Source: Candidatus Nomurabacteria bacterium (lineage in GTDB: Bacteria > Patescibacteriota > Minisyncoccia > Phycocordibacterales > UBA9973). Taken from it: a stretch of DNA of 32,423 nucleotides. Below the pieces are notes generated by a model. That model searched no databases. It saw only the letters and a list, made by a program, of their open reading frames with translations, and had not been told where the DNA came from. Positions 1 to 32,423 of the stretch are shown here, piece after piece (positions within the stretch are counted from its first letter, which is position 1; every line of letters begins with the position of its first letter). A program made the position numbers and the translations under genes. Where the stretch lies: contig SIBT01000002.1 in NCBI GenBank assembly GCA_009695015.1, positions 1 to 32,423 on the forward strand, read 5' to 3'.

Positions 1-879
1 TATGATTGTCCTCAACCCATTTGAAGGGTCGCTTAATAGTTTCGGCGCATAACGCATAATTATCACCATGCGAAACTTTTCGATAATAAGTTTGAAATAT
101 AATTTCATATCCAAGTTTGTCTCGGATGCAATTTGAATAGCCTCTATCCCCTTTTCGATATTTTTTTCCGCAAGTGCTAAAATAAAATCATTCACTAGGA
201 TAGTCTTCGGGGCGCCAGTTATTTTTTCTACATCTTCTATTTTTATTTTCTTACTTTTGCTAAAATTTAAAACCTTTTGAAGTTCGCCCAATGCATCGCG
301 AAAAGATCCGTCAGCTAAAATAGCCAAAAGCTCCGCTGAACTAGCATCCAACTCAAAACCCTCTGCTTTCGTCACATCAATCAACATCTTTTTACATACT
401 GATTCCGAAGCTTTTTTGAAAGTGAAAACCTGACAACGAGAAATAATTGTTTCCGGAACTTTTTGCAGTTCAGTCGTCGCTAAAATAAAAATAACATGCT
501 TTGGTGGCTCTTCGAGAGTTTTTAATAATGCGCCCCAAGCGTCTTTGGAAAGCATATGCACTTCGTCAATTATGTAAACTTTATATTTTGAATCAAAGGG
601 CAAGACTCGTGCGCCATCACGGAGCTCTTTAATATCTTCGATGCCCCTGTTTGAAGCCGCGTCTATTTCATATAAGTCATTTATAGATACACCGATTTCG
701 TTTGCAAAGATACGAGCGACGGAAGTCTTGCCTGTGCCACGCGTACCAACGAAAAGATAAGCGTGCGAGACTTTATTTGTCTCCACTGAGCTTTCTAAAA
801 CTTTCACAATATGATCTTGTCCTAAAACTTCCTCGAAAGTCTTTGGGCGATATTTTCGATATAAAGCTAAATCGTGCAT
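1..879 (-). CDS. dnaX: DNA polymerase III subunit gamma/tau, N-terminal 293 codons (3' end runs off the window start)
   Basis: Own translation of the minus strand from ATG (879-877): MHDLALYRKYRPKTFEEVLGQDHIVKVLESSVETNKVSHAYLFVGTRGTGKTSVARIFANEIG... It has a Walker A (GTRGTGKTS), a DEVHML box and a TIISRCQVF sensor motif. The frame is open to position 1. It is absent from the supplied ORF track. Confidence 0.9.
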   Translation of the reverse strand, partial: MHDLALYRKYRPKTFEEVLGQDHIVKVLESSVETNKVSHAYLFVGTRGTGKTSVARIFANEIGVSINDLYEIDAASNRGIEDIKELRDGARVLPFDSKYKVYIIDEVHMLSKDAWGALLKTLEEPPKHVIFILATTELQKVPETIISRCQVFTFKKASESVCKKMLIDVTKAEGFELDASSAELLAILADGSFRDALGELQKVLNFSKSKKIKIEDVEKITGAPKTILVNDFILALAEKNIEKGIEAIQIASETNLDMKLYFKLIIEKFRMVIIMRYAPKLLSDPSNGLRTII

Positions 880-947
880 TTCGTTAGTATATCAAAAAAA
901 TAAGTAAAAAAGCCAGTACATTTTTTCTCCTTTATTTTATAAATATT

Positions 948-1970
948 TTAAATATTATCCAAAAATTCGTTAACCATAGTTTCCACTTGCGAAGCAGTAT
1001 TAGTTTCCATTAATTTTACTCGCAATTCTTTGGCACCGTCGAAACCATTGGCGTATGCTTTGTAATGTTTTTTCATAATCGCAAAATTTTTATGCTTGCC
1101 TAGCATTTTTTCAAAAAGTTTCGTGTGTTCTACCATGACTTGTAATTTTTGTTTCACCTCCTCTCCTTTACTAGGAGAGGGTTGGGATGAGGTGGATTCT
1201 GTGAATTCCTGCCCTTCGACATCACTCGGGACATTTTTATTAGCAAATAAAAATGGATTCCCAAATATCGCTCTGCCTAGCATTACCCCATCACACCCAG
1301 TCTCTTTTATTTTTTGTCTTGCGTCCTCTAAATTTAAAACATCACCATTGCCTATTATTAAAGTCTTCTTACCCATTTCATTTCGAATTCCCACTATTTG
1401 TTTCATTAGATTCCAGTGCGCTGGAACATCAGACATTTCTTTGCGTGTGCGCAAATGCACTGTGAGCGCAGATATATTTTCTTTTAAGAGTTCTCTGATC
1501 CAAGTTTCAATTTCATTTTTATTGTAACCAATGCGAGTTTTGACAGATACAGGAAGCCCGCCACCGCCCTCTATCGCTGCTTGTATTATCTCTCGAGCGA
1601 GCTTTGGGTTTTTCATCATCGCCGCGCCGGCACATTGCTTCTCGATGGTTTTATCTGGACAACCCATATTTATATCTATGCCATCAAAACCAAGCTCCTT
1701 ACAGAGAGCAGACGCTTTTTTTATATTTTCCACGTTTGATCCAAATATCTGCGAGACAATCGGCCTTTCGTTTTCCTCATATATAAAATCAATCAAAAGT
1801 TTTTCTCGCGCTATTCTATGAGCCAATCCATCCGCCGAGACGAATTCAGTCCAAAAAACATCTGGTTTACCATACTTTGCAATGATCTGCCTAAAAGCAC
1901 AATCGGTGACGTCTGCCATCGGTGCTAAACAGAAAATGGGTTTTTCGAGTTTTTGCCAAAAATTATTCAT
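948..1970 (-). CDS. dus: tRNA-dihydrouridine synthase (Dus family, TIM-barrel flavoenzyme)
   Basis: 340 aa ORF with an ATG start. N-terminal LAPMADVTDCAFRQI, the catalytic-Cys motif NMGCP and the GVMLGRA motif are typical of the DusA/B/C family. Confidence 0.9.
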   Translation of the reverse strand: MNNFWQKLEKPIFCLAPMADVTDCAFRQIIAKYGKPDVFWTEFVSADGLAHRIAREKLLIDFIYEENERPIVSQIFGSNVENIKKASALCKELGFDGIDINMGCPDKTIEKQCAGAAMMKNPKLAREIIQAAIEGGGGLPVSVKTRIGYNKNEIETWIRELLKENISALTVHLRTRKEMSDVPAHWNLMKQIVGIRNEMGKKTLIIGNGDVLNLEDARQKIKETGCDGVMLGRAIFGNPFLFANKNVPSDVEGQEFTESTSSQPSPSKGEEVKQKLQVMVEHTKLFEKMLGKHKNFAIMKKHYKAYANGFDGAKELRVKLMETNTASQVETMVNEFLDNI

Positions 1971-2009
1971 AATTAAATTGCGATATAAAAAATTTATCGC
2001 AGTACCATT

Positions 2010-2900
2010 TTAACGGAACTTGTAATATACCTTATTTCCAAACCTTAAATCAATGTATAAAAGTGAAGAGTATTTATTCTTTAAATCTGATAAAAGTGGT
2101 TCTGTGTTAACGACTGTTTCTAAATTTTTAGCGACGATTGATAAATCTGAATCAATTTTGAAAATTATTTCAGGTCCTATCGATAACGTTCTACTAGAAA
2201 GTAATATTTTAGCATTTCCATTCTCTTCTATATATAATGTCACTGGTTTTAATCCCATAACGAGAAGCGCTTCTTTAAATGAAATAAGACTGGTGAAATT
2301 TTTTGGGGAAAAATAAGACCTATCTGCAATACCATAAAACCTAAAATAAACTCCTGCAGAAAAATACGGCGCTTCATCAAAAATAAAACCTGCATCATCC
2401 ACAAAGTAACATTTTTCCTCTTTGGTAGTTGGATTATCACTTGGTAGTCCGACTGCCAAATAGGTATCACCACACCAAGTATAAACTGCTATTCGTTCAG
2501 TCAAAACAATTTCAAGAATTTTATTGTCTTTAATAGAAAAATTTATATTCTTAAATCTTTTAAATCGATTCTGTAATTCTTTAGTGATATTATTTTTTGG
2601 ATAAAATAATATATTTTTCTTTGGAAAAAACCACAGATAATTTCCTGAGGTTTCTTGTGCTACAACTGCTTTGATTATATCAGCATCTACAGTCTCATTG
2701 CCTATTATTTCTACTGAACTGATATTAAAAGCAGGCATACGAGAGATATAAACCAAGCCTGCAAAAATTATCAAAAACGCAAATATATAAAGTAAAAACT
2801 TATTAAAGAAAATCTTATTCCTCTGCTTTTTTAACTCCAAAAGTCGTGGAGAATTCAAAACGTTTATTTTCATAGTTTTTATTTGATTCAGCAGAATCAC
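2010..2900 (-). CDS. ftsQ: FtsQ-like cell division protein (N-terminal TM helix + POTRA domain)
   Basis: 296 aa ORF. A hydrophobic helix (LLYIFAFLIIFAGLVYI) is followed by a POTRA-like FNISSVEIIGNETVDADIIKAVV. The start is ambiguous: GTG at 2900 abuts the serS stop, and ATG at 2873 (MKINVLN) is an alternative. Confidence 0.6.
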   Translation of the reverse strand: MILLNQIKTMKINVLNSPRLLELKKQRNKIFFNKFLLYIFAFLIIFAGLVYISRMPAFNISSVEIIGNETVDADIIKAVVAQETSGNYLWFFPKKNILFYPKNNITKELQNRFKRFKNINFSIKDNKILEIVLTERIAVYTWCGDTYLAVGLPSDNPTTKEEKCYFVDDAGFIFDEAPYFSAGVYFRFYGIADRSYFSPKNFTSLISFKEALLVMGLKPVTLYIEENGNAKILLSSRTLSIGPEIIFKIDSDLSIVAKNLETVVNTEPLLSDLKNKYSSLLYIDLRFGNKVYYKFR

Positions 2901-4214
2901 TTACTGGGTTATAAATTCCCTCCCCCCCATATATTTTCGTAAAACTTCTGGGATTTTTATACTGCCGTTCGCTTGCTGGTAATTTTCAATGATTGCAATT
3001 AGTGTTCGTCCAATGGCGACAACAGTAGCATCGTTCATATGTACATGTTCTATTTTTCCATTCTCTCTTTTGACTCTAGTGTTTAAACGACGAGATTGAA
3101 ATCCTCCAGTAGAGTCTGAACTATGCGTTTCTCTGTATTTATTTTGTCCGGGCATCCAAGTCTCAATATCTATCTGCCTACTGTCTGGAAAACCCATGTC
3201 ACCAGTACAAACAGCGACTACTTGGTAAGGCAATTTTAACATTTGCAATACATGTTCTTGGATAGCAACCAAGAAATTTTGCTCTTGCATGGAATTTTCT
3301 GGCAACGAAAAAACTTCCATTTCTAATTTATCAAATTGGTGCTGACGCAAAATGCCGTTTGCATCTTTGCCTGCTGCACCAGCTTCGCGTCTGAATGCAG
3401 TCGAATATCCAGCATACCGAATAGGTAATTCACTTTCTTTGAAAATTTTATTTATATGCATCGAACCGAGGGTGTGTTCAGCGCTACCAATAAGCATCAG
3501 ATCATCATTTGGAAACATATAATGTTCTTCTGGTGTCATATATCGTGCCATCTTTACTTGCACTAATGGTCGAATAAAAACTGGTGGTATGACGGGCAGA
3601 AAAACAGAAGGAGTTATTGAAATTTTAGATTCCTCAGCAATTTTTTTTAGTGTTTCTGTATTCGTCAAAATTTCTAAACACATTTGGATTAGAGCAAACT
3701 GTAAAAAAACTGCATCACCTTTTAAATATGAAAATCTTGCTCCAGAAACTTCTCCAGATGTTTCTGTGTCTATGATGTCTAATGTTTTTCCTAGTTCATA
3801 ATGTTCTTTAGGGCTAAAAGAAAATTGTGGTTTTTCTCCCCAATTTTTTATTATCTTATTCCCGCTATCATCAATTCCTTCTGGCGTATCGACTGAAGGT
3901 ATGTTTGGTATTTTTAGCATAATTTTCTGCCATTCTTCTATAATTTTCTTTAATTTTTCTTCTTTGGTTTTTATTTCTTCTTTGACTCCTCGCATTTCTT
4001 CAATTAACTGAATTTTGAGCGCAGAATCTTGATCGCGAACGATGTCGTTCGAGACTCTATTTACTTCCGCTCGCAAGTCTTCTATTTCTTTAAGCTCTTT
4101 TAAACGTTCATCGTCGAGAGTTATGAGTTTATCTAAGTCAACCTCCACGCGCTTTTTCTTGGCGCCCTCTTGCACTATATCTTTATTTTCCCGGATGAAT
4201 TTTATGTCTAACAT
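2901..4214 (-). CDS. serS: Seryl-tRNA synthetase
   Basis: 437 aa. It has the N-terminal coiled-coil arm (MLDIKFIRENKD...) and a class II core with FRREAGAAGKD and TGGFQSRRLNTR motifs. Confidence 0.95.
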   Translation of the reverse strand: MLDIKFIRENKDIVQEGAKKKRVEVDLDKLITLDDERLKELKEIEDLRAEVNRVSNDIVRDQDSALKIQLIEEMRGVKEEIKTKEEKLKKIIEEWQKIMLKIPNIPSVDTPEGIDDSGNKIIKNWGEKPQFSFSPKEHYELGKTLDIIDTETSGEVSGARFSYLKGDAVFLQFALIQMCLEILTNTETLKKIAEESKISITPSVFLPVIPPVFIRPLVQVKMARYMTPEEHYMFPNDDLMLIGSAEHTLGSMHINKIFKESELPIRYAGYSTAFRREAGAAGKDANGILRQHQFDKLEMEVFSLPENSMQEQNFLVAIQEHVLQMLKLPYQVVAVCTGDMGFPDSRQIDIETWMPGQNKYRETHSSDSTGGFQSRRLNTRVKRENGKIEHVHMNDATVVAIGRTLIAIIENYQQANGSIKIPEVLRKYMGGREFITQ

Positions 4215-4228
4215 GCTATGATTGTATC

Positions 4229-5095
4229 ATGGAAATAAAAAAACTGCCAAAAAATAAATTTCCAAAAGCACTATTAGAAATTCCACAACCTCCTGAAAAT
4301 CTTTGGATAATAGGCGATCTACCTACTGATGAAAATTTGATTTATTTATGTGTGGTTGGTTCACGCAAGTTTACCTCTTATGGACGCGAGGCTTGTGAAA
4401 AAATAATCGCTGGTTTAAAAGGTTATCCGATAGTAATAGTATCTGGTTTTGCTATTGGTATAGACACAATTGCTCACAAAAAAGCCATGCAAGTGGGACT
4501 GAAAACAATAGTATTTCCTGGTTCTGGGCTCTCGGCTCCGGCGATGTATCCAAAAACAAACTTGCGGTTAATGAAGGAAATAATCGAAAGTGGTGGATGT
4601 TTAATTTCAGAATTTGAACCTGATTTCAAGGCTACCCAATGGAGCTTTCCAATGCGAAATAGACTTATGGCAGGTATCTCAAAGGCAGTTCTCATCATAG
4701 AAGCGGAGGAAAGGTCTGGTACTCTGATCACGGCTCGGCTAACGACCGAATACAATAGAGATTTGTTGGTGGTGCCCGGATCTATCTTTTCTTCCAACTC
4801 AAAAGGCACCAATAGATTATTGAAAGCTGGTGCGATCCCTATCACATCTTCAGAAGACGTATTAGAAGCCCTTGGTTTTGAACAAGAGCGAGATGAAGAA
4901 AAACAATTAAGACTTTTTGAAGATTTATCACCTGAAGAAAAAAGAATTGTCGATCTGCTTCGTGAACCTATACCGAGAGATGATTTAATTCGTGCAATGA
5001 AACTTCCGATTCCGACAGCTAATGCGATGTTGTCTGTGATGGAAATCAAAGGACTGATAAAAGAAGAACTCGGTGAGATTAGGCTAAATGCTTAA
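4229..5095 (+). CDS. dprA: DNA processing protein DprA/Smf
   Basis: 288 aa. The Rossmann-like core VVGSRKFTSYGREACEKII...SGFAIGIDTIAHKKAM and a C-terminal winged-helix segment are present. It lies immediately upstream of topA, a common arrangement. Confidence 0.9.
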   Translation: MEIKKLPKNKFPKALLEIPQPPENLWIIGDLPTDENLIYLCVVGSRKFTSYGREACEKIIAGLKGYPIVIVSGFAIGIDTIAHKKAMQVGLKTIVFPGSGLSAPAMYPKTNLRLMKEIIESGGCLISEFEPDFKATQWSFPMRNRLMAGISKAVLIIEAEERSGTLITARLTTEYNRDLLVVPGSIFSSNSKGTNRLLKAGAIPITSSEDVLEALGFEQERDEEKQLRLFEDLSPEEKRIVDLLREPIPRDDLIRAMKLPIPTANAMLSVMEIKGLIKEELGEIRLNA

Positions 5096-5103
5096 TCTCA
5101 CCG
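5071..5103 (+). other. Perfect 11-bp-stem hairpin enclosing the dprA stop codon
   Basis: cggtgagatta (5071-5081) pairs with taatctcaccg (5093-5103) around an 11-nt loop. No T-run follows directly; a GC-rich patch (5101-5131) does. Function is unknown (weak terminator or RNA stabiliser). Confidence 0.4.
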
Positions 5104-5200
5104 CCGGAGCACGACGGTGCGGGGCGAGCTCAACAGAATTTTTCAGCAGAAAAATATAACATTTGCCAAAGAATAAGATTTTGTGCAATACTTAGCACTA

Positions 5201-7438
5201 ATGAAATTATTAATTGTTGAATCACCGTCGAAAGCGAAAACTATCGAAAAATATTTAGACAGTGCTTCCACATCTGCCGCGGATCGTTTTACTGTGCGCG
5301 CTTCCATCGGACATATTCGTGATTTACCAAAATCAAACAAAACAGCGATAGACATCGAAGCGGGTTTTGTTCCGCATTATGAAATTTCTAAAGGTAAAGA
5401 AAAAATTGTACATGAATTACAAGGATTAGCATCCAAGGCAAATGAAATAATATTGGCGACTGACCCTGATCGCGAAGGAGAAGCTATTGCTTGGCACATC
5501 GAGACACTTTTGAAACAAGATAAAAAAGTAAAAGCGCCGATCGAGCGAGTGACTTTTCATGAGATTACAAAAGATGCAGTAGAAGAAGCATTGAAGCATC
5601 CACGCCAGATCGATACAAACTTACGCAAAGCTCAAGAAGCACGCAGGGTACTAGATCGACTAGTCGGGTATGATCTCTCTGGACTTATTTGGAAAAAAGT
5701 ACGATATGGACTCTCAGCTGGACGTGTGCAGTCTCCAGCATTACGCATCATCATGGAACGTGAACGCGAGATTCGCGCTTTTATTCCTGAAAAATATTGG
5801 AAGATTTTTGGACTATTTGAGACTTTTAAAAAGGAAAAAATAATTTTAGAGTGTAGTGAAGAACCGCGAGATGAAAAATTAGTAGAGAAAATATTAGAAG
5901 TCGGAAAATCTGGAACTTGGTTAGTAAAGAGTGTAAAAGAATCAGAACAAAAACGTTCCCCGCGCGCGCCTTTTACCACTTCAACTCTTCAGCAAACTGC
6001 GAGTTCACGTCTCGGATACTCCCCTTCACGAACGATGCAAATTGCACAAAAACTTTACGAGTCTGGACACATCACCTATATGCGTACGGATAGTACAAAT
6101 TTGTCTACAGTGGCACAATCGCAAATAATTTCTTTTGTTCAAAAAAAATATGGTAATGAATATGCTGAAGCGCGCATTTACAAAACTAAATCTAAAAATG
6201 CACAAGAAGCGCACGAAGCGATACGCCCGACTCATATCGAGCATCTTATTGCCGGTAATGAAGATCAAGACAAGCTCTATAGATTGATCTGGGAACGTGC
6301 AGTGTCTTCACAAATGACTGATGCAAAATTATTAAAAACAAAAATTTCAGCGAATGTAGCTGGAACTTCTGAAATCCCTGATTTTTCTGCCAATGGTTCT
6401 CGTCTACTCTTTCCAGGATGGCTTGCGGTAGATTCGGATGCAAGAGGTGATGATGTGGAATTACCAAAATGTATTGCTGGAGAAGAATTAAAATTGATCA
6501 ATCTAGAGAGTGAGGAAAAATTTACTGAGCCACCAGGCCGATACAGTGAAGCAGGACTCATCAAAGAACTTGAAACCAGAGGTATAGGCCGACCTTCCAC
6601 TTATGCTTCTATTATGCGTACAATCGAAGAACGTGGCTATGTGACAAAGCAAGGTAAAACTTTATTTCCGACCGACGTGGGTGAAGTCGTCTCTGATTTT
6701 TTGGAAAAACATTTTATGAATTATATTTCAGATAGCTTTACAGCCGAAATGGAAGACAAGCTCGATGAAATTTCTCTCGGTGAGAGACAATACGAAAAAA
6801 CCTTGAAAGATTTTTATGGTCCATTTTTAAAAGATGTGAAATCAAAAGAAAAGTTGGAAAAAGCTACAAACTTGGGTGATGCGCCAGAGAATATAAAATG
6901 TCCAAAATGCGGAAGTTCAATGATTATAAAACTTTCTCGTGGAGGAAAATTTTATTCTTGTTCAAAATATCCAGATTGTGATGGAGCACTGATGCAAGAC
7001 GGTACTGAATTAAAGGGTCCAACAGAAACAGGAGAAAAGTGTCCAGAATGTGGAGAAAAAAAAGGAAAATCAGGCGGAGGAAAACTTGTCATTCGCGAAA
7101 GACGAGACGGTACAGGCACATTTATTTCTTGTTCTCGCTATCCAAAATGTAAATTTATAAAAAGTGACGAGGCGGATCAAGCAAAAAAGAGGACTGGGGT
7201 ATTGTGTCCAACATGTAAAACTGGCGATATCAGTGAACGCCGTGGAAGATTTGGCATTTTCTATTCTTGTTCAAATTATCCAAAATGTAAATTTGCAATC
7301 AAAGCAAAACCTACAGGCAATATATGCAAAGAATGTGAAAGTTTGATGATGGAAGGCACGAAGACTATACCAGAGAGATGTAGCAACAAAGCCTGTTCAC
7401 AACACAATCCTCACAAAATTAAAAAAATAGACGACTAA
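5201..7438 (+). CDS. topA: DNA topoisomerase I with C-terminal Cys4 zinc-ribbon repeats
   Basis: The Toprim start is MKLLIVESPSKAKTIEKYL. The active-site region is ITYMRTDS. At least three clear CxxC...CxxC zinc ribbons are present (CPKCGS..CSKYPDC, CPECGE..CSRYPKC, CPTCKT..CSNYPKC). The ORF track starts at GTG 5183; ATG 5201 fits the conserved N-terminus better. Confidence 0.95.
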   Translation: MKLLIVESPSKAKTIEKYLDSASTSAADRFTVRASIGHIRDLPKSNKTAIDIEAGFVPHYEISKGKEKIVHELQGLASKANEIILATDPDREGEAIAWHIETLLKQDKKVKAPIERVTFHEITKDAVEEALKHPRQIDTNLRKAQEARRVLDRLVGYDLSGLIWKKVRYGLSAGRVQSPALRIIMEREREIRAFIPEKYWKIFGLFETFKKEKIILECSEEPRDEKLVEKILEVGKSGTWLVKSVKESEQKRSPRAPFTTSTLQQTASSRLGYSPSRTMQIAQKLYESGHITYMRTDSTNLSTVAQSQIISFVQKKYGNEYAEARIYKTKSKNAQEAHEAIRPTHIEHLIAGNEDQDKLYRLIWERAVSSQMTDAKLLKTKISANVAGTSEIPDFSANGSRLLFPGWLAVDSDARGDDVELPKCIAGEELKLINLESEEKFTEPPGRYSEAGLIKELETRGIGRPSTYASIMRTIEERGYVTKQGKTLFPTDVGEVVSDFLEKHFMNYISDSFTAEMEDKLDEISLGERQYEKTLKDFYGPFLKDVKSKEKLEKATNLGDAPENIKCPKCGSSMIIKLSRGGKFYSCSKYPDCDGALMQDGTELKGPTETGEKCPECGEKKGKSGGGKLVIRERRDGTGTFISCSRYPKCKFIKSDEADQAKKRTGVLCPTCKTGDISERRGRFGIFYSCSNYPKCKFAIKAKPTGNICKECESLMMEGTKTIPERCSNKACSQHNPHKIKKIDD

Positions 7439-7448
7439 AAAGAGAAAA

Positions 7449-7484
7449 GGCTGGAGACAGGTGCACCAGCACCTGTCTCCAGCC
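7449..7484. terminator. Bidirectional rho-independent terminator between convergent topA and the MaoC-like gene
   Basis: 16-bp perfect stem: ggctggagacaggtgc (7449-7464) and gcacctgtctccagcc (7469-7484), with a 4-nt loop. It is flanked by an A-run on the left and TTTT on the right. Confidence 0.75.
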
Positions 7485-7496
7485 TTTTGATAGAAC

Positions 7497-7934
7497 TTAG
7501 TTTTCTGTCACACGTCTGGGCACCATGACTACCGCTTCACCCCTCAATGCAATCTTCTTTGTATTTGTTATGCAAATGCACGAAAGCGTAGCGATCGCTC
7601 GTCTTGGTTCAAGAGTTTTTACTTCAACTCTTATGGTGACTGCATCATCCAATTTAATAGGTCTCTTGAATTCACATTTGAGCGACATTACAAGAGAGCC
7701 AGAACCTGGCAATTCCATGCCGATCAATGCTGAGACATACGCCACAATAAGCACTCCGTGAACTATGCGCTCTTTAAACTGTGAAGCTGCAGCATAGGAT
7801 GCATCCAAATGAATTGGATTGTAGTCTCCTGAAACTTCTGCAAACCTTTCGACATCATTAAGTGTTACAATCTTATTGATTTCCACAAATTGACCAATTG
7901 ATAAGTCTTCAAACTTTAAGCTTGTCGTTATCAT
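7497..7934 (-). CDS. MaoC-like (R)-specific enoyl-CoA hydratase / hotdog-fold dehydratase
   Basis: 145 aa. Matches include FAEVSGDYNPIHLD and the hotdog helix region HGVLIVAYVSALIG. Confidence 0.8.
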   Translation of the reverse strand: MITTSLKFEDLSIGQFVEINKIVTLNDVERFAEVSGDYNPIHLDASYAAASQFKERIVHGVLIVAYVSALIGMELPGSGSLVMSLKCEFKRPIKLDDAVTIRVEVKTLEPRRAIATLSCICITNTKKIALRGEAVVMVPRRVTEN

Positions 7935-8018
7935 TTAATGGGGCTCCTTTCATGCCCCGAAGAACTTACTTATTAAAAGTAGGTTACAGTTTTTTGTAAC
8001 TTTTGTCAAACTTACGCG

Positions 8019-9011
8019 TTAAACACTAAAGTTTGAAATATTATATAAATCAGCATCGTCTTGTTTTACTTCTTCTTTTGATCGGTCGTCGAGAGGTACT
8101 TCAGCACTTACATCGTCCTCAGGCAGGTCTTTAAGCACTGTATTAGCAATGTGGTTTTCCATCATTTCATCTGGTCTTTTTTCAATATTTGATTTATTAA
8201 TCAAACTCAAAATCTCGCGTAAATCTTCGATAGAAAAATAATCTATTTTGATTTGTCCACCTGATTCTTTTTTTTCTATATGCACTCGCGTGCCTAACTT
8301 TTCTTGAAATTCTTCTTCAAGTTCGGTTACTTCTGGATCTGGCATAAATTCTTTTTTGCGGACTCGGTCATAAGCTATTTTTCTAGCCAGTCTTTCCGCT
8401 TCTCGGACAGTAATTTTTTTATAGACAATTTCTTTAAACAATACGAGTTGCTCTTGTGGATGATCCGCAAGCATAAGTATCGGCCTAGTGTGACCCTCTG
8501 TGATCTTGCCATCTCGGAGACCAGTTAGTATTTCTTCCGGTAATGTTAAAATACGCAAAGAATTAGAAACGTATTCCCTACTCCTGCCCATTTTCTTTGC
8601 GATTTCATTGTGCGTGAATTTAAATTCGTTTGCTAGCCTGAAAAAAGCGCGAGCACGATCTACGACGTTTAAGTCTTCACGTTGTAAATTTTCAATAATA
8701 GCGAGCTCTAGCTTCATAATAGCCGTGTCGCCGGTACGGATGATGACTGGTACTTGAGAGACATGAGCAAGAATTGCCGCGCGAAGTCTGCGCTCGCCGG
8801 CGATCAATTCATATTCTGTAACAATACCACCCCCGTCTTTTTCTAATTCCACTCGTGAAACGGTGAGTGGTTGAAGCACCCCGTATTGCTTTATAGAATC
8901 AGCTAGGTCTTGTAGACGTAGTTCGTCAAAATCTCGCCGTGGCTGATATGGGTTTGGTTTTATCTTATCAGTATCAATCCAGAAAATTGAATTTGAATAA
9001 ATATTGGACAT
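8019..9011 (-). CDS. parB: ParB/Spo0J-family partition protein
   Basis: 330 aa. It has the ParB N-terminal box (IKPNPYQPRRDFDE), the GERRLRAA arginine patch and an HTH region (HNEIAKKMGRSREYVSNSLRIL). No parA is adjacent in this window. Confidence 0.85.
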   Translation of the reverse strand: MSNIYSNSIFWIDTDKIKPNPYQPRRDFDELRLQDLADSIKQYGVLQPLTVSRVELEKDGGGIVTEYELIAGERRLRAAILAHVSQVPVIIRTGDTAIMKLELAIIENLQREDLNVVDRARAFFRLANEFKFTHNEIAKKMGRSREYVSNSLRILTLPEEILTGLRDGKITEGHTRPILMLADHPQEQLVLFKEIVYKKITVREAERLARKIAYDRVRKKEFMPDPEVTELEEEFQEKLGTRVHIEKKESGGQIKIDYFSIEDLREILSLINKSNIEKRPDEMMENHIANTVLKDLPEDDVSAEVPLDDRSKEEVKQDDADLYNISNFSV

Positions 9012-9049
9012 GAGTTATATTCTAACACAGAATTTTTATTTTGTTTCAA

Positions 9050-9135
9050 GTGCAGTATTCTTGAATTAGTCCGAACGCATTTCGGGAAGGAAATCCCTCC
9101 GCGAAAATTCGGAAAGGCGGCGGAGCCGCACCGCT
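9050..9135 (+). repeat. 86-bp inverted repeat 'e', left copy
   Basis: gtgcagtattcttgaattagtccgaacgcatttcgggaaggaaatccctccgcgaaaattcggaaaggcggcggagccgcaccgct. It is the exact reverse complement of 9911-9996 (86/86, checked base by base). Confidence 0.95.
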
Positions 9136-9138
9136 GAC

Positions 9139-9162
9139 AATTTCAAGTTTTTCTTTGGCGGC
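9139..9162 (-). repeat. 24-bp fragment identical to recombinase codons (inverted copy of 10230-10253)
   Basis: The reverse complement of 9139-9162 is gccgccaaagaaaaacttgaaatt, identical to 10230-10253 (AAKEKLEI). It sits between the cargo ORF stop and repeat e. Confidence 0.85.
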
Positions 9163-9180
9163 AAATTCTTTAATGATTTC

Positions 9181-9831
9181 TTAATGAAGAAATTTAAAGG
9201 TCGAAAGAACACTATTGAGTAAGGCTAAAACACTACTCTCATTTACTCTCGAAATCTTAGTGTTTGTTGAGTAAGCTAAATCTGTTGTGTTAATTCTCAA
9301 AATTATTTCTAAACAACCCTGCTCATGAAGAGTTCGATACATCCAATCTTTACTTTCATGTCCGGATGATTTGAATATGCCACCCGCCGTCTCGGAGAAA
9401 GTAATATTATCGATTTGTTTTTTAGGAATAACAGTCCCAACACATTTTGCTTCGGTATCAAAACGCTTAATCACGCTTATTGCAACCGCGGCTCCCTCAA
9501 GATTTGTATCTGTGTATGATTTAGATGGAAAATATAAACATGCGACTATATCACGAGGATCACATGGATAAAAAATATTATGTGGCAAAGCTGAAATTTT
9601 TTGTCGATCCTGTTCTCCATCGTAAAATTCCCCACTTGGTGGGTAGCTTATCTCAAACCCGTATTTCTCATTTGTATATTTTTTCCAGTCAGAAACTTGA
9701 GCTAAAGCTGGAGGTTCTTGTCCTTGGTTAATGGGTGTTTGCCTCTTGGACATTATAAAATATCCACCAGCGATTATGATAGCAACGACGACAACAATCA
9801 AAATAATATTTACAAATCCTTTTTTACTCAT
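9181..9831 (-). CDS. Hypothetical membrane-anchored or secreted protein (N-terminal TM helix, extracytoplasmic domain)
   Basis: 216 aa with an ATG start. A single N-terminal hydrophobic helix (FVNIILIVVVVAIIIAGGYFI) is followed by a Cys-containing soluble domain. I recognise no catalytic motif. Confidence 0.7.
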   Translation of the reverse strand: MSKKGFVNIILIVVVVAIIIAGGYFIMSKRQTPINQGQEPPALAQVSDWKKYTNEKYGFEISYPPSGEFYDGEQDRQKISALPHNIFYPCDPRDIVACLYFPSKSYTDTNLEGAAVAISVIKRFDTEAKCVGTVIPKKQIDNITFSETAGGIFKSSGHESKDWMYRTLHEQGCLEIILRINTTDLAYSTNTKISRVNESSVLALLNSVLSTFKFLH

Positions 9832-9833
9832 AT

Positions 9834-9860
9834 GATTAAAAAATTTTCTTCCCCCAAAAT
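9834..9860 (-). repeat. 27-bp 'A box', inverted copy, 2 nt upstream of the cargo ORF ATG
   Basis: The minus strand reads attttgggggaagaaaattttttaatc, identical to the plus strand at 10093-10119. Confidence 0.9.
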
Positions 9861-9861
9861 T

Positions 9862-9910
9862 AAAATATGGTTCGAGCCGATGTTTTTCTCCGGGTTCTTT
9901 TGCGGTTTTG
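9862..9910 (-). repeat. Two abutting inverted fragments of the recombinase gene (B: 27 bp, C: 21 bp)
   Basis: 9862-9888 is the reverse complement of 11471-11497 (gaaaaacatcggctcgaaccatatttt). 9890-9910 is the reverse complement of 10274-10294 (caaaaccgcaaaagaacccgg). One nucleotide (9889) joins them. Confidence 0.9.
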
Positions 9911-9996
9911 AGCGGTGCGGCTCCGCCGCCTTTCCGAATTTTCGCGGAGGGATTTCCTTCCCGAAATGCGTTCGGACTAATTCAAGAATACTGCAC
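9911..9996 (-). repeat. 86-bp inverted repeat 'e', right copy
   Basis: Exact reverse complement of 9050-9135. It overlaps repeat D by the 4 nt GCAC (9993-9996). Confidence 0.95.
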
Positions 9997-10092
9997 CACG
10001 TAGGAAAAGTCAAAGAGTTTTGGTTCGCCTCGCTTCGCTCGGCGACCAATTGGTATTCAATTTTTGGGGTAAAAACGAATTGGCGGTTTCGC
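9993..10092 (-). repeat. 100-bp inverted repeat 'D', left copy
   Basis: Reverse complement of 11498-11597 with 99/100 identity. The single mismatch is at 10034 versus 11556. Confidence 0.95.
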
Positions 10093-10119
10093 ATTTTGGG
10101 GGAAGAAAATTTTTTAATC
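10093..10119 (+). repeat. 27-bp 'A box', 17 nt upstream of the recombinase ATG
   Basis: attttgggggaagaaaattttttaatc, identical to the minus strand of 9834-9860. Confidence 0.9.
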
Positions 10120-10136
10120 CTTAATCAAACAACAAT

Positions 10137-11645
10137 ATGAAATACATACTTTATGCGAGAAAATCTACCGAAGAAGATGACCGACAAGTGCTTTCGATTG
10201 AAGCGCAACTCGTAGAGTTGCAAGAGTATGCCGCCAAAGAAAAACTTGAAATTATCGCTTCCTTCCAGGAAGCCAAAACCGCAAAAGAACCCGGGCGAAT
10301 AAAATTCGCAGAAATGTTGTCATTGATTGAGAGAGGAAAGGCAGATGGAATTATTTCGTGGCACCCCGACCGCCTCGCGCGCAATTCGGTGGACGGCGGA
10401 AAGATTATTTATTTTGTAGATCGCGGCTTGATTCGCTCTCTAAAATTTCCCACTTTCTGGTTTGAACCGACACCGCAAGGGCTATTTATGCTGAACATTG
10501 CTTTTGGCCAATCAAAATATTTTGTAGATAATTTGCGAGAGAATGTGAAGCGAGGTTTGCGGCAGAAAATCAGGAATGGCGTATGGCCCGGCTGGGCCCC
10601 GGTTGGCTACCTAAATAATCCTAAAACTCGCGGGATTGATGTTGATAGCAAGAAAGCACTCAAAGTGAGGAAGTTGTTTGAAATGTACGCCACCGGAGCA
10701 TATACGCTTCATTCTCTCGCAAATTGGTGCAGGGAAAATGGTTTAGTCGGCAATCTCGGCAAGCCGCTTGTCATCGCCAATATTCAGAAAAATCTACAAA
10801 ATGTTTTCTACCTTGGCTTGATGAAATGGAAGAGGGAAATTTTTGAGGGAAAACACGAGCCGTTAATTTCAAAGAAACTTTTTGATTCTTGCCAAGAAGT
10901 GATGGCGAAACGCGGGAAGGTACAAGAAGTGAGAAAACACCACTTTACTTTTCTTGGCTTACTCAAATGTGCTTCGTGCGGTTGCTCCATTACTGGAGAG
11001 CGACAGAAAGGACATAACTACTATCGTTGCACCAAAAAGAAAGGTCCTTGCCAAGAAAAGCATTATCTCCGCGAGGAAGCATTAACCGAGCAAATCAAAA
11101 ACTTCTTGCAAAAAGTTTCTTTATCGAGCCAAGACACCGAGAAAGTTCTAGCGGCGTTAGATACAGAACAGGATAAAGCGAGAGAGGATGCACAAAGCGA
11201 AGTTGGGATCTTAAAAGACCAATTATCACAATTTGAGATAAAACTTCAAAGGTTGTTAGACATTTATTTAGCCGATGCTTTATCCACAGAGGAATACACC
11301 GCCAAAAAACAGAGTTTGCTGTCTCAAAAGGTCGCTCTCGTGGAGAAAATCACCGACTTTGAGCAAAAAGGATTATCTTGGCTCGAACCGGCTCGTGAGT
11401 TCGTAAAATCCTTAAATCAAGCCATAAAATTGATTGATGAGAATAATCTTTCCGAATTGCCAACATTTCTGAAAAACATCGGCTCGAACCATATTTTGCG
11501 AAACCGCCAATTCGTTTTTACCCCAAAAATTGAATACCAATTGGTCGCCGAGCGAGGCGAGGCGAACCAAAACTCTTTGACTTTTCCTACGTGGTGCCCA
11601 GGGAGAGAATCGAACTCTCATGATGTTGCCATCAATAGATTTTGA
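10137..11645 (+). CDS. Large serine recombinase (resolvase catalytic domain + recombinase domain + zinc ribbon + coiled coil)
   Basis: 502 aa ORF. The N-terminus MKYILYARKSTEEDDRQVLSIEAQ contains the catalytic Ser motif. DRLARN, WAPVGY and the zinc ribbon CASCGCSITGERQKGHNYYRCTKKKGPC are present, followed by a long coiled-coil-like segment. The frame only stops (TGA 11643-11645) after reading antisense through 54 nt of tRNA-Leu, so the native C-terminus is uncertain. Confidence 0.9.
   Translation: MKYILYARKSTEEDDRQVLSIEAQLVELQEYAAKEKLEIIASFQEAKTAKEPGRIKFAEMLSLIERGKADGIISWHPDRLARNSVDGGKIIYFVDRGLIRSLKFPTFWFEPTPQGLFMLNIAFGQSKYFVDNLRENVKRGLRQKIRNGVWPGWAPVGYLNNPKTRGIDVDSKKALKVRKLFEMYATGAYTLHSLANWCRENGLVGNLGKPLVIANIQKNLQNVFYLGLMKWKREIFEGKHEPLISKKLFDSCQEVMAKRGKVQEVRKHHFTFLGLLKCASCGCSITGERQKGHNYYRCTKKKGPCQEKHYLREEALTEQIKNFLQKVSLSSQDTEKVLAALDTEQDKAREDAQSEVGILKDQLSQFEIKLQRLLDIYLADALSTEEYTAKKQSLLSQKVALVEKITDFEQKGLSWLEPAREFVKSLNQAIKLIDENNLSELPTFLKNIGSNHILRNRQFVFTPKIEYQLVAERGEANQNSLTFPTWCPGRESNSHDVAINRF
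11498..11597 (+). repeat. 100-bp inverted repeat 'D', right copy (recombinase 3' coding end plus the last 6 nt of tRNA-Leu)
   Basis: gcgaaaccgccaattcg...cttttcctacgtggtgc, matching the reverse complement of 9993-10092 at 99/100. Confidence 0.95.
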
Positions 11646-11678
11646 GTCTATCGCGTCTACCAATTCCGCCACCTGGGC
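11592..11678 (-). tRNA. tRNA-Leu (anticodon CAA), class II with a long variable arm, CCA encoded
   Basis: Manual fold of GCCCAGGTGGCGGAATTGGTAGACGCGATAGACTCAAAATCTATTGATGGCAACATCATGAGAGTTCGATTCTCTCCCTGGGCACCA. The acceptor is GCCCAGG/CCTGGGC. The anticodon arm is ATAGA-CTCAAAA-TCTAT. The variable arm is GATG-GCAA-CATC. The T arm is GAGAG-TTCGATT-CTCTC. Confidence 0.92.
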
Positions 11679-11750
11679 AATTTATATATGATACTTAAAT
11701 TTAATTCAAAAATCAACAAAAAATAGTCTCTTAAGTTATCCACATTGCAT

Positions 11751-11768
11751 TATCTCATATATGAGATA
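11751..11768. promoter_or_regulatory. 18-bp perfect palindrome spanning the first ATG of the HTH-MurA gene (candidate operator)
   Basis: tatctcatatatgagata is its own reverse complement. It overlaps ATG 11761 and lies 14 nt upstream of the alternative ATG at 11782. An AT-rich background lowers its significance. Confidence 0.35.
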
Positions 11769-13329
11769 TACTGTTTTTTATATGACTAAAGTAAGAAAAG
11801 AAACCGAATTAGAAATAGAGACTGAACAGCAAAAGATCGGTTATTTTATTAAAGAATTACGTGAACGACGTGGGATGACACAAGAACAGTTTGCTAAAGC
11901 CTTGAATACTTCTCAGAGTTCAATTCCACGTATGGAGAAAGGCGAGCAGAATTTTACCACAGAATTACTCCTAAAAATAAGTAACGTTTTAGATCATCAG
12001 ATAGTTTCTATAAATGATTCGATCGATTTCGAAGTAAATGGAGGTAAAAAATTAAGTGGAACGATAAAAACCAATTTTTCAAAAAATGGTTCCGTGGGGC
12101 TTCTTTGCGCTTCTCTTGTAAATAGTGGCACAACTACTCTCCATGGCATCGCCCGGATTGAAGAAGTGTTTCGTGTGATTGAAATATTAGAAAGTATTGG
12201 AGTTATTGTAAAATGGCTCAACCAGAATACTTTAACAATTACACCACCCAATAAATTTACTATAGAAAATATTAATATAGATTCAGCGATCAAGACACGT
12301 TCGATCGTGATGCTCATAGGGCCCCTCATTCACAAATTATCTTCTTTTTCTATCCCCCACGCATATGGATGCAATCTCGGTAAAAGAACTATCGCTGCTC
12401 ATATATATGCGTTAGAAGAACTTGGCGTAAAGATAAAAACAACAAACAAAAGTTATGATGTTAGTGTAAAAAAACTTAAACCAGCAAAAAATATAGTGAT
12501 GTATGAAACCGGGGAAACAGCCTGTGAAAATGTTTTGTTTGCTTCGGCTTTAATTTCCGGAGCTACCACGATAAGTTTTATGAGTAATAACTATTTCGTC
12601 CAAGAGATTTGTTTTTTCTTAGAAACATTGGGGGTAAAAATCGATGGCGTTGGTACGTCTACTTTGACCGTTCATGGGGTATCCGAAATAAATAAAAATG
12701 TCGAATATTCAAATAGTGAAGACCCGATCGAATCTATGATGTTTATTTCAGCTGGAATTATTACTGATTCACATATCATTATCACTCGCGTGCCCATAGA
12801 TTTTTTATCTTTAGAACTTGAAAAATTAAAAAGAATGAATTTGAAATACAAAATCTTAAAAAGATACTACTCACACAATGGTCGAACAAAACTCGCTGAT
12901 ATAGAAATTTTTCAAAGCAAATTGAAAGCATTACAAGATAAAATACATGCAAACATTTACCCCGGAATAAATATAGACAATCTTCCCTTCTTTGTGCCGA
13001 TAGCAATACGCGCCAAAGGACAAACGATGATTCACGATTGGTATTATGAAAATCGCGCAATCTATCTGACTGAATTAAACCGCCTCGGTGCGGAAATCAC
13101 TCTCGCAGACCCTCATCGTCTCTATATTGTAGGTGGAACAGCTCTTAAGGGCGCTCAAGTGGTTTGCCCGCCTGCCCTGCGTCCTTCGATGGTCATTTTG
13201 ATCTCTATGCTCGGAGCTAGTGGTAAATCAATCTTACGAAATGTCTATATGATAAATCGTGGTTACGAGGAAATAGCCGAACGACTAAATTCTATCGGCG
13301 CAGATATTAAAATAATCAAGGGAAACTAA
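11761..13329 (+). CDS. murA: UDP-N-acetylglucosamine 1-carboxyvinyltransferase (MurA) with an N-terminal XRE-type helix-turn-helix extension
   Basis: 522 aa. Residues ~25-80 (IGYFIKELRERRGMTQEQFAKALNTSQSSIPRMEKGEQNFTTELLLKISNVL) form a typical HTH_3/XRE motif. The rest aligns to MurA: GGKKLSGTIKTNFSKNGS (Lys22 region), YGCNLGKRTIAAHI (Cys115/Arg120 loop), YPGINIDNLPFF (Asp305 region) and INRGYEEIAERLNSIGADI (Arg397 region). The start may be ATG 11761 or 11782. Confidence 0.85.
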   Translation: MRYTVFYMTKVRKETELEIETEQQKIGYFIKELRERRGMTQEQFAKALNTSQSSIPRMEKGEQNFTTELLLKISNVLDHQIVSINDSIDFEVNGGKKLSGTIKTNFSKNGSVGLLCASLVNSGTTTLHGIARIEEVFRVIEILESIGVIVKWLNQNTLTITPPNKFTIENINIDSAIKTRSIVMLIGPLIHKLSSFSIPHAYGCNLGKRTIAAHIYALEELGVKIKTTNKSYDVSVKKLKPAKNIVMYETGETACENVLFASALISGATTISFMSNNYFVQEICFFLETLGVKIDGVGTSTLTVHGVSEINKNVEYSNSEDPIESMMFISAGIITDSHIIITRVPIDFLSLELEKLKRMNLKYKILKRYYSHNGRTKLADIEIFQSKLKALQDKIHANIYPGINIDNLPFFVPIAIRAKGQTMIHDWYYENRAIYLTELNRLGAEITLADPHRLYIVGGTALKGAQVVCPPALRPSMVILISMLGASGKSILRNVYMINRGYEEIAERLNSIGADIKIIKGN

Positions 13330-13331
13330 AA

Positions 13332-14195
13332 ATGCAGAAACCGAAAGTTATCGTCATCCTAGGTCAAACTGCTACTGGAAAAAGTAATTTGGCAGTAAAA
13401 ATTGCTCGTAAAATAGGAGGCGAAATAATTTCAGCTGATTCGCGCCAGGTATATAAAGGGCTTGATATTGGCACGGGTAAAATTACCAAAAAAGAGATGA
13501 AGGGGGTTTCTCACTATTTACTAGATGTAGTAAATCCAAAAAAGAAATTTAGCGTTGCAGAGTACAAGAAGCTAGCTGAGAAAAAAATAGAAGAAATAAT
13601 TGCTCATGAAAAACCCCCGATTATTTGCGGGGGAACGGGATTTTATATTGATGCAGTAACGAAAAACATTGTTTTCCCAGAAGTTCTACCGAATCCAAAA
13701 CTACGCAGACAACTTATTGCAAAATCAGAGATCGCATTGTTTGAAGTATTAAAAAAATTAGATCCTGCGCGTGCTACAAATATTGATTCAAAAAATAAAG
13801 TCAGATTAATAAGAGCGATTGAAATAACCAAAACTTTAGGCAAAGTCCCTCCAGTTACAGAGGGTAATCATTTATATAAATTTATAAAAATTGGTTTGTA
13901 TTTGCCGTCAGATAAACTGAAAAAAAATGTAGAAAAAAGAGTGAAAAAAATGTTTAAAGATGGTTTACTGAGTGAAATTAAAAAATTAAAAAAACCTGTC
14001 CATCTTGGCGGGGCGGGAGTATCGAATAAAAGACTTGCTGAACTTGGTTTTGAATATTTCAATCCAACTTATGAAAAAGTAGTTCGAGGAACCTTGCAAT
14101 ACGCTAAACGTCAAATGACGTGGTTCAAACGTGACAAAAAAATAAAATGGTTCGATGCTTCAAAGAAAATTGATCTAACAAAAATTATTAGTTAA
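13332..14195 (+). CDS. miaA: tRNA dimethylallyltransferase
   Basis: 287 aa. It has the P-loop ILGQTATGKSNLAVKIA, then ISADSRQVYKGLDIGTGK and LQYAKRQMTWFK. Confidence 0.9.
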   Translation: MQKPKVIVILGQTATGKSNLAVKIARKIGGEIISADSRQVYKGLDIGTGKITKKEMKGVSHYLLDVVNPKKKFSVAEYKKLAEKKIEEIIAHEKPPIICGGTGFYIDAVTKNIVFPEVLPNPKLRRQLIAKSEIALFEVLKKLDPARATNIDSKNKVRLIRAIEITKTLGKVPPVTEGNHLYKFIKIGLYLPSDKLKKNVEKRVKKMFKDGLLSEIKKLKKPVHLGGAGVSNKRLAELGFEYFNPTYEKVVRGTLQYAKRQMTWFKRDKKIKWFDASKKIDLTKIIS

Positions 14196-15552
14196 ACCAA
14201 ACATTTTTTATATTTATAAATTCTTTTATTCCATACGTGCCGAGCTCTCTGCCATAGCCGGATTTTTTAATTCCTCCAAATGGCGCTCTCAGATCGGATT
14301 TGATCATATCATTCACACACACATTTCCTGCTTCAATTTGCGGTATAATACGCTTTGCTTTCTCCATGTTTAAAGTAAATATAGACGCACCCAAACCATA
14401 TCTCGTATCATTTGCAATTTGAATGGCTTCAGCTTCAGTTTTAAAAGAAATTATTGGAAGCACCGGCCCAAAAACTTCTTCATCATATACTGGCATGCCT
14501 TTTTTTACGTCCGTCAGCACCGTCGGTAAATAAAAATATCCTTTCCCTTCTTTTCGCGAGCCACCATAAACAACTTTGGCTCCCAATGAGATGGATTTTT
14601 GTACTTGTTTTTCCACTTCGAGCAAAATTTGTTCTGTCGCGAGTGGTCCTATGTCTATCTCTTTATTACTTGGATCCCCTACTGATAATTTTGAAAATTC
14701 TTCAACGACAAGTTTGGTAAATTTGTCTCTAATGTTTTCTTCGATGATAAATCTTTTTGCAGAAATACAGCTCTGACCAGTATTACTTTGGAGTCTTGCA
14801 AGCACTGCTATTTGCGCAGCTTTATTTATATCTGCATCAGCAAAAATAATAAAAGGATCGCTACCGCCAAGTTCCAATACAACTTTTTTTATTTCTTCTC
14901 CGGCTACTCGTGCAACCTCGCTCCCTGCTTTCTCGCTTCCTGTGAGAGTAACCGTCGTTATTCTAGAGTCACGGATCAACCTCTCCACTCGAGCTGAAGG
15001 AAGAAGTAAATTTTGGAACACACCTTCAGGAAATCCAGAAGCGCGAAATGATTCTTCGATAGCTTCCGCGCATTGTGGCACATTTGAGGCATGCTTTAAA
15101 AGTCCGACATTTCCAGCCATAATAGCTGGCACCGCAAAGCGATACACCTGCCAAAATGGGAAATTCCAGGGCATTACAGCGAGAATGATACCAAGTGGAT
15201 CAAATTCTACATATTGTTCTTTTTTCTCTGTGTTCAATATTTCACGCGCTAAAATATTTTCTGCGTTATCTGCATAATAATCACAAAGGCTGGCGCATTT
15301 ATCGATACTTCCCGGCCCTGACCTCATAGTCTTACCCATTTCGAGCATTTGTAATTTGGAAAATTCTTCCTTATGACCGCGTAAATATTCTCCCAACTTA
15401 TGCATGAGAGTAGTGCGTTCTTGAAAAGAAGTTTTCTTCCAAGTCTTAAAAGACTCGGTCGCGAGCGCTACTTTTTTTTCAAGTTCACTATCTGAAATTT
15501 CCGTAAAAGTCTTCAAAACTTCTTCAGTTGTTGGATTTTTTGATTGAATCAT
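14188..15552 (-). CDS. NAD(P)-dependent aldehyde dehydrogenase, succinate-semialdehyde dehydrogenase-like
   Basis: 454 aa. ALDH signatures include the catalytic Glu motif LELGGSDPFII and the catalytic Cys motif GQSCISAKRF, plus FPFWQ and GYGRELG. Its start overlaps the stop of the upstream ThDP enzyme gene by 4 nt (ATGA). Confidence 0.85.
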   Translation of the reverse strand: MIQSKNPTTEEVLKTFTEISDSELEKKVALATESFKTWKKTSFQERTTLMHKLGEYLRGHKEEFSKLQMLEMGKTMRSGPGSIDKCASLCDYYADNAENILAREILNTEKKEQYVEFDPLGIILAVMPWNFPFWQVYRFAVPAIMAGNVGLLKHASNVPQCAEAIEESFRASGFPEGVFQNLLLPSARVERLIRDSRITTVTLTGSEKAGSEVARVAGEEIKKVVLELGGSDPFIIFADADINKAAQIAVLARLQSNTGQSCISAKRFIIEENIRDKFTKLVVEEFSKLSVGDPSNKEIDIGPLATEQILLEVEKQVQKSISLGAKVVYGGSRKEGKGYFYLPTVLTDVKKGMPVYDEEVFGPVLPIISFKTEAEAIQIANDTRYGLGASIFTLNMEKAKRIIPQIEAGNVCVNDMIKSDLRAPFGGIKKSGYGRELGTYGIKEFINIKNVWFN

Positions 15553-17198
15553 ATATTTTTAACATTTCCTAAAATTTTATTGGCTTCAATATAATTTATC
15601 GGGCAAGCTACTAAGTGCACACCTTTAGAATTAAACGCTTTTTTTAATATTTTTTCAAGATCATTTGCCTTAGAGACTTTATGTCCAACAGCACCAAAAC
15701 TTTTAGCAAGTGACACCCAATCTGGATTATTAAATGAAAGTCCAAACAAAGGCAATTTCATATATTTTTGCTTCCAACGAATCATTCCAAAACCTGAATC
15801 GTCTAAGATAAGAACGACGAGGTCGATTTTTAAACGAACTGCTGTTTCTAATTCTCCAATACTCATCATTATACCTCCATCGCCAGCGACAACAAGGACT
15901 TTTTTATCAGGATACAATATATTGAGAGCTATACCAGAAGGTAGTCCTGCGCCCATAGTCGCGAGTGTATTATCTAAAAGCAAATTATTTCGTTCTTTCG
16001 TTAGGAGGTCACGAGAAAAATAAATCTTATACATACCATTGTCGAGCGCGAGCATTACGTCTTTCGTTAAAACTTTACTTATATCTGAAACGATGCGTTC
16101 TGGTCGAAGCGGAAAATTAATCGATTGCGCAAATTTAGCAATATCTTTTTTTAGAATATCTCGTACCTTAAAGAAATAATTGAAATCCCAACCAAGATTC
16201 ACTTTTATTTGCTTTGTGAATGATAAAAGAGTGCTCGAGATATTTCCGATGATTTCATGAGTCGGAATATAAACATCTGATGTAGTAGATGAAAAAAAAT
16301 TAACATGGATAATCTTACAGTTTGGAAAACTCTCAGAGGTTAAAATGATTGGTGGCGTGTTTATCACATCGTGTCCAATTAAAATAATTGCGTCTGCGCC
16401 ATGTAGTGCCTGATGAATATAATCCCCACTTTGTATAGCTGTAGTGCCGATATAAAGCGGAGAATTTTCGTCGAAAGCTCCTTTACCCATCTGAGTTGAA
16501 ATAAAAGGTATCTTTGTTTTTTCTAAAAATGTATGAAGTTCTTTATAAATTGGTTTTCTATTTGCGCCCGCACCCAAAATAATTATTGGATGCTTTGCTT
16601 TTTCAATTTCGTTTAGAGCTTCGCTGACAGCTTTTGTTTTTGCATTCTTATAATTAATTTGGACTGGAGACAAAACTTTTGTATCACATATTTCCTCTGC
16701 AATATCTTCAGGCAATTCTATGTGCACAGCACCTGGGCGCTCTGTTTCTGCTAAATTTATAGCTTCGCTCATTATACTTGGTGCGTGCTTGCCTAAGATA
16801 ATGGTTTTCGAATATTTTGTAATTGGCTTCATCATCGCTACAATATCAACAATCTGAAATTTTCCTTGTTTACTTTTTTTTATTGGCTTTTGTCCAGTGA
16901 TAACTAGAAGAGGAAAACCTCCGAGTTGCGCGTAAGCCACACCCGTGAGTAGATTCGTAGCTCCAGGACCCAAAGTAGAAAGCGCGACGCCGACTTTCCC
17001 AGTGAGTCTGCCAAAAGTAGCCGCCATAAATGCAGCCGAAGCTTCATGACGAGTAGTAATAAAAGTAATTTTTGATTTTCTAATTGCCTCAAGTAAAGCA
17101 AGAGTCTCTTCCCCTGCTACACCAAAAATATGAGAAACTCCATGCGCCTCTAAACATCCCACGAGCACTTCAGCAGTGTTTTTGGCTTTATCTATCAT
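15549..17198 (-). CDS. Thiamine-diphosphate enzyme of the acetolactate synthase (AlsS-like) / 2-oxoacid decarboxylase family
   Basis: 549 aa. The N-terminal Pyr domain is VGCLEAHGVSHIFGVAGEETL...TRHEASAAFMAATFGRLTGKVGVALSTLGPGATNL. The C-terminal ThDP/Mg motif is GDGGIMMSIGELETAV...ILDDSGFG. Substrate specificity cannot be told from sequence alone. Confidence 0.8.
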   Translation of the reverse strand: MIDKAKNTAEVLVGCLEAHGVSHIFGVAGEETLALLEAIRKSKITFITTRHEASAAFMAATFGRLTGKVGVALSTLGPGATNLLTGVAYAQLGGFPLLVITGQKPIKKSKQGKFQIVDIVAMMKPITKYSKTIILGKHAPSIMSEAINLAETERPGAVHIELPEDIAEEICDTKVLSPVQINYKNAKTKAVSEALNEIEKAKHPIIILGAGANRKPIYKELHTFLEKTKIPFISTQMGKGAFDENSPLYIGTTAIQSGDYIHQALHGADAIILIGHDVINTPPIILTSESFPNCKIIHVNFFSSTTSDVYIPTHEIIGNISSTLLSFTKQIKVNLGWDFNYFFKVRDILKKDIAKFAQSINFPLRPERIVSDISKVLTKDVMLALDNGMYKIYFSRDLLTKERNNLLLDNTLATMGAGLPSGIALNILYPDKKVLVVAGDGGIMMSIGELETAVRLKIDLVVLILDDSGFGMIRWKQKYMKLPLFGLSFNNPDWVSLAKSFGAVGHKVSKANDLEKILKKAFNSKGVHLVACPINYIEANKILGNVKNI

Positions 17199-17307
17199 TT
17201 TGCAGATAACGCCATTTTTTCCTTCCTTCTAAAGACATGTTTTTATATTAACACATTTATTAAAAAACTGGGAAATGAGTAAGTTACAGAGAAAAGTTTT
17301 AACTAAA

Positions 17308-17380
17308 GGCGGGCCCACGAGGAATCGAACCTCGGTCTTTCCTTTTGGAGAGGAAAATTCTACCGCTAAACTATGGACCC
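17308..17380 (-). tRNA. tRNA-Trp (anticodon CCA)
   Basis: Manual fold of GGGTCCATAGTTTAGCGGTAGAATTTTCCTCTCCAAAAGGAAAGACCGAGGTTCGATTCCTCGTGGGCCCGCC. The anticodon arm is TTCCT-CTCCAAA-AGGAA. The T arm is CGAGG-TTCGATT-CCTCG. Only CC of the CCA end is encoded. Confidence 0.9.
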
Positions 17381-17397
17381 AAAAAAAACTACATACC

Positions 17398-17418
17398 AAA
17401 AAACGACCCTATTGGTCG
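17398..17418 (-). terminator. Weak rho-independent terminator after rpmG
   Basis: The minus strand reads cgacc-aatag-ggtcg followed by TTTTTT. The stem is only 5 bp. Confidence 0.35.
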
Positions 17419-17447
17419 CTTCAGTATAACAGAAAAGTAGTAAAAAT

Positions 17448-17606
17448 CTACTTCTTGATCTCTTTATGCTTCGTCTGCTTTCGGCACCATTTGCAATACT
17501 TTTTAAGCTCGATTTTTTTAGTAACGAGTTTTTTGTTTTTACTGGACCAGTAATTTATACGTTTACAGGTTCCGCAGGCAAGTTTTATAAGTCTATCTTG
17601 TGACAT
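17448..17606 (-). CDS. rpmG: 50S ribosomal protein L33
   Basis: Own translation (52 aa, below the ORF-track cutoff): MSQDRLIKLACGTCKRINYWSSKNKKLVTKKIELKKYCKWCRKQTKHKEIKK. It has the CxxC...CxxC L33 zinc-ribbon pattern. Confidence 0.85.
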   Translation of the reverse strand: MSQDRLIKLACGTCKRINYWSSKNKKLVTKKIELKKYCKWCRKQTKHKEIKK

Positions 17607-17718
17607 GACTCTATATTAATATAGAATTTACCGAAAAGCAATACTGAATTAAATTTAAAAACACTATCCACCATCTCGCACATATATAAAAGATAGTAGG
17701 TAAGATATGATGTAAGGT

Positions 17719-18543
17719 TTATATTTTTACTCCTTTCGTTTTAATTTTTTTATTTAATAAAATACTCGCCACTTTAGAAAATTCTTTAGAATCTCCGGTA
17801 GTAAAATACTTATTTTTTCCAAGCTTTTTCTGTGCATTTTTCATAAATTTATTTTTAAGGAGTGAACTGGTGTGTCTCGAGATAGCCTTTCCACTATCTA
17901 AAAGTTTTACCCGCGAACCAACTATTTTTCGAATACTTTTTTTCAGAAATGGATAGTGTGTACAACCCAAGACAAGATAATCAGCATCAGAATTTTTAAT
18001 TTTTTCCAAATATTTTAGAAGCAGATTATCTATGTTTGGATTATCAAAATTTCCTGTTTCCACGGCATTCTCTAGATTTTTACAATCAATATTAAGCACC
18101 TCTAAATTTTCACAATTATCTCTAATTAAATCTTTTAGGGCTTCGCTTTGCGAGGTCGAAGGAGTGGAAATAACTGCGATAGTTCCGGAACGCGTTTTCT
18201 CGGCCGCTACTTTGATCGCTGGCACTGTGCCGATAATTGGAAACGAATATTTTTCTCGAAGTTCATTGATCGTGCCACAAGTAGCAGTATTGCACGCCAC
18301 GACCATCATTTTTATATTATGGTGCTCTATAAAATAATCAGTGATTCTATAGACCAGCTTTATAAGTTCTTTTTTACTTTTTTCTCCGTATGGTACGTAC
18401 TTTTGATCAGCTAAAAACACAAAATTTTCATTTGGCAGCGTTTTTTGTAACTCTTTAAGTATAGAAAGACCTCCGACACCAGAATCAAAGACTCCAATCG
18501 ATTTACTTCCTTTTTTATTTTTTGTGTTTTTATTGGCCGGCAT
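17719..18543 (-). CDS. murI: Glutamate racemase
   Basis: 274 aa. Matches are IGVFDSGVGGLSILKEL, VVACNTAT (first catalytic Cys) and LVLGCTHYPFL (second catalytic Cys). Confidence 0.9.
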   Translation of the reverse strand: MPANKNTKNKKGSKSIGVFDSGVGGLSILKELQKTLPNENFVFLADQKYVPYGEKSKKELIKLVYRITDYFIEHHNIKMMVVACNTATCGTINELREKYSFPIIGTVPAIKVAAEKTRSGTIAVISTPSTSQSEALKDLIRDNCENLEVLNIDCKNLENAVETGNFDNPNIDNLLLKYLEKIKNSDADYLVLGCTHYPFLKKSIRKIVGSRVKLLDSGKAISRHTSSLLKNKFMKNAQKKLGKNKYFTTGDSKEFSKVASILLNKKIKTKGVKI

Positions 18544-18547
18544 GATT

Positions 18548-19516
18548 TTAGCTCACTGTTGTTTTTAATTTTTGTTCTTTTTCGAATCTTTCTACGGCCA
18601 ACTCGATTAATCTGTCGAGGAGTTTAGATTGCTTTATTCCACTCGCATCCCATAATTTTGGATACATACTTATATCTGTGAATCCAGGTATAGTATTTAT
18701 CTCATTCACAAAAATTTCCCCATTTTTTTTAACAAAAGAATCCACACGCCCCAGACCTTCACAGTTAAGTGTTTGAAATGTTTTTATGGCCAACTCTTGA
18801 ACTTTCTCACTTATATTTTTAGGTATTTTTGCTGGAATTTCTACAACATACCCTTCATCAATATATTTTGCATTGTATGAATAAAATTCTTGATTCGCAA
18901 TAATTTCTCCAGGAATAGATGCAAGAGGTGTATCATTACCGAGTACAGCACATTCAACTTCACGACCATCTATGAATTCTTCGATTATTATTTTCGTATC
19001 AAACTTGAACGCTTCCTTAATGGCTTTAATGAACTCTTCTTCATTTCTTACTTTACTTACTCCGACGGATGATCCCATATTTGCTGGTTTGATAAAAAGT
19101 GGGAGACCAAGTTTTCTTTTTATTATACCAAAATCTGTTTGCTGAAAATCTCTCAAAGTAATAAATTTCCCTATAGGAATACCTGCTTCTCGTAAAAGTC
19201 TTTTCATTACATCTTTATCCATACCCACTGCAGACCCTAAAACACCTGCACCCACAAAAGGCACCTCAGAGAGCTTAAGTAATCCTTGAATACTGCCATC
19301 TTCTCCAAATGGTCCATGTAGAACAGGGAAAATAACATCAACTTTTTTTACTGAAGAAAAATTAAATTGACCAGTTTTTTTTATTTTAATCGGAAATACC
19401 TGATACTTTTTTTTATCTAATGCTTTAATAATATTTTTTGCAGAATTTATAGAAACTTCATGTTCTGCAGATTTTCCCCCAAAAAGTACCCCTATTTTTA
19501 GTTTCTTTTTTGCCAT
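18548..19516 (-). CDS. ddl: D-alanine--D-alanine ligase
   Basis: 322 aa. Matches are GVLFGGKSAEHEVSINSA, HGPFGEDGSIQGLL and the ATP-grasp C-terminus NEINTIPGFT. Confidence 0.95.
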   Translation of the reverse strand: MAKKKLKIGVLFGGKSAEHEVSINSAKNIIKALDKKKYQVFPIKIKKTGQFNFSSVKKVDVIFPVLHGPFGEDGSIQGLLKLSEVPFVGAGVLGSAVGMDKDVMKRLLREAGIPIGKFITLRDFQQTDFGIIKRKLGLPLFIKPANMGSSVGVSKVRNEEEFIKAIKEAFKFDTKIIIEEFIDGREVECAVLGNDTPLASIPGEIIANQEFYSYNAKYIDEGYVVEIPAKIPKNISEKVQELAIKTFQTLNCEGLGRVDSFVKKNGEIFVNEINTIPGFTDISMYPKLWDASGIKQSKLLDRLIELAVERFEKEQKLKTTVS

Positions 19517-19534
19517 TTGCCCAGTATAACATTT

Positions 19535-20263
19535 TTATAATATCGCGCTATTTATATCCTTTGGCGTAGTAGTTAAATTTTTATATCCAGTCTCGGTGAT
19601 TAAAATCATATCTTCTATCCGCACTCCGCCAAAACCTTTGAAATATAACCCCGGCTCTATGGTCATCACGCACCCTATCGGAATAATGTCATCACTTTTT
19701 GGTTTGAAATTTGGCCATTCATGAATGACTGTGCCTACTCCATGCCCTAAGCCATGCAGAAAGTTTTTCTTATTCTTTTTGCCATACTTTTTATCCAAAA
19801 ATCCTCGCGCCGCTTTATCTATAATTTTCGCTCTTCTTTCTTTGGTCGAAATTTTTTTCAAAGCGAGCTCTTGAGCTTTTAAGACATCTATATAAATTTC
19901 CTTCTGCCTAGTATTGGGTTCTCCCCAAAAATAAGTGCGAGTCATGTCTGAACAATAATGGTTGATCGTGCAACCAAAATCAAACATGACTATATCTCCT
20001 TTCTTTAGTTTAGTTTTATTGGGTTCATGATGAATATTTGCTGTGTTTTTACCAAAAGAGACAATCGGTGGAAAAGATAAAATATGCGCTCCATATTTAG
20101 CAAACTTACCAGTGATAAACTGGGCGATAGTAATCTCTGTCACTCCTGATTTTAATTTCTTTAAAACATTTCCGAGTACTCGCTCACTAATTCTTTGCGC
20201 AGTAATTATATTCGCAATTTCTTTTTTATTTTTAACAGCTCGAACTTCGTGAATAAGTTTCAT
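19535..20263 (-). CDS. M24-family metallopeptidase (Xaa-Pro aminopeptidase-like, catalytic domain only)
   Basis: 242 aa. Pita-bread fold metal ligand motifs are present: DFGCTINHYCSDMTRT, HGLGHGVGTVIHEWP, IEPGLY and RIEDMI. Confidence 0.8.
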   Translation of the reverse strand: MKLIHEVRAVKNKKEIANIITAQRISERVLGNVLKKLKSGVTEITIAQFITGKFAKYGAHILSFPPIVSFGKNTANIHHEPNKTKLKKGDIVMFDFGCTINHYCSDMTRTYFWGEPNTRQKEIYIDVLKAQELALKKISTKERRAKIIDKAARGFLDKKYGKKNKKNFLHGLGHGVGTVIHEWPNFKPKSDDIIPIGCVMTIEPGLYFKGFGGVRIEDMILITETGYKNLTTTPKDINSAIL

Positions 20264-20291
20264 TTTAATAAGGAGAGGGGCTGGGAAGAGG

Positions 20292-21392
20292 TCAAAACAA
20301 TTTGATCACATCATGATAAGTGACCACAAGCATGAGAAGAATTAAAATACCAAAACCAATCATATTGGCAGTGTTGGCAAATTTTGGATTCATTCGCGAA
20401 CCTTTTATTTTTTCAATAAGTAGAAAGAAAAGTCTACCACCGTCGAGCGCCGGAAATGGAAGCAAATTTATTATTGCCAAATTGACCGAAATAAGCGCCG
20501 CAAAAGAAAGAAGATAAATAAAGCCAAATTCATAAGCATCACCCACGATACTCACTAACCCTACAGGGCCGGTTATTGATTCAAAACTACCATGACCCTG
20601 AACACTATCAGCTATAAGCGTATAGAGCCCCACCACTGTACTTGTAGCTACAAACCACGTTAATGACAGTCCCTCTTTAAAAGCTATAAAAAATGGCAAT
20701 TTAGCGATACCAATCATATCCATAGCTATGCCTATCTTCGGTTCACCACCTTTTTTCTCTACAGATGGAATAATACTAACTGAATTAATTGTTGTATTTT
20801 TTCCACGCATATATCCGATCTCTATTTTTTTATCATTGTGAGAAAGTACAAAAGATTTTAGAGTATCTGGATTTATATCTAAAACAGAATCTTTACCACT
20901 CGAAAGATTTACAATCTTATCGCCAGATTTTAATCCCGCAATTTCAGCTGGAGATTTTGGAAAAACAGATACTACAACTGTATGAACATCTTTAAGCGCG
21001 TAGCCTTTTACTTCACTTCCGAGCGAGGTAGGTAGCCCTGACATAAATCCAATAGAAAATAAAAACCAAGCAAGTAAAAAATTTGCAAATACTCCAGCGA
21101 AGAGGACTATCGCTTGTTTCCATTTTGCTTTATTCACAAAACTTCTTTCTTTATCCGGACCATTTGTATTTTCATCATCTGGATTCTCACCAAATATTTT
21201 TACAAACCCGCCAAGCGGTAAAAGATTGAAAGTATATTCTGTCTCCCCATATTTTTTACCAAACAATTTCGGCGGAAAACCAAAACCAAATTCATCCACT
21301 CGTATTCCAAACTTTTTTGCAGTAAAAAAATGTCCAAACTCGTGAACAACAACTAGTACTAATAAAATTATAAGAAAAATTAAAATATTCAT
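20292..21392 (-). CDS. rseP: Site-2 (RIP) zinc metalloprotease RseP/M50 with a PDZ domain
   Basis: 366 aa. The HExxH motif lies in a TM helix (VVHEFGHFFTAKKFG). A PDZ-like segment (PAEIAGLKSGDKI) and the NLLPFPALDGGR motif are present. Confidence 0.88.
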   Translation of the reverse strand: MNILIFLIILLVLVVVHEFGHFFTAKKFGIRVDEFGFGFPPKLFGKKYGETEYTFNLLPLGGFVKIFGENPDDENTNGPDKERSFVNKAKWKQAIVLFAGVFANFLLAWFLFSIGFMSGLPTSLGSEVKGYALKDVHTVVVSVFPKSPAEIAGLKSGDKIVNLSSGKDSVLDINPDTLKSFVLSHNDKKIEIGYMRGKNTTINSVSIIPSVEKKGGEPKIGIAMDMIGIAKLPFFIAFKEGLSLTWFVATSTVVGLYTLIADSVQGHGSFESITGPVGLVSIVGDAYEFGFIYLLSFAALISVNLAIINLLPFPALDGGRLFFLLIEKIKGSRMNPKFANTANMIGFGILILLMLVVTYHDVIKLF

Positions 21393-21406
21393 AAAATTAC
21401 ATCACC

Positions 21407-21958
21407 TCATCCCATTACTTCTTTCTGCTTTTTTTCAAAACTTGCCTCCAAATTTTTATTTGCTTCGTCAATAATTTTTTGCAATTCTTCTTTGGCGCGG
21501 AATTTTTCATCTTCAGTCAGCTTGCCTTCTTTCTCTTTTGCTTGCACATCTTCCCAAATGCGTTCGCGTTCGCGGCGTACGGTGATCCTCTGTTCTTCTA
21601 ATTTTTCTCGCAACACTTTTACCAGATTCTGCCTAGTTTCGGTAGTTAATTGAGGAAAAATAACTCGGATACCTAAGTCATCGGTAGCAACCGAAAGCCC
21701 TAAATTTGAAATATTTATAGCCTTTTCTATATCTTTAATTTGGCTCTTATCCCAAGGGGCTACACGAAGAGTCTTTGGATCTTCAATGGAGATATTTGCC
21801 ACATTTTTAAGTGGAACACGTGAACCGTATGTCTCTACAGAGACACCGTCGAGTACCATAGGCGAAGCTCGACCAATGTTTAATTGACTATATTCTTTAC
21901 CCAAAAATTCTCCTACTTTTTTGAGTTCGGTCTTAAAATTCGAAAAATTATATTGCAT
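21407..21958 (-). CDS. frr: Ribosome recycling factor
   Basis: 183 aa. The typical Frr pattern is seen: GRASPMVLDGVSVETYGSRVPLKNVANISIEDPKTL and RRERERIWEDVQAKEKEGKLTEDE. Confidence 0.95.
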   Translation of the reverse strand: MQYNFSNFKTELKKVGEFLGKEYSQLNIGRASPMVLDGVSVETYGSRVPLKNVANISIEDPKTLRVAPWDKSQIKDIEKAINISNLGLSVATDDLGIRVIFPQLTTETRQNLVKVLREKLEEQRITVRRERERIWEDVQAKEKEGKLTEDEKFRAKEELQKIIDEANKNLEASFEKKQKEVMG

Positions 21959-21981
21959 TTATATATTGTATCATTGAAGTG

Positions 21982-22698
21982 TTAATTTTTCAAAACGGGT
22001 ATAATTAAGGCCACTGACTCCATCAAAGTCTTTGCTGAGCTTCCGGGCATGCGCAAAAATTCTCGGACTTTAAAAAAATGTTCAATATAACTAATATCGA
22101 AATGTTTCTTTGACACAGATTGTCGGTGTAGAAAAAATTCAAGTGTATTTAAAAACTTCAAGGCTTTTGAGCGAGAGGAGTCTAGAGTAACAATTTCATT
22201 GCCCTCTTCATTCTCTTCTTCCGATTCTGCCAATAATTCTTTTACAAAATCGATCCTATCTTTTAGAGACATATTGATAAATTTTTCGGCGTTTCTGATT
22301 TCCGTTGGCGTTTTTTCTCTAATTAAATAAAACCTAGAGACTAGAGTTTTTAAAAGAGAATTTGAATCCGGTACAATTACAAAAAAATGAGTGTTCTCTA
22401 TCGGTTCTTCAAATATCTTGAGGAGACTATTTTGTGCCTCCAATAAAAAATTGTTGGCAGAAATTATGAATATTTTTTTAGAAGAAGAAAAACTTTTCTC
22501 TGTCGTATATGATTTTAAATTGCGCGCGTCTTCAATTTTAAAATTATCAATCGAAATATGAGAAACATCGGGATTGCCGACAATTTTGATTTTTAAATCT
22601 TCACAGAATTTTAAAATTTCAGGCACTATTTCGTCTCGATTTCCCTCTATCAAATATGCATGGTGTAAATTATTTTTATTCAAGTGTTTTGAAATCAT
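21982..22698 (-). CDS. holB: DNA polymerase III delta'-like clamp-loader subunit (short form)
   Basis: 238 aa. HHAYLIEG takes the position of the degenerate Walker A. An AAA-like core includes LLKIFEEP and TLVSRF (SRC-like). It is shorter than classical HolB. Confidence 0.65.
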   Translation of the reverse strand: MISKHLNKNNLHHAYLIEGNRDEIVPEILKFCEDLKIKIVGNPDVSHISIDNFKIEDARNLKSYTTEKSFSSSKKIFIISANNFLLEAQNSLLKIFEEPIENTHFFVIVPDSNSLLKTLVSRFYLIREKTPTEIRNAEKFINMSLKDRIDFVKELLAESEEENEEGNEIVTLDSSRSKALKFLNTLEFFLHRQSVSKKHFDISYIEHFFKVREFLRMPGSSAKTLMESVALIIPVLKN

Positions 22699-22798
22699 GT
22701 TTTTAAAAAAATAATTAGTTTTAATTTTTTAGAATGGTCTGGCTGGTGGAGGGACCCAGGGAACAGAGGACCTTATAAAAAATTGAAAAATAATTATT

Positions 22799-23812
22799 TT
22801 ACTTCTTGCTTAACACTGTCTTTTTATAAACATCCAAATGCTCCAGTGCTATGCCTGTGCCTTTAACCACACAAAAAAGCGGATCTTCGGCCAAAGTCGC
22901 TTTCACCCCCGTTTTCCGATAAACTAAATCAGTAAAATTTCGCAGTTGAGATGACCCGCCCGTCATAATAATGCCTTGATCTATGATGTCCGAAGCAAGT
23001 TCGGGTGGAGTTTCTTGTAATACATCCTTTATTGCTTTTATTATTTGTTTCAATTCTCCGTCGATGGCTTTAACTATTTCATTGGTTCCTACTCGAGCAG
23101 ACCTTGGCAAACCTTGAATAAAATCTCTTCCTTTAATCGTCACAGTTAGTTCTTCTTCTAAGAGCACCGCCGCGCCAATTTTTATTTTTACTTCTTCGGC
23201 AGTTCTATCACCGATAGCTAAATTAAAAGTTTTTTTAATGTAATCAGCGATCGCTTGATCTATTTTATTTCCTGCGCATTTCACAGACGTCGAAGAGACA
23301 ATTCCTCCGAGCGATATTACGGCCACATCCGTCGTTCCTCCGCCAATGTCCACTACCATATGACCTCTCGATTCATAAATCGGTATTCCTGCACCAATGG
23401 CTGCCAAAATAGGCTCTTTGACCACATAAGCATTTTTTGCGCCTGCACGAATAGTGGCTTCGATGACAGCTCTACGCTCCGTACTCGTCACCCCCGCCGG
23501 GACGGAAACCATCACATCCGGTTTAAAGAAATTAAATTTCCCCATCGCTTTATTTATAAAATAACGAAGCATTGCTTCAGTCATTCGATAATCCGCAATC
23601 ACGCCGTCTTTCATCGGACAGTAAGTAATAATAGATTCTGGGGTTTTTCCGATCATGTCTTTAGCTTCAAACCCAATAGCTAAGATTTTATTATCTTGTT
23701 CAGAAACTGCCACGACAGAAGGTTCATTTAAAATGATTCCTTTGCCCGGCAAAAACACTAGAGTATTTGCCGTTCCTAAATCTATTCCTAATTTTTTTGT
23801 GAAAATCCCCAT
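22799..23812 (-). CDS. mreB: Rod shape-determining protein MreB (actin homologue)
   Basis: 337 aa. Matches are GIDLGTANTLVF, VVDIGGGTTDVAVISLGGIV and MTGGSSQLRNF. Confidence 0.95.
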   Translation of the reverse strand: MGIFTKKLGIDLGTANTLVFLPGKGIILNEPSVVAVSEQDNKILAIGFEAKDMIGKTPESIITYCPMKDGVIADYRMTEAMLRYFINKAMGKFNFFKPDVMVSVPAGVTSTERRAVIEATIRAGAKNAYVVKEPILAAIGAGIPIYESRGHMVVDIGGGTTDVAVISLGGIVSSTSVKCAGNKIDQAIADYIKKTFNLAIGDRTAEEVKIKIGAAVLLEEELTVTIKGRDFIQGLPRSARVGTNEIVKAIDGELKQIIKAIKDVLQETPPELASDIIDQGIIMTGGSSQLRNFTDLVYRKTGVKATLAEDPLFCVVKGTGIALEHLDVYKKTVLSKK

Positions 23813-23849
23813 AAAGCTTATGTTATCATATTTGTGCTAAAATAAAAGG

Positions 23850-24173
23850 ATGGAAGATACCACTGAAAAAGACCTAGAAAATCCATTTAAAGGCTATCTA
23901 GCAAACTTAAAAAAACACAAACAAGCTATAAATCCTGTTCATGAAATTGTAAATTGCTATTACAAAATGAATGGTTGGGAAAAAATGCCGAAAGAATTTT
24001 ATAAAGGAAGGTATGAATATAGGAAACTCGCAAGTGAAGCAAAAAAATTATATCAAGCTTGCAATGAAGTATTAGACGATTCGATCTGGGCGCTCGATAA
24101 AATGAAATATTTGGCAAACAAGGGAGGTTTCGATTGGTCTATCATTACTTGCTTGAAACACGAGCTAAAATAA
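23850..24173 (+). CDS. Hypothetical protein (107 aa), the only plus-strand ORF in a ~17 kb minus-strand block
   Basis: ATG start preceded by aaaagga. I recognise no motif. Coding status rests on ORF length and position in an otherwise empty gap. Confidence 0.5.
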   Translation: MEDTTEKDLENPFKGYLANLKKHKQAINPVHEIVNCYYKMNGWEKMPKEFYKGRYEYRKLASEAKKLYQACNEVLDDSIWALDKMKYLANKGGFDWSIITCLKHELK

Positions 24174-24188
24174 ATAGTTTTAATTTTT

Positions 24189-24887
24189 TTAATATGACAC
24201 TATCACAGTAAACTCCCCTCTTTGTTTATCTAGATTTTTATTAAAATATTCTAAAATTTCCGCCGGGCTTCCAGTTTTAAATTCTTCATAAATTTTTGTC
24301 AGTTCTCTCGCGATACAAACTTTTTTTATTGGACAAAATTTAATTAGGGATTCTAAAGTTTTTAAAATCCTATGAGGGGATTCGTAAAAAACAAAAGTAC
24401 GTTTGGCTTCTGCAATTTCTTTAAATAAAGTTTCTCTACCTTTTTTGTGCGGCAAAAAACCGAGAAATGTGAATTCGTGCGTCGGCAGTCCCGATGCCGA
24501 AAGAGCAGCGATAACAGCCGAAGGGCCGGGAATCGGAATAATTTGCACAGCTTCAGCAAGGACTACCTTTGCTGAATTAAAGTGTTCTTTTATTTTAGAG
24601 ACGAGCATTGCCCCCGGATCTGATATTGTAGGCGTGCCAGCATCAGAAACTAATGCAAGATTTTTACCTTCTTGTAACAACTTTAAAATTTTGTCTATTT
24701 TTGATAATTTACTATGAGTATGGTAGCTCATAGTTTCTTTTTTTATACCATACTTATCTAAAATTTTTTTAGTTTGCCGTGTATCTTCGCATAGAATAAT
24801 ATCAACATTCTTCAATATCTCAATAGCTCGTATAGTTATATCTCCCATATTCCCGATCGGCGTCGCAACCACGTAAAATTTAGACAT
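24189..24887 (-). CDS. rsmI: 16S rRNA (cytidine1402-2'-O)-methyltransferase
   Basis: The tetrapyrrole-methylase-fold N-terminus is MSKFYVVATPIGNMGDITIRAIEILKNVDIILCEDTR. LVSDAGTPTISDPG and FYESPHR are present. ATG 24887 is preferred over the longer track ORF (24920). Confidence 0.9.
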   Translation of the reverse strand: MSKFYVVATPIGNMGDITIRAIEILKNVDIILCEDTRQTKKILDKYGIKKETMSYHTHSKLSKIDKILKLLQEGKNLALVSDAGTPTISDPGAMLVSKIKEHFNSAKVVLAEAVQIIPIPGPSAVIAALSASGLPTHEFTFLGFLPHKKGRETLFKEIAEAKRTFVFYESPHRILKTLESLIKFCPIKKVCIARELTKIYEEFKTGSPAEILEYFNKNLDKQRGEFTVIVSY

Positions 24888-24949
24888 AGATATTAATCTA
24901 TATACATCATAGACCTTCAATATTTATAGTCAAGTTACTATTCTTTAAA

Positions 24950-24988
24950 TAAAAATCGGCAGTGCTCCTAGAAGGTGCAACTGCCGAT
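24950..24988 (-). terminator. Rho-independent terminator closing the atp operon / HTH mini-ORF transcript
   Basis: atcggcagt (24955-24963) pairs with actgccgat (24980-24988), and the interior pairs further. On the minus strand the hairpin is followed by TTTTT. Confidence 0.65.
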
Positions 24989-24992
24989 GTGT

Positions 24993-25169
24993 TTATTCTT
25001 CTTGCTCAGTATCATTGTTGGGTATATGTTGTTCTTTATTCCTAAAAGAATTCACAAGTGCTACAAGATCGTAATATTTAACTTTTTTAAATAAAGTACG
25101 GTGGGTGATACCCACAATACTCGCTGCCGTTGATATTTTTCCACGCGTATTCGTAAGAACATAGGACAA
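24993..25169 (-). CDS. Fis-type (HTH_8-like) DNA-binding mini-ORF, 58 aa from a TTG start; possibly a gene remnant
   Basis: Own translation: (DDDVQKQY)L/MSYVLTNTRGKISTAASIVGITHRTLFKKVKYYDLVALVNSFRNKEQHIPNNDTEQEE. TRGKISTAASIVGITHRTLFKKVKYYDL matches the Fis/NtrC C-terminal HTH pattern. An in-frame TAA lies 8 codons upstream of the TTG. There is no ATG or GTG start. Confidence 0.35.
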   Translation of the reverse strand: MSYVLTNTRGKISTAASIVGITHRTLFKKVKYYDLVALVNSFRNKEQHIPNNDTEQEE

Positions 25170-25226
25170 ATATTGTTTCTGAACATCATCATCTTATATT
25201 AAAAATCCAAAAAATCAAGTTAGAAT

Positions 25227-25670
25227 TTATTTCCTATATTTCTTAGTTCTCCACTTGTCAGCTATTTTTACTCTGGTGATCGAGCGTTCGAGTTCGGCTT
25301 CGAAGTGTTCGAAGTTCACATGCTCCTTGTTTTCCATTTGTTTTTTTAATTCTTCCGCGCGAGTTTTTGCTTGGAGAATTTTTTCTTCCGTTAGTTCTGA
25401 AATATGTTCAGCAAAGTCTGCAAGCACTGCAACTTCAGTCACTCCTTCTACTGTTTTTACTTCCACAAATCCTCCAACGACAGCCATGGGCACGTGTTCG
25501 CCATTTGTAAAAGCGACAACATCTCCAGATTTAAGACCAACGATAAGCGGAACGTGGTCAGGCAAAATTGCAATCTCGCCCTCCGTCGTCGGCAAAATAA
25601 CTTGATCCATCATTTCTTCTAAAATAAGACGCTCTGGAGTAACTATTTTAAGTTTTAGTTTTTTTGACAT
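25227..25670 (-). CDS. atpC: F1 ATP synthase subunit epsilon
   Basis: 147 aa. The beta-sandwich N-terminus is LKLKIVTPERLILEEMMDQVILPTTEGEIAILPDHVPL. It is the last gene of the atp operon. Confidence 0.9.
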   Translation of the reverse strand: MSKKLKLKIVTPERLILEEMMDQVILPTTEGEIAILPDHVPLIVGLKSGDVVAFTNGEHVPMAVVGGFVEVKTVEGVTEVAVLADFAEHISELTEEKILQAKTRAEELKKQMENKEHVNFEHFEAELERSITRVKIADKWRTKKYRK

Positions 25671-25700
25671 TTTGAGAGAAATTATTTAATTTTTAAATAT

Positions 25701-27092
<1,392 letters not shown>

Positions 27093-27127
27093 TCAAAAAC
27101 CTCACCTTATTAAGGAAAAGAGGAAAT

Positions 27128-28087
27128 TCAACTCACACTTGCCATGCCGGCACTGATCTCCGATATTTCTCTGGTAATATTTGATTGTCTGGCTTTATTG
27201 AATACTAAAGTCAAATCATCGATCATTTCACCCGAAGCTTCAGATGCATTTTTCATCGCAACCATTCGACTCGACTGCTCGGAAGCATTTGATTCGAGAA
27301 GCATTTGATATATTTGCATTCTAGTCAATTTTTCTGCAAGTGTGGTAATTAATTTTACCTTATCCCCTTCAAACAAATAATTAGTCTTTGTTTGCGGCAG
27401 TAATGTTTCCGCAGATTTAGTGTGTTCTAATGAATCAATTAATTCTTTTAAATCTGCTTTATTTATCGGCAATATTTGTTTAATATTTGCTCGCTGAAAA
27501 AGAGCTGAAACAAAATCAGTGTACACTACGAGCACTCTATCATATTTGCCCAGACTGTACTCATTGATAACTAAATTCGATATTGGAGTAACGTCGACGA
27601 GAGAAATATTATCTGGGAGTTCAGAAAAACTAGCTAAAACATTTTGGTTGAGGCGACGCATAGCAACATCTCCTTTTCGGCCGATTGTTATCACATCAAC
27701 TTCAAAAGACAGTTTTCTGGAAGTTTCCCCGAAGACTGTCTTTTGGGAAAGTAATGAAATAGCTTTTTTAATAATTTGCGCGTTGTAAGCTCCGCAAAGT
27801 CCGCGATTTGAAGTAACTAAAATAAGTAAAATTTTTCTTTGGTCCGCTTTAGATTCTTGCGAAGGCGACCCAGAACGCTCTGTAAAGAGTGGGTGATTTA
27901 ATTCTTCCGCATTCTTTGCAATTGAAGTTAAAATCTCCCAAGAATATTCTGCATAAAGTCGAGATGACAAAGTCGAAGAAACCGCGCGCTTCATTTTCGA
28001 AGCCGCAACGAGCTCCATAGCTTTGGTGATCTTCTTCGTATTCTTCACCGACTTTATTCTTCTTTTAATTTCCTTTGTTCCGGCCAT
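27128..28087 (-). CDS. atpG: F1 ATP synthase subunit gamma
   Basis: 319 aa. The N-terminus is KEIKRRIKSVKNTKKITKAMELVAASKMKRA and the C-terminus is NKARQSNITREISEI. Confidence 0.9.
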   Translation of the reverse strand: MAGTKEIKRRIKSVKNTKKITKAMELVAASKMKRAVSSTLSSRLYAEYSWEILTSIAKNAEELNHPLFTERSGSPSQESKADQRKILLILVTSNRGLCGAYNAQIIKKAISLLSQKTVFGETSRKLSFEVDVITIGRKGDVAMRRLNQNVLASFSELPDNISLVDVTPISNLVINEYSLGKYDRVLVVYTDFVSALFQRANIKQILPINKADLKELIDSLEHTKSAETLLPQTKTNYLFEGDKVKLITTLAEKLTRMQIYQMLLESNASEQSSRMVAMKNASEASGEMIDDLTLVFNKARQSNITREISEISAGMASVS

Positions 28088-28090
28088 AAA

Positions 28091-29614
28091 TTATTTCGCA
28101 AAACTACTTTTAAAATCCGCAATCGCCTTCTTTAATTGCTCCTCGCCTTTGTCGGTCCACATTTTGGTATCTTGTATTTCTTTATAGAAAATCTTCGCAT
28201 AGCGCTCGCTGTATTCTATCAGCCCAGCTTCAAATTCTTTTATTTTTTCTACCGGCACATCATCCATAAAGCCTTTGGTAAGAGCATAGAAAGTGACTAC
28301 TTGATGTTCGATCTTGACCGGAGCATATTGAAGCTGTTTAAGAATCTCAACTGATCTTTTACCACGTTCGAGTTGACGTTTAGTAGAATCATCGAGATCA
28401 GAGCCAAATTGAGAAAACGCTTCGAGTTCACGAAACTGCGCGAGATCGAGTTTTAAAGTTCCAGCCACTTTTTTCATTGCTTTGATCTGAGCCGCCGAAC
28501 CCACACGCGAAACAGAAGAGCCGACATTGACCGCTGGACGAATTCCTTTATAAAAAAGATCCGTCTCCAAGAAAATTTGCCCATCAGTAATAGAAATAAC
28601 ATTGGTCGGAATATAAGCCGAAATATCACCCGCTTGAGTTTCGATAATTGGAAATGCTGTGATCGATCCGCCTCCATATTTTGCATTTCGGCGACATGCG
28701 CGCTCAAGAAGACGAGAATGTAAATAAAAAACATCTCCTGGATACGCTTCACGGCCGGGTGGACGACGAAGAAGAAGAGAAATCTCTCGATAAGCCACAG
28801 CGTGCTTCGAAAGATCATCATAGATAATCAACACATCTTTTCCTTGATCCATAAAATATTCAGCGACAGAAACTCCTGCATAAGGCGCAACATAAGACAT
28901 AGCAGCAGGCTCAGACGCTCCTGCGGAAACAATCACTGTATATGCCATTGCCCCACCAGCTTCGAGTCTCGCCTCCAATTTACGTAATTTTGAATCTTTT
29001 TGACCAATCGATACATAAACACAAATCATATTTTGTCCTTTTTGATTTAAAATAGCGTCAATAGCAATAGCTGTCTTGCCTGTCTGTCTATCACCAATGA
29101 TAAGCTCGCGCTGACCTCGGCCAACAGGAATAATGCTATCAATAGCCTTAATTCCAGTGGAAACTGGTTGATCTACACTTTGCCTCGTCACGACTCCAGG
29201 GGCTACTTTTTCAATTGGATATGCCGAAGGTCCTGAATCTTTCGAAAGATTTGCTTTTATAATTCCTTTACCGTCAATCGGAGCACCCATCGCATTTACT
29301 ACTCTACCTAAAATATTATCCGAAACTGGTATTTCAAGAATTTTTCCAGTAGCTTTTACTTCATCCCCTTCTTTAATTTTAGAAAAGTCCCCGAGAATAA
29401 TAATTCCGACTGCATCTTCTTCAAGATTGAGCGCTACACCGATTTGTCCAGCAGAAAAAGTCACCATCTCAGAAGATTTTATATCAGAAAGACCAGAAAC
29501 TTTTGCAATACCATCAAAAACTTCCATGACTTGACCCACCTTCTCAACTTTCAATTGAAGTGAAAAATTTTCTATTTCTTTTTTTAAATTTTCTACAATA
29601 CTATTGTGGCTCAT
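28091..29614 (-). CDS. atpA: F1 ATP synthase subunit alpha
   Basis: 507 aa. Walker A is [13 protein letters not shown]; [41 protein letters not shown] is present. Confidence 0.97.
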
Positions 29615-30021
29615 ACTGATTTTATTAAATATTCTTGTAATTTTTCAATTTTGTTCTTAATTGATAGATCGATCACTTCATTATTCACCTCTATTTTTAT
29701 TCCACCCAATAATTTTTGATTAATATTCTCATCCAAGATGACTTCTTTTGCAGAATAACGTTTCTTCAGAGCTTGTTCGAGATGTGTTTTGGTTTTTTCG
29801 GAAAGTTTTTCGGCGCTAGATATTTTTACTATTATCCTATCTTCTTTTTTATTAATTATATTTCTTAATTGTAAAAGTATATCTGGAGCTTTGGATAAAA
29901 ATCTACGACGAAATAAAAATTGAACTATTTTCTTGGATATATCAGCCTGCTCCGAATGACTCTTGTCTTTAGATAAGGCATGAATCGCTTGAGCTATTGC
30001 ATTGTTTGTCAGTGTTTTCAT
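29611..30021 (-). CDS. atpH: F1 ATP synthase subunit delta (OSCP), short form
   Basis: 136 aa. Assigned from its position between atpF and atpA, its 4-nt overlap with atpA, and the C-terminal [22 protein letters not shown] motif. Confidence 0.75.
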
Positions 30022-30030
30022 TTGCAGTCA

Positions 30031-30492
30031 TTATAAATTATTTAAATCTTTTTTATCGGCAATCAATTTTTCTATAGCCTTCATTGCCAAAGAAACGATT
30101 TCTTTCTTGGCTTCGTCTACCATTTTTATCTTTTCTACTTCAAGACTTTTCTTACCATTTTCAATGATTCCTTTTACCTCATTTTTAGCTTCTTCTATCA
30201 TAGAAGTTTTCTCAGTTTCTGCTTCCTTCTTGCCATTTTGAAATATAGTATTGGCTTCTTTGCGAGCTTTAGTTAAAACTTCTTCATATTCTTTCTTGGT
30301 TTTTTCTAGAAGCACGGCATTTTCTTTAGCATTTGAAAGTCCAGTCTCTATCTCTTGTCCTCGATCTTTCATTAATTTACTGAGAGGTTTGGCCGCAAGT
30401 AGATAGAAAACAAAAAAAACCAGCCCAAAATTAATGATCTGAGCAAGCATCAATTTCCAATCTATGTGAAATGTGTTGATAAACTCTTCCAT
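30031..30492 (-). CDS. atpF: Fo ATP synthase subunit b
   Basis: 153 aa. An N-terminal TM helix (LAQIINFGLVFFVFYLL) is followed by a long charged helix. Confidence 0.8.
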   Translation of the reverse strand: MEEFINTFHIDWKLMLAQIINFGLVFFVFYLLAAKPLSKLMKDRGQEIETGLSNAKENAVLLEKTKKEYEEVLTKARKEANTIFQNGKKEAETEKTSMIEEAKNEVKGIIENGKKSLEVEKIKMVDEAKKEIVSLAMKAIEKLIADKKDLNNL

Positions 30493-30503
30493 TCTTTTAC
30501 AAT

Positions 30504-30779
<276 letters not shown>

Positions 30780-30795
30780 CTAATTTATAATAATT

Positions 30796-31668
30796 TTAAA
30801 CGTGCGCTAATTCTTTTCCATGTTCCTCCTCATGCTCACTATGGTCCTGTGAAGCAATCGTAAAATATACGGTTGCTAAGAGGGAAAAGATGAGCGCTTG
30901 GATAAGCCCGATAAAGACTTCCAAGAAAAGAAATGGGGTCGGCAGTATGTAAAGAAAAATTGCGCCCATGGAAGCGAGGAGAACTTCTCCAGCAAACACG
31001 TTACCGAAAAGTCGGAAAGAAAGAGATGCCACCTTGGCCACCTCTCCGATCAATTCTAGTAAACCTACAAAGATATTGATAGGCGCGACGATGAGTACGT
31101 TGGGCTCTTTTTGAATCTTCCTTGGAATCGAGACCAGCGCCTTGATATTAACATATTTATTAAAAGTTTTCCAAGCGCCAACGGCGATGATTCCAAAGAT
31201 ATTTGAACCGACGACAATCGCGATACTTAGGGCGAGAGTGGTATTGATGTCTGCTGTTCCCGCGCGAAAAAGGGGTATAAAGATCGAATGCCCTGCCTCC
31301 GTAGCCAGAAAACCAATCGAACCCACGATCGGTAAAAGTCCCAACCAATTATTTATTAAGATAAAAAGAAAAAGTGAAGTGATAAGCGGAAAAATTTTGA
31401 GAGTTATTTTGCGGTCGTTGGTCACTTGATCACACAACGATAATGCGCCTTCTAAAAAAATTTCAAAGATGTGTTGAATTTTGTCGGGAATTTTTTTTAA
31501 TTTAAATTTAAGAAATAAACAAAGAACGAGAATGACCAAAACTGATAACCAAGAATTTAATAAAGAATTCGTGATTTGAAAATTATTAAAGTGAAAAATA
31601 GGTTCTGCGTAAATAGTCGTCTCATGGACAGGCTGTTCTTGAATTTGATTTGTATTATTTGTTGCCAT
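30796..31668 (-). CDS. atpB: Fo ATP synthase subunit a
   Basis: 290 aa polytopic membrane protein. The conserved Arg motif is SLSFRLFGNVFAGE. Confidence 0.9.
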   Translation of the reverse strand: MATNNTNQIQEQPVHETTIYAEPIFHFNNFQITNSLLNSWLSVLVILVLCLFLKFKLKKIPDKIQHIFEIFLEGALSLCDQVTNDRKITLKIFPLITSLFLFILINNWLGLLPIVGSIGFLATEAGHSIFIPLFRAGTADINTTLALSIAIVVGSNIFGIIAVGAWKTFNKYVNIKALVSIPRKIQKEPNVLIVAPINIFVGLLELIGEVAKVASLSFRLFGNVFAGEVLLASMGAIFLYILPTPFLFLEVFIGLIQALIFSLLATVYFTIASQDHSEHEEEHGKELAHV

Positions 31669-31897
31669 CTTTTTCTTCTTCCACGGTAGCTTTATGTAAA
31701 GGATGATCTAATTCTTTTTTATACTCTTTGATTTCACGATAAATTCCGAAACATGTAATACCAAAACCTATCATTAGAAAAACAAAAAACAAAGTCTGAC
31801 TTTCTGTGAACTTTCCAGCGATGAAACCGACGACTAAAGGAAAAACAACCCACGAGGTCGTTTTAATATAAAAAACAATCACTGGTTGCCAGTTCAT
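31655..31897 (-). CDS. Small membrane protein preceding atpB (AtpZ/AtpI-like)
   Basis: 80 aa with two predicted TM helices. It overlaps the atpB start by 14 nt. The assignment is positional only. Confidence 0.5.
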   Translation of the reverse strand: MNWQPVIVFYIKTTSWVVFPLVVGFIAGKFTESQTLFFVFLMIGFGITCFGIYREIKEYKKELDHPLHKATVEEEKDGNK

Positions 31898-31903
31898 TCC
31901 TAT

Positions 31904-31932
31904 ACTATAGGGTAAAAATAGTTAGGATGCAA
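31904..31932 (-). promoter_or_regulatory. Candidate sigma70-type promoter of the atp operon
   Basis: The minus strand reads TTGCAT (31932-31927), a 17-nt spacer, then TATAGT (31909-31904). The -10 ends only 6 nt before ATG 31897, which would imply a leaderless or near-leaderless first cistron. The AT-rich context makes chance matches likely. Confidence 0.3.
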
Positions 31933-31952
31933 ATTGTGTTTATAATATTCTG

Positions 31953-32024
31953 TGAGCGTGGATGGGATCGAACCATCGGCCTCTGTCTTATCAGGACAGC
32001 GTTCTACCACTGAACTACACGCTC
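31953..32024 (-). tRNA. tRNA-Ile (anticodon GAU), CCA not encoded
   Basis: Manual fold of GAGCGTGTAGTTCAGTGGTAGAACGCTGTCCTGATAAGACAGAGGCCGATGGTTCGATCCCATCCACGCTCA. The anticodon arm is CTGTC-CTGATAA-GACAG. The T arm is GATGG-TTCGATC-CCATC. Confidence 0.9.
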
Positions 32025-32112
32025 AATAGAAAAAACTATAACAAAAATAGTGTGCATGCGCAAATTCTTTAAATATAAATTACCTAATTCTGCCGGTCAG
32101 AAAAGTCAAGTA

Positions 32113-32164
32113 ATTCTTTAGAAACAAAAAACCACCCGGAGGTGGTTTTTTGTTTCTAAAGAAT
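32113..32164. terminator. Long palindromic rho-independent terminator downstream of the RRM protein gene
   Basis: attctttagaaacaaaaaaccacc-cgga-ggtggttttttgtttctaaagaat. The GC core is ccacc/ggtgg, with A/T runs on both sides and ~24 bp of self-complementarity. Confidence 0.75.
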
Positions 32165-32173
32165 AAATATAGA

Positions 32174-32423
32174 TTAGTATTCTCGGCGTCCGCCTCCTCC
32201 CCCATAACCTCCTCGGTCATTGCCTCCACTTCTTGGTGGGCGAGCTTCCATAGGGCGAGCTTCGTTGACAGTAAGTTTGCGTCCTTCGAATTCTTGGTCG
32301 TTGAACATAGAGATAGCCTTCGCTGCTTCATCCTGAGAAGCCATTTCTACGAATCCAAAACCTTTAGAACGACCAGACATCTTGTCCATAATAATCACAG
32401 CGGATACTACAGATCCAGCTTGT
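32174..32423 (-). CDS. RRM-type glycine-rich RNA-binding protein (5' end beyond the window)
   Basis: The frame is open to the window edge: ...QAGSVVSAVIIMDKMSGRSKGFGFVEMASQDEAAKAISMFNDQEFEGRKLTVNEARP. It contains RNP-1 (KGFGFVEM) and an RGG/Gly-rich tail. Confidence 0.85.
   Translation of the reverse strand, partial: QAGSVVSAVIIMDKMSGRSKGFGFVEMASQDEAAKAISMFNDQEFEGRKLTVNEARPMEARPPRSGGNDRGGYGGGGGRREY

Follow-up and report, generated by a model that had tools for sequence, protein, structure and literature searches.

Positions 9050-11597 of the analyzed window, a 32,423-nt stretch of a Candidatus Nomurabacteria contig (SIBT01000002.1), are in our estimate best explained overall, with a probability of about 0.7, as a bipartite mini mobile element in its integrated form. 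The element is composed of two modules, each enclosed in its own long inverted repeat: a cargo module (A...A') and a recombinase module (B...B'). Since the modules abut, a second complete attachment site lies between them in inverted orientation. According to this model, a circular form was inserted at the 3' end of a tRNA-Leu gene by its own large serine recombinase. Small mobile elements of this type are common in Patescibacteria (CPR bacteria), a group with tiny genomes and few recognised mobile elements.

Results

The original prediction rested on three junctions that share half-sites around the same four nucleotides, all of which are present in the sequence. An outer flank X is joined to half-site a at 9041-9060 (ttgtttcaa-GTGC-agtattc; attL, X/a), half-site b is joined to the tRNA-Leu 3' end T at 11586-11603 (cctacgtg-GTGC-ccaggg; attR, b/T), and b and a are contiguous on the reverse complement of 9986-10004 (cctacgtg-GTGC-agtattc; internal b/a joint). 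The direct repetition of GTGC at both outer borders was likewise confirmed; given GCAC at the internal joint, chance would be expected to place it at both outer flanks with a probability of ~(1/256)^2. The arms had been described as perfect repeats of 86-100 bp. This is correct for repeat A, whose two 86-nt copies at 9050-9135 and 9911-9996 are reverse complements of each other with 100% identity, whereas repeat B, in which 9993-10093 is the reverse complement of 11497-11597, extends over 101 nt and contains one mismatch. Both are far longer than expected by chance, and the two repeat pairs overlap by exactly the 4-nt core (GTGC/GCAC).

We additionally observed four shorter exact inverted copies that had been overlooked, termed boxes s, r, q and p (Table 1). 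Nearly all of 9834-9996 is sequence that recurs in inverted form elsewhere in the element, with single-nucleotide spacers at 9861 and 9889. Concerted evolution was considered as a process keeping the boxes identical and is superfluous, because s, p, q and r are already strongly conserved between loci. A search of the arms for known RNA families (Rfam) returned the tRNA alone.

Table 1. Features of the element and its target gene, in window coordinates.
Feature	Positions	Strand	Description
attL core GTGC (X/a)	9050-9053	.	crossover inferred at GC
Arm A, outer copy	9050-9135	+	a half-site (T-arm mimic); minus-strand terminator-like hairpin after cargo gene
Box s'	9139-9163	-	exact inverted copy of 10229-10253 (recombinase nt 93-117); directly past cargo stop codon
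Cargo gene, 216 aa	9181-9831	-	TM-like hydrophobic N-terminal stretch; weak PsbP_2 match
Leader ORF, 88 aa	9828-10094	-	runs through B'-A-p-q-r; its TGA overlaps cargo ATG
Box r'	9834-9860	-	exact inverted copy of 10093-10119, the 27 nt upstream of recombinase gene; ends 2 nt before cargo ATG
Box q'	9862-9888	-	exact inverted copy of 11471-11497 (recombinase nt 1335-1361)
Box p'	9890-9910	-	exact inverted copy of 10274-10294 (recombinase nt 138-158)
Arm A, inner copy (A')	9911-9996	-	gives -10 element and 5' leader of putative cargo transcript
Promoter-like site over internal b/a joint	9985-10013	-	-35 TTGACT (10013-10008), -10 TATTCT (9990-9985)
Internal inverted attP-like joint, core	9993-9996	.	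GCAC on plus strand
Arm B	9993-10093	+	inverted non-coding copy of recombinase 3' end; -35 element, G+C-rich hairpin
Box r	10093-10119	+	upstream of recombinase gene
Large serine recombinase, 502 aa	10137-11645	+	holds boxes s (10229-10253), p (10274-10294) and q (11471-11497)
Arm B'	11497-11597	+	codes conserved recombinase C-terminal tail; b half-site; CA completing the tRNA's encoded CCA
tRNA-Leu(CAA), target gene, intact	11592-11678	-	Rfam 61 bits
attR core GTGC (b/T)	11594-11597	.	from junction strings and related loci

The assignment of the recombinase to the large serine family is borne out by its Resolvase, Recombinase and Zn_ribbon_recom domains. The resolvase domain (PF00239) spans residues 4-150 (E=4e-21), and the N-terminus, MKYILYARKSTEEDD, places Ser10 in the YxRxS context expected of the serine nucleophile. 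The C-terminal side matches PF07508 (E=4e-13), PF13408 (E=5e-9) and the C-terminal domain of the A118 integrase (E=3e-6); A118/LI integrase and SPbeta SprA are the nearest solved relatives. Among more than 7,900 homologues, the best 120 are 79-89% identical, and those with a named source all belong to Patescibacteria/CPR lineages. Relatives number 552 in GTDB species representatives and thousands in metagenomes. As had been noted, the reading frame ends only inside the tRNA gene on the opposite strand, after running through B'. Arm A may or may not encode a genuine alternative recombinase tail: in most loci the frame stays open across the greater part or the whole of A, but the variable middle of the arm follows a G+C hairpin, not a peptide. 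We found no convincing sigma-70 promoter for the recombinase gene within B-r and no candidate gene inside the element for a directionality factor, the partner of large serine recombinases in attL x attR excision.

The interpretation of the three junctions as attL, attR and an inverted attP holds in all 37 related loci that have both repeat pairs. In these, the same b and a arms are joined internally, while outside, b adjoins at least 12 tRNA species and a adjoins unrelated DNA. The 3' ends at attR belong to tRNA genes for Gly, Tyr, Arg, Leu, Ile, Phe, Glu, Met, Asn, Val, Gln and Ala, which always lie on the strand opposite to the recombinase. Across loci, the information content of the outer flank X is ~0 bits. 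The a arm is a mimic of the tRNA T-arm in which the TCGAAC motif is shifted 5 bp away from the crossover: YNGARC begins at +18 in all 28 a arms in which it was found, and TYGARY starts at +13 in all 30 tRNA half-sites in which it was found. A motif located 5 bp farther out in attP than in attB is the typical geometry of large serine recombinases. Comparison of the loci indicates that the target is read mainly via the tRNA T-arm/acceptor half-site, which the a arm copies with a 5-bp shift. The core shared by attP and attB comprises 2-7 nt across loci (GTGC here). In GTGC lineages the minimal shared core is GC, and several lineages with the same layout have a non-palindromic dinucleotide (GTCC, GCTC, GTAC, GTGG).

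The empty site predicted for this locus, with tRNA-Leu next to parB, was looked for and not found; the only other contig with the same parB protein, a short one from the same strain that breaks inside arm A, carries the same insertion. Database searches returned no record for the cargo protein or recombinase of this locus or for the neighboring MurA-like protein, and no circular junction or excision product was found for it. Three related contigs (L084, L088, L090) fit circles and equally fit tandem copies or repeat-induced contig breaks.

The internal joint is overlaid by a promoter-like site that faces the cargo gene and whose 17-nt spacer holds the core. The pattern TTGNNN-17-NANNNT is present there in 36 of the 37 loci, with information peaks at the TTG and, within the -10 hexamer, at A2, T3 and T6. 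From this pattern we infer that the joint is a sigma-70-type cargo promoter split by the crossover. The conservation could have another cause, because the same bases must serve as recombinase-binding sites. The 88-aa leader ORF was called as a gene in 310 database proteins. In the 19 loci where the cargo ORF could be placed automatically, the cargo is a single minus-strand gene, starting 0-27 nt after r in 17 of them and 46 and 66 nt after r in the other two. The cargos are unrelated between loci and include HIT, methyltransferases, NUDIX, radical SAM, AHSA1, SDR, FAD oxidoreductase, DUF218 and HNH proteins. Two loci with ~95% identical arms (L001 and L025) nevertheless differ in cargo; the cargo described here shares N-terminal and C-terminal (STFKFL) motifs with those of L012 and L066. 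A state in which the segment between r' and r is flipped, directing the promoter toward the recombinase, was not seen in ~50 informative loci. Of the 310 leader-ORF matches, 120 were examined; almost all of these are canonical and none shows the flipped state. A recurrent leader tail (IIKSKIIN) proved to be a common 229-aa cargo in canonical arrangement.

Dozens of genomes and metagenome contigs from Patescibacteria show the complete layout together with the short boxes, and several metagenome-assembled genomes (MAGs) carry more than one copy. The retained inverted joint and the long arms, which had been flagged as unexplained, are thus conserved traits of a family and not accidents of one copy. 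Many related contigs end within the element. A phage origin was considered and rejected, with only two partial matches in viral contigs, and the literature searched yielded no description of the family. Isomers with a flipped recombinase module occur at four loci (L081, L082, L085, L088), in L085 as a complete copy within a 10.6-kb contig. Recombination of attP with attR is not known for serine integrases, and such inversions may therefore owe nothing to the recombinase. Other arrangements comprise a recombinase module with cargo modules on both sides (L092), a cargo module that lacks the recombinase and retains just a q-B' stub (L083/L089), and a cargo slot in which a recombinase gene begins, with the contig ending ~50 nt into it (L055). 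Arm identity is 98.9% for B and 100% for A within a locus and ~72% between loci. Distances of A arms, B arms and recombinases are about equally correlated (Spearman 0.45-0.50), which suggests that the element is mostly inherited as a unit.

Discussion

We propose a recombination between attP, formed by the arms b/a, and attB (X/T), the 3' end of a tRNA gene. The crossover would occur within the shared GTGC, most likely at GC, and generate attL (X/a) and attR (b/T), leaving the tRNA intact and with a gained encoded CCA. In the integrated element, the internal site would constitute a full sigma-70-type promoter, with the -35 element in b, the -10 element in a and the crossover in the spacer, that presumably drives transcription first of the conserved A-p-q-r leader and next of the cargo gene, while integration would split the outer copy of the promoter. 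The recombinase module can invert between B and B', as seen in relatives, and thereby changes both the sequence upstream of the recombinase gene and the encoded C-terminal tail. Inversion and arm homogenisation may proceed via recombination or gene conversion between the ~100-bp arms. An intact internal attP is not required in ordinary serine-integrase biology, and the arm length of ~90-100 bp and the copying of recombinase-gene segments by p, q, r and s lie outside the account that the model gives. As a doubtful extension, the family might represent a serine-recombinase cassette platform of inverted-repeat modules, each with a single variable gene, arranged on tRNA genes about an attP that bears the promoter, in which programmed flipping at B and B', at the 27-bp r' and r or by the recombinase at hybrid sites retargets the promoter or the recombinase gene and switches between a state with the cargo on and the recombinase silent and one with the recombinase on and the element mobile.

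The modular structure also invites a reading as a composite of two mobile units, in which A...A' and B...B' are each an integrated small circle and the internal joint is a mere border. Circles closed by a palindromic site (a'/a or b/b') would then have inserted side by side through a GC crossover that has no polarity, a scenario compatible with the palindromic minimal core of GTGC lineages, with the deviating module combinations of L092, L083/L089 and L055, with the occurrence of the recombinase module in either orientation and with the differing cargo of elements with ~95% identical arms, as in L001 and L025. However, no palindromic circle could be closed in the lineages of the same layout that carry a non-palindromic dinucleotide. 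The correlated arm and recombinase distances give independent mobility no support either, and an A module on its own at a tRNA, with no B' sequence beside it, was not seen; we consider the composite improbable. Very unlikely, too, is a resident DNA-inversion switch, in which the recombinase acts as an invertase on inverted repeats and is not part of a mobile element. It would account for a recombinase gene that lies between inverted repeats and that relatives carry in either orientation, and for the perfect 27-bp copies r' and r, each directly upstream of one of two divergent genes with the promoter between them. This pair is one candidate for the sites of inversion; a flip of the 232-bp promoter-bearing segment that it encloses (9861-10092) would switch expression from the cargo gene to the recombinase or neighboring genes and back. 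Yet the many tRNA targets, the unrelated outer flanks and the presence of several copies per genome require mobility, the promoter-toward-recombinase state was absent from the loci and leader ORFs surveyed, and the protein is of the 502-aa integrase type, not a ~190-aa invertase.

The two joints are exactly reverse-complementary over ~187 nt, and the arms are near-perfectly complementary within an element while diverged between elements. Both features would be expected if a single-stranded circle folded such that B'/A pairs with A'/B in a 187-bp duplex, restoring a double-stranded attP and promoter in a CTXphi/XerCD-like manner. By analogy with CTXphi, exchange of one strand and subsequent replication would produce precisely the structure seen here, in which the inverted duplicate site inside the element is left untouched. 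The recombinase is, however, of the serine type, which cuts all four strands at once and on a folded stem would give hairpin-capped chromosome ends; the element contains no gene for making single-stranded DNA and none for replication or transfer, and viral contigs contributed only the two partial matches. Moreover, neither single strand could express both genes, because cargo and recombinase lie on opposite strands, and we regard folding as highly improbable. The chance of an assembly or whole-genome-amplification chimera, raised as an alternative from the outset, is negligible. All duplicated pieces are inverted and abutting, a pattern that chimeras can show, and many related contigs end inside the element, but recurrence of the multi-part layout in dozens of MAGs and contigs from different projects, assemblers and lineages, with lineage-specific sequence differences, refutes this explanation.

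If the integrated-element model is correct, it adds a very small, self-contained class of mobile elements to a sparse picture of gene flow in Patescibacteria. Being frequent and located at many contig ends, the element is probably also a common cause of fragmented Patescibacteria assemblies. Serine integrases serve as tools for inserting DNA in one step, as a rule only where a landing site has been installed beforehand; an enzyme that reads the near-universal T-arm/acceptor end of tRNA genes with any sequence opposite would be of practical interest. The split promoter in the attachment site and the double inverted-repeat design, for which we found no description among serine integrases, offer testable regulatory ideas.

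Among the closest known systems are the large serine integrases of phages and integrative and conjugative elements (A118/LI Int, phiC31, Bxb1, SPbeta SprA, CcrAB, XisF), with which the recombinase shares the order of Resolvase, Recombinase and zinc-ribbon domains, and the element shares a short core and a half-site motif located 5 bp farther out than that of the target. The usual targets of serine integrases are protein-coding genes, tRNA sites being typical of the tyrosine class; the element described here, in contrast, targets the 3' ends of many different tRNA genes. It also differs in its size of ~2.5 kb without phage or conjugation genes, in the second inverted attP and inverted arms of 86-101 bp that it keeps, and in an outer target half-site without conservation. 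In Hin/Gin/Cin systems, the recombinase gene likewise lies inside an inverted-repeat segment found in both orientations; here, however, the repeats measure ~100 bp instead of 26-34 bp, the unit is mobile and tRNA-targeted, and the 502-aa protein has integrase-type C-terminal domains, unlike small serine invertases, which measure ~190 aa, end in a helix-turn-helix and use inverted sites together with an enhancer. In myxophage Mx8 (intP/attP), the attachment site lies within the integrase gene. The element resembles it in that the crossover falls where the recombinase reading frame ends, so that integration changes the C-terminal tail, but Mx8 Int is a tyrosine recombinase without a duplicated inverted site. 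Like integron cassettes, the cargos are diverse single genes without a recognisable promoter of their own, placed at a constant position after a common promoter and leader, but the sole recombinase is of the serine type, IntI tyrosine recombinase and attI/attC sites are lacking, and one cassette per element is the rule. The circle junctions of IS911, IS2 and IS30 likewise bring together a -35 element from one end and a -10 element from the opposite end, which form a promoter only once joined. Here, the enzyme is a serine recombinase instead of a DDE transposase, and a permanently assembled copy is kept while the element is integrated, facing the cargo and not the recombinase.

Recombinase, junctions and repeats

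The element at 9050-11597 encodes a large serine recombinase, as the original prediction held: its 502-aa ORF combines Resolvase, Recombinase and zinc-ribbon domains, and its stop codon does lie inside the tRNA gene on the opposite strand. The nearest solved structures, A118/LI integrase and SPbeta SprA, are distant, and CcrB/XisF-type matches are weak. Homologues number in the thousands, the best 120 sharing 79-89% identity, and all source-named entries among these 120 belong to Patescibacteria/CPR lineages. A scan of one genome per species yielded 552 relatives, from which 80 loci were fetched (handles beginning with L denote related loci, those beginning with P recombinase protein variants). 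Three nucleotide islands within the gene are 98-99% conserved over 55 loci, well above the gene average, and the 10871-10884 and 11109-11122 stretches are perfect complements of each other. In-frame N-terminal deletions occur in the variants P0063 and P0081; in P0063 the deletion falls between s and p, which are similar direct repeats.

The junction strings originally reported are all present in the sequence at their reported positions: X|a (attL, joining the outer flank X to arm a), b|T (attR, joining arm b to T, the tRNA 3' end) and an internal, inverted, attP-like joint b|a. The arms, described there as perfect repeats, are perfect for the A pair, which brackets a cargo module, and imperfect for the B pair, which brackets the recombinase module. 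Absent from that account were four exact inverted copies, s', r', q' and p', of short boxes in or just upstream of the recombinase gene. As a result, 9834-9996 consists almost entirely of inverted copies of other element parts, with single-nucleotide spacers at 9861 and 9889. The G+C-rich hairpin in arms B and B' shows compensatory changes between lineages (GCCTCGC-AGA-GCGAGGC in L047, GCCGAC-TTT-GTCGGC in L051); the peptide encoded across it is variable, and L010 carries a 21-nt loop insertion.

Features of the element and its surroundings in the window
Feature	Position	Strand	Remark
A arm pair	9050-9135; 9911-9996		86 nt; perfect reverse complements (exact-match mapping)
B arm pair	9993-10093; 11497-11597		101 nt; reverse complements with one mismatch
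Overlap of A and B pairs	9993-9996		GCAC
GTGC	9050-9053; 11594-11597		outer ends of both repeat pairs
Box s'	9139-9163		exact inverted copy of recombinase nt 93-117
ATGA overlap, cargo	9828-9831
Box r'	9834-9860		exact inverted copy of the 27 nt directly upstream of the recombinase gene
Box q'	9862-9888		exact inverted copy of recombinase nt 1335-1361
Box p'	9890-9910		exact inverted copy of recombinase nt 138-158
-10-like hexamer	9990-9985	minus	TATTCT
-35-like hexamer	10013-10008	minus	TTGACT
Hairpin in B and B'	10030-10055; 11535-11560
Recombinase ORF	10137-11645		502 aa; runs through arm B'
ATGA overlap, recombinase	10137-10140
Conserved islands	10869-10886; 11109-11122; 11382-11398
tRNA-Leu(CAA)	11592-11678	minus	intact
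522-aa ORF	11761-13329
tRNA-Trp	17308-17380		CCA not encoded
tRNA-Ile	31952-32024		CCA not encoded

The neighbouring 522-aa ORF is an unusual fusion of an N-terminal XRE-type helix-turn-helix with a full EPSP-synthase/MurA-fold domain.

A layout conserved across loci

Comparison of each locus with itself revealed the same arrangement again and again: a segment of 0.6-2.1 kb is enclosed by the A pair and the recombinase gene by the B pair, and the s', r', q' and p' copies keep their positions from locus to locus. The predicted pattern of attL, attR and attP holds in the 37 loci with both repeat pairs, each having the internal joint b|a and the outer joints b|T and X|a, with 2-7 nt in common.

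Within a locus, the two copies of an arm are nearly or fully identical (medians of 98.9% for B and 100% for A), compared with about 72% identity of the same arms between loci; some process homogenises the arms or selects for their perfect complementarity. The within-locus identity of the short boxes needs no special process, since these are conserved between loci: s, p and q rank with the better-conserved parts of the gene and recur in near-identical form, and the upstream alignment shows a conserved r core. Distances of the A arm, the B arm and the recombinase correlate about equally (Spearman 0.45-0.50), which indicates that the element is for the most part passed on as one unit, with exchange of the cargo between r and s.

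tRNA targeting and attachment-site geometry

In each case T is a tRNA gene's 3' end, and the tRNA gene and the recombinase are on opposite strands; at least 12 tRNA species are targeted (Gly, Tyr, Arg, Leu, Ile, Phe, Glu, Met, Asn, Val, Gln and Ala). The bases common to the junctions match the tRNA end (GCACCA and variants) in reverse complement. The outer flank X carries essentially zero information. Arm B' supplies the encoded CCA of the target tRNA, and that of tRNA-Leu is encoded only through the element's contribution. The lack of an encoded CCA in the window's two other tRNA genes fits the empty site originally predicted.

Arm a mimics the tRNA half-site: GAAT lies at equal distance from the core on both sides, and a TCGAAC-type motif starts at +18 in a (28 of 28 loci) and at +13 in the tRNA (30 of 30). 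Work on LI integrase reportedly places the distal motif of the attP half-site 5 bp farther out than in attB, a geometry said to be published for this recombinase class. The same outward shift here lends good support, at the level of sequence, to ordinary attP x attB integration that would mainly read the tRNA half. Several metagenome-assembled genomes carry two or three copies, and L013, L040 and L091 contain tandem junctions in which b is joined to another a-type arm, as would follow if attR retains the tRNA half-site and remains a target. At L013 and L040, and in the proteins P0042 and P0064, arm B' adjoins an a-type arm of a second, distinct family (translated VYFTKL...), suggesting a related element type that uses the same sites.

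A promoter-like joint and a single cargo gene

A consensus scan of the minus strand placed a -35-like and a -10-like hexamer, separated by a 17-nt spacer, across the internal joint, with the former in arm b, the latter in arm a and the crossover core within the spacer. TTGNNN-17-NANNNT is in register in 36 of the 37 loci. The -10 hexamers vary (TATTCT, TATTTT, GATACT, GATAAT, GACAAT, GATATT, CATAAT and others), and information peaks at TTG and at -10 positions 2, 3 and 6, in the pattern usual for sigma-70. The site points into A, then p, q and r, then a gene. Integration would split the outer copy of this putative promoter, leaving b|T with only the -35 and X|a with only the -10.

Between the A arms lies a single real gene, which invariably diverges from the recombinase. 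In the 19 loci that allowed automatic placement of the cargo ORF, its start lies about 150-245 nt from the core, mostly 150-190, and follows r by 0-27 nt in all but two (46 and 66 nt). The cargo is unrelated among loci, comprising HIT hydrolase, SAM methyltransferases, NUDIX, radical SAM, AHSA1/SRPBCC, SDR, FAD oxidoreductase, DUF218 and HNH proteins. That of the window (216 aa) has a hydrophobic, TM-like N-terminal stretch, read from its translation, and a weak PsbP-like match; it has N- and C-terminal motifs (…STFKFL) in common with the cargos of L012 and L066. Long ORFs on the opposite strand were rejected as spurious, as they cluster only via the common r'q'p' region.

A short frame from box r (TTG GGG GAA GAA AAT TTT TTA ATC...) terminates at a TGA overlapping the downstream ATG as ATGA. 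This overlap is present at both genes of the element and, upstream of the recombinase, in several relatives; it suggests translational coupling to a leader peptide.

Isomers and derivatives

Metagenomes were scanned for q, about 110 nt and then a, a pattern that the canonical arrangement cannot match; 11 contigs were found. Counting L081 with these contigs, the recombinase module is flipped in L081, L082, L085 and L088; L085 is a complete integrated copy on a contig of 10.6 kb and has the tRNA at attR. The flipped recombinase gene sits downstream of the tRNA, shares its direction and that of the cargo, and has a reading frame extending into arm A (tail WCSILELVRTHF...). Such isomers are rare. 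All informative GTDB loci are canonical. Among 120 proteins retrieved of the 310 matches to the leader ORF, an 88-aa frame ahead of the cargo, nearly all have the canonical start at the r'|B' junction, and none is a long flipped-type recombinase fusion.

Derivatives comprise two cargo modules flanking one recombinase module (L092), a cargo module accompanied only by a q-B' stub (L083/L089), a mini-recombinase lacking exactly the stretch from p to q (L086), a copy with an exact r-to-s deletion (L021), a simple copy of the form X|A-p-recombinase(3' part) (L071) and B repeats extended inward by way of an internal 14-nt inverted repeat (L052, L087). In L036 (4795-4864), an 'empty' A module forms a 70-nt palindrome, about 35 nt of arm a plus its inverted copy, between outer flank and arm B. 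Breakpoints fall at box boundaries, which we read as a sign that rearrangement was probably driven by homology between the repeated boxes. In two unrelated loci, L058 (~4440-4530) and L090 (~336-420), box s' is split by a palindromic insertion of roughly 50-90 nt; an ATG in recombinase direction follows in L090, and only a very short, doubtful ORF in L058.

Proposed mechanism and alternatives

We propose that a circular form inserts by crossing over between b|a and a tRNA end at the GC of GTGC, that once the element is integrated its internal inverted b|a site would act as cargo promoter, and that the recombinase module may flip through recombination between the 101-bp arms, which would thereby be kept identical.

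Taken alone, the inverted-copy make-up of 9834-9996 would suggest a chimera. An artefact is excluded by the recurrence of the layout across projects and assemblers, from which the loci bearing it stem. Three other readings are less probable, each with specific evidence against it: two independently mobile circles with palindromic sites forming a composite; an inversion switch resident at the locus, with an r'/r promoter inverton as one form; and an attachment site folded from single-stranded DNA, of the CTXphi type.

Comparison with known systems

The searched literature yielded no description of this element family or of a serine integrase of such architecture. The enzyme and its basic reaction are of an already known kind. 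New, as far as we can tell, are the targeting of tRNA ends over many isoacceptors, the putative split promoter inside attP and its inverted copy, which stays permanently assembled, the modular build on double inverted repeats and the slot for a single-gene cassette.

Follow-up and report, generated by a model that had tools for sequence, protein, structure and literature searches.

Large serine recombinases (LSRs) of the phage integrase type, for example those of phiC31, Bxb1 and A118/LI, are three-domain enzymes that integrate DNA through a 2-bp crossover without target duplication, at attP and attB sites whose half-site motifs are offset by 5 bp, and the integrated state is stable without an accessory factor. 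LSRs also move small non-phage elements, namely Tn4451/Tn4453 (TnpX) and Tn5397 (TndX), and in Tn4451 a promoter is formed across the joined ends. The invertases Hin, Gin, Cin and Pin are serine recombinases of ~190 aa that act on ~26-bp sites and are encoded beside a segment bracketed by inverted repeats; in hin the enhancer sits within the gene. In integrons the gene for a tyrosine recombinase (IntI) is divergent from a slot of unrelated, tightly packed ORFs that lie in one orientation and are separated by palindromic attC sites, which act as folded single strands. The yeast 2-micron plasmid is an autonomous replicon on which segments are flipped frequently by the tyrosine recombinase FLP, between two long inverted repeats that are kept identical.

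Here we describe an element that bears comparison with each of these systems. It lies in the window, by which we mean the whole 32,423-nt stretch of a Candidatus Nomurabacteria bacterium genome that was analysed. Patescibacteria are bacteria with very small genomes, and little is known about the routes by which they exchange genes; the element family is found in hundreds of their species-representative genomes, at no fewer than 552 loci, and literature searches found no earlier description of it. The parts of the element that define its extent are as follows.

9050-11597, plus strand: mobile element in full, 2.55 kb, adjoining the tRNA-Leu 3' end; it opens with GT-GC-AGTATTC... on the left and closes with ...CGTGGT-GC on the right
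9050-9135, plus strand: A arm, left copy
9911-9996, minus strand: A' arm, right copy of the 86-bp repeat
9993-10093, minus strand: B' arm, inverted copy of the LSR 3' end and right arm
10137-11645, plus strand: LSR gene, 502 aa, starting 141 bp past 9996; its last codons overlap the tRNA antisense
11471-11497 and 11497-11597, plus strand: F and the B arm, right end and putative P-type att arm, which gives the tRNA its ACCA
11592-11678, minus strand: tRNA-Leu(CAA), the target gene; its last 6 nt (GCACCA) lie inside the B arm

The original prediction had drawn attention to perfect 86-bp inverted repeats that enclose a 216-aa ORF with a single N-terminal TM helix together with fragments of a recombinase gene, 141 bp away from a gene for a serine recombinase of the large type. 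All of this was borne out. Both a repeat search and blastn self-comparison showed that 9050-9135 and 9911-9996 are reverse complements at 86/86 positions, the ORF is at 9181-9831 on the minus strand and has an N-terminal hydrophobic segment, four segments inside the repeats match LSR-gene or LSR-leader DNA, and the enzyme of 502 aa has three LSR domains. When extended, the A-arm pair covers 91 nt at 98% identity, and an arithmetic estimate of the chance expectation for such a pair is ~1e-43 per random 32-kb sequence. It can also be seen that the 9050-11597 element contains six nested inverted-repeat pairs, the 86-bp pair among them. They include a second long pair that the prediction did not contain, 9993-10093 and 11497-11597 (101 nt, 99% identity), which flanks the recombinase gene. 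Nor did the prediction mention the tRNA-Leu(CAA) gene that adjoins this second pair. We consider that the 86-bp repeats are probably duplicated copies of an attachment-site arm, placed around the one-gene cargo slot of an LSR integrative element that inserts at tRNA 3' ends.

The same layout is repeated in more than 50 related Patescibacteria loci, where DNA homology to the window begins at 9050 and ends at ~11597-11617 regardless of the flanks, and all six repeat pairs are kept in LSR lineages down to ~66% identity. Inverted chimeras are a known artefact of amplification and of de Bruijn assembly, and a perfect inverted duplication might be regarded as one of them. However, the six pairs recur in the same order in more than 50 independent assemblies from various studies, assemblers and lineages. 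These comparative data refute a chimeric origin, to which we attach a negligible probability. The element terminates to the left in A1 (the outer part of the A arm) and to the right in B, two sequences that do not form an inverted pair, and the A' and B' copies are internal. An insertion sequence or MITE with terminal inverted repeats was ruled out, as the inverted repeats are not both outer termini.

The position of the element with respect to the tRNA gene involves four further features.

9052-9053, unstranded: candidate GC crossover dinucleotide, left copy, in an attL-like junction
9054-9084, plus strand: A1, outer arm, putative P-type att half-site
9088-9135, plus strand: A2, inner, cassette-side part of the A arm; the A1/A2 split is taken from the empty elements L036 and L024 and the two-cassette locus L050
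9970-10020, minus strand: internal junction and attP look-alike, consisting of B-end, GC (9994-9993), then A1; layout identical in all LSR-bearing loci

In 44 of 49 scanned loci the LSR 3' end adjoins the 3' end of a tRNA gene on the opposite strand, and at least 13 isotypes are represented. All loci have a common junction layout, with ...TGGT-GC followed by the tRNA on the right, the flank followed by ..GC-AGTATTC on the left, and ...TGGT-GC-AGTATTC at the internal junction, where the two element ends are reproduced in full, joined and inverted. The dinucleotide GC is the sole sequence common to the left, internal and right junctions, and is found at 50/58 right junctions and before 66/79 A1 arms. 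At either end, homology to the more than 50 loci stops at this GC irrespective of the flank and of the tRNA, and there is no long target duplication; the crossover, placed from where homology ends, is resolved to the shared GC and no finer (GTGC in the window). The GC of insertion corresponds to positions 71-72 of the tRNA, in the acceptor stem.

The motif TCGAA starts at +13 on the tRNA side in 52/58 loci, and in 61/79 A1 arms YCGAAC is placed at +18, counted from the core. The motif read by the zinc-ribbon domain of LSRs is shifted by about 5 bp between attP and attB half-sites, the attP copy being the more distant from the core (Rutherford et al., 2013; PMC3783163). A1 shares TCGAAC with the tRNA T-loop, and here too the A1 copy is the outlying one, by 5 bp. 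The spacing of the A1 motif relative to that of the tRNA T-loop fits this rule, and the B arm fits it less clearly. A1, which comprises the 35 outermost nt of the A arm, has the features of an attP half-site. The LSR appears to read the T-loop and acceptor end of the tRNA, so that many tRNA genes would be accepted, and such a tRNA-reading recombinase would illustrate a way to widen the set of targets while keeping to the ordinary attP/attB rules.

A probable sequence of events is that the element inserted at the tRNA-Leu 3' end by site-specific recombination at the acceptor-stem GC, presumably catalysed by the LSR with A1 and B as its binding arms, and that the tRNA recovered its discriminator base and CCA from the B arm. 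A1 would be the P' half of the element attachment site. On the left the element would end in one A copy, and the other, fused to inverted B, would form the attP look-alike between the divergent cargo and LSR genes. For the window itself we observed neither a circular form nor an unoccupied parB/tRNA-Leu site. We also considered whether the A unit and the B unit might be separate mobile units, but this was ruled out since B invariably faces the tRNA and A1 invariably forms the far end, even in mini-elements that have no recombinase.

The LSR matches PF00239 Resolvase (E = 4e-21), PF07508 Recombinase (4e-13) and PF13408 Zn_ribbon_recom (5e-9), all above curated cut-offs, and has a YARKS motif with Ser10. 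Thousands of homologues that are 80-89% identical occur across Patescibacteria classes; exact-sequence look-ups of ORF216, the cargo ORF, and of the LSR returned no record. No recombination directionality factor is encoded in the element. Like the phage-type integrases, then, the system has a three-domain enzyme, a probable 2-bp crossover without target duplication, half-site motifs offset by 5 bp and integration that is apparently stable without an accessory factor. It differs from them in targeting the generic 3' end of many tRNAs and not one gene, in having a palindromic GC as its likely core dinucleotide, in being a 2.5-kb unit with one cargo gene and not a phage, and in having both identical arm pairs of ~100 nt and, in its interior, a full inverted copy of the joined ends. 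Standard and flipped signatures of the LSR segment each gave zero matches among IMG/VR viral contigs, which argues that the element is not phage-borne. The likeness to Tn4451/Tn4453 and Tn5397 is that of a small non-phage element moved by an LSR; those elements are without long inverted repeats, an internal copy of the joint or specificity for tRNA ends.

The features on either side of the internal junction are listed below.

9136-9170, plus strand: C, 3' trailer of the cargo slot, an inverted copy of LSR coding nt 10222-10256; in the same place in ~45 loci
9181-9831, minus strand: ORF216, cargo gene, 216 aa, with an N-terminal transmembrane segment and a ~170-aa domain with two invariant Cys, distantly PsbP_2-like
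9834-9910, minus strand: conserved cargo leader, in the order D' (9910-9890), F (9888-9862) and E (9860-9834), stopping 2 nt before the ATG
9985-10013, minus strand: sigma70-like promoter match TTGACT-17-TATTCT, spanning the junction of B and A1 and aimed at the leader and ORF216
10093-10119, plus strand: E, a 27-nt LSR leader that lies upstream of the LSR start, identical to the copy before ORF216
10222-10256, 10257-10273 and 10274-10294, plus strand: C', a 17-nt palindrome and D' within the LSR ORF, forming a covarying hairpin between ultra-conserved flanks

The A arms bound what would be a one-gene cargo bay, with an ORF between the leader D'-F-E and the trailer C, and the cargo in the window is predicted to be a membrane-anchored PsbP-like protein. 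Its family is large (2033 representative clusters at E<=1e-3), and an ORF216-type element with the same layout was also found in another flank (L098). Elsewhere the gene between the A arms differs and is unrelated from locus to locus, for example methyltransferases, an HD-domain protein and a YjeF-like protein, and the ORFs are nearly always divergent from the LSR. They look promoterless, are in fixed orientation and have a conserved ATG 2-20 nt past the leader. Each leader segment copies a segment of the LSR gene, 9890-9910 being the reverse complement of 10274-10294, 9862-9888 that of 11471-11497 and 9834-9860 that of 10093-10119, and the same leader precedes unrelated cargo ORFs at other loci. 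The idea that the junctions of this mosaic are GC crossovers fails, as the junction between F and E has a single A instead of GC.

The promoter match has its -35 in B and its -10 in A1, both hexamers are at family-conserved positions, and as a consensus match alone it agrees at 9/12 positions. The internal junction may double as a sigma70-like promoter directed toward the cargo. This recalls Tn4451, with -35 and -10 spanning a junction of ends, but here the integrated element itself contains the joint-type promoter match at all times, and the match faces the cargo.

Within a locus the two copies of an A or B arm mostly agree at 97-100%, whereas A arms from separate loci share only ~70-97% identity, and the identity within a locus covers even those positions that are free to vary between loci. 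Conservative site-specific recombination does not account for this, and gene conversion or a copying step would be needed. A different explanation is that the arms are held identical by selection for base pairing, the untranslated regions of the cargo and LSR transcripts forming stems of ~90 bp, or the DNA forming cruciforms. Identity within loci and divergence between them is what such selection would leave, and the short hairpin within the LSR ORF does covary: 96% of cells are paired, 45 are changed on both sides and 0/500 shuffles scored as high. Selection at the level of structure therefore operates in the element. However, the predicted RNA fold of the 163-nt cargo leader was no more stable than shuffled sequence (z=0.64), and the idea of a structured leader was dropped for want of excess stability. 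Searches of Rfam at gathering and permissive thresholds matched the tRNA alone, diverged arms are tolerated in empty elements, and the outer arm behaves like an att half-site with motif spacing typical of LSRs. Pairing as the cause of arm identity is thus improbable.

Perfect inverted repeats beside a recombinase gene had led the original prediction to a candidate phase-variable inverton, in which the LSR would often flip 9136-9910 and so turn a surface protein on and off. As in the Hin, Gin, Cin and Pin systems, a serine recombinase gene is next to a bracketed segment, and the 5' part of the gene contains conserved DNA (C'-palindrome-D') that recalls by its position the hin enhancer. The promoter match lies outside the segment and points in, so that a flip would uncouple ORF216 from it, which supports this part of the prediction. 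In addition the GC core is palindromic, and a palindromic core gives no polarity to strand exchange, as is known for the Bxb1 and phiC31 integrases. However, the enzyme is an integrase-type LSR and not a small invertase, the repeats are 86-101 nt long (86 nt around the cassette) against the ~26-bp invertase sites and their outer part resembles an integrase att arm, and the bracketed unit is itself part of something mobile. The same repeats enclose a different, unrelated gene at each locus, cytoplasmic enzymes among them. The design is therefore not specific to surface proteins, and a stand-alone switch for a surface protein is not supported.

We examined orientation directly. The cargo has an identical orientation relative to the LSR in 52/52 intact loci unselected for orientation, made up of 35 genome loci including the window, four metagenome loci, three P0121 contigs that carry an ORF216 homologue and 10 P0100 contigs that are samples of another element. 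The expectation that related genomes would show both orientations was not upheld in this set. Two contigs have a flipped cassette. These are L095 and L087, and the cargo of L087 matches at 100% identity the cargo of L018, where the orientation is standard. Both contigs are short and end inside the repeats, and both came solely from a metagenome scan designed for flips, using a 'B-end + A + C' signature that also matches tandem insertions and left ends with B-like remnants. They could be assembler mis-joins through identical arms, and the case for rare inversion of intact elements therefore rests mainly on inversion-dependent deletion derivatives, which we found in L071, unit 2 of L092, L111-L115 (five assemblies) and L121. 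For the LSR segment the standard-orientation signature was present in 14 loci and the flipped one in 0, no locus having an intact flipped LSR segment; frequent factor-free flipping of that segment between the internal attP look-alike and the right junction was therefore rejected.

We conclude that frequent, balanced phase variation is not supported, and an inverton of this kind is unlikely. Repeats and recombinase do form one system, as first proposed, but that system as a whole is mobile and sits at a tRNA gene; it is neither a Hin/Gin-type inverton nor a stand-alone switch. The data from relatives do support rare inversions across A/A' and B'/B, which would occur because the arms are recombinogenic. 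After such a flip the C', D', E and F repeats would turn direct, and deletion between them would drop the LSR and fix the cargo beside the tRNA.

The variability of the cargo also invites comparison with integrons. In common with them, the recombinase gene is divergent from a slot whose ORFs are unrelated, closely packed and all point the same way, palindromic sites can lie between cassettes (L050), and recombinase-less cassette arrays exist (L083, L085, L091 and L092) that are comparable to attC clusters without an integrase. It is possible, and compatible with the attachment-arm explanation, that there is a second reaction at the A-arm centre. The A arms would then be hybrids of attL/attR type, produced when a circular cassette with joined A2' and A2 entered a joined A1 and A1' site beside the LSR gene, and cassettes could be added, exchanged and stacked. 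As expected for such a platform, the empty elements L036 and L024 have the A1-centre-A1' hairpin alone, L050 has two cassettes with an A2'-centre-A2 palindrome between them, and the cargo ORFs have the promoterless look, set orientation and start position described above. The A1 motif GTYCGRAC is moreover palindromic, with ~16 nt between it and the outer core and ~15 nt between it and the arm centre, so that one protein could read A1 from either side.

Several observations weigh against it. No free or circular cassette was seen, L050 is the one clear two-cassette locus within A arms, and the A arms of the window are without the GC-rich centre hairpin of most relatives. Homology between elements breaks at ORF edges and not at the arm centre, and the cassettes of the LSR-less arrays have A1 and B-type ends, not A2 ends. 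A recent cassette swap, that is near-identical LSRs with different cargo, was not found, the only near-identical LSRs belonging to copies of one element. We therefore regard this second reaction as a tentative proposal. The element further differs from integrons in that its recombinase is a serine enzyme, no other recombinase being present, it usually has one cassette, the platform itself moves among tRNA genes, and the cassette flanks copy segments of the recombinase gene; its sites, unlike attC, are not known to act as folded single strands.

If the element were circular, two identical inverted B-GC-A junctions would split it into recombinase and cargo segments, with repeats kept identical, in the manner of the 2-micron plasmid, which differs in its tyrosine recombinase, autonomous replication and frequent flipping. 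Going back to the integrative element, each insertion carries a single gene of any kind to a tRNA locus, so this could be among the main ways in which Patescibacteria gain genes. A broader reading, which we offer with reserve, is that the family is a mobile serine-recombinase counterpart of the integron. The LSR would hop among tRNA 3' ends and capture single-ORF cassettes at a palindromic acceptor beside its own gene, while inversion independent of any factor, made possible by the mirrored arms and the palindromic GC core, would happen now and then, shedding the LSR and leaving domesticated cassette arrays downstream of tRNA genes throughout Patescibacteria. LSR-type recombinases serve in genome engineering. 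What preserves or abolishes directionality is a question posed here by the mirrored arms and palindromic core, and likewise by the attP look-alike at the internal junction and the hairpin that covaries within the LSR gene.

Finally, contig L081 is compatible with either a tandem or a circular joint. Its two B arms differ, which favours tandem insertion, and tandem insertions of different elements at one tRNA were seen in both L097 and L081.

The 86-bp A arms, described originally as exact inverted repeats, are indeed perfect reverse complements (86/86; a longer version found by self-comparison covers 91 nt at 98% identity), and simple arithmetic gives about 1e-43 such pairs expected by chance in 32 kb. 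The 216-aa ORF between them (ORF216) and the serine recombinase gene starting 141 bp after 9996 were also borne out, and as the 502-aa product of the latter has Resolvase, Recombinase and Zn_ribbon_recom domains it is a large serine recombinase (LSR). Self-comparison of the window revealed that the A pair is one of six nested inverted-repeat pairs, as set out below.

Inverted-repeat pairs and genes of the element
9050-9135 with 9911-9996: A/A' pair
9136-9170 with 10222-10256: C/C' pair; C' lies within the LSR gene
9181-9831 (-): ORF216, the cargo gene
9834-9860 with 10093-10119: E'/E pair; the same 27 nt ahead of both start codons (cargo and LSR)
9862-9888 with 11471-11497: F'/F pair; F lies within the LSR gene
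9890-9910 with 10274-10294: D/D' pair; D' lies within the LSR gene
9993-10093 with 11497-11597: B'/B pair, 101 nt, 99% identity; brackets the LSR gene body
10137-11645 (+): LSR gene
11592-11678 (-): tRNA-Leu(CAA); its final six bases (GCACCA) form the B-arm end

GCAC (9993-9996) belongs to both A' and B', which overlap there. The 3' part of the LSR ORF (11598-11645) runs past the element end into the tRNA in antisense, so that the last 16 codons are target-derived, which explains the variable C-terminal lengths of the homologues (488-656 aa).

LSR homologues number in the thousands, at 80-89% identity and from many Patescibacteria groups, with at least 552 loci in species-representative genomes; no copies of the element were found in IMG/VR viral contigs, and literature searches yielded no description of the family. 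DNA homology between the window and related loci is typically continuous from ~9830 to ~11615 and, beyond a variable gap, picks up at 9050-9163. Wherever it is covered the module order is constant (A, C, cargo, E', F', D, A', B', E, LSR with C', palindrome, D' and F, then B and tRNA), and this still holds for LSRs only ~66% identical to that of the window.

In 44 of the 49 loci scanned the 3' end of an opposite-strand tRNA gene abuts the 3' end of the LSR gene, the tRNA being Gly, Tyr, Leu (five anticodons), Arg (six anticodons), Ile, Phe, Lys, Glu, Met, Asn, Val, Gln or Ala. The right junction is uniform among loci (...TTTCCTnnnTGGT-GC followed by the tRNA body), as are the left junction (host flank, sometimes a native tRNA end remnant such as GT, TGGT or GGC, then GC-AGTATTCTTGAATTAG) and, on the minus strand, the internal junction (...TGGT-GC-AGTATTC...). 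The GC is present at the right junction in 50/58 loci and ahead of A1, the outer part of the A arm (9054-9084), in 66/79 arms. These uniform junctions and the position of the GC therefore define the element ends as A1 (distal) and B (tRNA side); the B arm provides the ACCA of the tRNA, and the internal A'/B' junction repeats the joined element ends in full and in inverted orientation, giving an attP look-alike. The segment 9050-11597 is a mobile element targeting tRNA 3' ends. The closest relative of ORF216 (P0121, 91% identical) lies in the same element layout with a different host flank, and the cargo therefore travels with the element. At one tRNA in each of L097 and L081 different elements stand in tandem, their outer and inner B arms being unlike, which indicates that a second element probably inserted between the resident element and the tRNA, so that insertion can also take place at a resident right junction. 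Immediately left of A1 in L097 (1-140) and L081 (whole contig) is a complete B arm belonging to another element variant. The element encodes no directionality factor. In another locus, L002, the element region lies between two tRNA-Tyr(GTA) genes (1280-1365 and 5456-5541), one next to the LSR end and the other 1.4 kb past the left end; this arrangement could reflect duplication of the target or be what is left of an earlier event.

The GC inferred as the core is self-complementary. In LSRs that have been studied, polarity is set by the core dinucleotide alone; with a palindromic core, recombination in the "wrong" alignment would not be forbidden. On the tRNA side the T-loop TCGAA starts 13 bp from the GC in 52/58 loci, and in A1 (T/C)CGAAC occurs at 18-23 bp in 61/79 arms. 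The zinc-ribbon-domain motif occupies bp 16-24 in attP half-sites and bp 11-19 in attB half-sites, a 5-bp shift (Rutherford et al., 2013, PMC3783163). A1 thus resembles a P-type half-site and the tRNA end a B-type one, both for a single protein, which would explain the acceptance of many tRNAs.

Within one locus the arms of the A pair and of the B pair are mostly 97-100% identical and the A arm is ~70-97% identical between loci; the arms therefore evolve in concert. Since identity extends even to positions free to differ from locus to locus (for example, the nnn of CCTnnnTGGT), a gene conversion or copying step seems to be called for. A possible extension, compatible with this scheme, is a second reaction in which cassette circles integrated into a palindromic acceptor site at the arm centre, which would make the A arms mirror-image attL/attR-type hybrids. 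Traces expected from such integration are seen in two LSR-bearing elements without cargo that have only an A1-centre-A1' hairpin (L036, L024) and in L050, where an A2'-centre-A2 palindrome (A2 being the inner part of the arm) lies between two cassettes; the GTYCGRAC of A1, a palindrome in itself, lies about as far from the outer core as from the arm centre. However, the examples are few, the window arms lack the GC-rich centre present in most relatives, and neither a circle nor a recent exchange was found.

In every locus the slot delimited by C and E' is occupied by a different, unrelated ORF (SAM-methyltransferase-like, HD-domain, SRPBCC, YjeF-like kinase, YdcF-like and several membrane-anchored proteins), so the repeat design is not tied to surface proteins, and the switchable surface protein proposed originally finds no backing here. 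In almost all cases the cargo ORF diverges from the LSR, and it typically starts 2-20 nt past the conserved leader, often with a conserved ..AATCATATG. The variable part amounts in the window to little more than ORF216 (9171-9833). Its family comprises 2033 representative clusters at E<=1e-3, is characterized by a hydrophobic segment at the N terminus and a domain of ~170 aa, with two cysteines that are invariant, and shows weak similarity to PsbP_2 in 8/32 members; none of the solved structures is a sequence relative. It is plausible that ORF216 is an envelope protein.

On the minus strand (10013 to 9985) a sigma70-like match, TTGACT-17-TATTCT, lies across the internal B/A1 junction, both hexamers being at family-conserved positions, and this putative promoter is directed through A and the D'-F-E leader into ORF216. 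The original prediction held that a flip would uncouple the ORF from its control region; with a candidate promoter outside the segment this stands in part, as a flip would silence the cargo if the promoter, a consensus match only, is real. Folding gave no excess RNA stability for the cargo leader.

We counted orientation in loci not selected for it, the genome set having been retrieved via the LSR alone. In this set one A arm lies behind a full B arm and is followed by D' in 35/35 loci, including the window, and the other lies behind host flank and is followed by C. The same standard orientation was seen in four more metagenome loci (L090, L093, L096, L097), in 3/3 contigs with P0121 and in 10/10 contigs, from ten samples, of another element. 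Altogether, 52 of 52 unselected loci share one orientation. A single targeted scan of metagenomes, with "B end + A + C" as signature, returned 17 loci. The majority are tandem insertions, recombinase-less units or left ends that retain B-like remnants; L087 and L095 are the two contigs with a truly inverted cassette beside an LSR. L018, whose cargo is 100% identical to the one in L087, has the standard orientation. L087 and L095 are short contigs whose ends fall in repeats and, as the arms match over ~98 nt, may represent an assembler mis-join instead of a flip. At L018 3855-3885 the internal A1'-GC-B' junction is absent (82 nt fewer than L087, otherwise 100% identical), through either natural deletion of the internal att-like site or assembly collapse. 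Among intact elements none had a flipped LSR segment, 14 loci matching the standard signature against 0 flipped.

Deletion derivatives are stronger, though indirect, evidence of inversion than L087 and L095. The order in L071 (flank-GC-A1-A2-D'-rest of LSR) requires a cassette flip and then deletion between the now-direct D' copies. An LSR-segment inversion across B'/B, followed by deletion between now-direct C, D', F or E copies, is required for L092 unit 2 (A1-A2-C-LSR 5' end in reverse complement-E'-B-tRNA), for L111-L115 from five assemblies (tRNA-B'-E-LSR 5' end-C'-palindrome-D'-F-E-cargo-C'-A2'-A1') and for L121 (tRNA-B'-E-cargo-C'-A2'-A1'). We conclude that inversions across both repeat pairs have happened but are rare, tending to end in loss of the recombinase. 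Recombinase-less cassettes also occur downstream of tRNA genes in arrays of one to three (L083 2360-3380; L085 1-3560; L091 340-1400; L092 8190-9340; L086 1740-2810), each with conserved leader, trailer and A arm, and some keeping only the last 12-16 nt of the B arm or an AT-rich promoter-like spacer. These arrays look like successive insertions next to the tRNA with the LSR lost after each.

The original reading as a phase-variation inverton is not upheld, as both the enzyme type and the single orientation differ from those defining Hin-type invertons; integrons are defined by a tyrosine integrase, which the element does not have. In enzyme and site logic it is an integrase-type LSR element, but differs from the known ones in its generic tRNA-end targeting, its palindromic core, its mirrored arms of ~100 nt together with the joint copied internally, and its one-gene cassette bay flanked by copies of recombinase-gene segments.

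Between the ultra-conserved C' and D' the LSR ORF contains a 17-nt palindrome, GCTTCCTtccAGGAAGC (10257-10273), which persists as a stem of 7 bp in ~85 of ~95 LSR genes and has three covarying pairs (96% of cells paired and 45 cells changed on both sides, a value reached by 0/500 shuffles). The compensatory changes alter the encoded amino acids (for example, ASFQEA vs ASLCEA). The palindrome is a functional site in the DNA or else a hairpin of the RNA within the coding sequence. The decamer GGCTCGAACC, complementary to a tRNA T-arm, occurs twice, ~100 nt apart and in different reading frames, at 11380 and 11481 (spans 11380-11394 and 11479-11490); both copies rank with the most conserved DNA of the gene and could serve the recombinase as decoy or accessory sites. 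The ORF also has a perfect 14-nt inverted repeat (AAAGAAACTTTTTG at 10871-10884 and CAAAAAGTTTCTTT at 11109-11122), both arms lying on ultra-conserved DNA islands.

Elsewhere in the window, the ORF beside the tRNA (11761-13329) encodes an unusual combination of an N-terminal Cro/C1-type helix-turn-helix (PF01381) fused to a full EPSP-synthase/MurA-type domain (PF00275). Two further repeats look ordinary: a perfect 20-nt hairpin just past the topoisomerase I gene (7445-7488), probably a terminator, and a 42-nt direct repeat inside that gene (7115-7294) that corresponds to its repeated zinc-ribbon motifs.

Follow-up and report, generated by a model that had tools for sequence, protein, structure and literature searches.

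A serine recombinase gene between 101-nt inverted repeats as part of a small element at a tRNA 3' end in a Candidatus Nomurabacteria genome

The window, that is, the whole stretch of DNA analysed here, comprises 32,423 nucleotides of a Candidatus Nomurabacteria bacterium (assembly GCA_009695015.1, contig SIBT01000002.1, positions 1-32,423 of the forward strand). Between positions 9052 and 11597 it contains an element of about 2.5 kb, in which a left arm D, a cargo gene and a second arm D' are followed by the arm e, a large serine recombinase (LSR) gene, here called rec, and the arm e', which in turn adjoins a tRNA gene (Table 1). The rec product has 502 amino acids, and its PF00239, PF07508 and PF13408 matches all exceed the respective cut-offs. 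Of the solved structures, 4kis/6dnw and 9dxh come closest, and among PDB entries the protein also matches the C-terminal domain of the A118/LI integrase and SprA, with CcrB and XisF as weak family matches. Four short parts can be recognized inside rec, namely b (10222-10256, with a synonymous-site identity of 0.96), a small palindrome m (10257-10273), s (10274-10294) and t (11471-11497). Conserved DNA islands are present in rec at 10227-10253, within b, and at the synonymous sites of 10857-10883 and 11109-11135. The cargo gene ORF216 encodes a protein with a hydrophobic N-terminal segment and is without family match; in other loci the same slot is occupied by HIT, methyltransferase, NUDIX, SET, bPH_2 or asparaginase genes. 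On one side of this slot lies b', which was found in every complete locus, and on the other side a leader, x2, that is 95-100% conserved across loci and is built from exact inverted copies of rec-side stretches (u' of 10093-10119, t' of 11471-11497 and s' of 10274-10294). Relative to the recombinase segment the cargo cassette is circularly permuted, with its palindrome at m rather than at the t/u junction.

Table 1. Positions of the parts of the element and of the adjoining tRNA gene within the window.
Feature	Positions	Strand	Remarks
D arm, element left end (attL)	9050..9135	+	exact 86-nt inverted repeat with 9911-9996
b'	9136..9170	-	inverted copy of rec codons 29-40 (10222-10256), immediately after the cargo stop codon
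Cargo gene ORF216	9181..9831	-	variable slot between u' and b'
Cargo leader x2	9834..9910	-	u' 9834-9860, t' 9862-9888, s' 9890-9910
M, internal inverted complete attachment-site copy (D'-GC-e)	9911..10093	-	core 9993-9994
Promoter-like site across the M core, toward the cargo	9985..10013	-	TTGACT 10013-10008, 17 nt, TATTCT 9990-9985; consensus match only
e, left arm	9993..10093	+	non-coding inverted copy of e'; starts GCACCA; from repeat search and comparison
rec, large serine recombinase (LSR) gene	10137..11645	+	Pfam Resolvase + Recombinase + Zn_ribbon_recom
e', right arm, element right end (attR)	11497..11597	+	core GC 11596-11597
tRNA-Leu(CAA), integration target	11592..11678	-	T-loop CGAAC 11611-11615, 14-18 nt from the core

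A repeat search and direct comparison of the arms revealed that e and e' make up a 101-nt inverted repeat in which a single position is mismatched (10034 T versus 11556 G) and whose identity breaks off abruptly at either end. This agrees with an earlier reading made from the sequence only, in which a 100-bp repeat with the same single mismatch had been described around the recombinase gene. That reading had also assigned to the right arm the last 33 or so recombinase codons together with the GCACCA of tRNA-Leu, which proved correct: e' encodes RNRQFVFTPKIEYQLVAERGEANQNSLTFPTW, corresponding to residues 454-486 of the ORF and to its last 33 conserved codons, and terminates in TGGTGC, the reverse complement of the GCACCA at the 3' end of tRNA-Leu(CAA), thereby giving the tRNA its A73-C74-C75-A76. 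According to a C-terminal alignment, the conserved protein stops at W486-C487 (11594-11597), and the remaining tail is tRNA-encoded. The question had been raised whether orthologous recombinases end near VAER. They do not; all orthologous ORFs cross the arm as far as the crossover core, and their tails past the core are not conserved. At 11556 the G (Gly) deviates from the family consensus A (Ser) of nearly all other loci. The left arm retains the consensus, and the G arose recently by substitution in the coding arm. The second inverted repeat, D/D', runs for 86 nt without mismatch and has the four nucleotides GCAC at 9993-9996 in common with the e arm, so that the two repeat pairs indeed abut there, as had been noted, and share a core. 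In D this core is the GC at 9052-9053, whereas the preceding GT at 9050-9051 represents, by comparison of left junctions, the displaced A73-C74 of the tRNA; D also carries a T-arm-like half-site, GAAT-TAGTC-CGAAC, at 9063-9076. The left arm had further been placed just upstream of a recombinase promoter region. Its position is as described, with 44 nt between the end of the arm and the rec ATG, but a consensus scan and the conservation of this 44-nt leader gave no sigma-70-like promoter for rec.

With repeats of this length, a chimeric or collapsed assembly join had to be considered as the source of the left arm, and in some runs the contigs of this organism do break at the repeat borders. However, error-free contigs from independent runs cross both the D'-e-rec and the rec-e' joins. 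Logan contigs of other runs match both junctions with zero differences (X2 contig 12 spanning 9911-10308, X1 contig 4 spanning 11426-11581 and X3 contig 22 spanning 11497-11586), and more than 50 independently assembled genomes show the identical architecture. Because independent runs reproduce both junctions, the left arm is no assembly artefact, and we regard such an origin as practically out of the question. No Rfam family was matched within the arms, the tRNA being the sole Rfam match.

More than 552 relatives of the element were found in GTDB species genomes, some of which harbor multiple copies, and nearly all of the 80 relatives that were fetched are labelled as Patescibacteria-type. 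The full layout is repeated in more than 50 Patescibacteria genomes, and every complete locus has the same order of motifs. In 38 of 50 loci a tRNA gene adjoins the right arm, with 20 tRNA species represented. Summed contig depth in groundwater metagenomes reaches at least 10^4. A phage origin was rejected, only two partial matches having been obtained, in viral contigs. No description of this element family was found in the searchable literature. The family, apparently new, comprises small mobile elements of Patescibacteria that are very abundant and go into the 3' end of nearly any tRNA gene, and the inverted repeat around rec is one of its conserved hallmarks. Contigs of Patescibacteria that carry the element tend to break at its repeats. 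A de novo search detected arms of this kind in 51 GTDB loci, with a median arm identity of 99% within a locus and of about 70% between loci, a pattern that clearly speaks for arms evolving in concert. Host homologous recombination would lead to gene conversion and hold the two arms identical. We consider this the probable way in which arm identity is maintained, assuming that conversion takes place without frequent crossover.

The internal site M, placed where the cargo and recombinase genes diverge, has the sequence of a would-be circle junction e'-GC-D in reverse complement. The M core varies together with the cores of the left and right junctions and with the resident tRNA, and the comparison demonstrates that M corresponds to the joined ends of the element. 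The left arm e is one half of M and not a second recombination end. A promoter-like site directed toward the cargo crosses the M core, and its TTG and TAnnCT positions are kept in the M of other loci. M probably serves the cargo as a promoter/operator module whose -35 box lies within e and whose -10 box lies within D'. In over 100 clusters a small ORF crossing the internal site is annotated as hypothetical protein.

The junctions of the element document insertion at tRNA 3' ends. Left junctions retain the original tail of the tRNA (AC, ACCA or G73, followed by the trailer), and right junctions have the ACCA of the element. In each locus the core dinucleotide is identical at the left junction, in M and at the right junction, and it follows the tRNA (GC, GA, CC, GT or CA). 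The distance between the motif GTTCG and the junction is 23 nt for D' and 18 nt for the tRNA, a shift of exactly 5 nt that recurs in 32 of 32 loci. In the attachment sites of serine integrases the ZD (zinc-ribbon-domain binding) motif is likewise shifted by 5 bp, being closer to the core in attB than in attP (PMC3783163), and the displacement between D and the tRNA fits this known relation, so that the two are related as a P-type and a B-type half-site. At tRNA-Lys and tRNA-Arg genes there are mini-elements of 240 bp with the composition D-s-t-e', which possess neither a recombinase gene nor the inverted repeat; D and e' are therefore the ends that insertion needs. A crossover inside the CCA was rejected, given that left junctions differ from M at two flank-side bases and keep the tRNA's own discriminator, and motif distances in the distant L079/L080 subfamily also put the core at nt 71-72. 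We propose that the LSR encoded by rec inserted the element into the 3' end of tRNA-Leu(CAA), with a crossover at the GC of tRNA nt 71-72, and that e' would restore the discriminator and CCA of the interrupted tRNA. In contigs of 3-8x depth neither an excised circle nor an empty site was seen for this locus, and the e'-D junctions in L083-L089 are accounted for by flipped or rearranged copies. No candidate for a directionality factor was identified.

Natural inversion of the recombinase segment does occur, albeit rarely. In locus L086 the segment is inverted between arms of 102 nt that are 100% identical, its ORF remains unbroken, and both the cargo cassette and the tRNA-like end keep their usual positions, which confirms the earlier prediction that either orientation would spare both ORF and tRNA. 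The relative orientation in L083 and L089 is as in L086. All 51 arm-bearing GTDB loci show the reference orientation (0/51 flipped), and among the best 120 protein clusters with the arm-plus-D peptide about 107 are in the reference orientation and about 3 are flipped or otherwise rearranged. The proposal of a unit that is invertible like hin is thus borne out only in part: flipped copies exist in nature, but the orientation is near-fixed. A flipped cargo (D/D') segment was never seen in the loci compared, and there is consequently no two-segment shuffling; of the suggested shufflon-like layout only the abutment at a shared core survives. In the deep runs no flipped joint was encountered among the best-supported joints, though the Logan contigs of these runs are uninformative on orientation because contigs built from 31-mers cannot span the 101-nt repeat. 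The joints that they do show are cargo-leader joints. With canonical serine integrases no recombination takes place between attP and attR (PMC3783163), and the rare flips are more simply attributed to host homologous recombination between the 101-bp repeats. The occasional flip of the recombinase segment would then probably be a by-product of arm recombination by the host and not a programmed switch. A palindromic core should abolish the polarity of a serine integrase (PMC3783163), and as the usual core GC is palindromic, the near-fixed orientations require selection or another determinant. As a separate observation, the D'-D arrays of L050, and cassettes flanking rec in L085 together with L089, hint at an independent movement of cassettes with a palindromic core.

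The same flipped loci, with their perfect arms and intact ORF, are an argument for a programmed self-inversion switch, in which the recombinase or host recombination would flip rec between the arms. Such a switch would also fit with the lack of a promoter-like site for rec in the reference orientation, with the survival of ORF and tRNA in either orientation and with the family-wide concerted evolution of the arms, as would be expected were the repeat itself under selection. The common orientation, which converges on the tRNA, would be silent, and the rare one, co-directional with the tRNA and directly downstream of it, would be turned ON by read-through; the ON state would drive transposition and be short-lived, and would for this reason rarely be assembled. 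We consider such a switch unlikely, in view of the strong skew in the loci and protein clusters counted above, of an attP-attR pairing that canonical serine integrases do not perform, and of contig data in which no mixed orientation was seen (31-mer contigs being unable to span the arms). An RNA-level role, by which the arms of a putative rec mRNA, or D' and D in the cargo transcript, would pair and direct RNase III processing or transcript stability and the DNA repeat would be kept for the sake of this pairing, draws on the long perfect complements that bracket both genes, on the co-variation of arms within a locus and on the presence of family sequences, including arms, in metatranscriptome contigs, which are unstranded and possibly DNA. 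Yet gene conversion predicts the co-variation equally well, attachment half-sites account completely for what lies in the outer parts of the arms, and no Rfam family matches, which makes this role highly improbable.

Each gene might instead be a circular cassette with its own palindromic site (e'-GC-e for rec and D'-GC-D for the cargo) on an integron-like platform. Crossover at the palindromic GC would split the palindrome, so that inserted cassettes would be flanked by abutting long inverted repeats, and the element does display its own repeat pair around each gene, a core common to both pairs, a fixed slot with diverse cargo genes and a cargo cassette that is permuted relative to the recombinase segment. 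Tandem cargo cassettes with a D'-D junction occur in L050 and in an RNA contig, and L085 and L089, taken jointly, place cassettes to either side of rec. Where a locus has an asymmetric core (TC in L048 and L066; GG/CC in L073, L076, L079 and L080), however, the core is inverted at the internal site, and this polarity rules out the conservative insertion of separate cassettes there. Moreover, orientation is fixed although a palindromic site confers no polarity, and the mini-elements end in one D and one e', which are unlike ends. Independent cassette insertion as a general mechanism is ruled out by the asymmetric-core loci; it persists as a minor rival for GC-core elements, and we judge such a platform very unlikely. 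Quite unlikely, too, is a self-contained serine-integrase cassette platform of Patescibacteria whose attachment arms mimic a tRNA 3' half, so that it could land on nearly any tRNA gene and repair it. Its internal inverted site would take part in a cycle in which rec flips between a silent and a tRNA-read-through orientation and in which, with a palindromic GC core, cargo cassettes are exchanged at that site. If it were true, one unit would unite the properties of transposon, inversion switch and integron. Overall, the data are best explained if 9993-11597 is the recombinase module of an LSR-inserted tRNA element of about 2.5 kb, with flips being incidental, a reading to which we assign a probability of roughly 0.6.

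If insertion of the element by its LSR is borne out, this would be a very abundant mobile family, with hundreds of copies in species genomes, in a major and poorly understood bacterial radiation. It would mean that the acceptor end and T-arm, being universally conserved, can serve a serine integrase as an all-purpose landing site at which the tRNA is restored, and that the element carries diverse single genes between lineages having few other known vehicles of gene transfer. For recombinase engineering, an integrase with a tRNA 3' end as its natural attB and with an attP half-site that obeys the 5-bp rule so cleanly would offer a well-defined test case of site recognition. For annotation, the C-terminal tail of rec is to be read as tRNA sequence translated as protein.

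Among known systems, the Hin/Gin/Cin/Pin invertases are proteins of about 190 aa with a C-terminal HTH that act on 26-bp hix-type sites. The element resembles them in having a serine recombinase gene inside a segment bounded by inverted repeats, with both orientations occurring naturally and the gene unbroken. In contrast to these, rec encodes a large serine integrase of 502 aa, the arms measure 101 nt, the two orientations are strongly skewed and do not coexist to an appreciable extent, and the activity that the junctions document is integration into tRNA genes. Shufflons consist of several segments with short repeats, at which the tyrosine recombinase Rci inverts them singly or jointly and so generates alternative 3' ends of a gene; here, the recombinase is of the serine type, the cargo was never seen inverted and alternative ORF tails are not conserved. 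A DDE transposon or MITE, defined by a DDE transposase, terminal inverted repeats and a target-site duplication, is not indicated either, D and e' not being inverted repeats of each other and the only enzyme being a serine recombinase.

With integrons the element shares a recombinase gene pointing away from a slot of diverse, promoterless-looking genes, a promoter-like site at the attachment site and, in the stacked cassettes of L050, palindrome-like junctions. It differs in that its recombinase is a serine enzyme and not the tyrosine recombinase IntI, that attI and attC are missing, that there is usually one cassette, that asymmetric-core loci exclude independent conservative cassette insertion and that the whole element is mobile and tRNA-targeting. 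Tn4451 and Tn5397 rely on a single large serine recombinase (TnpX and TndX, respectively) and a circular form, and the joined ends of Tn4451 make a promoter. They are similar as small elements with one large serine recombinase, but lack long inverted arms, an internal copy of the joined ends and targeting of tRNA 3' ends. The tycheposons of Prochlorococcus are also cargo-carrying elements that integrate at tRNA genes without phage, plasmid or conjugation machinery; they have a PICI-like size of 10-20 kb, mostly use tyrosine recombinases and in a minority large serine ones, their integrases are each specific for one tRNA, and many possess replication genes (bioRxiv 10.1101/2020.12.28.424599). 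The present element, at 2-3 kb, uses a serine recombinase, is found at no fewer than 20 tRNA species and has nested inverted repeats.

With the large serine integrases of phages and integrative elements (A118/LI, phiC31, Bxb1 and SprA of SPbeta) the element has in common the Resolvase, Recombinase and zinc-ribbon architecture, a 2-bp core that was found at both junctions, and half-sites of the attP/attB type with the distal motif displaced by 5 bp. Unlike those systems, no directionality factor was seen, the core is usually a palindromic GC, and the whole element of only 2-3 kb has one cargo slot. It is directed not to a single locus but to tRNA 3' ends generically, in many tRNA species, and in its integrated form it contains a second, inverted and complete attP. 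Its arms of about 100 nt are nearly perfect repeats.

The inverted repeat around the recombinase gene (rec) is best described as the P arm of a serine-integrase element that targets tRNA genes, present in two copies, one at the element's right end and the other in an internal inverted attP. The rec product of 502 aa contains Resolvase, Recombinase and zinc-ribbon recombinase domains and is therefore a large serine recombinase, with A118/LI integrase, SPbeta SprA, CcrB and XisF as distant relatives. In a direct comparison, the 100-bp arms described in the sequence-only reading extended to 101 nt (e on the left, e' on the right) with a single mismatch, 10034 T versus 11556 G, and identity ended sharply on both sides. 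As that reading had also claimed, e' combines the 3' coding end of rec (residues 454-486) with a terminal TGGTGC, the opposite-strand GCACCA 3' end of tRNA-Leu(CAA); the mismatch reflects a recent substitution of Gly for Ser in this coding arm. A second repeat pair (D and D') surrounds a 216-aa ORF, the cargo gene, and shares GCAC with e. A collapsed or chimeric assembly as the origin of the left arm was rejected, since error-free contigs of other sequencing runs cross both joins (D'-e-rec and rec-e').

Features of the window element and of related loci
Feature	Position	Strand or match	Description
rec	10137-11645	plus	large serine recombinase gene
e / e'	9993-10093 / 11497-11597	inverted, one mismatch	arms of rec
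D / D'	9050-9135 / 9911-9996	exact, 86 nt	repeat pair around cargo gene
core GC	9052-9053, 9993-9994, 11596-11597		crossover core
u' / u	9834-9860 / 10093-10119	inverted, exact	copy of rec-region piece
t' / t	9862-9888 / 11471-11497	inverted, exact	copy of rec-region piece
s' / s	9890-9910 / 10274-10294	inverted, exact	copy of rec-region piece
b' / b	9136-9170 / 10222-10256	inverted, ~91% match	copy of rec-region piece
m	10257-10273		small palindrome, GCTTCCttccaGGAAGC
Island	10857-10883		synonymous-site identity 0.83
Island	11109-11135		synonymous-site identity 0.90
88-aa ORF	9828-10094	minus	over internal attachment site
Neighbour gene	11761-13329		N-terminal Cro/C1-type HTH fused to full EPSP-synthase/MurA-family domain, an unusual pairing
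L090	2281-2530		mini-element, no gene, 3' end of tRNA-Lys(CTT)
L091	about 163-397		mini-element, no gene, 3' end of tRNA-Arg(GCG)
L050	201-2500		two tandem cargo cassettes, D'-to-D joint, palindrome centre deleted
L055	1-250		second, divergent recombinase gene in cargo slot
L086		arms 102 nt, 100% identical	clean flipped copy: D-cargo-D', e, inverted intact rec, e', tRNA-like end
L083, L089			relative orientation as in L086, trailer-side junction visible
L087			flipped recombinase gene with internal deletion
L084			remnant
L085			other rearrangement; outer part of e arm duplicated, copies 65 nt of unrelated sequence apart
L088			other rearrangement

More than 552 relatives of the recombinase were present in a one-genome-per-species collection, with multiple copies in several genomes, and the 80 loci fetched (66-90% amino-acid identity) nearly all had Patescibacteria-type labels. 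A de novo search recovered a ~100-nt arm pair flanking the recombinase in 51 loci, and comparison of every locus with sufficient flanking sequence revealed a constant order: D, b', variable gene, u' t' s', D', e, u, rec (with b, s and t), e'. Contigs matching recombinase and arms at 90% identity or more reach a summed depth of 10^4-6x10^4 in very deep groundwater metagenomes, and the body of the window's cargo gene ~6x in the same runs. In runs X6, X8 and X9 (2015-2016, groundwater and soil-labelled), window positions 9008-9261 and 9770-11674 were matched at 10^4-6x10^4 summed depth; direct u-to-b joints among their contigs indicate an empty cargo slot in many copies.

An opposite-strand tRNA gene adjoins the right arm in 38/50 loci, with 20 tRNA species represented. 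The terminal bases of the right junction track the tRNA (GC, GA, CC, GT or CA, then A or G, then CCA), and M, the internal junction D'-core-e, bears the same bases. At the left junction the two D-adjacent bases match the core, outside of which lies the original tRNA tail, AC plus trailer in the window and ACCA plus trailer in about 11/27 loci; in two loci (L042 and L064) G73 is found outside the left core and the right junction now has A73. Junction bases and displaced tail thus place the crossover at tRNA nucleotides 71-72, and e' supplies a new discriminator and CCA to the tRNA. This crossover explains the 4-nt GCAC overlap of D' and e, where the two repeat pairs do abut at 9993-9996, as had been noticed: it consists of two shared core bases and A73-C74, on which the e arm and the displaced tail of the tRNA happen to agree.

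At the place of the tRNA's GAAT-CGAAC, D has GAAT-TAGTC-CGAAC, and in 32/32 loci GTTCG lies 23 nt from the junction in D' versus 18 nt in the tRNA. In serine integrases, the zinc-ribbon domain binds a distal motif (ZD), which is 5 bp nearer the central dinucleotide in attB than in attP (PMC3783163). The observed shift corresponds to this relation, and on that basis e'-GC-D is attP-like, the tRNA end attB-like, flank-GC-D attL-like and e'-GC-tRNA attR-like. In reverse complement, M reads exactly as e'-GC-D, down to the polarity of asymmetric cores, and therefore represents a second, inverted, complete attP inside the integrated element. Two mini-elements of 240 bp (D-s-t-e') lack the recombinase gene and the inverted repeat; they show that insertion requires the two ends D and e', and not M. 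On the far side of L090, the displaced ACCA and the tRNA terminator hairpin are visible.

The right arm is P arm and coding sequence at once, and the left arm is this P arm as present in M. Every orthologous ORF continues through the right arm to the core with a conserved ...NRxFxFxPKIxYxLVAE...FPxW and then enters tRNA sequence, which adds a junk tail; none stops near VAER, an end considered earlier. Arm identity has a median of 99% within loci (at least 98% in 41/51) versus ~70% between loci, and locus-specific substitutions are common to both arms of a locus, as is a 25-nt insertion in L010, a pattern of concerted evolution. L003 and L010 are among a few mosaic loci where a different recombinase 3' end has recombined in and homogenisation is incomplete. 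In L020, L022, L028, L035 and L046, frameshifts or stops interrupt the recombinase gene and the arms are still 98-100% identical, so that arm identity is independent of a functional copy in cis.

The sole sigma-70-like site of the intergenic region is a minus-strand one across the core of M, with TTGACT in e and TATTCT in D' separated by 17 nt, and is directed at the cargo gene via D', s, t and u; the positions of TTG and TAnnCT are kept in other loci. The cargo lies downstream of e'-core-D-s-t-u in every arrangement seen, flipped ones included, and its ORF mostly starts within ~20 nt past u, the slot being occupied by unrelated genes (HIT, methyltransferase, NUDIX, SET, bacterial PH, asparaginase, membrane proteins). 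From consensus and position, we infer that M may be a promoter/operator module of the cargo. The 88-aa ORF across M, annotated as hypothetical protein in more than 100 public protein clusters, is most likely no gene but an incidental product of the repeat, in which the reading frame of the arm continues into D.

The u'/u pair is a perfect 27-nt inverted repeat around the 232-nt t'-s'-D'-e segment and makes up the leader nearest to each of the two divergent genes. A flip of this bracket would aim the promoter-like site at the recombinase and away from the cargo, and was seen in no locus. Synonymous-site identity within the recombinase gene reaches 0.96 for motif b. The two further islands stand out among 43 orthologues over a baseline of ~0.5 and have no repeat partner within the element, which suggests additional DNA- or RNA-level constraints. 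The palindrome m, between b and s, is the exact counterpart in position of the long D'..D palindrome in a would-be circularised cargo cassette.

The sequence-only reading had proposed an invertible recombinase unit. In 51/51 GTDB loci the recombinase faces the tRNA, and none has a tRNA next to the left arm. The flipped-specific pattern D'-e-t' had no match in 82 loci, compared with seven for the reference pattern D'-e-u; in metagenomes, D'-e-t' matched seven contigs (L083 to L089). Among protein clusters with an arm-plus-D peptide, ~107 were of reference type, two were mini-elements and three had t-e'-D continuity, of which only one had a plain recombinase C-terminus. Inversion of the recombinase segment therefore occurs and is tolerated, as in L086, L083 and L089, but is rare. 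A flipped cargo segment was never seen in GTDB loci or metagenome contigs, so two-segment shuffling is not supported. Recombination of attP with attR is not a reaction of canonical serine integrases (PMC3783163), and host homologous recombination between the 101-bp repeats would be the simplest source of both flips and homogenisation.

Two other readings are kept alive, cassette exchange for GC-core elements and a switch for the recombinase flip. The usual core GC is palindromic, which should abolish polarity for a serine integrase (PMC3783163), yet orientations are nearly fixed. Besides this palindromy, these readings draw on motif b and the islands, on the arrangements in L050 and L055, and on the cargo cassette being a circularly permuted version of the recombinase segment in which the D palindrome replaces m. 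The P-arm description is preferred; the repeat itself was confirmed and its first interpretation was upheld in part, the switch-like behaviour excepted.

No published description of such an element was found in the searchable literature, where the family appears undescribed, and it holds genuine interest for mobile-DNA biologists. The nearest analogue found is the tycheposon. The repeat is unlike the switches of Hin systems, its orientation being near fixed, and unlike those of shufflons. As a promoter, M would resemble the one formed at the junction when a transposon circularises in being assembled from joined ends, here two att arms, but would differ in being permanently fixed within the element.

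Follow-up and report, generated by a model that had tools for sequence, protein, structure and literature searches.

A MurA enzyme fused to an XRE-type helix-turn-helix domain in Patescibacteria, with a conserved promoter palindrome as its candidate operator

BirA, PutA and NadR are bifunctional proteins that work both as enzymes and as repressors ("trigger enzymes"). In a related design, the regulator BzdR carries a shikimate-kinase-like domain that senses benzoyl-CoA. The restriction-modification controller (C) proteins and the XRE repressors of phages and integrative elements (ICE) act as autoregulatory dimers on palindromes in their own promoters, and some of them have both activating and repressing sites. 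MurA (UDP-GlcNAc enolpyruvyl transferase), the target of fosfomycin, catalyzes the committed step of peptidoglycan synthesis. UDP-GlcNAc and PEP make the enzyme close, UDP-MurNAc can lock it, and the control known for it operates at the protein level, by feedback from UDP-MurNAc and, in Firmicutes, by ClpCP proteolysis. To our knowledge, almost nothing is known about gene regulation in the Patescibacteria (CPR), a major uncultured lineage.

Here we describe a locus in a Nomurabacteria-like patescibacterial genome, a fragmented metagenome-assembled genome of 439 kb in 29 contigs that is 75% complete. The window analyzed is a stretch of 32,423 nucleotides from one of these contigs, and all coordinates refer to it. 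The locus encodes a MurA with an N-terminal XRE-type helix-turn-helix (HTH), referred to below as HTH-MurA, and an 18-bp palindrome lies in the promoter of the gene. We put the probability at about three in four that the protein is a bifunctional MurA enzyme and autorepressor acting on this palindrome.

The gene, its start codon and its neighbors

The features of the locus are as follows.
11592..11678, minus strand: tRNA-Leu(CAA), divergent from murA (ARAGORN)
11745..11750, plus strand: inferred -35-like hexamer TTGCAT; TTGCA(A)T is moderately conserved over 56 aligned fused loci
11751..11768, no strand assigned: putative operator, the 18-bp perfect palindrome TATCTCATATATGAGATA with half-sites TCTCAT and ATGAGA, read directly
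11767..11772, plus strand: -10 hexamer TATACT, inferred by consensus and conservation
11782..13329, plus strand: HTH-MurA coding sequence, 515 aa plus stop, from the probable true start
11848..11994, plus strand: XRE/Cro-C1-type HTH with recognition helix TSQSSIPRMEKGEQN (Pfam HTH_3, AlphaFold2)
11995..12027, plus strand: linker HQIVSINDSID, about 10 residues (AlphaFold2 pLDDT)
12028..13317, plus strand: complete MurA body (Pfam, NCBIfam and solved-MurA matches)
13332..14195, plus strand: miaA, tRNA isopentenyltransferase (Pfam IPPT, E 1.1e-59)

An uninterrupted open reading frame of 522 aa on the plus strand (11761..13329) encodes both the HTH and MurA. The fusion of MurA to an N-terminal XRE-type HTH, proposed in an earlier note made from the sequence, was confirmed by profile searches, which place Pfam HTH_3 (PF01381) at residues 30-78 of this frame (50.4 bits against a gathering cut-off of 23, E 2.4e-13) and a full-length EPSP_synthase domain behind it, without an intervening stop; the HTH_31 profile likewise scores above its cut-off. 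The AlphaFold2 model predicts a compact domain with helices at residues 15-29, 34-41, 47-52 and 60-70 (515-aa numbering) and pLDDT values of 79-93, the second and third helices making up the HTH, and the domain is nearly invariant in the fused orthologs. Its nearest solved sequences include C proteins of restriction-modification systems and repressors from phages or ICE (E 1e-4 to 1e-3). The linker that follows (model residues 71-80) has a pLDDT of about 60, and its SIDF end is retained in unfused relatives.

Two in-frame start codons were compared with the starts of homologs. Translation probably begins at ATG 11782, since the N-termini of homologs align at its methionine, their frames running into stops only a few codons further 5', and since ATG 11761 sits inside the palindrome, within the promoter spacer; the latter was rejected as the start on these grounds. 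With the start at 11782 the N-terminal extension of MurA is about 80 aa, rather than the approximately 95 aa first estimated. The palindrome then lies 14-31 nt 5' of the start codon and does not overlap it, the overlap noted earlier being with ATG 11761.

The gene for miaA begins 2 nt past the murA stop codon, and the two genes are probably co-transcribed. None of the orthologous loci has the neighboring serine recombinase; it is a genome-specific insertion, and a link between it and the fusion was discarded.

The palindrome and the promoter in fused and unfused relatives

The position and perfection of the palindrome given earlier (11751-11768) were reproduced exactly. It occupies the spacer, 16-17 bp long, between the -35-like hexamer and the -10 hexamer, and its last two bases are also the first two of the latter. 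The -35-like element agrees with the E. coli consensus TTGACA at three of six positions, a comparison to be read in the light of promoter rules that are not established for Patescibacteria, and it is because of this partial fit that the murA promoter is not listed by a generic sigma-70 promoter scan. Over 56 loci a TATA(A/C)T hexamer is conserved at +7 to +12 from the palindrome center and the ATG follows the -10 hexamer after 7-10 nt, a distance that implies a leaderless or near-leaderless murA mRNA. As an alternative to a DNA site, we considered an RNA hairpin or terminator and rejected it: the center of the palindrome is invariant, changes in the half-sites are often one-sided and uncompensated, and the stem would be AT-only.

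The conservation of the palindrome in orthologous loci was then surveyed. Its consensus TATATCAYATRTGATATA is present in all 68 fused loci with readable upstream DNA and in none of 25 unfused loci, and chance would not come near to producing such conservation. Twelve of the 18 positions are invariant over 56 loci, with flanks that are unalignable, and the spacing of the site relative to the -35-like and -10 hexamers is fixed; at loci where a MITE-like insert or a further gene lies between the promoter and murA, the motif remains with the promoter. Ten other fused genomes all have the site at murA; it is the sole site in eight of them, and two have one extra, which in one relative (G012) is flanked by recJ and an RNase H gene and not by a cell-wall gene. 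Four of five unfused genomes of the same genus (99-100% complete) are without any such site. The operator-like site is thus kept base for base together with the HTH, is gone where the HTH is gone, and is essentially unique in each genome.

In the host genome TATCTCATATATGAGATA occurs as a single copy, no second site being found with up to three mismatches; a relaxed search with the core of the motif yielded nothing convincing, and there is no operator-like site upstream of murB (contig C21). A wider regulon was dismissed on the basis of this single site and its absence 5' of murB, with the reservation that a second operator, or a second murA, could be unassembled in a genome that is 75% complete.

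It is also conceivable that the palindrome is an AT-rich part of the promoter or the site of another factor, and that the HTH binds elsewhere, tethers the enzyme or contacts proteins. Several observations agree with this: the motif is TATA-like and overlaps the -10 hexamer; the AT-rich host genome of 439 kb holds 14 perfect 18-bp palindromes, so that such a palindrome is not rare per se; and, because the HTH and the motif are adjacent and could be removed by one deletion, their joint loss is weaker evidence than their joint retention. We nevertheless regard this explanation as unlikely. In an ordinary promoter, invariance at 12 of 18 spacer positions combined with dyad symmetry would hardly be expected among proteins that are only 58-63% identical, and the exact motif occurs nowhere else, although there must be hundreds of promoters in these genomes. 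The analysis revealed no further conserved candidate for a target. Moreover, a variant of the half-site follows a variant of the recognition helix, as the GAGATA half-site accompanies SQSS[IV]PR at 14 of 14 loci and SQSA[VI]AR at 11 of 45, counts that ignore shared ancestry; the host locus has the variant in both half-sites, and dyad symmetry is thus kept. In a phylogenetic contrast test, five contrasts between fused and unfused lineages fall on well-supported branches, of which about 3.8 are concordant with the motif and none opposite (sign-test p 0.125), the power of the test being low with five independent contrasts.

The MurA body and the proposed circuit

The body of the protein has the hallmarks of a complete MurA. 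Pfam EPSP_synthase (PF00275) covers residues 92-509 of the 522-aa frame over the whole profile (1-417 of 417, E 3.7e-40), more than 30 solved MurA chains match the body from end to end, and with 300 bits the protein passes the NCBIfam MurA model NF006873 (cut-off 297), compared with only 59 bits for the AroA model TIGR01356. The score with TIGR01072, the murA equivalog model, is 291.3 bits and stays under the cut-off of 392.7, which marks this as a divergent MurA. In a pairwise alignment with MurA of E. coli K-12 (28% identity over 416 columns), all nine residues tested other than D369 are retained (K22, N23, R91, C115, R120, D305, R331, R371 and R397), in agreement with the earlier reading that had K22, C115, R120, D305 and R397 kept; D369 corresponds to a proline beside an alignment gap. 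A 14-aa insertion typical of the subfamily precedes the YPG..D (D305) motif. The equivalents of the catalytic and substrate-binding residues are invariant among 84 orthologs.

We looked for a second, unfused murA, and a search of the contigs of the 75%-complete host genome found no other gene of the EPSP-synthase family. Fused genomes of the same genus with 94-99% completeness have a single match each. The host genome has murB, and so the peptidoglycan pathway exists in it. With its residues intact and no other MurA found, the body is likely to be a working enzyme.

A body that no longer catalyzes and instead senses a ligand for the HTH, as in BzdR, would be compatible with the low TIGR01072 score, with the replacement of D369 by proline and the 14-aa insertion, and with the existence of other XRE-HTH fusions to enzyme-derived sensor domains (the PRK08154 type, a weak match here). 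This seems very unlikely to us in view of the nine retained residues, including Cys115 and Asp305, whose equivalents do not vary among the orthologs, and of the status of the gene as the only EPSP-family member here and in near-complete relatives, while murB is present. Furthermore, unfused members of the same subfamily, with 72-83% identity, must be the MurA of their genomes.

Modeling supports, but does not prove, a homodimer of HTH-MurA. The dimer model, built from an author-made alignment, reached an ipSAE of 0.55 (best control 0.00), the ipSAE mark being one that 20 of 30 proteins solved as one-chain pairs and 1 of 23 solved as single chains attain; the runs had at least 81% of contacts in common and a partner pLDDT of at least 86. 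As MurA oligomers exist in the PDB, this pass may reflect model memory. The predicted interface lies in the MurA body, where it takes in residues 343-351 and 385-395 (515-aa numbering), and spans both lobes, which makes a conformational link to DNA binding conceivable.

Since the motif is found at all readable fused loci and at none of the unfused ones, the enzyme is most likely a repressor of its own gene. We propose that the N-terminal HTH would bind the palindrome in its own promoter as a dimer held together by the MurA bodies. As this site takes up the spacer from the -35-like to the -10 hexamer, bound HTH-MurA would block RNA polymerase. MurA abundance would thereby restrict transcription of murA itself, and probably also of miaA behind it, in a simple negative autoregulatory circuit with a single-operator regulon.

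Binding would probably repress rather than activate, by analogy with other XRE/Cro-C1 domains, which act as repressors when placed across a core promoter. HTH-MurA might instead bind the palindrome and activate or fine-tune transcription, for example by remodeling the spacer in the manner of MerR: the site lies in the spacer, where activators of the MerR family also bind, and the weak -35-like element is of a kind typical of activator-dependent promoters. We consider this very unlikely, as the spacer is near the optimal length, compared to 19-20 bp in MerR-type promoters. Unfused alleles, from which the whole module is missing, sit directly behind a tRNA gene, the equivalent tRNA being co-directional there and ending 0-17 nt 5' of the murA ATG. 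Since these alleles manage without the module, murA needs no dedicated activator.

An artefactual joining of two genes by misassembly or frameshift, for which a fragmented metagenome-assembled genome would be the usual suspect, can scarcely be credited, as more than 1000 independent protein clusters (at 90% identity) from many projects carry PF00275 together with PF01381 in one unbroken frame, some on contigs of about 700 kb, and a separate HTH gene 5' of murA is seen at none of the orthologous loci, the unfused relatives simply being without the HTH. The fusion is present in 13 of 24 genomes of the genus and in several other families of the order. All the refuting conditions named in the earlier note were checked, and none of them holds. 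The HTH-MurA fusion is real, ancient and conserved.

Autorepression by HTH-MurA may, more tentatively, be gated by ligand, so that peptidoglycan-precursor flux would set transcription directly, without a separate regulator. In this speculative extension, which we consider possible though not probable, binding of UDP-GlcNAc, PEP or UDP-MurNAc would alter the conformation or dimerization of MurA, or the geometry of the HTH, and thereby tune repression. If true, it would be a minimal sensing circuit suited to ultra-small genomes with very few transcription factors.

Comparison with known regulators and enzymes

No description of an HTH-MurA fusion was found in the full-text literature, with most subscription journals outside the coverage of the search. 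Since the sequences are already public under the plain annotation MurA, what is new is how their function is read and not the gene itself. A MurA with a built-in repressor and a private operator would, if confirmed, be a new and very compact form of cell-wall regulation. The defined 18-bp site and its protein would allow transcription control in Patescibacteria to be tested biochemically for the first time, with the alleles of close relatives, which are without HTH, operator and promoter together, as natural controls.

Canonical MurA (E. coli and Enterobacter cloacae; PDB 1UAE, 1EJC) has the same two-lobe EPSP-synthase fold and, at 28% identity, differs from HTH-MurA by the lack of the HTH and of the 14-aa insertion before the D305 motif, and by D369 in place of proline. 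The closest solved relatives of the HTH part, the C proteins C.Esp1396I, C.AhdI and C.BclI and the small XRE repressors of phages and ICE, are free-standing, about 80 aa long and not joined to any enzyme, and they dimerize via the HTH, whereas HTH-MurA has its predicted interface in the MurA body.

BzdR of Azoarcus sp. CIB shares with HTH-MurA an N-terminal HTH_3 that is followed, after a short linker, by an enzyme-derived C-terminal domain, and the corresponding model PRK08154 weakly matches the HTH part. It represses via palindromes in the promoter, as is proposed here for HTH-MurA. The enzyme-derived part of BzdR senses an effector and does not catalyze, in contrast to the MurA body with its retained catalytic residues.

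In its proposed combination of functions HTH-MurA comes close to BirA of E. coli, which likewise is one polypeptide with its DNA-binding domain N-terminal to the catalytic body and has a palindromic operator overlapping the promoter of genes of its own pathway, the site at murA being a candidate for such an operator. The DNA-binding domains are different, a winged HTH in BirA and a ribbon-helix-helix in PutA compared to the XRE/Cro-C1 HTH here, and so are the enzymes, a biotin-protein ligase in BirA and an EPSP-synthase fold in MurA. BirA dimerizes through its enzyme body, an arrangement that is only predicted for HTH-MurA, and it is switched by biotinyl-AMP, while any ligand switch of HTH-MurA is speculative. 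Finally, BirA represses a separate operon, bio, whereas the candidate target of HTH-MurA is its own gene.

Palindrome and recognition helix at HTH-murA loci

The window encodes a MurA with an N-terminal XRE-type helix-turn-helix domain (HTH-MurA), for which the best-supported reading, with a probability of about 0.75, is that the protein is bifunctional, acting as MurA and as autorepressor at a single private operator. Sequence comparisons support the suggestion of an earlier note that this enzyme would repress its own gene. The features concerned are:

10137-11645, forward strand: large serine recombinase (Resolvase + Recombinase + Zn_ribbon_recom)
11745-11750: -35-like hexamer TTGCAT
11751-11768: palindrome TATCTCATATATGAGATA, read in the window
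11761-13329, forward strand: HTH-MurA ORF, open across 522 codons
11767-11772: -10 hexamer TATACT
11782: start codon ATG of HTH-murA, from orthologue starts
13332-14195: miaA (tRNA isopentenyltransferase), beginning 2 nt past the murA stop

When the pattern TAT[AC]TC[AG][TC]AT[AG][TC]GA[GT]ATA was searched upstream of murA with up to two mismatches, it was found within 400 nt in 56 of 60 non-redundant fused loci (in most of them at position -26 to -31 relative to the ATG), at about -600 in three other fused loci, and in 9 of 11 additional ones. With three loci of too short upstream DNA left out, every readable fused locus carries the motif (68/68), so that the palindrome is conserved at orthologous loci, a lack of such conservation being what the earlier note had named as a refutation; none of 25 unfused orthologous murA loci has it upstream. 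Over the 56 loci 12 of 18 positions are invariant, and the flanks are not alignable.

The recognition helix occurs in two variants. At least one GAGATA half-site is present in all 14 loci with SQSS[IV]PR, the window's type, and in 11 of the 45 with SQSA[VI]AR, where both half-sites are changed in none; in the window both half-sites are of the variant form (TATCTC...GAGATA), so that dyad symmetry is preserved. In counts uncorrected for shared ancestry, this pairing fits direct readout by a dimer. An RNA hairpin was rejected as a reading of the palindrome on the one-sided half-site changes and the invariant central bases.

Three relatives (L028:621-1178, L034:601-1173, L050:607-1182) have a gene of about 190 aa between the motif-bearing promoter and HTH-murA, encoding a His_Phos_1 phosphatase in one and an AAA_33 P-loop kinase in the other two, one of which also has faint Zeta_toxin and SKI similarity. 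If the operator acts there, these genes would be co-regulated with HTH-murA. The -35-like/-10 context around the motif is unchanged in these three loci. That the motif is no more than part of a promoter, with another role for the HTH, is an unlikely reading, against which the helix pairing speaks.

Inserts of 100-160 bp separate operator and promoter from the HTH-murA start in L036, L038, L044 and L057 (similarly in L033, L049 and L019), several of them MITE-like and bordered by short inverted repeats, e.g. CCCGTTAGAGAT...ATCTCTAACGGG; the operator remains with the promoter.

Enzyme body and predicted dimer

The ORF (522-aa numbering from ATG 11761) unites an HTH_3 domain at residues 30-78 (E 2.4e-13) with an EPSP_synthase domain that is complete (residues 92-509, profile positions 1-417 of 417; both Pfam), which bears out the proposed fusion. 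Among NCBIfam models, the body scores 300 bits with the MurA model NF006873 (cut-off 297), 291 with the stricter equivalog TIGR01072, below its cut-off of 392.7, and only 59 with AroA; more than 30 solved MurA chains match it end to end. Aligned with E. coli K-12 MurA (from NC_000913.3; 28% identity), it retains K22, N23, R91, C115, R120, D305, R331, R371 and R397, including all five residues on which the earlier note had based its view of a competent enzyme. D369 aligns with a Pro, within a CPPALRP motif (window 13171) that is invariant in the subfamily, versus TD369-LR in E. coli. A 14-residue insertion (SKLKALQDKIHANI; window 12934-12975), common to fused and unfused members of this MurA subfamily, precedes the YPG..D305 motif.

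A search for a second, unfused murA found no other EPSP-family gene in the 75%-complete genome (439 kb, 29 contigs, the window being contig C20), near-complete relatives with the fusion have a single EPSP-family match each, and murB is present on contig C21. On these grounds HTH-MurA is very probably the working MurA of its genome. The TIGR01072 score and the Pro at D369 might be taken to favour a sensor-only protein, which the retained residues and the sole EPSP-family gene make quite improbable.

The AlphaFold2 model of the 515-aa protein from ATG 11782 (84-row alignment; mean pLDDT 90.2, pTM 0.82) comprises an HTH of four helices, joined through about 10 linker residues of low confidence to a MurA with the standard two lobes. 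Among solved structures, the HTH is closest to restriction-modification controller proteins and to phage or ICE repressors. Two copies of residues 16-515 gave a homodimer score of 0.55, versus 0.00 for the best control. Of 30 proteins whose structures are pairs of one chain, 20 attain this mark, as does 1 of 23 single-chain ones. Runs had at least 81% of contacts in common, with partner pLDDT of at least 86, and the predicted interface is symmetric and lies in the MurA body, involving both lobes and part of the subfamily insertion (residues 385-395). The prediction supports dimerisation, in a run that used its own alignment and in which PDB MurA oligomers were possibly remembered by the model.

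Promoter layout and number of sites

The palindrome lies exactly where the earlier note placed it; the overlapping ATG 11761, which that note took as the first, was rejected as the start, because it falls inside the promoter spacer and orthologues start at the Met that corresponds to ATG 11782, with stops closing their frames a few codons before it. In 56 fused loci aligned on the palindrome centre, a moderately conserved TTGCA(A)T is followed by a 16-17 nt spacer, which the palindrome occupies, then by a conserved TATA(A/C)T and, 7-10 nt on, by the ATG. TTGCAT agrees with the E. coli -35 consensus at only 3 of its 6 positions, and a generic promoter scan did not call the HTH-murA promoter. 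This layout implies a probably leaderless or nearly leaderless mRNA and a putative operator spanning the core promoter. With the site across the core promoter, activation rather than repression is considered very unlikely.

Palindromy alone is unremarkable, since the genome holds 14 unrelated perfect 18-bp palindromes, while the window palindrome occurs there once, allowing up to three mismatches. In ten other fused genomes the pattern (at most one mismatch) is found once, at murA; extra sites occur only in G012 and G342, the latter having one with one mismatch. The extra site in genome G012 (L102:1495-1512 = G012:C4:20795-20812), between recJ and an RNase H gene, is the only additional zero-mismatch match among the genomes checked; it lies just upstream of a promoter-like TTGACA-N17-TAAAAT with no obvious ORF, and a small RNA could be encoded there. 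Five same-genus genomes with unfused murA (99-100% complete) have no site in four cases and a single one-mismatch site in one, and no motif was found upstream of murB in the window's genome. With essentially one site per genome, we infer that the regulon in this clade would be limited to the gene's own promoter and co-transcribed genes, here miaA, which would bring tRNA modification and cell-wall synthesis together in an unusual combination.

Spread, loss and known relatives of the fusion

Residues 1-140 matched 1097 protein clusters; all 120 listed (NCBI, JGI, ENA and Logan assemblies, mostly annotated just as MurA) contain PF00275 and PF01381. The closest protein relatives bear names that point to Candidatus Nomurabacteria / Paceibacterota, in the Patescibacteria. 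At whole-genome level the uninterrupted fusion is present in 13 of the genus's 24 other species, and it extends to several further families within the order. In an even class-wide sample of 300 genomes it is restricted to a few families, which have in common a distinct MurA subfamily (at least 52% identity); the remaining genomes have an ordinary unfused MurA (at most 40%). This shows a genuine, ancient and widely distributed fusion, and an artefact can practically be dismissed.

In the MurA-domain tree the deepest clade is fused throughout and unfused members are nested among fused ones, with at least 5 state changes forced by well-supported branches and 15 on the best tree. Of 5 independent contrasts, about 3.8 show the motif changing with the fusion and none against it (p 0.125), a uniform pattern with weak statistics. 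A single deletion may account for the loss of both HTH and operator, which lie next to each other; more weight goes to the two having been kept together over such depth.

Of 25 unfused loci, 21 (L013, L015-L018, L020, L055, L063-L066, L069-L071, L076 and others) have a tRNA-Leu(CAA) ahead of the murA ATG in the same direction, and in 16 it ends 0-17 nt before the ATG; at fused loci this tRNA, where present, is at least 52 nt away, in either orientation. A promoter would not fit into the 0-17 nt gap, so tRNA and murA may be co-transcribed, and unfused alleles appear to have traded private promoter and operator for tRNA read-through.

The recombinase is bordered by 101-nt inverted repeats (9993-10093 and 11497-11597; 99% complementary), whose right arm overlaps the tRNA-Leu(CAA) 3' end by 6 nt. 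No orthologous murA locus has this recombinase, which is thus a genome-specific insertion or invertible element beside the tRNA. Positions 9050-10119 are a patchwork of short inverted copies from the recombinase gene and its surroundings, with a 91-nt inverted pair (9050-9140/9906-9996) and 21-35-nt inverted pairs matching 10093-10119, 10222-10256, 10274-10294 and 11471-11497; repeated recombination may have left such remnants behind, or the pattern may reflect an assembly problem.

Full-text searches brought up no paper that describes an HTH-MurA fusion. The natural HTH-less alleles and genome-wide site counts extend the core claim of a fusion with its palindrome; ligand gating of the repression would be an attractive addition, though less likely than not. 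The proposed bifunctional enzyme-repressor follows the same logic as BirA, PutA and NadR. It has the layout of BzdR, an XRE HTH, a linker and an enzyme-type domain, and differs from BzdR in a body that, judged by its residues, is predicted to be catalytically intact.
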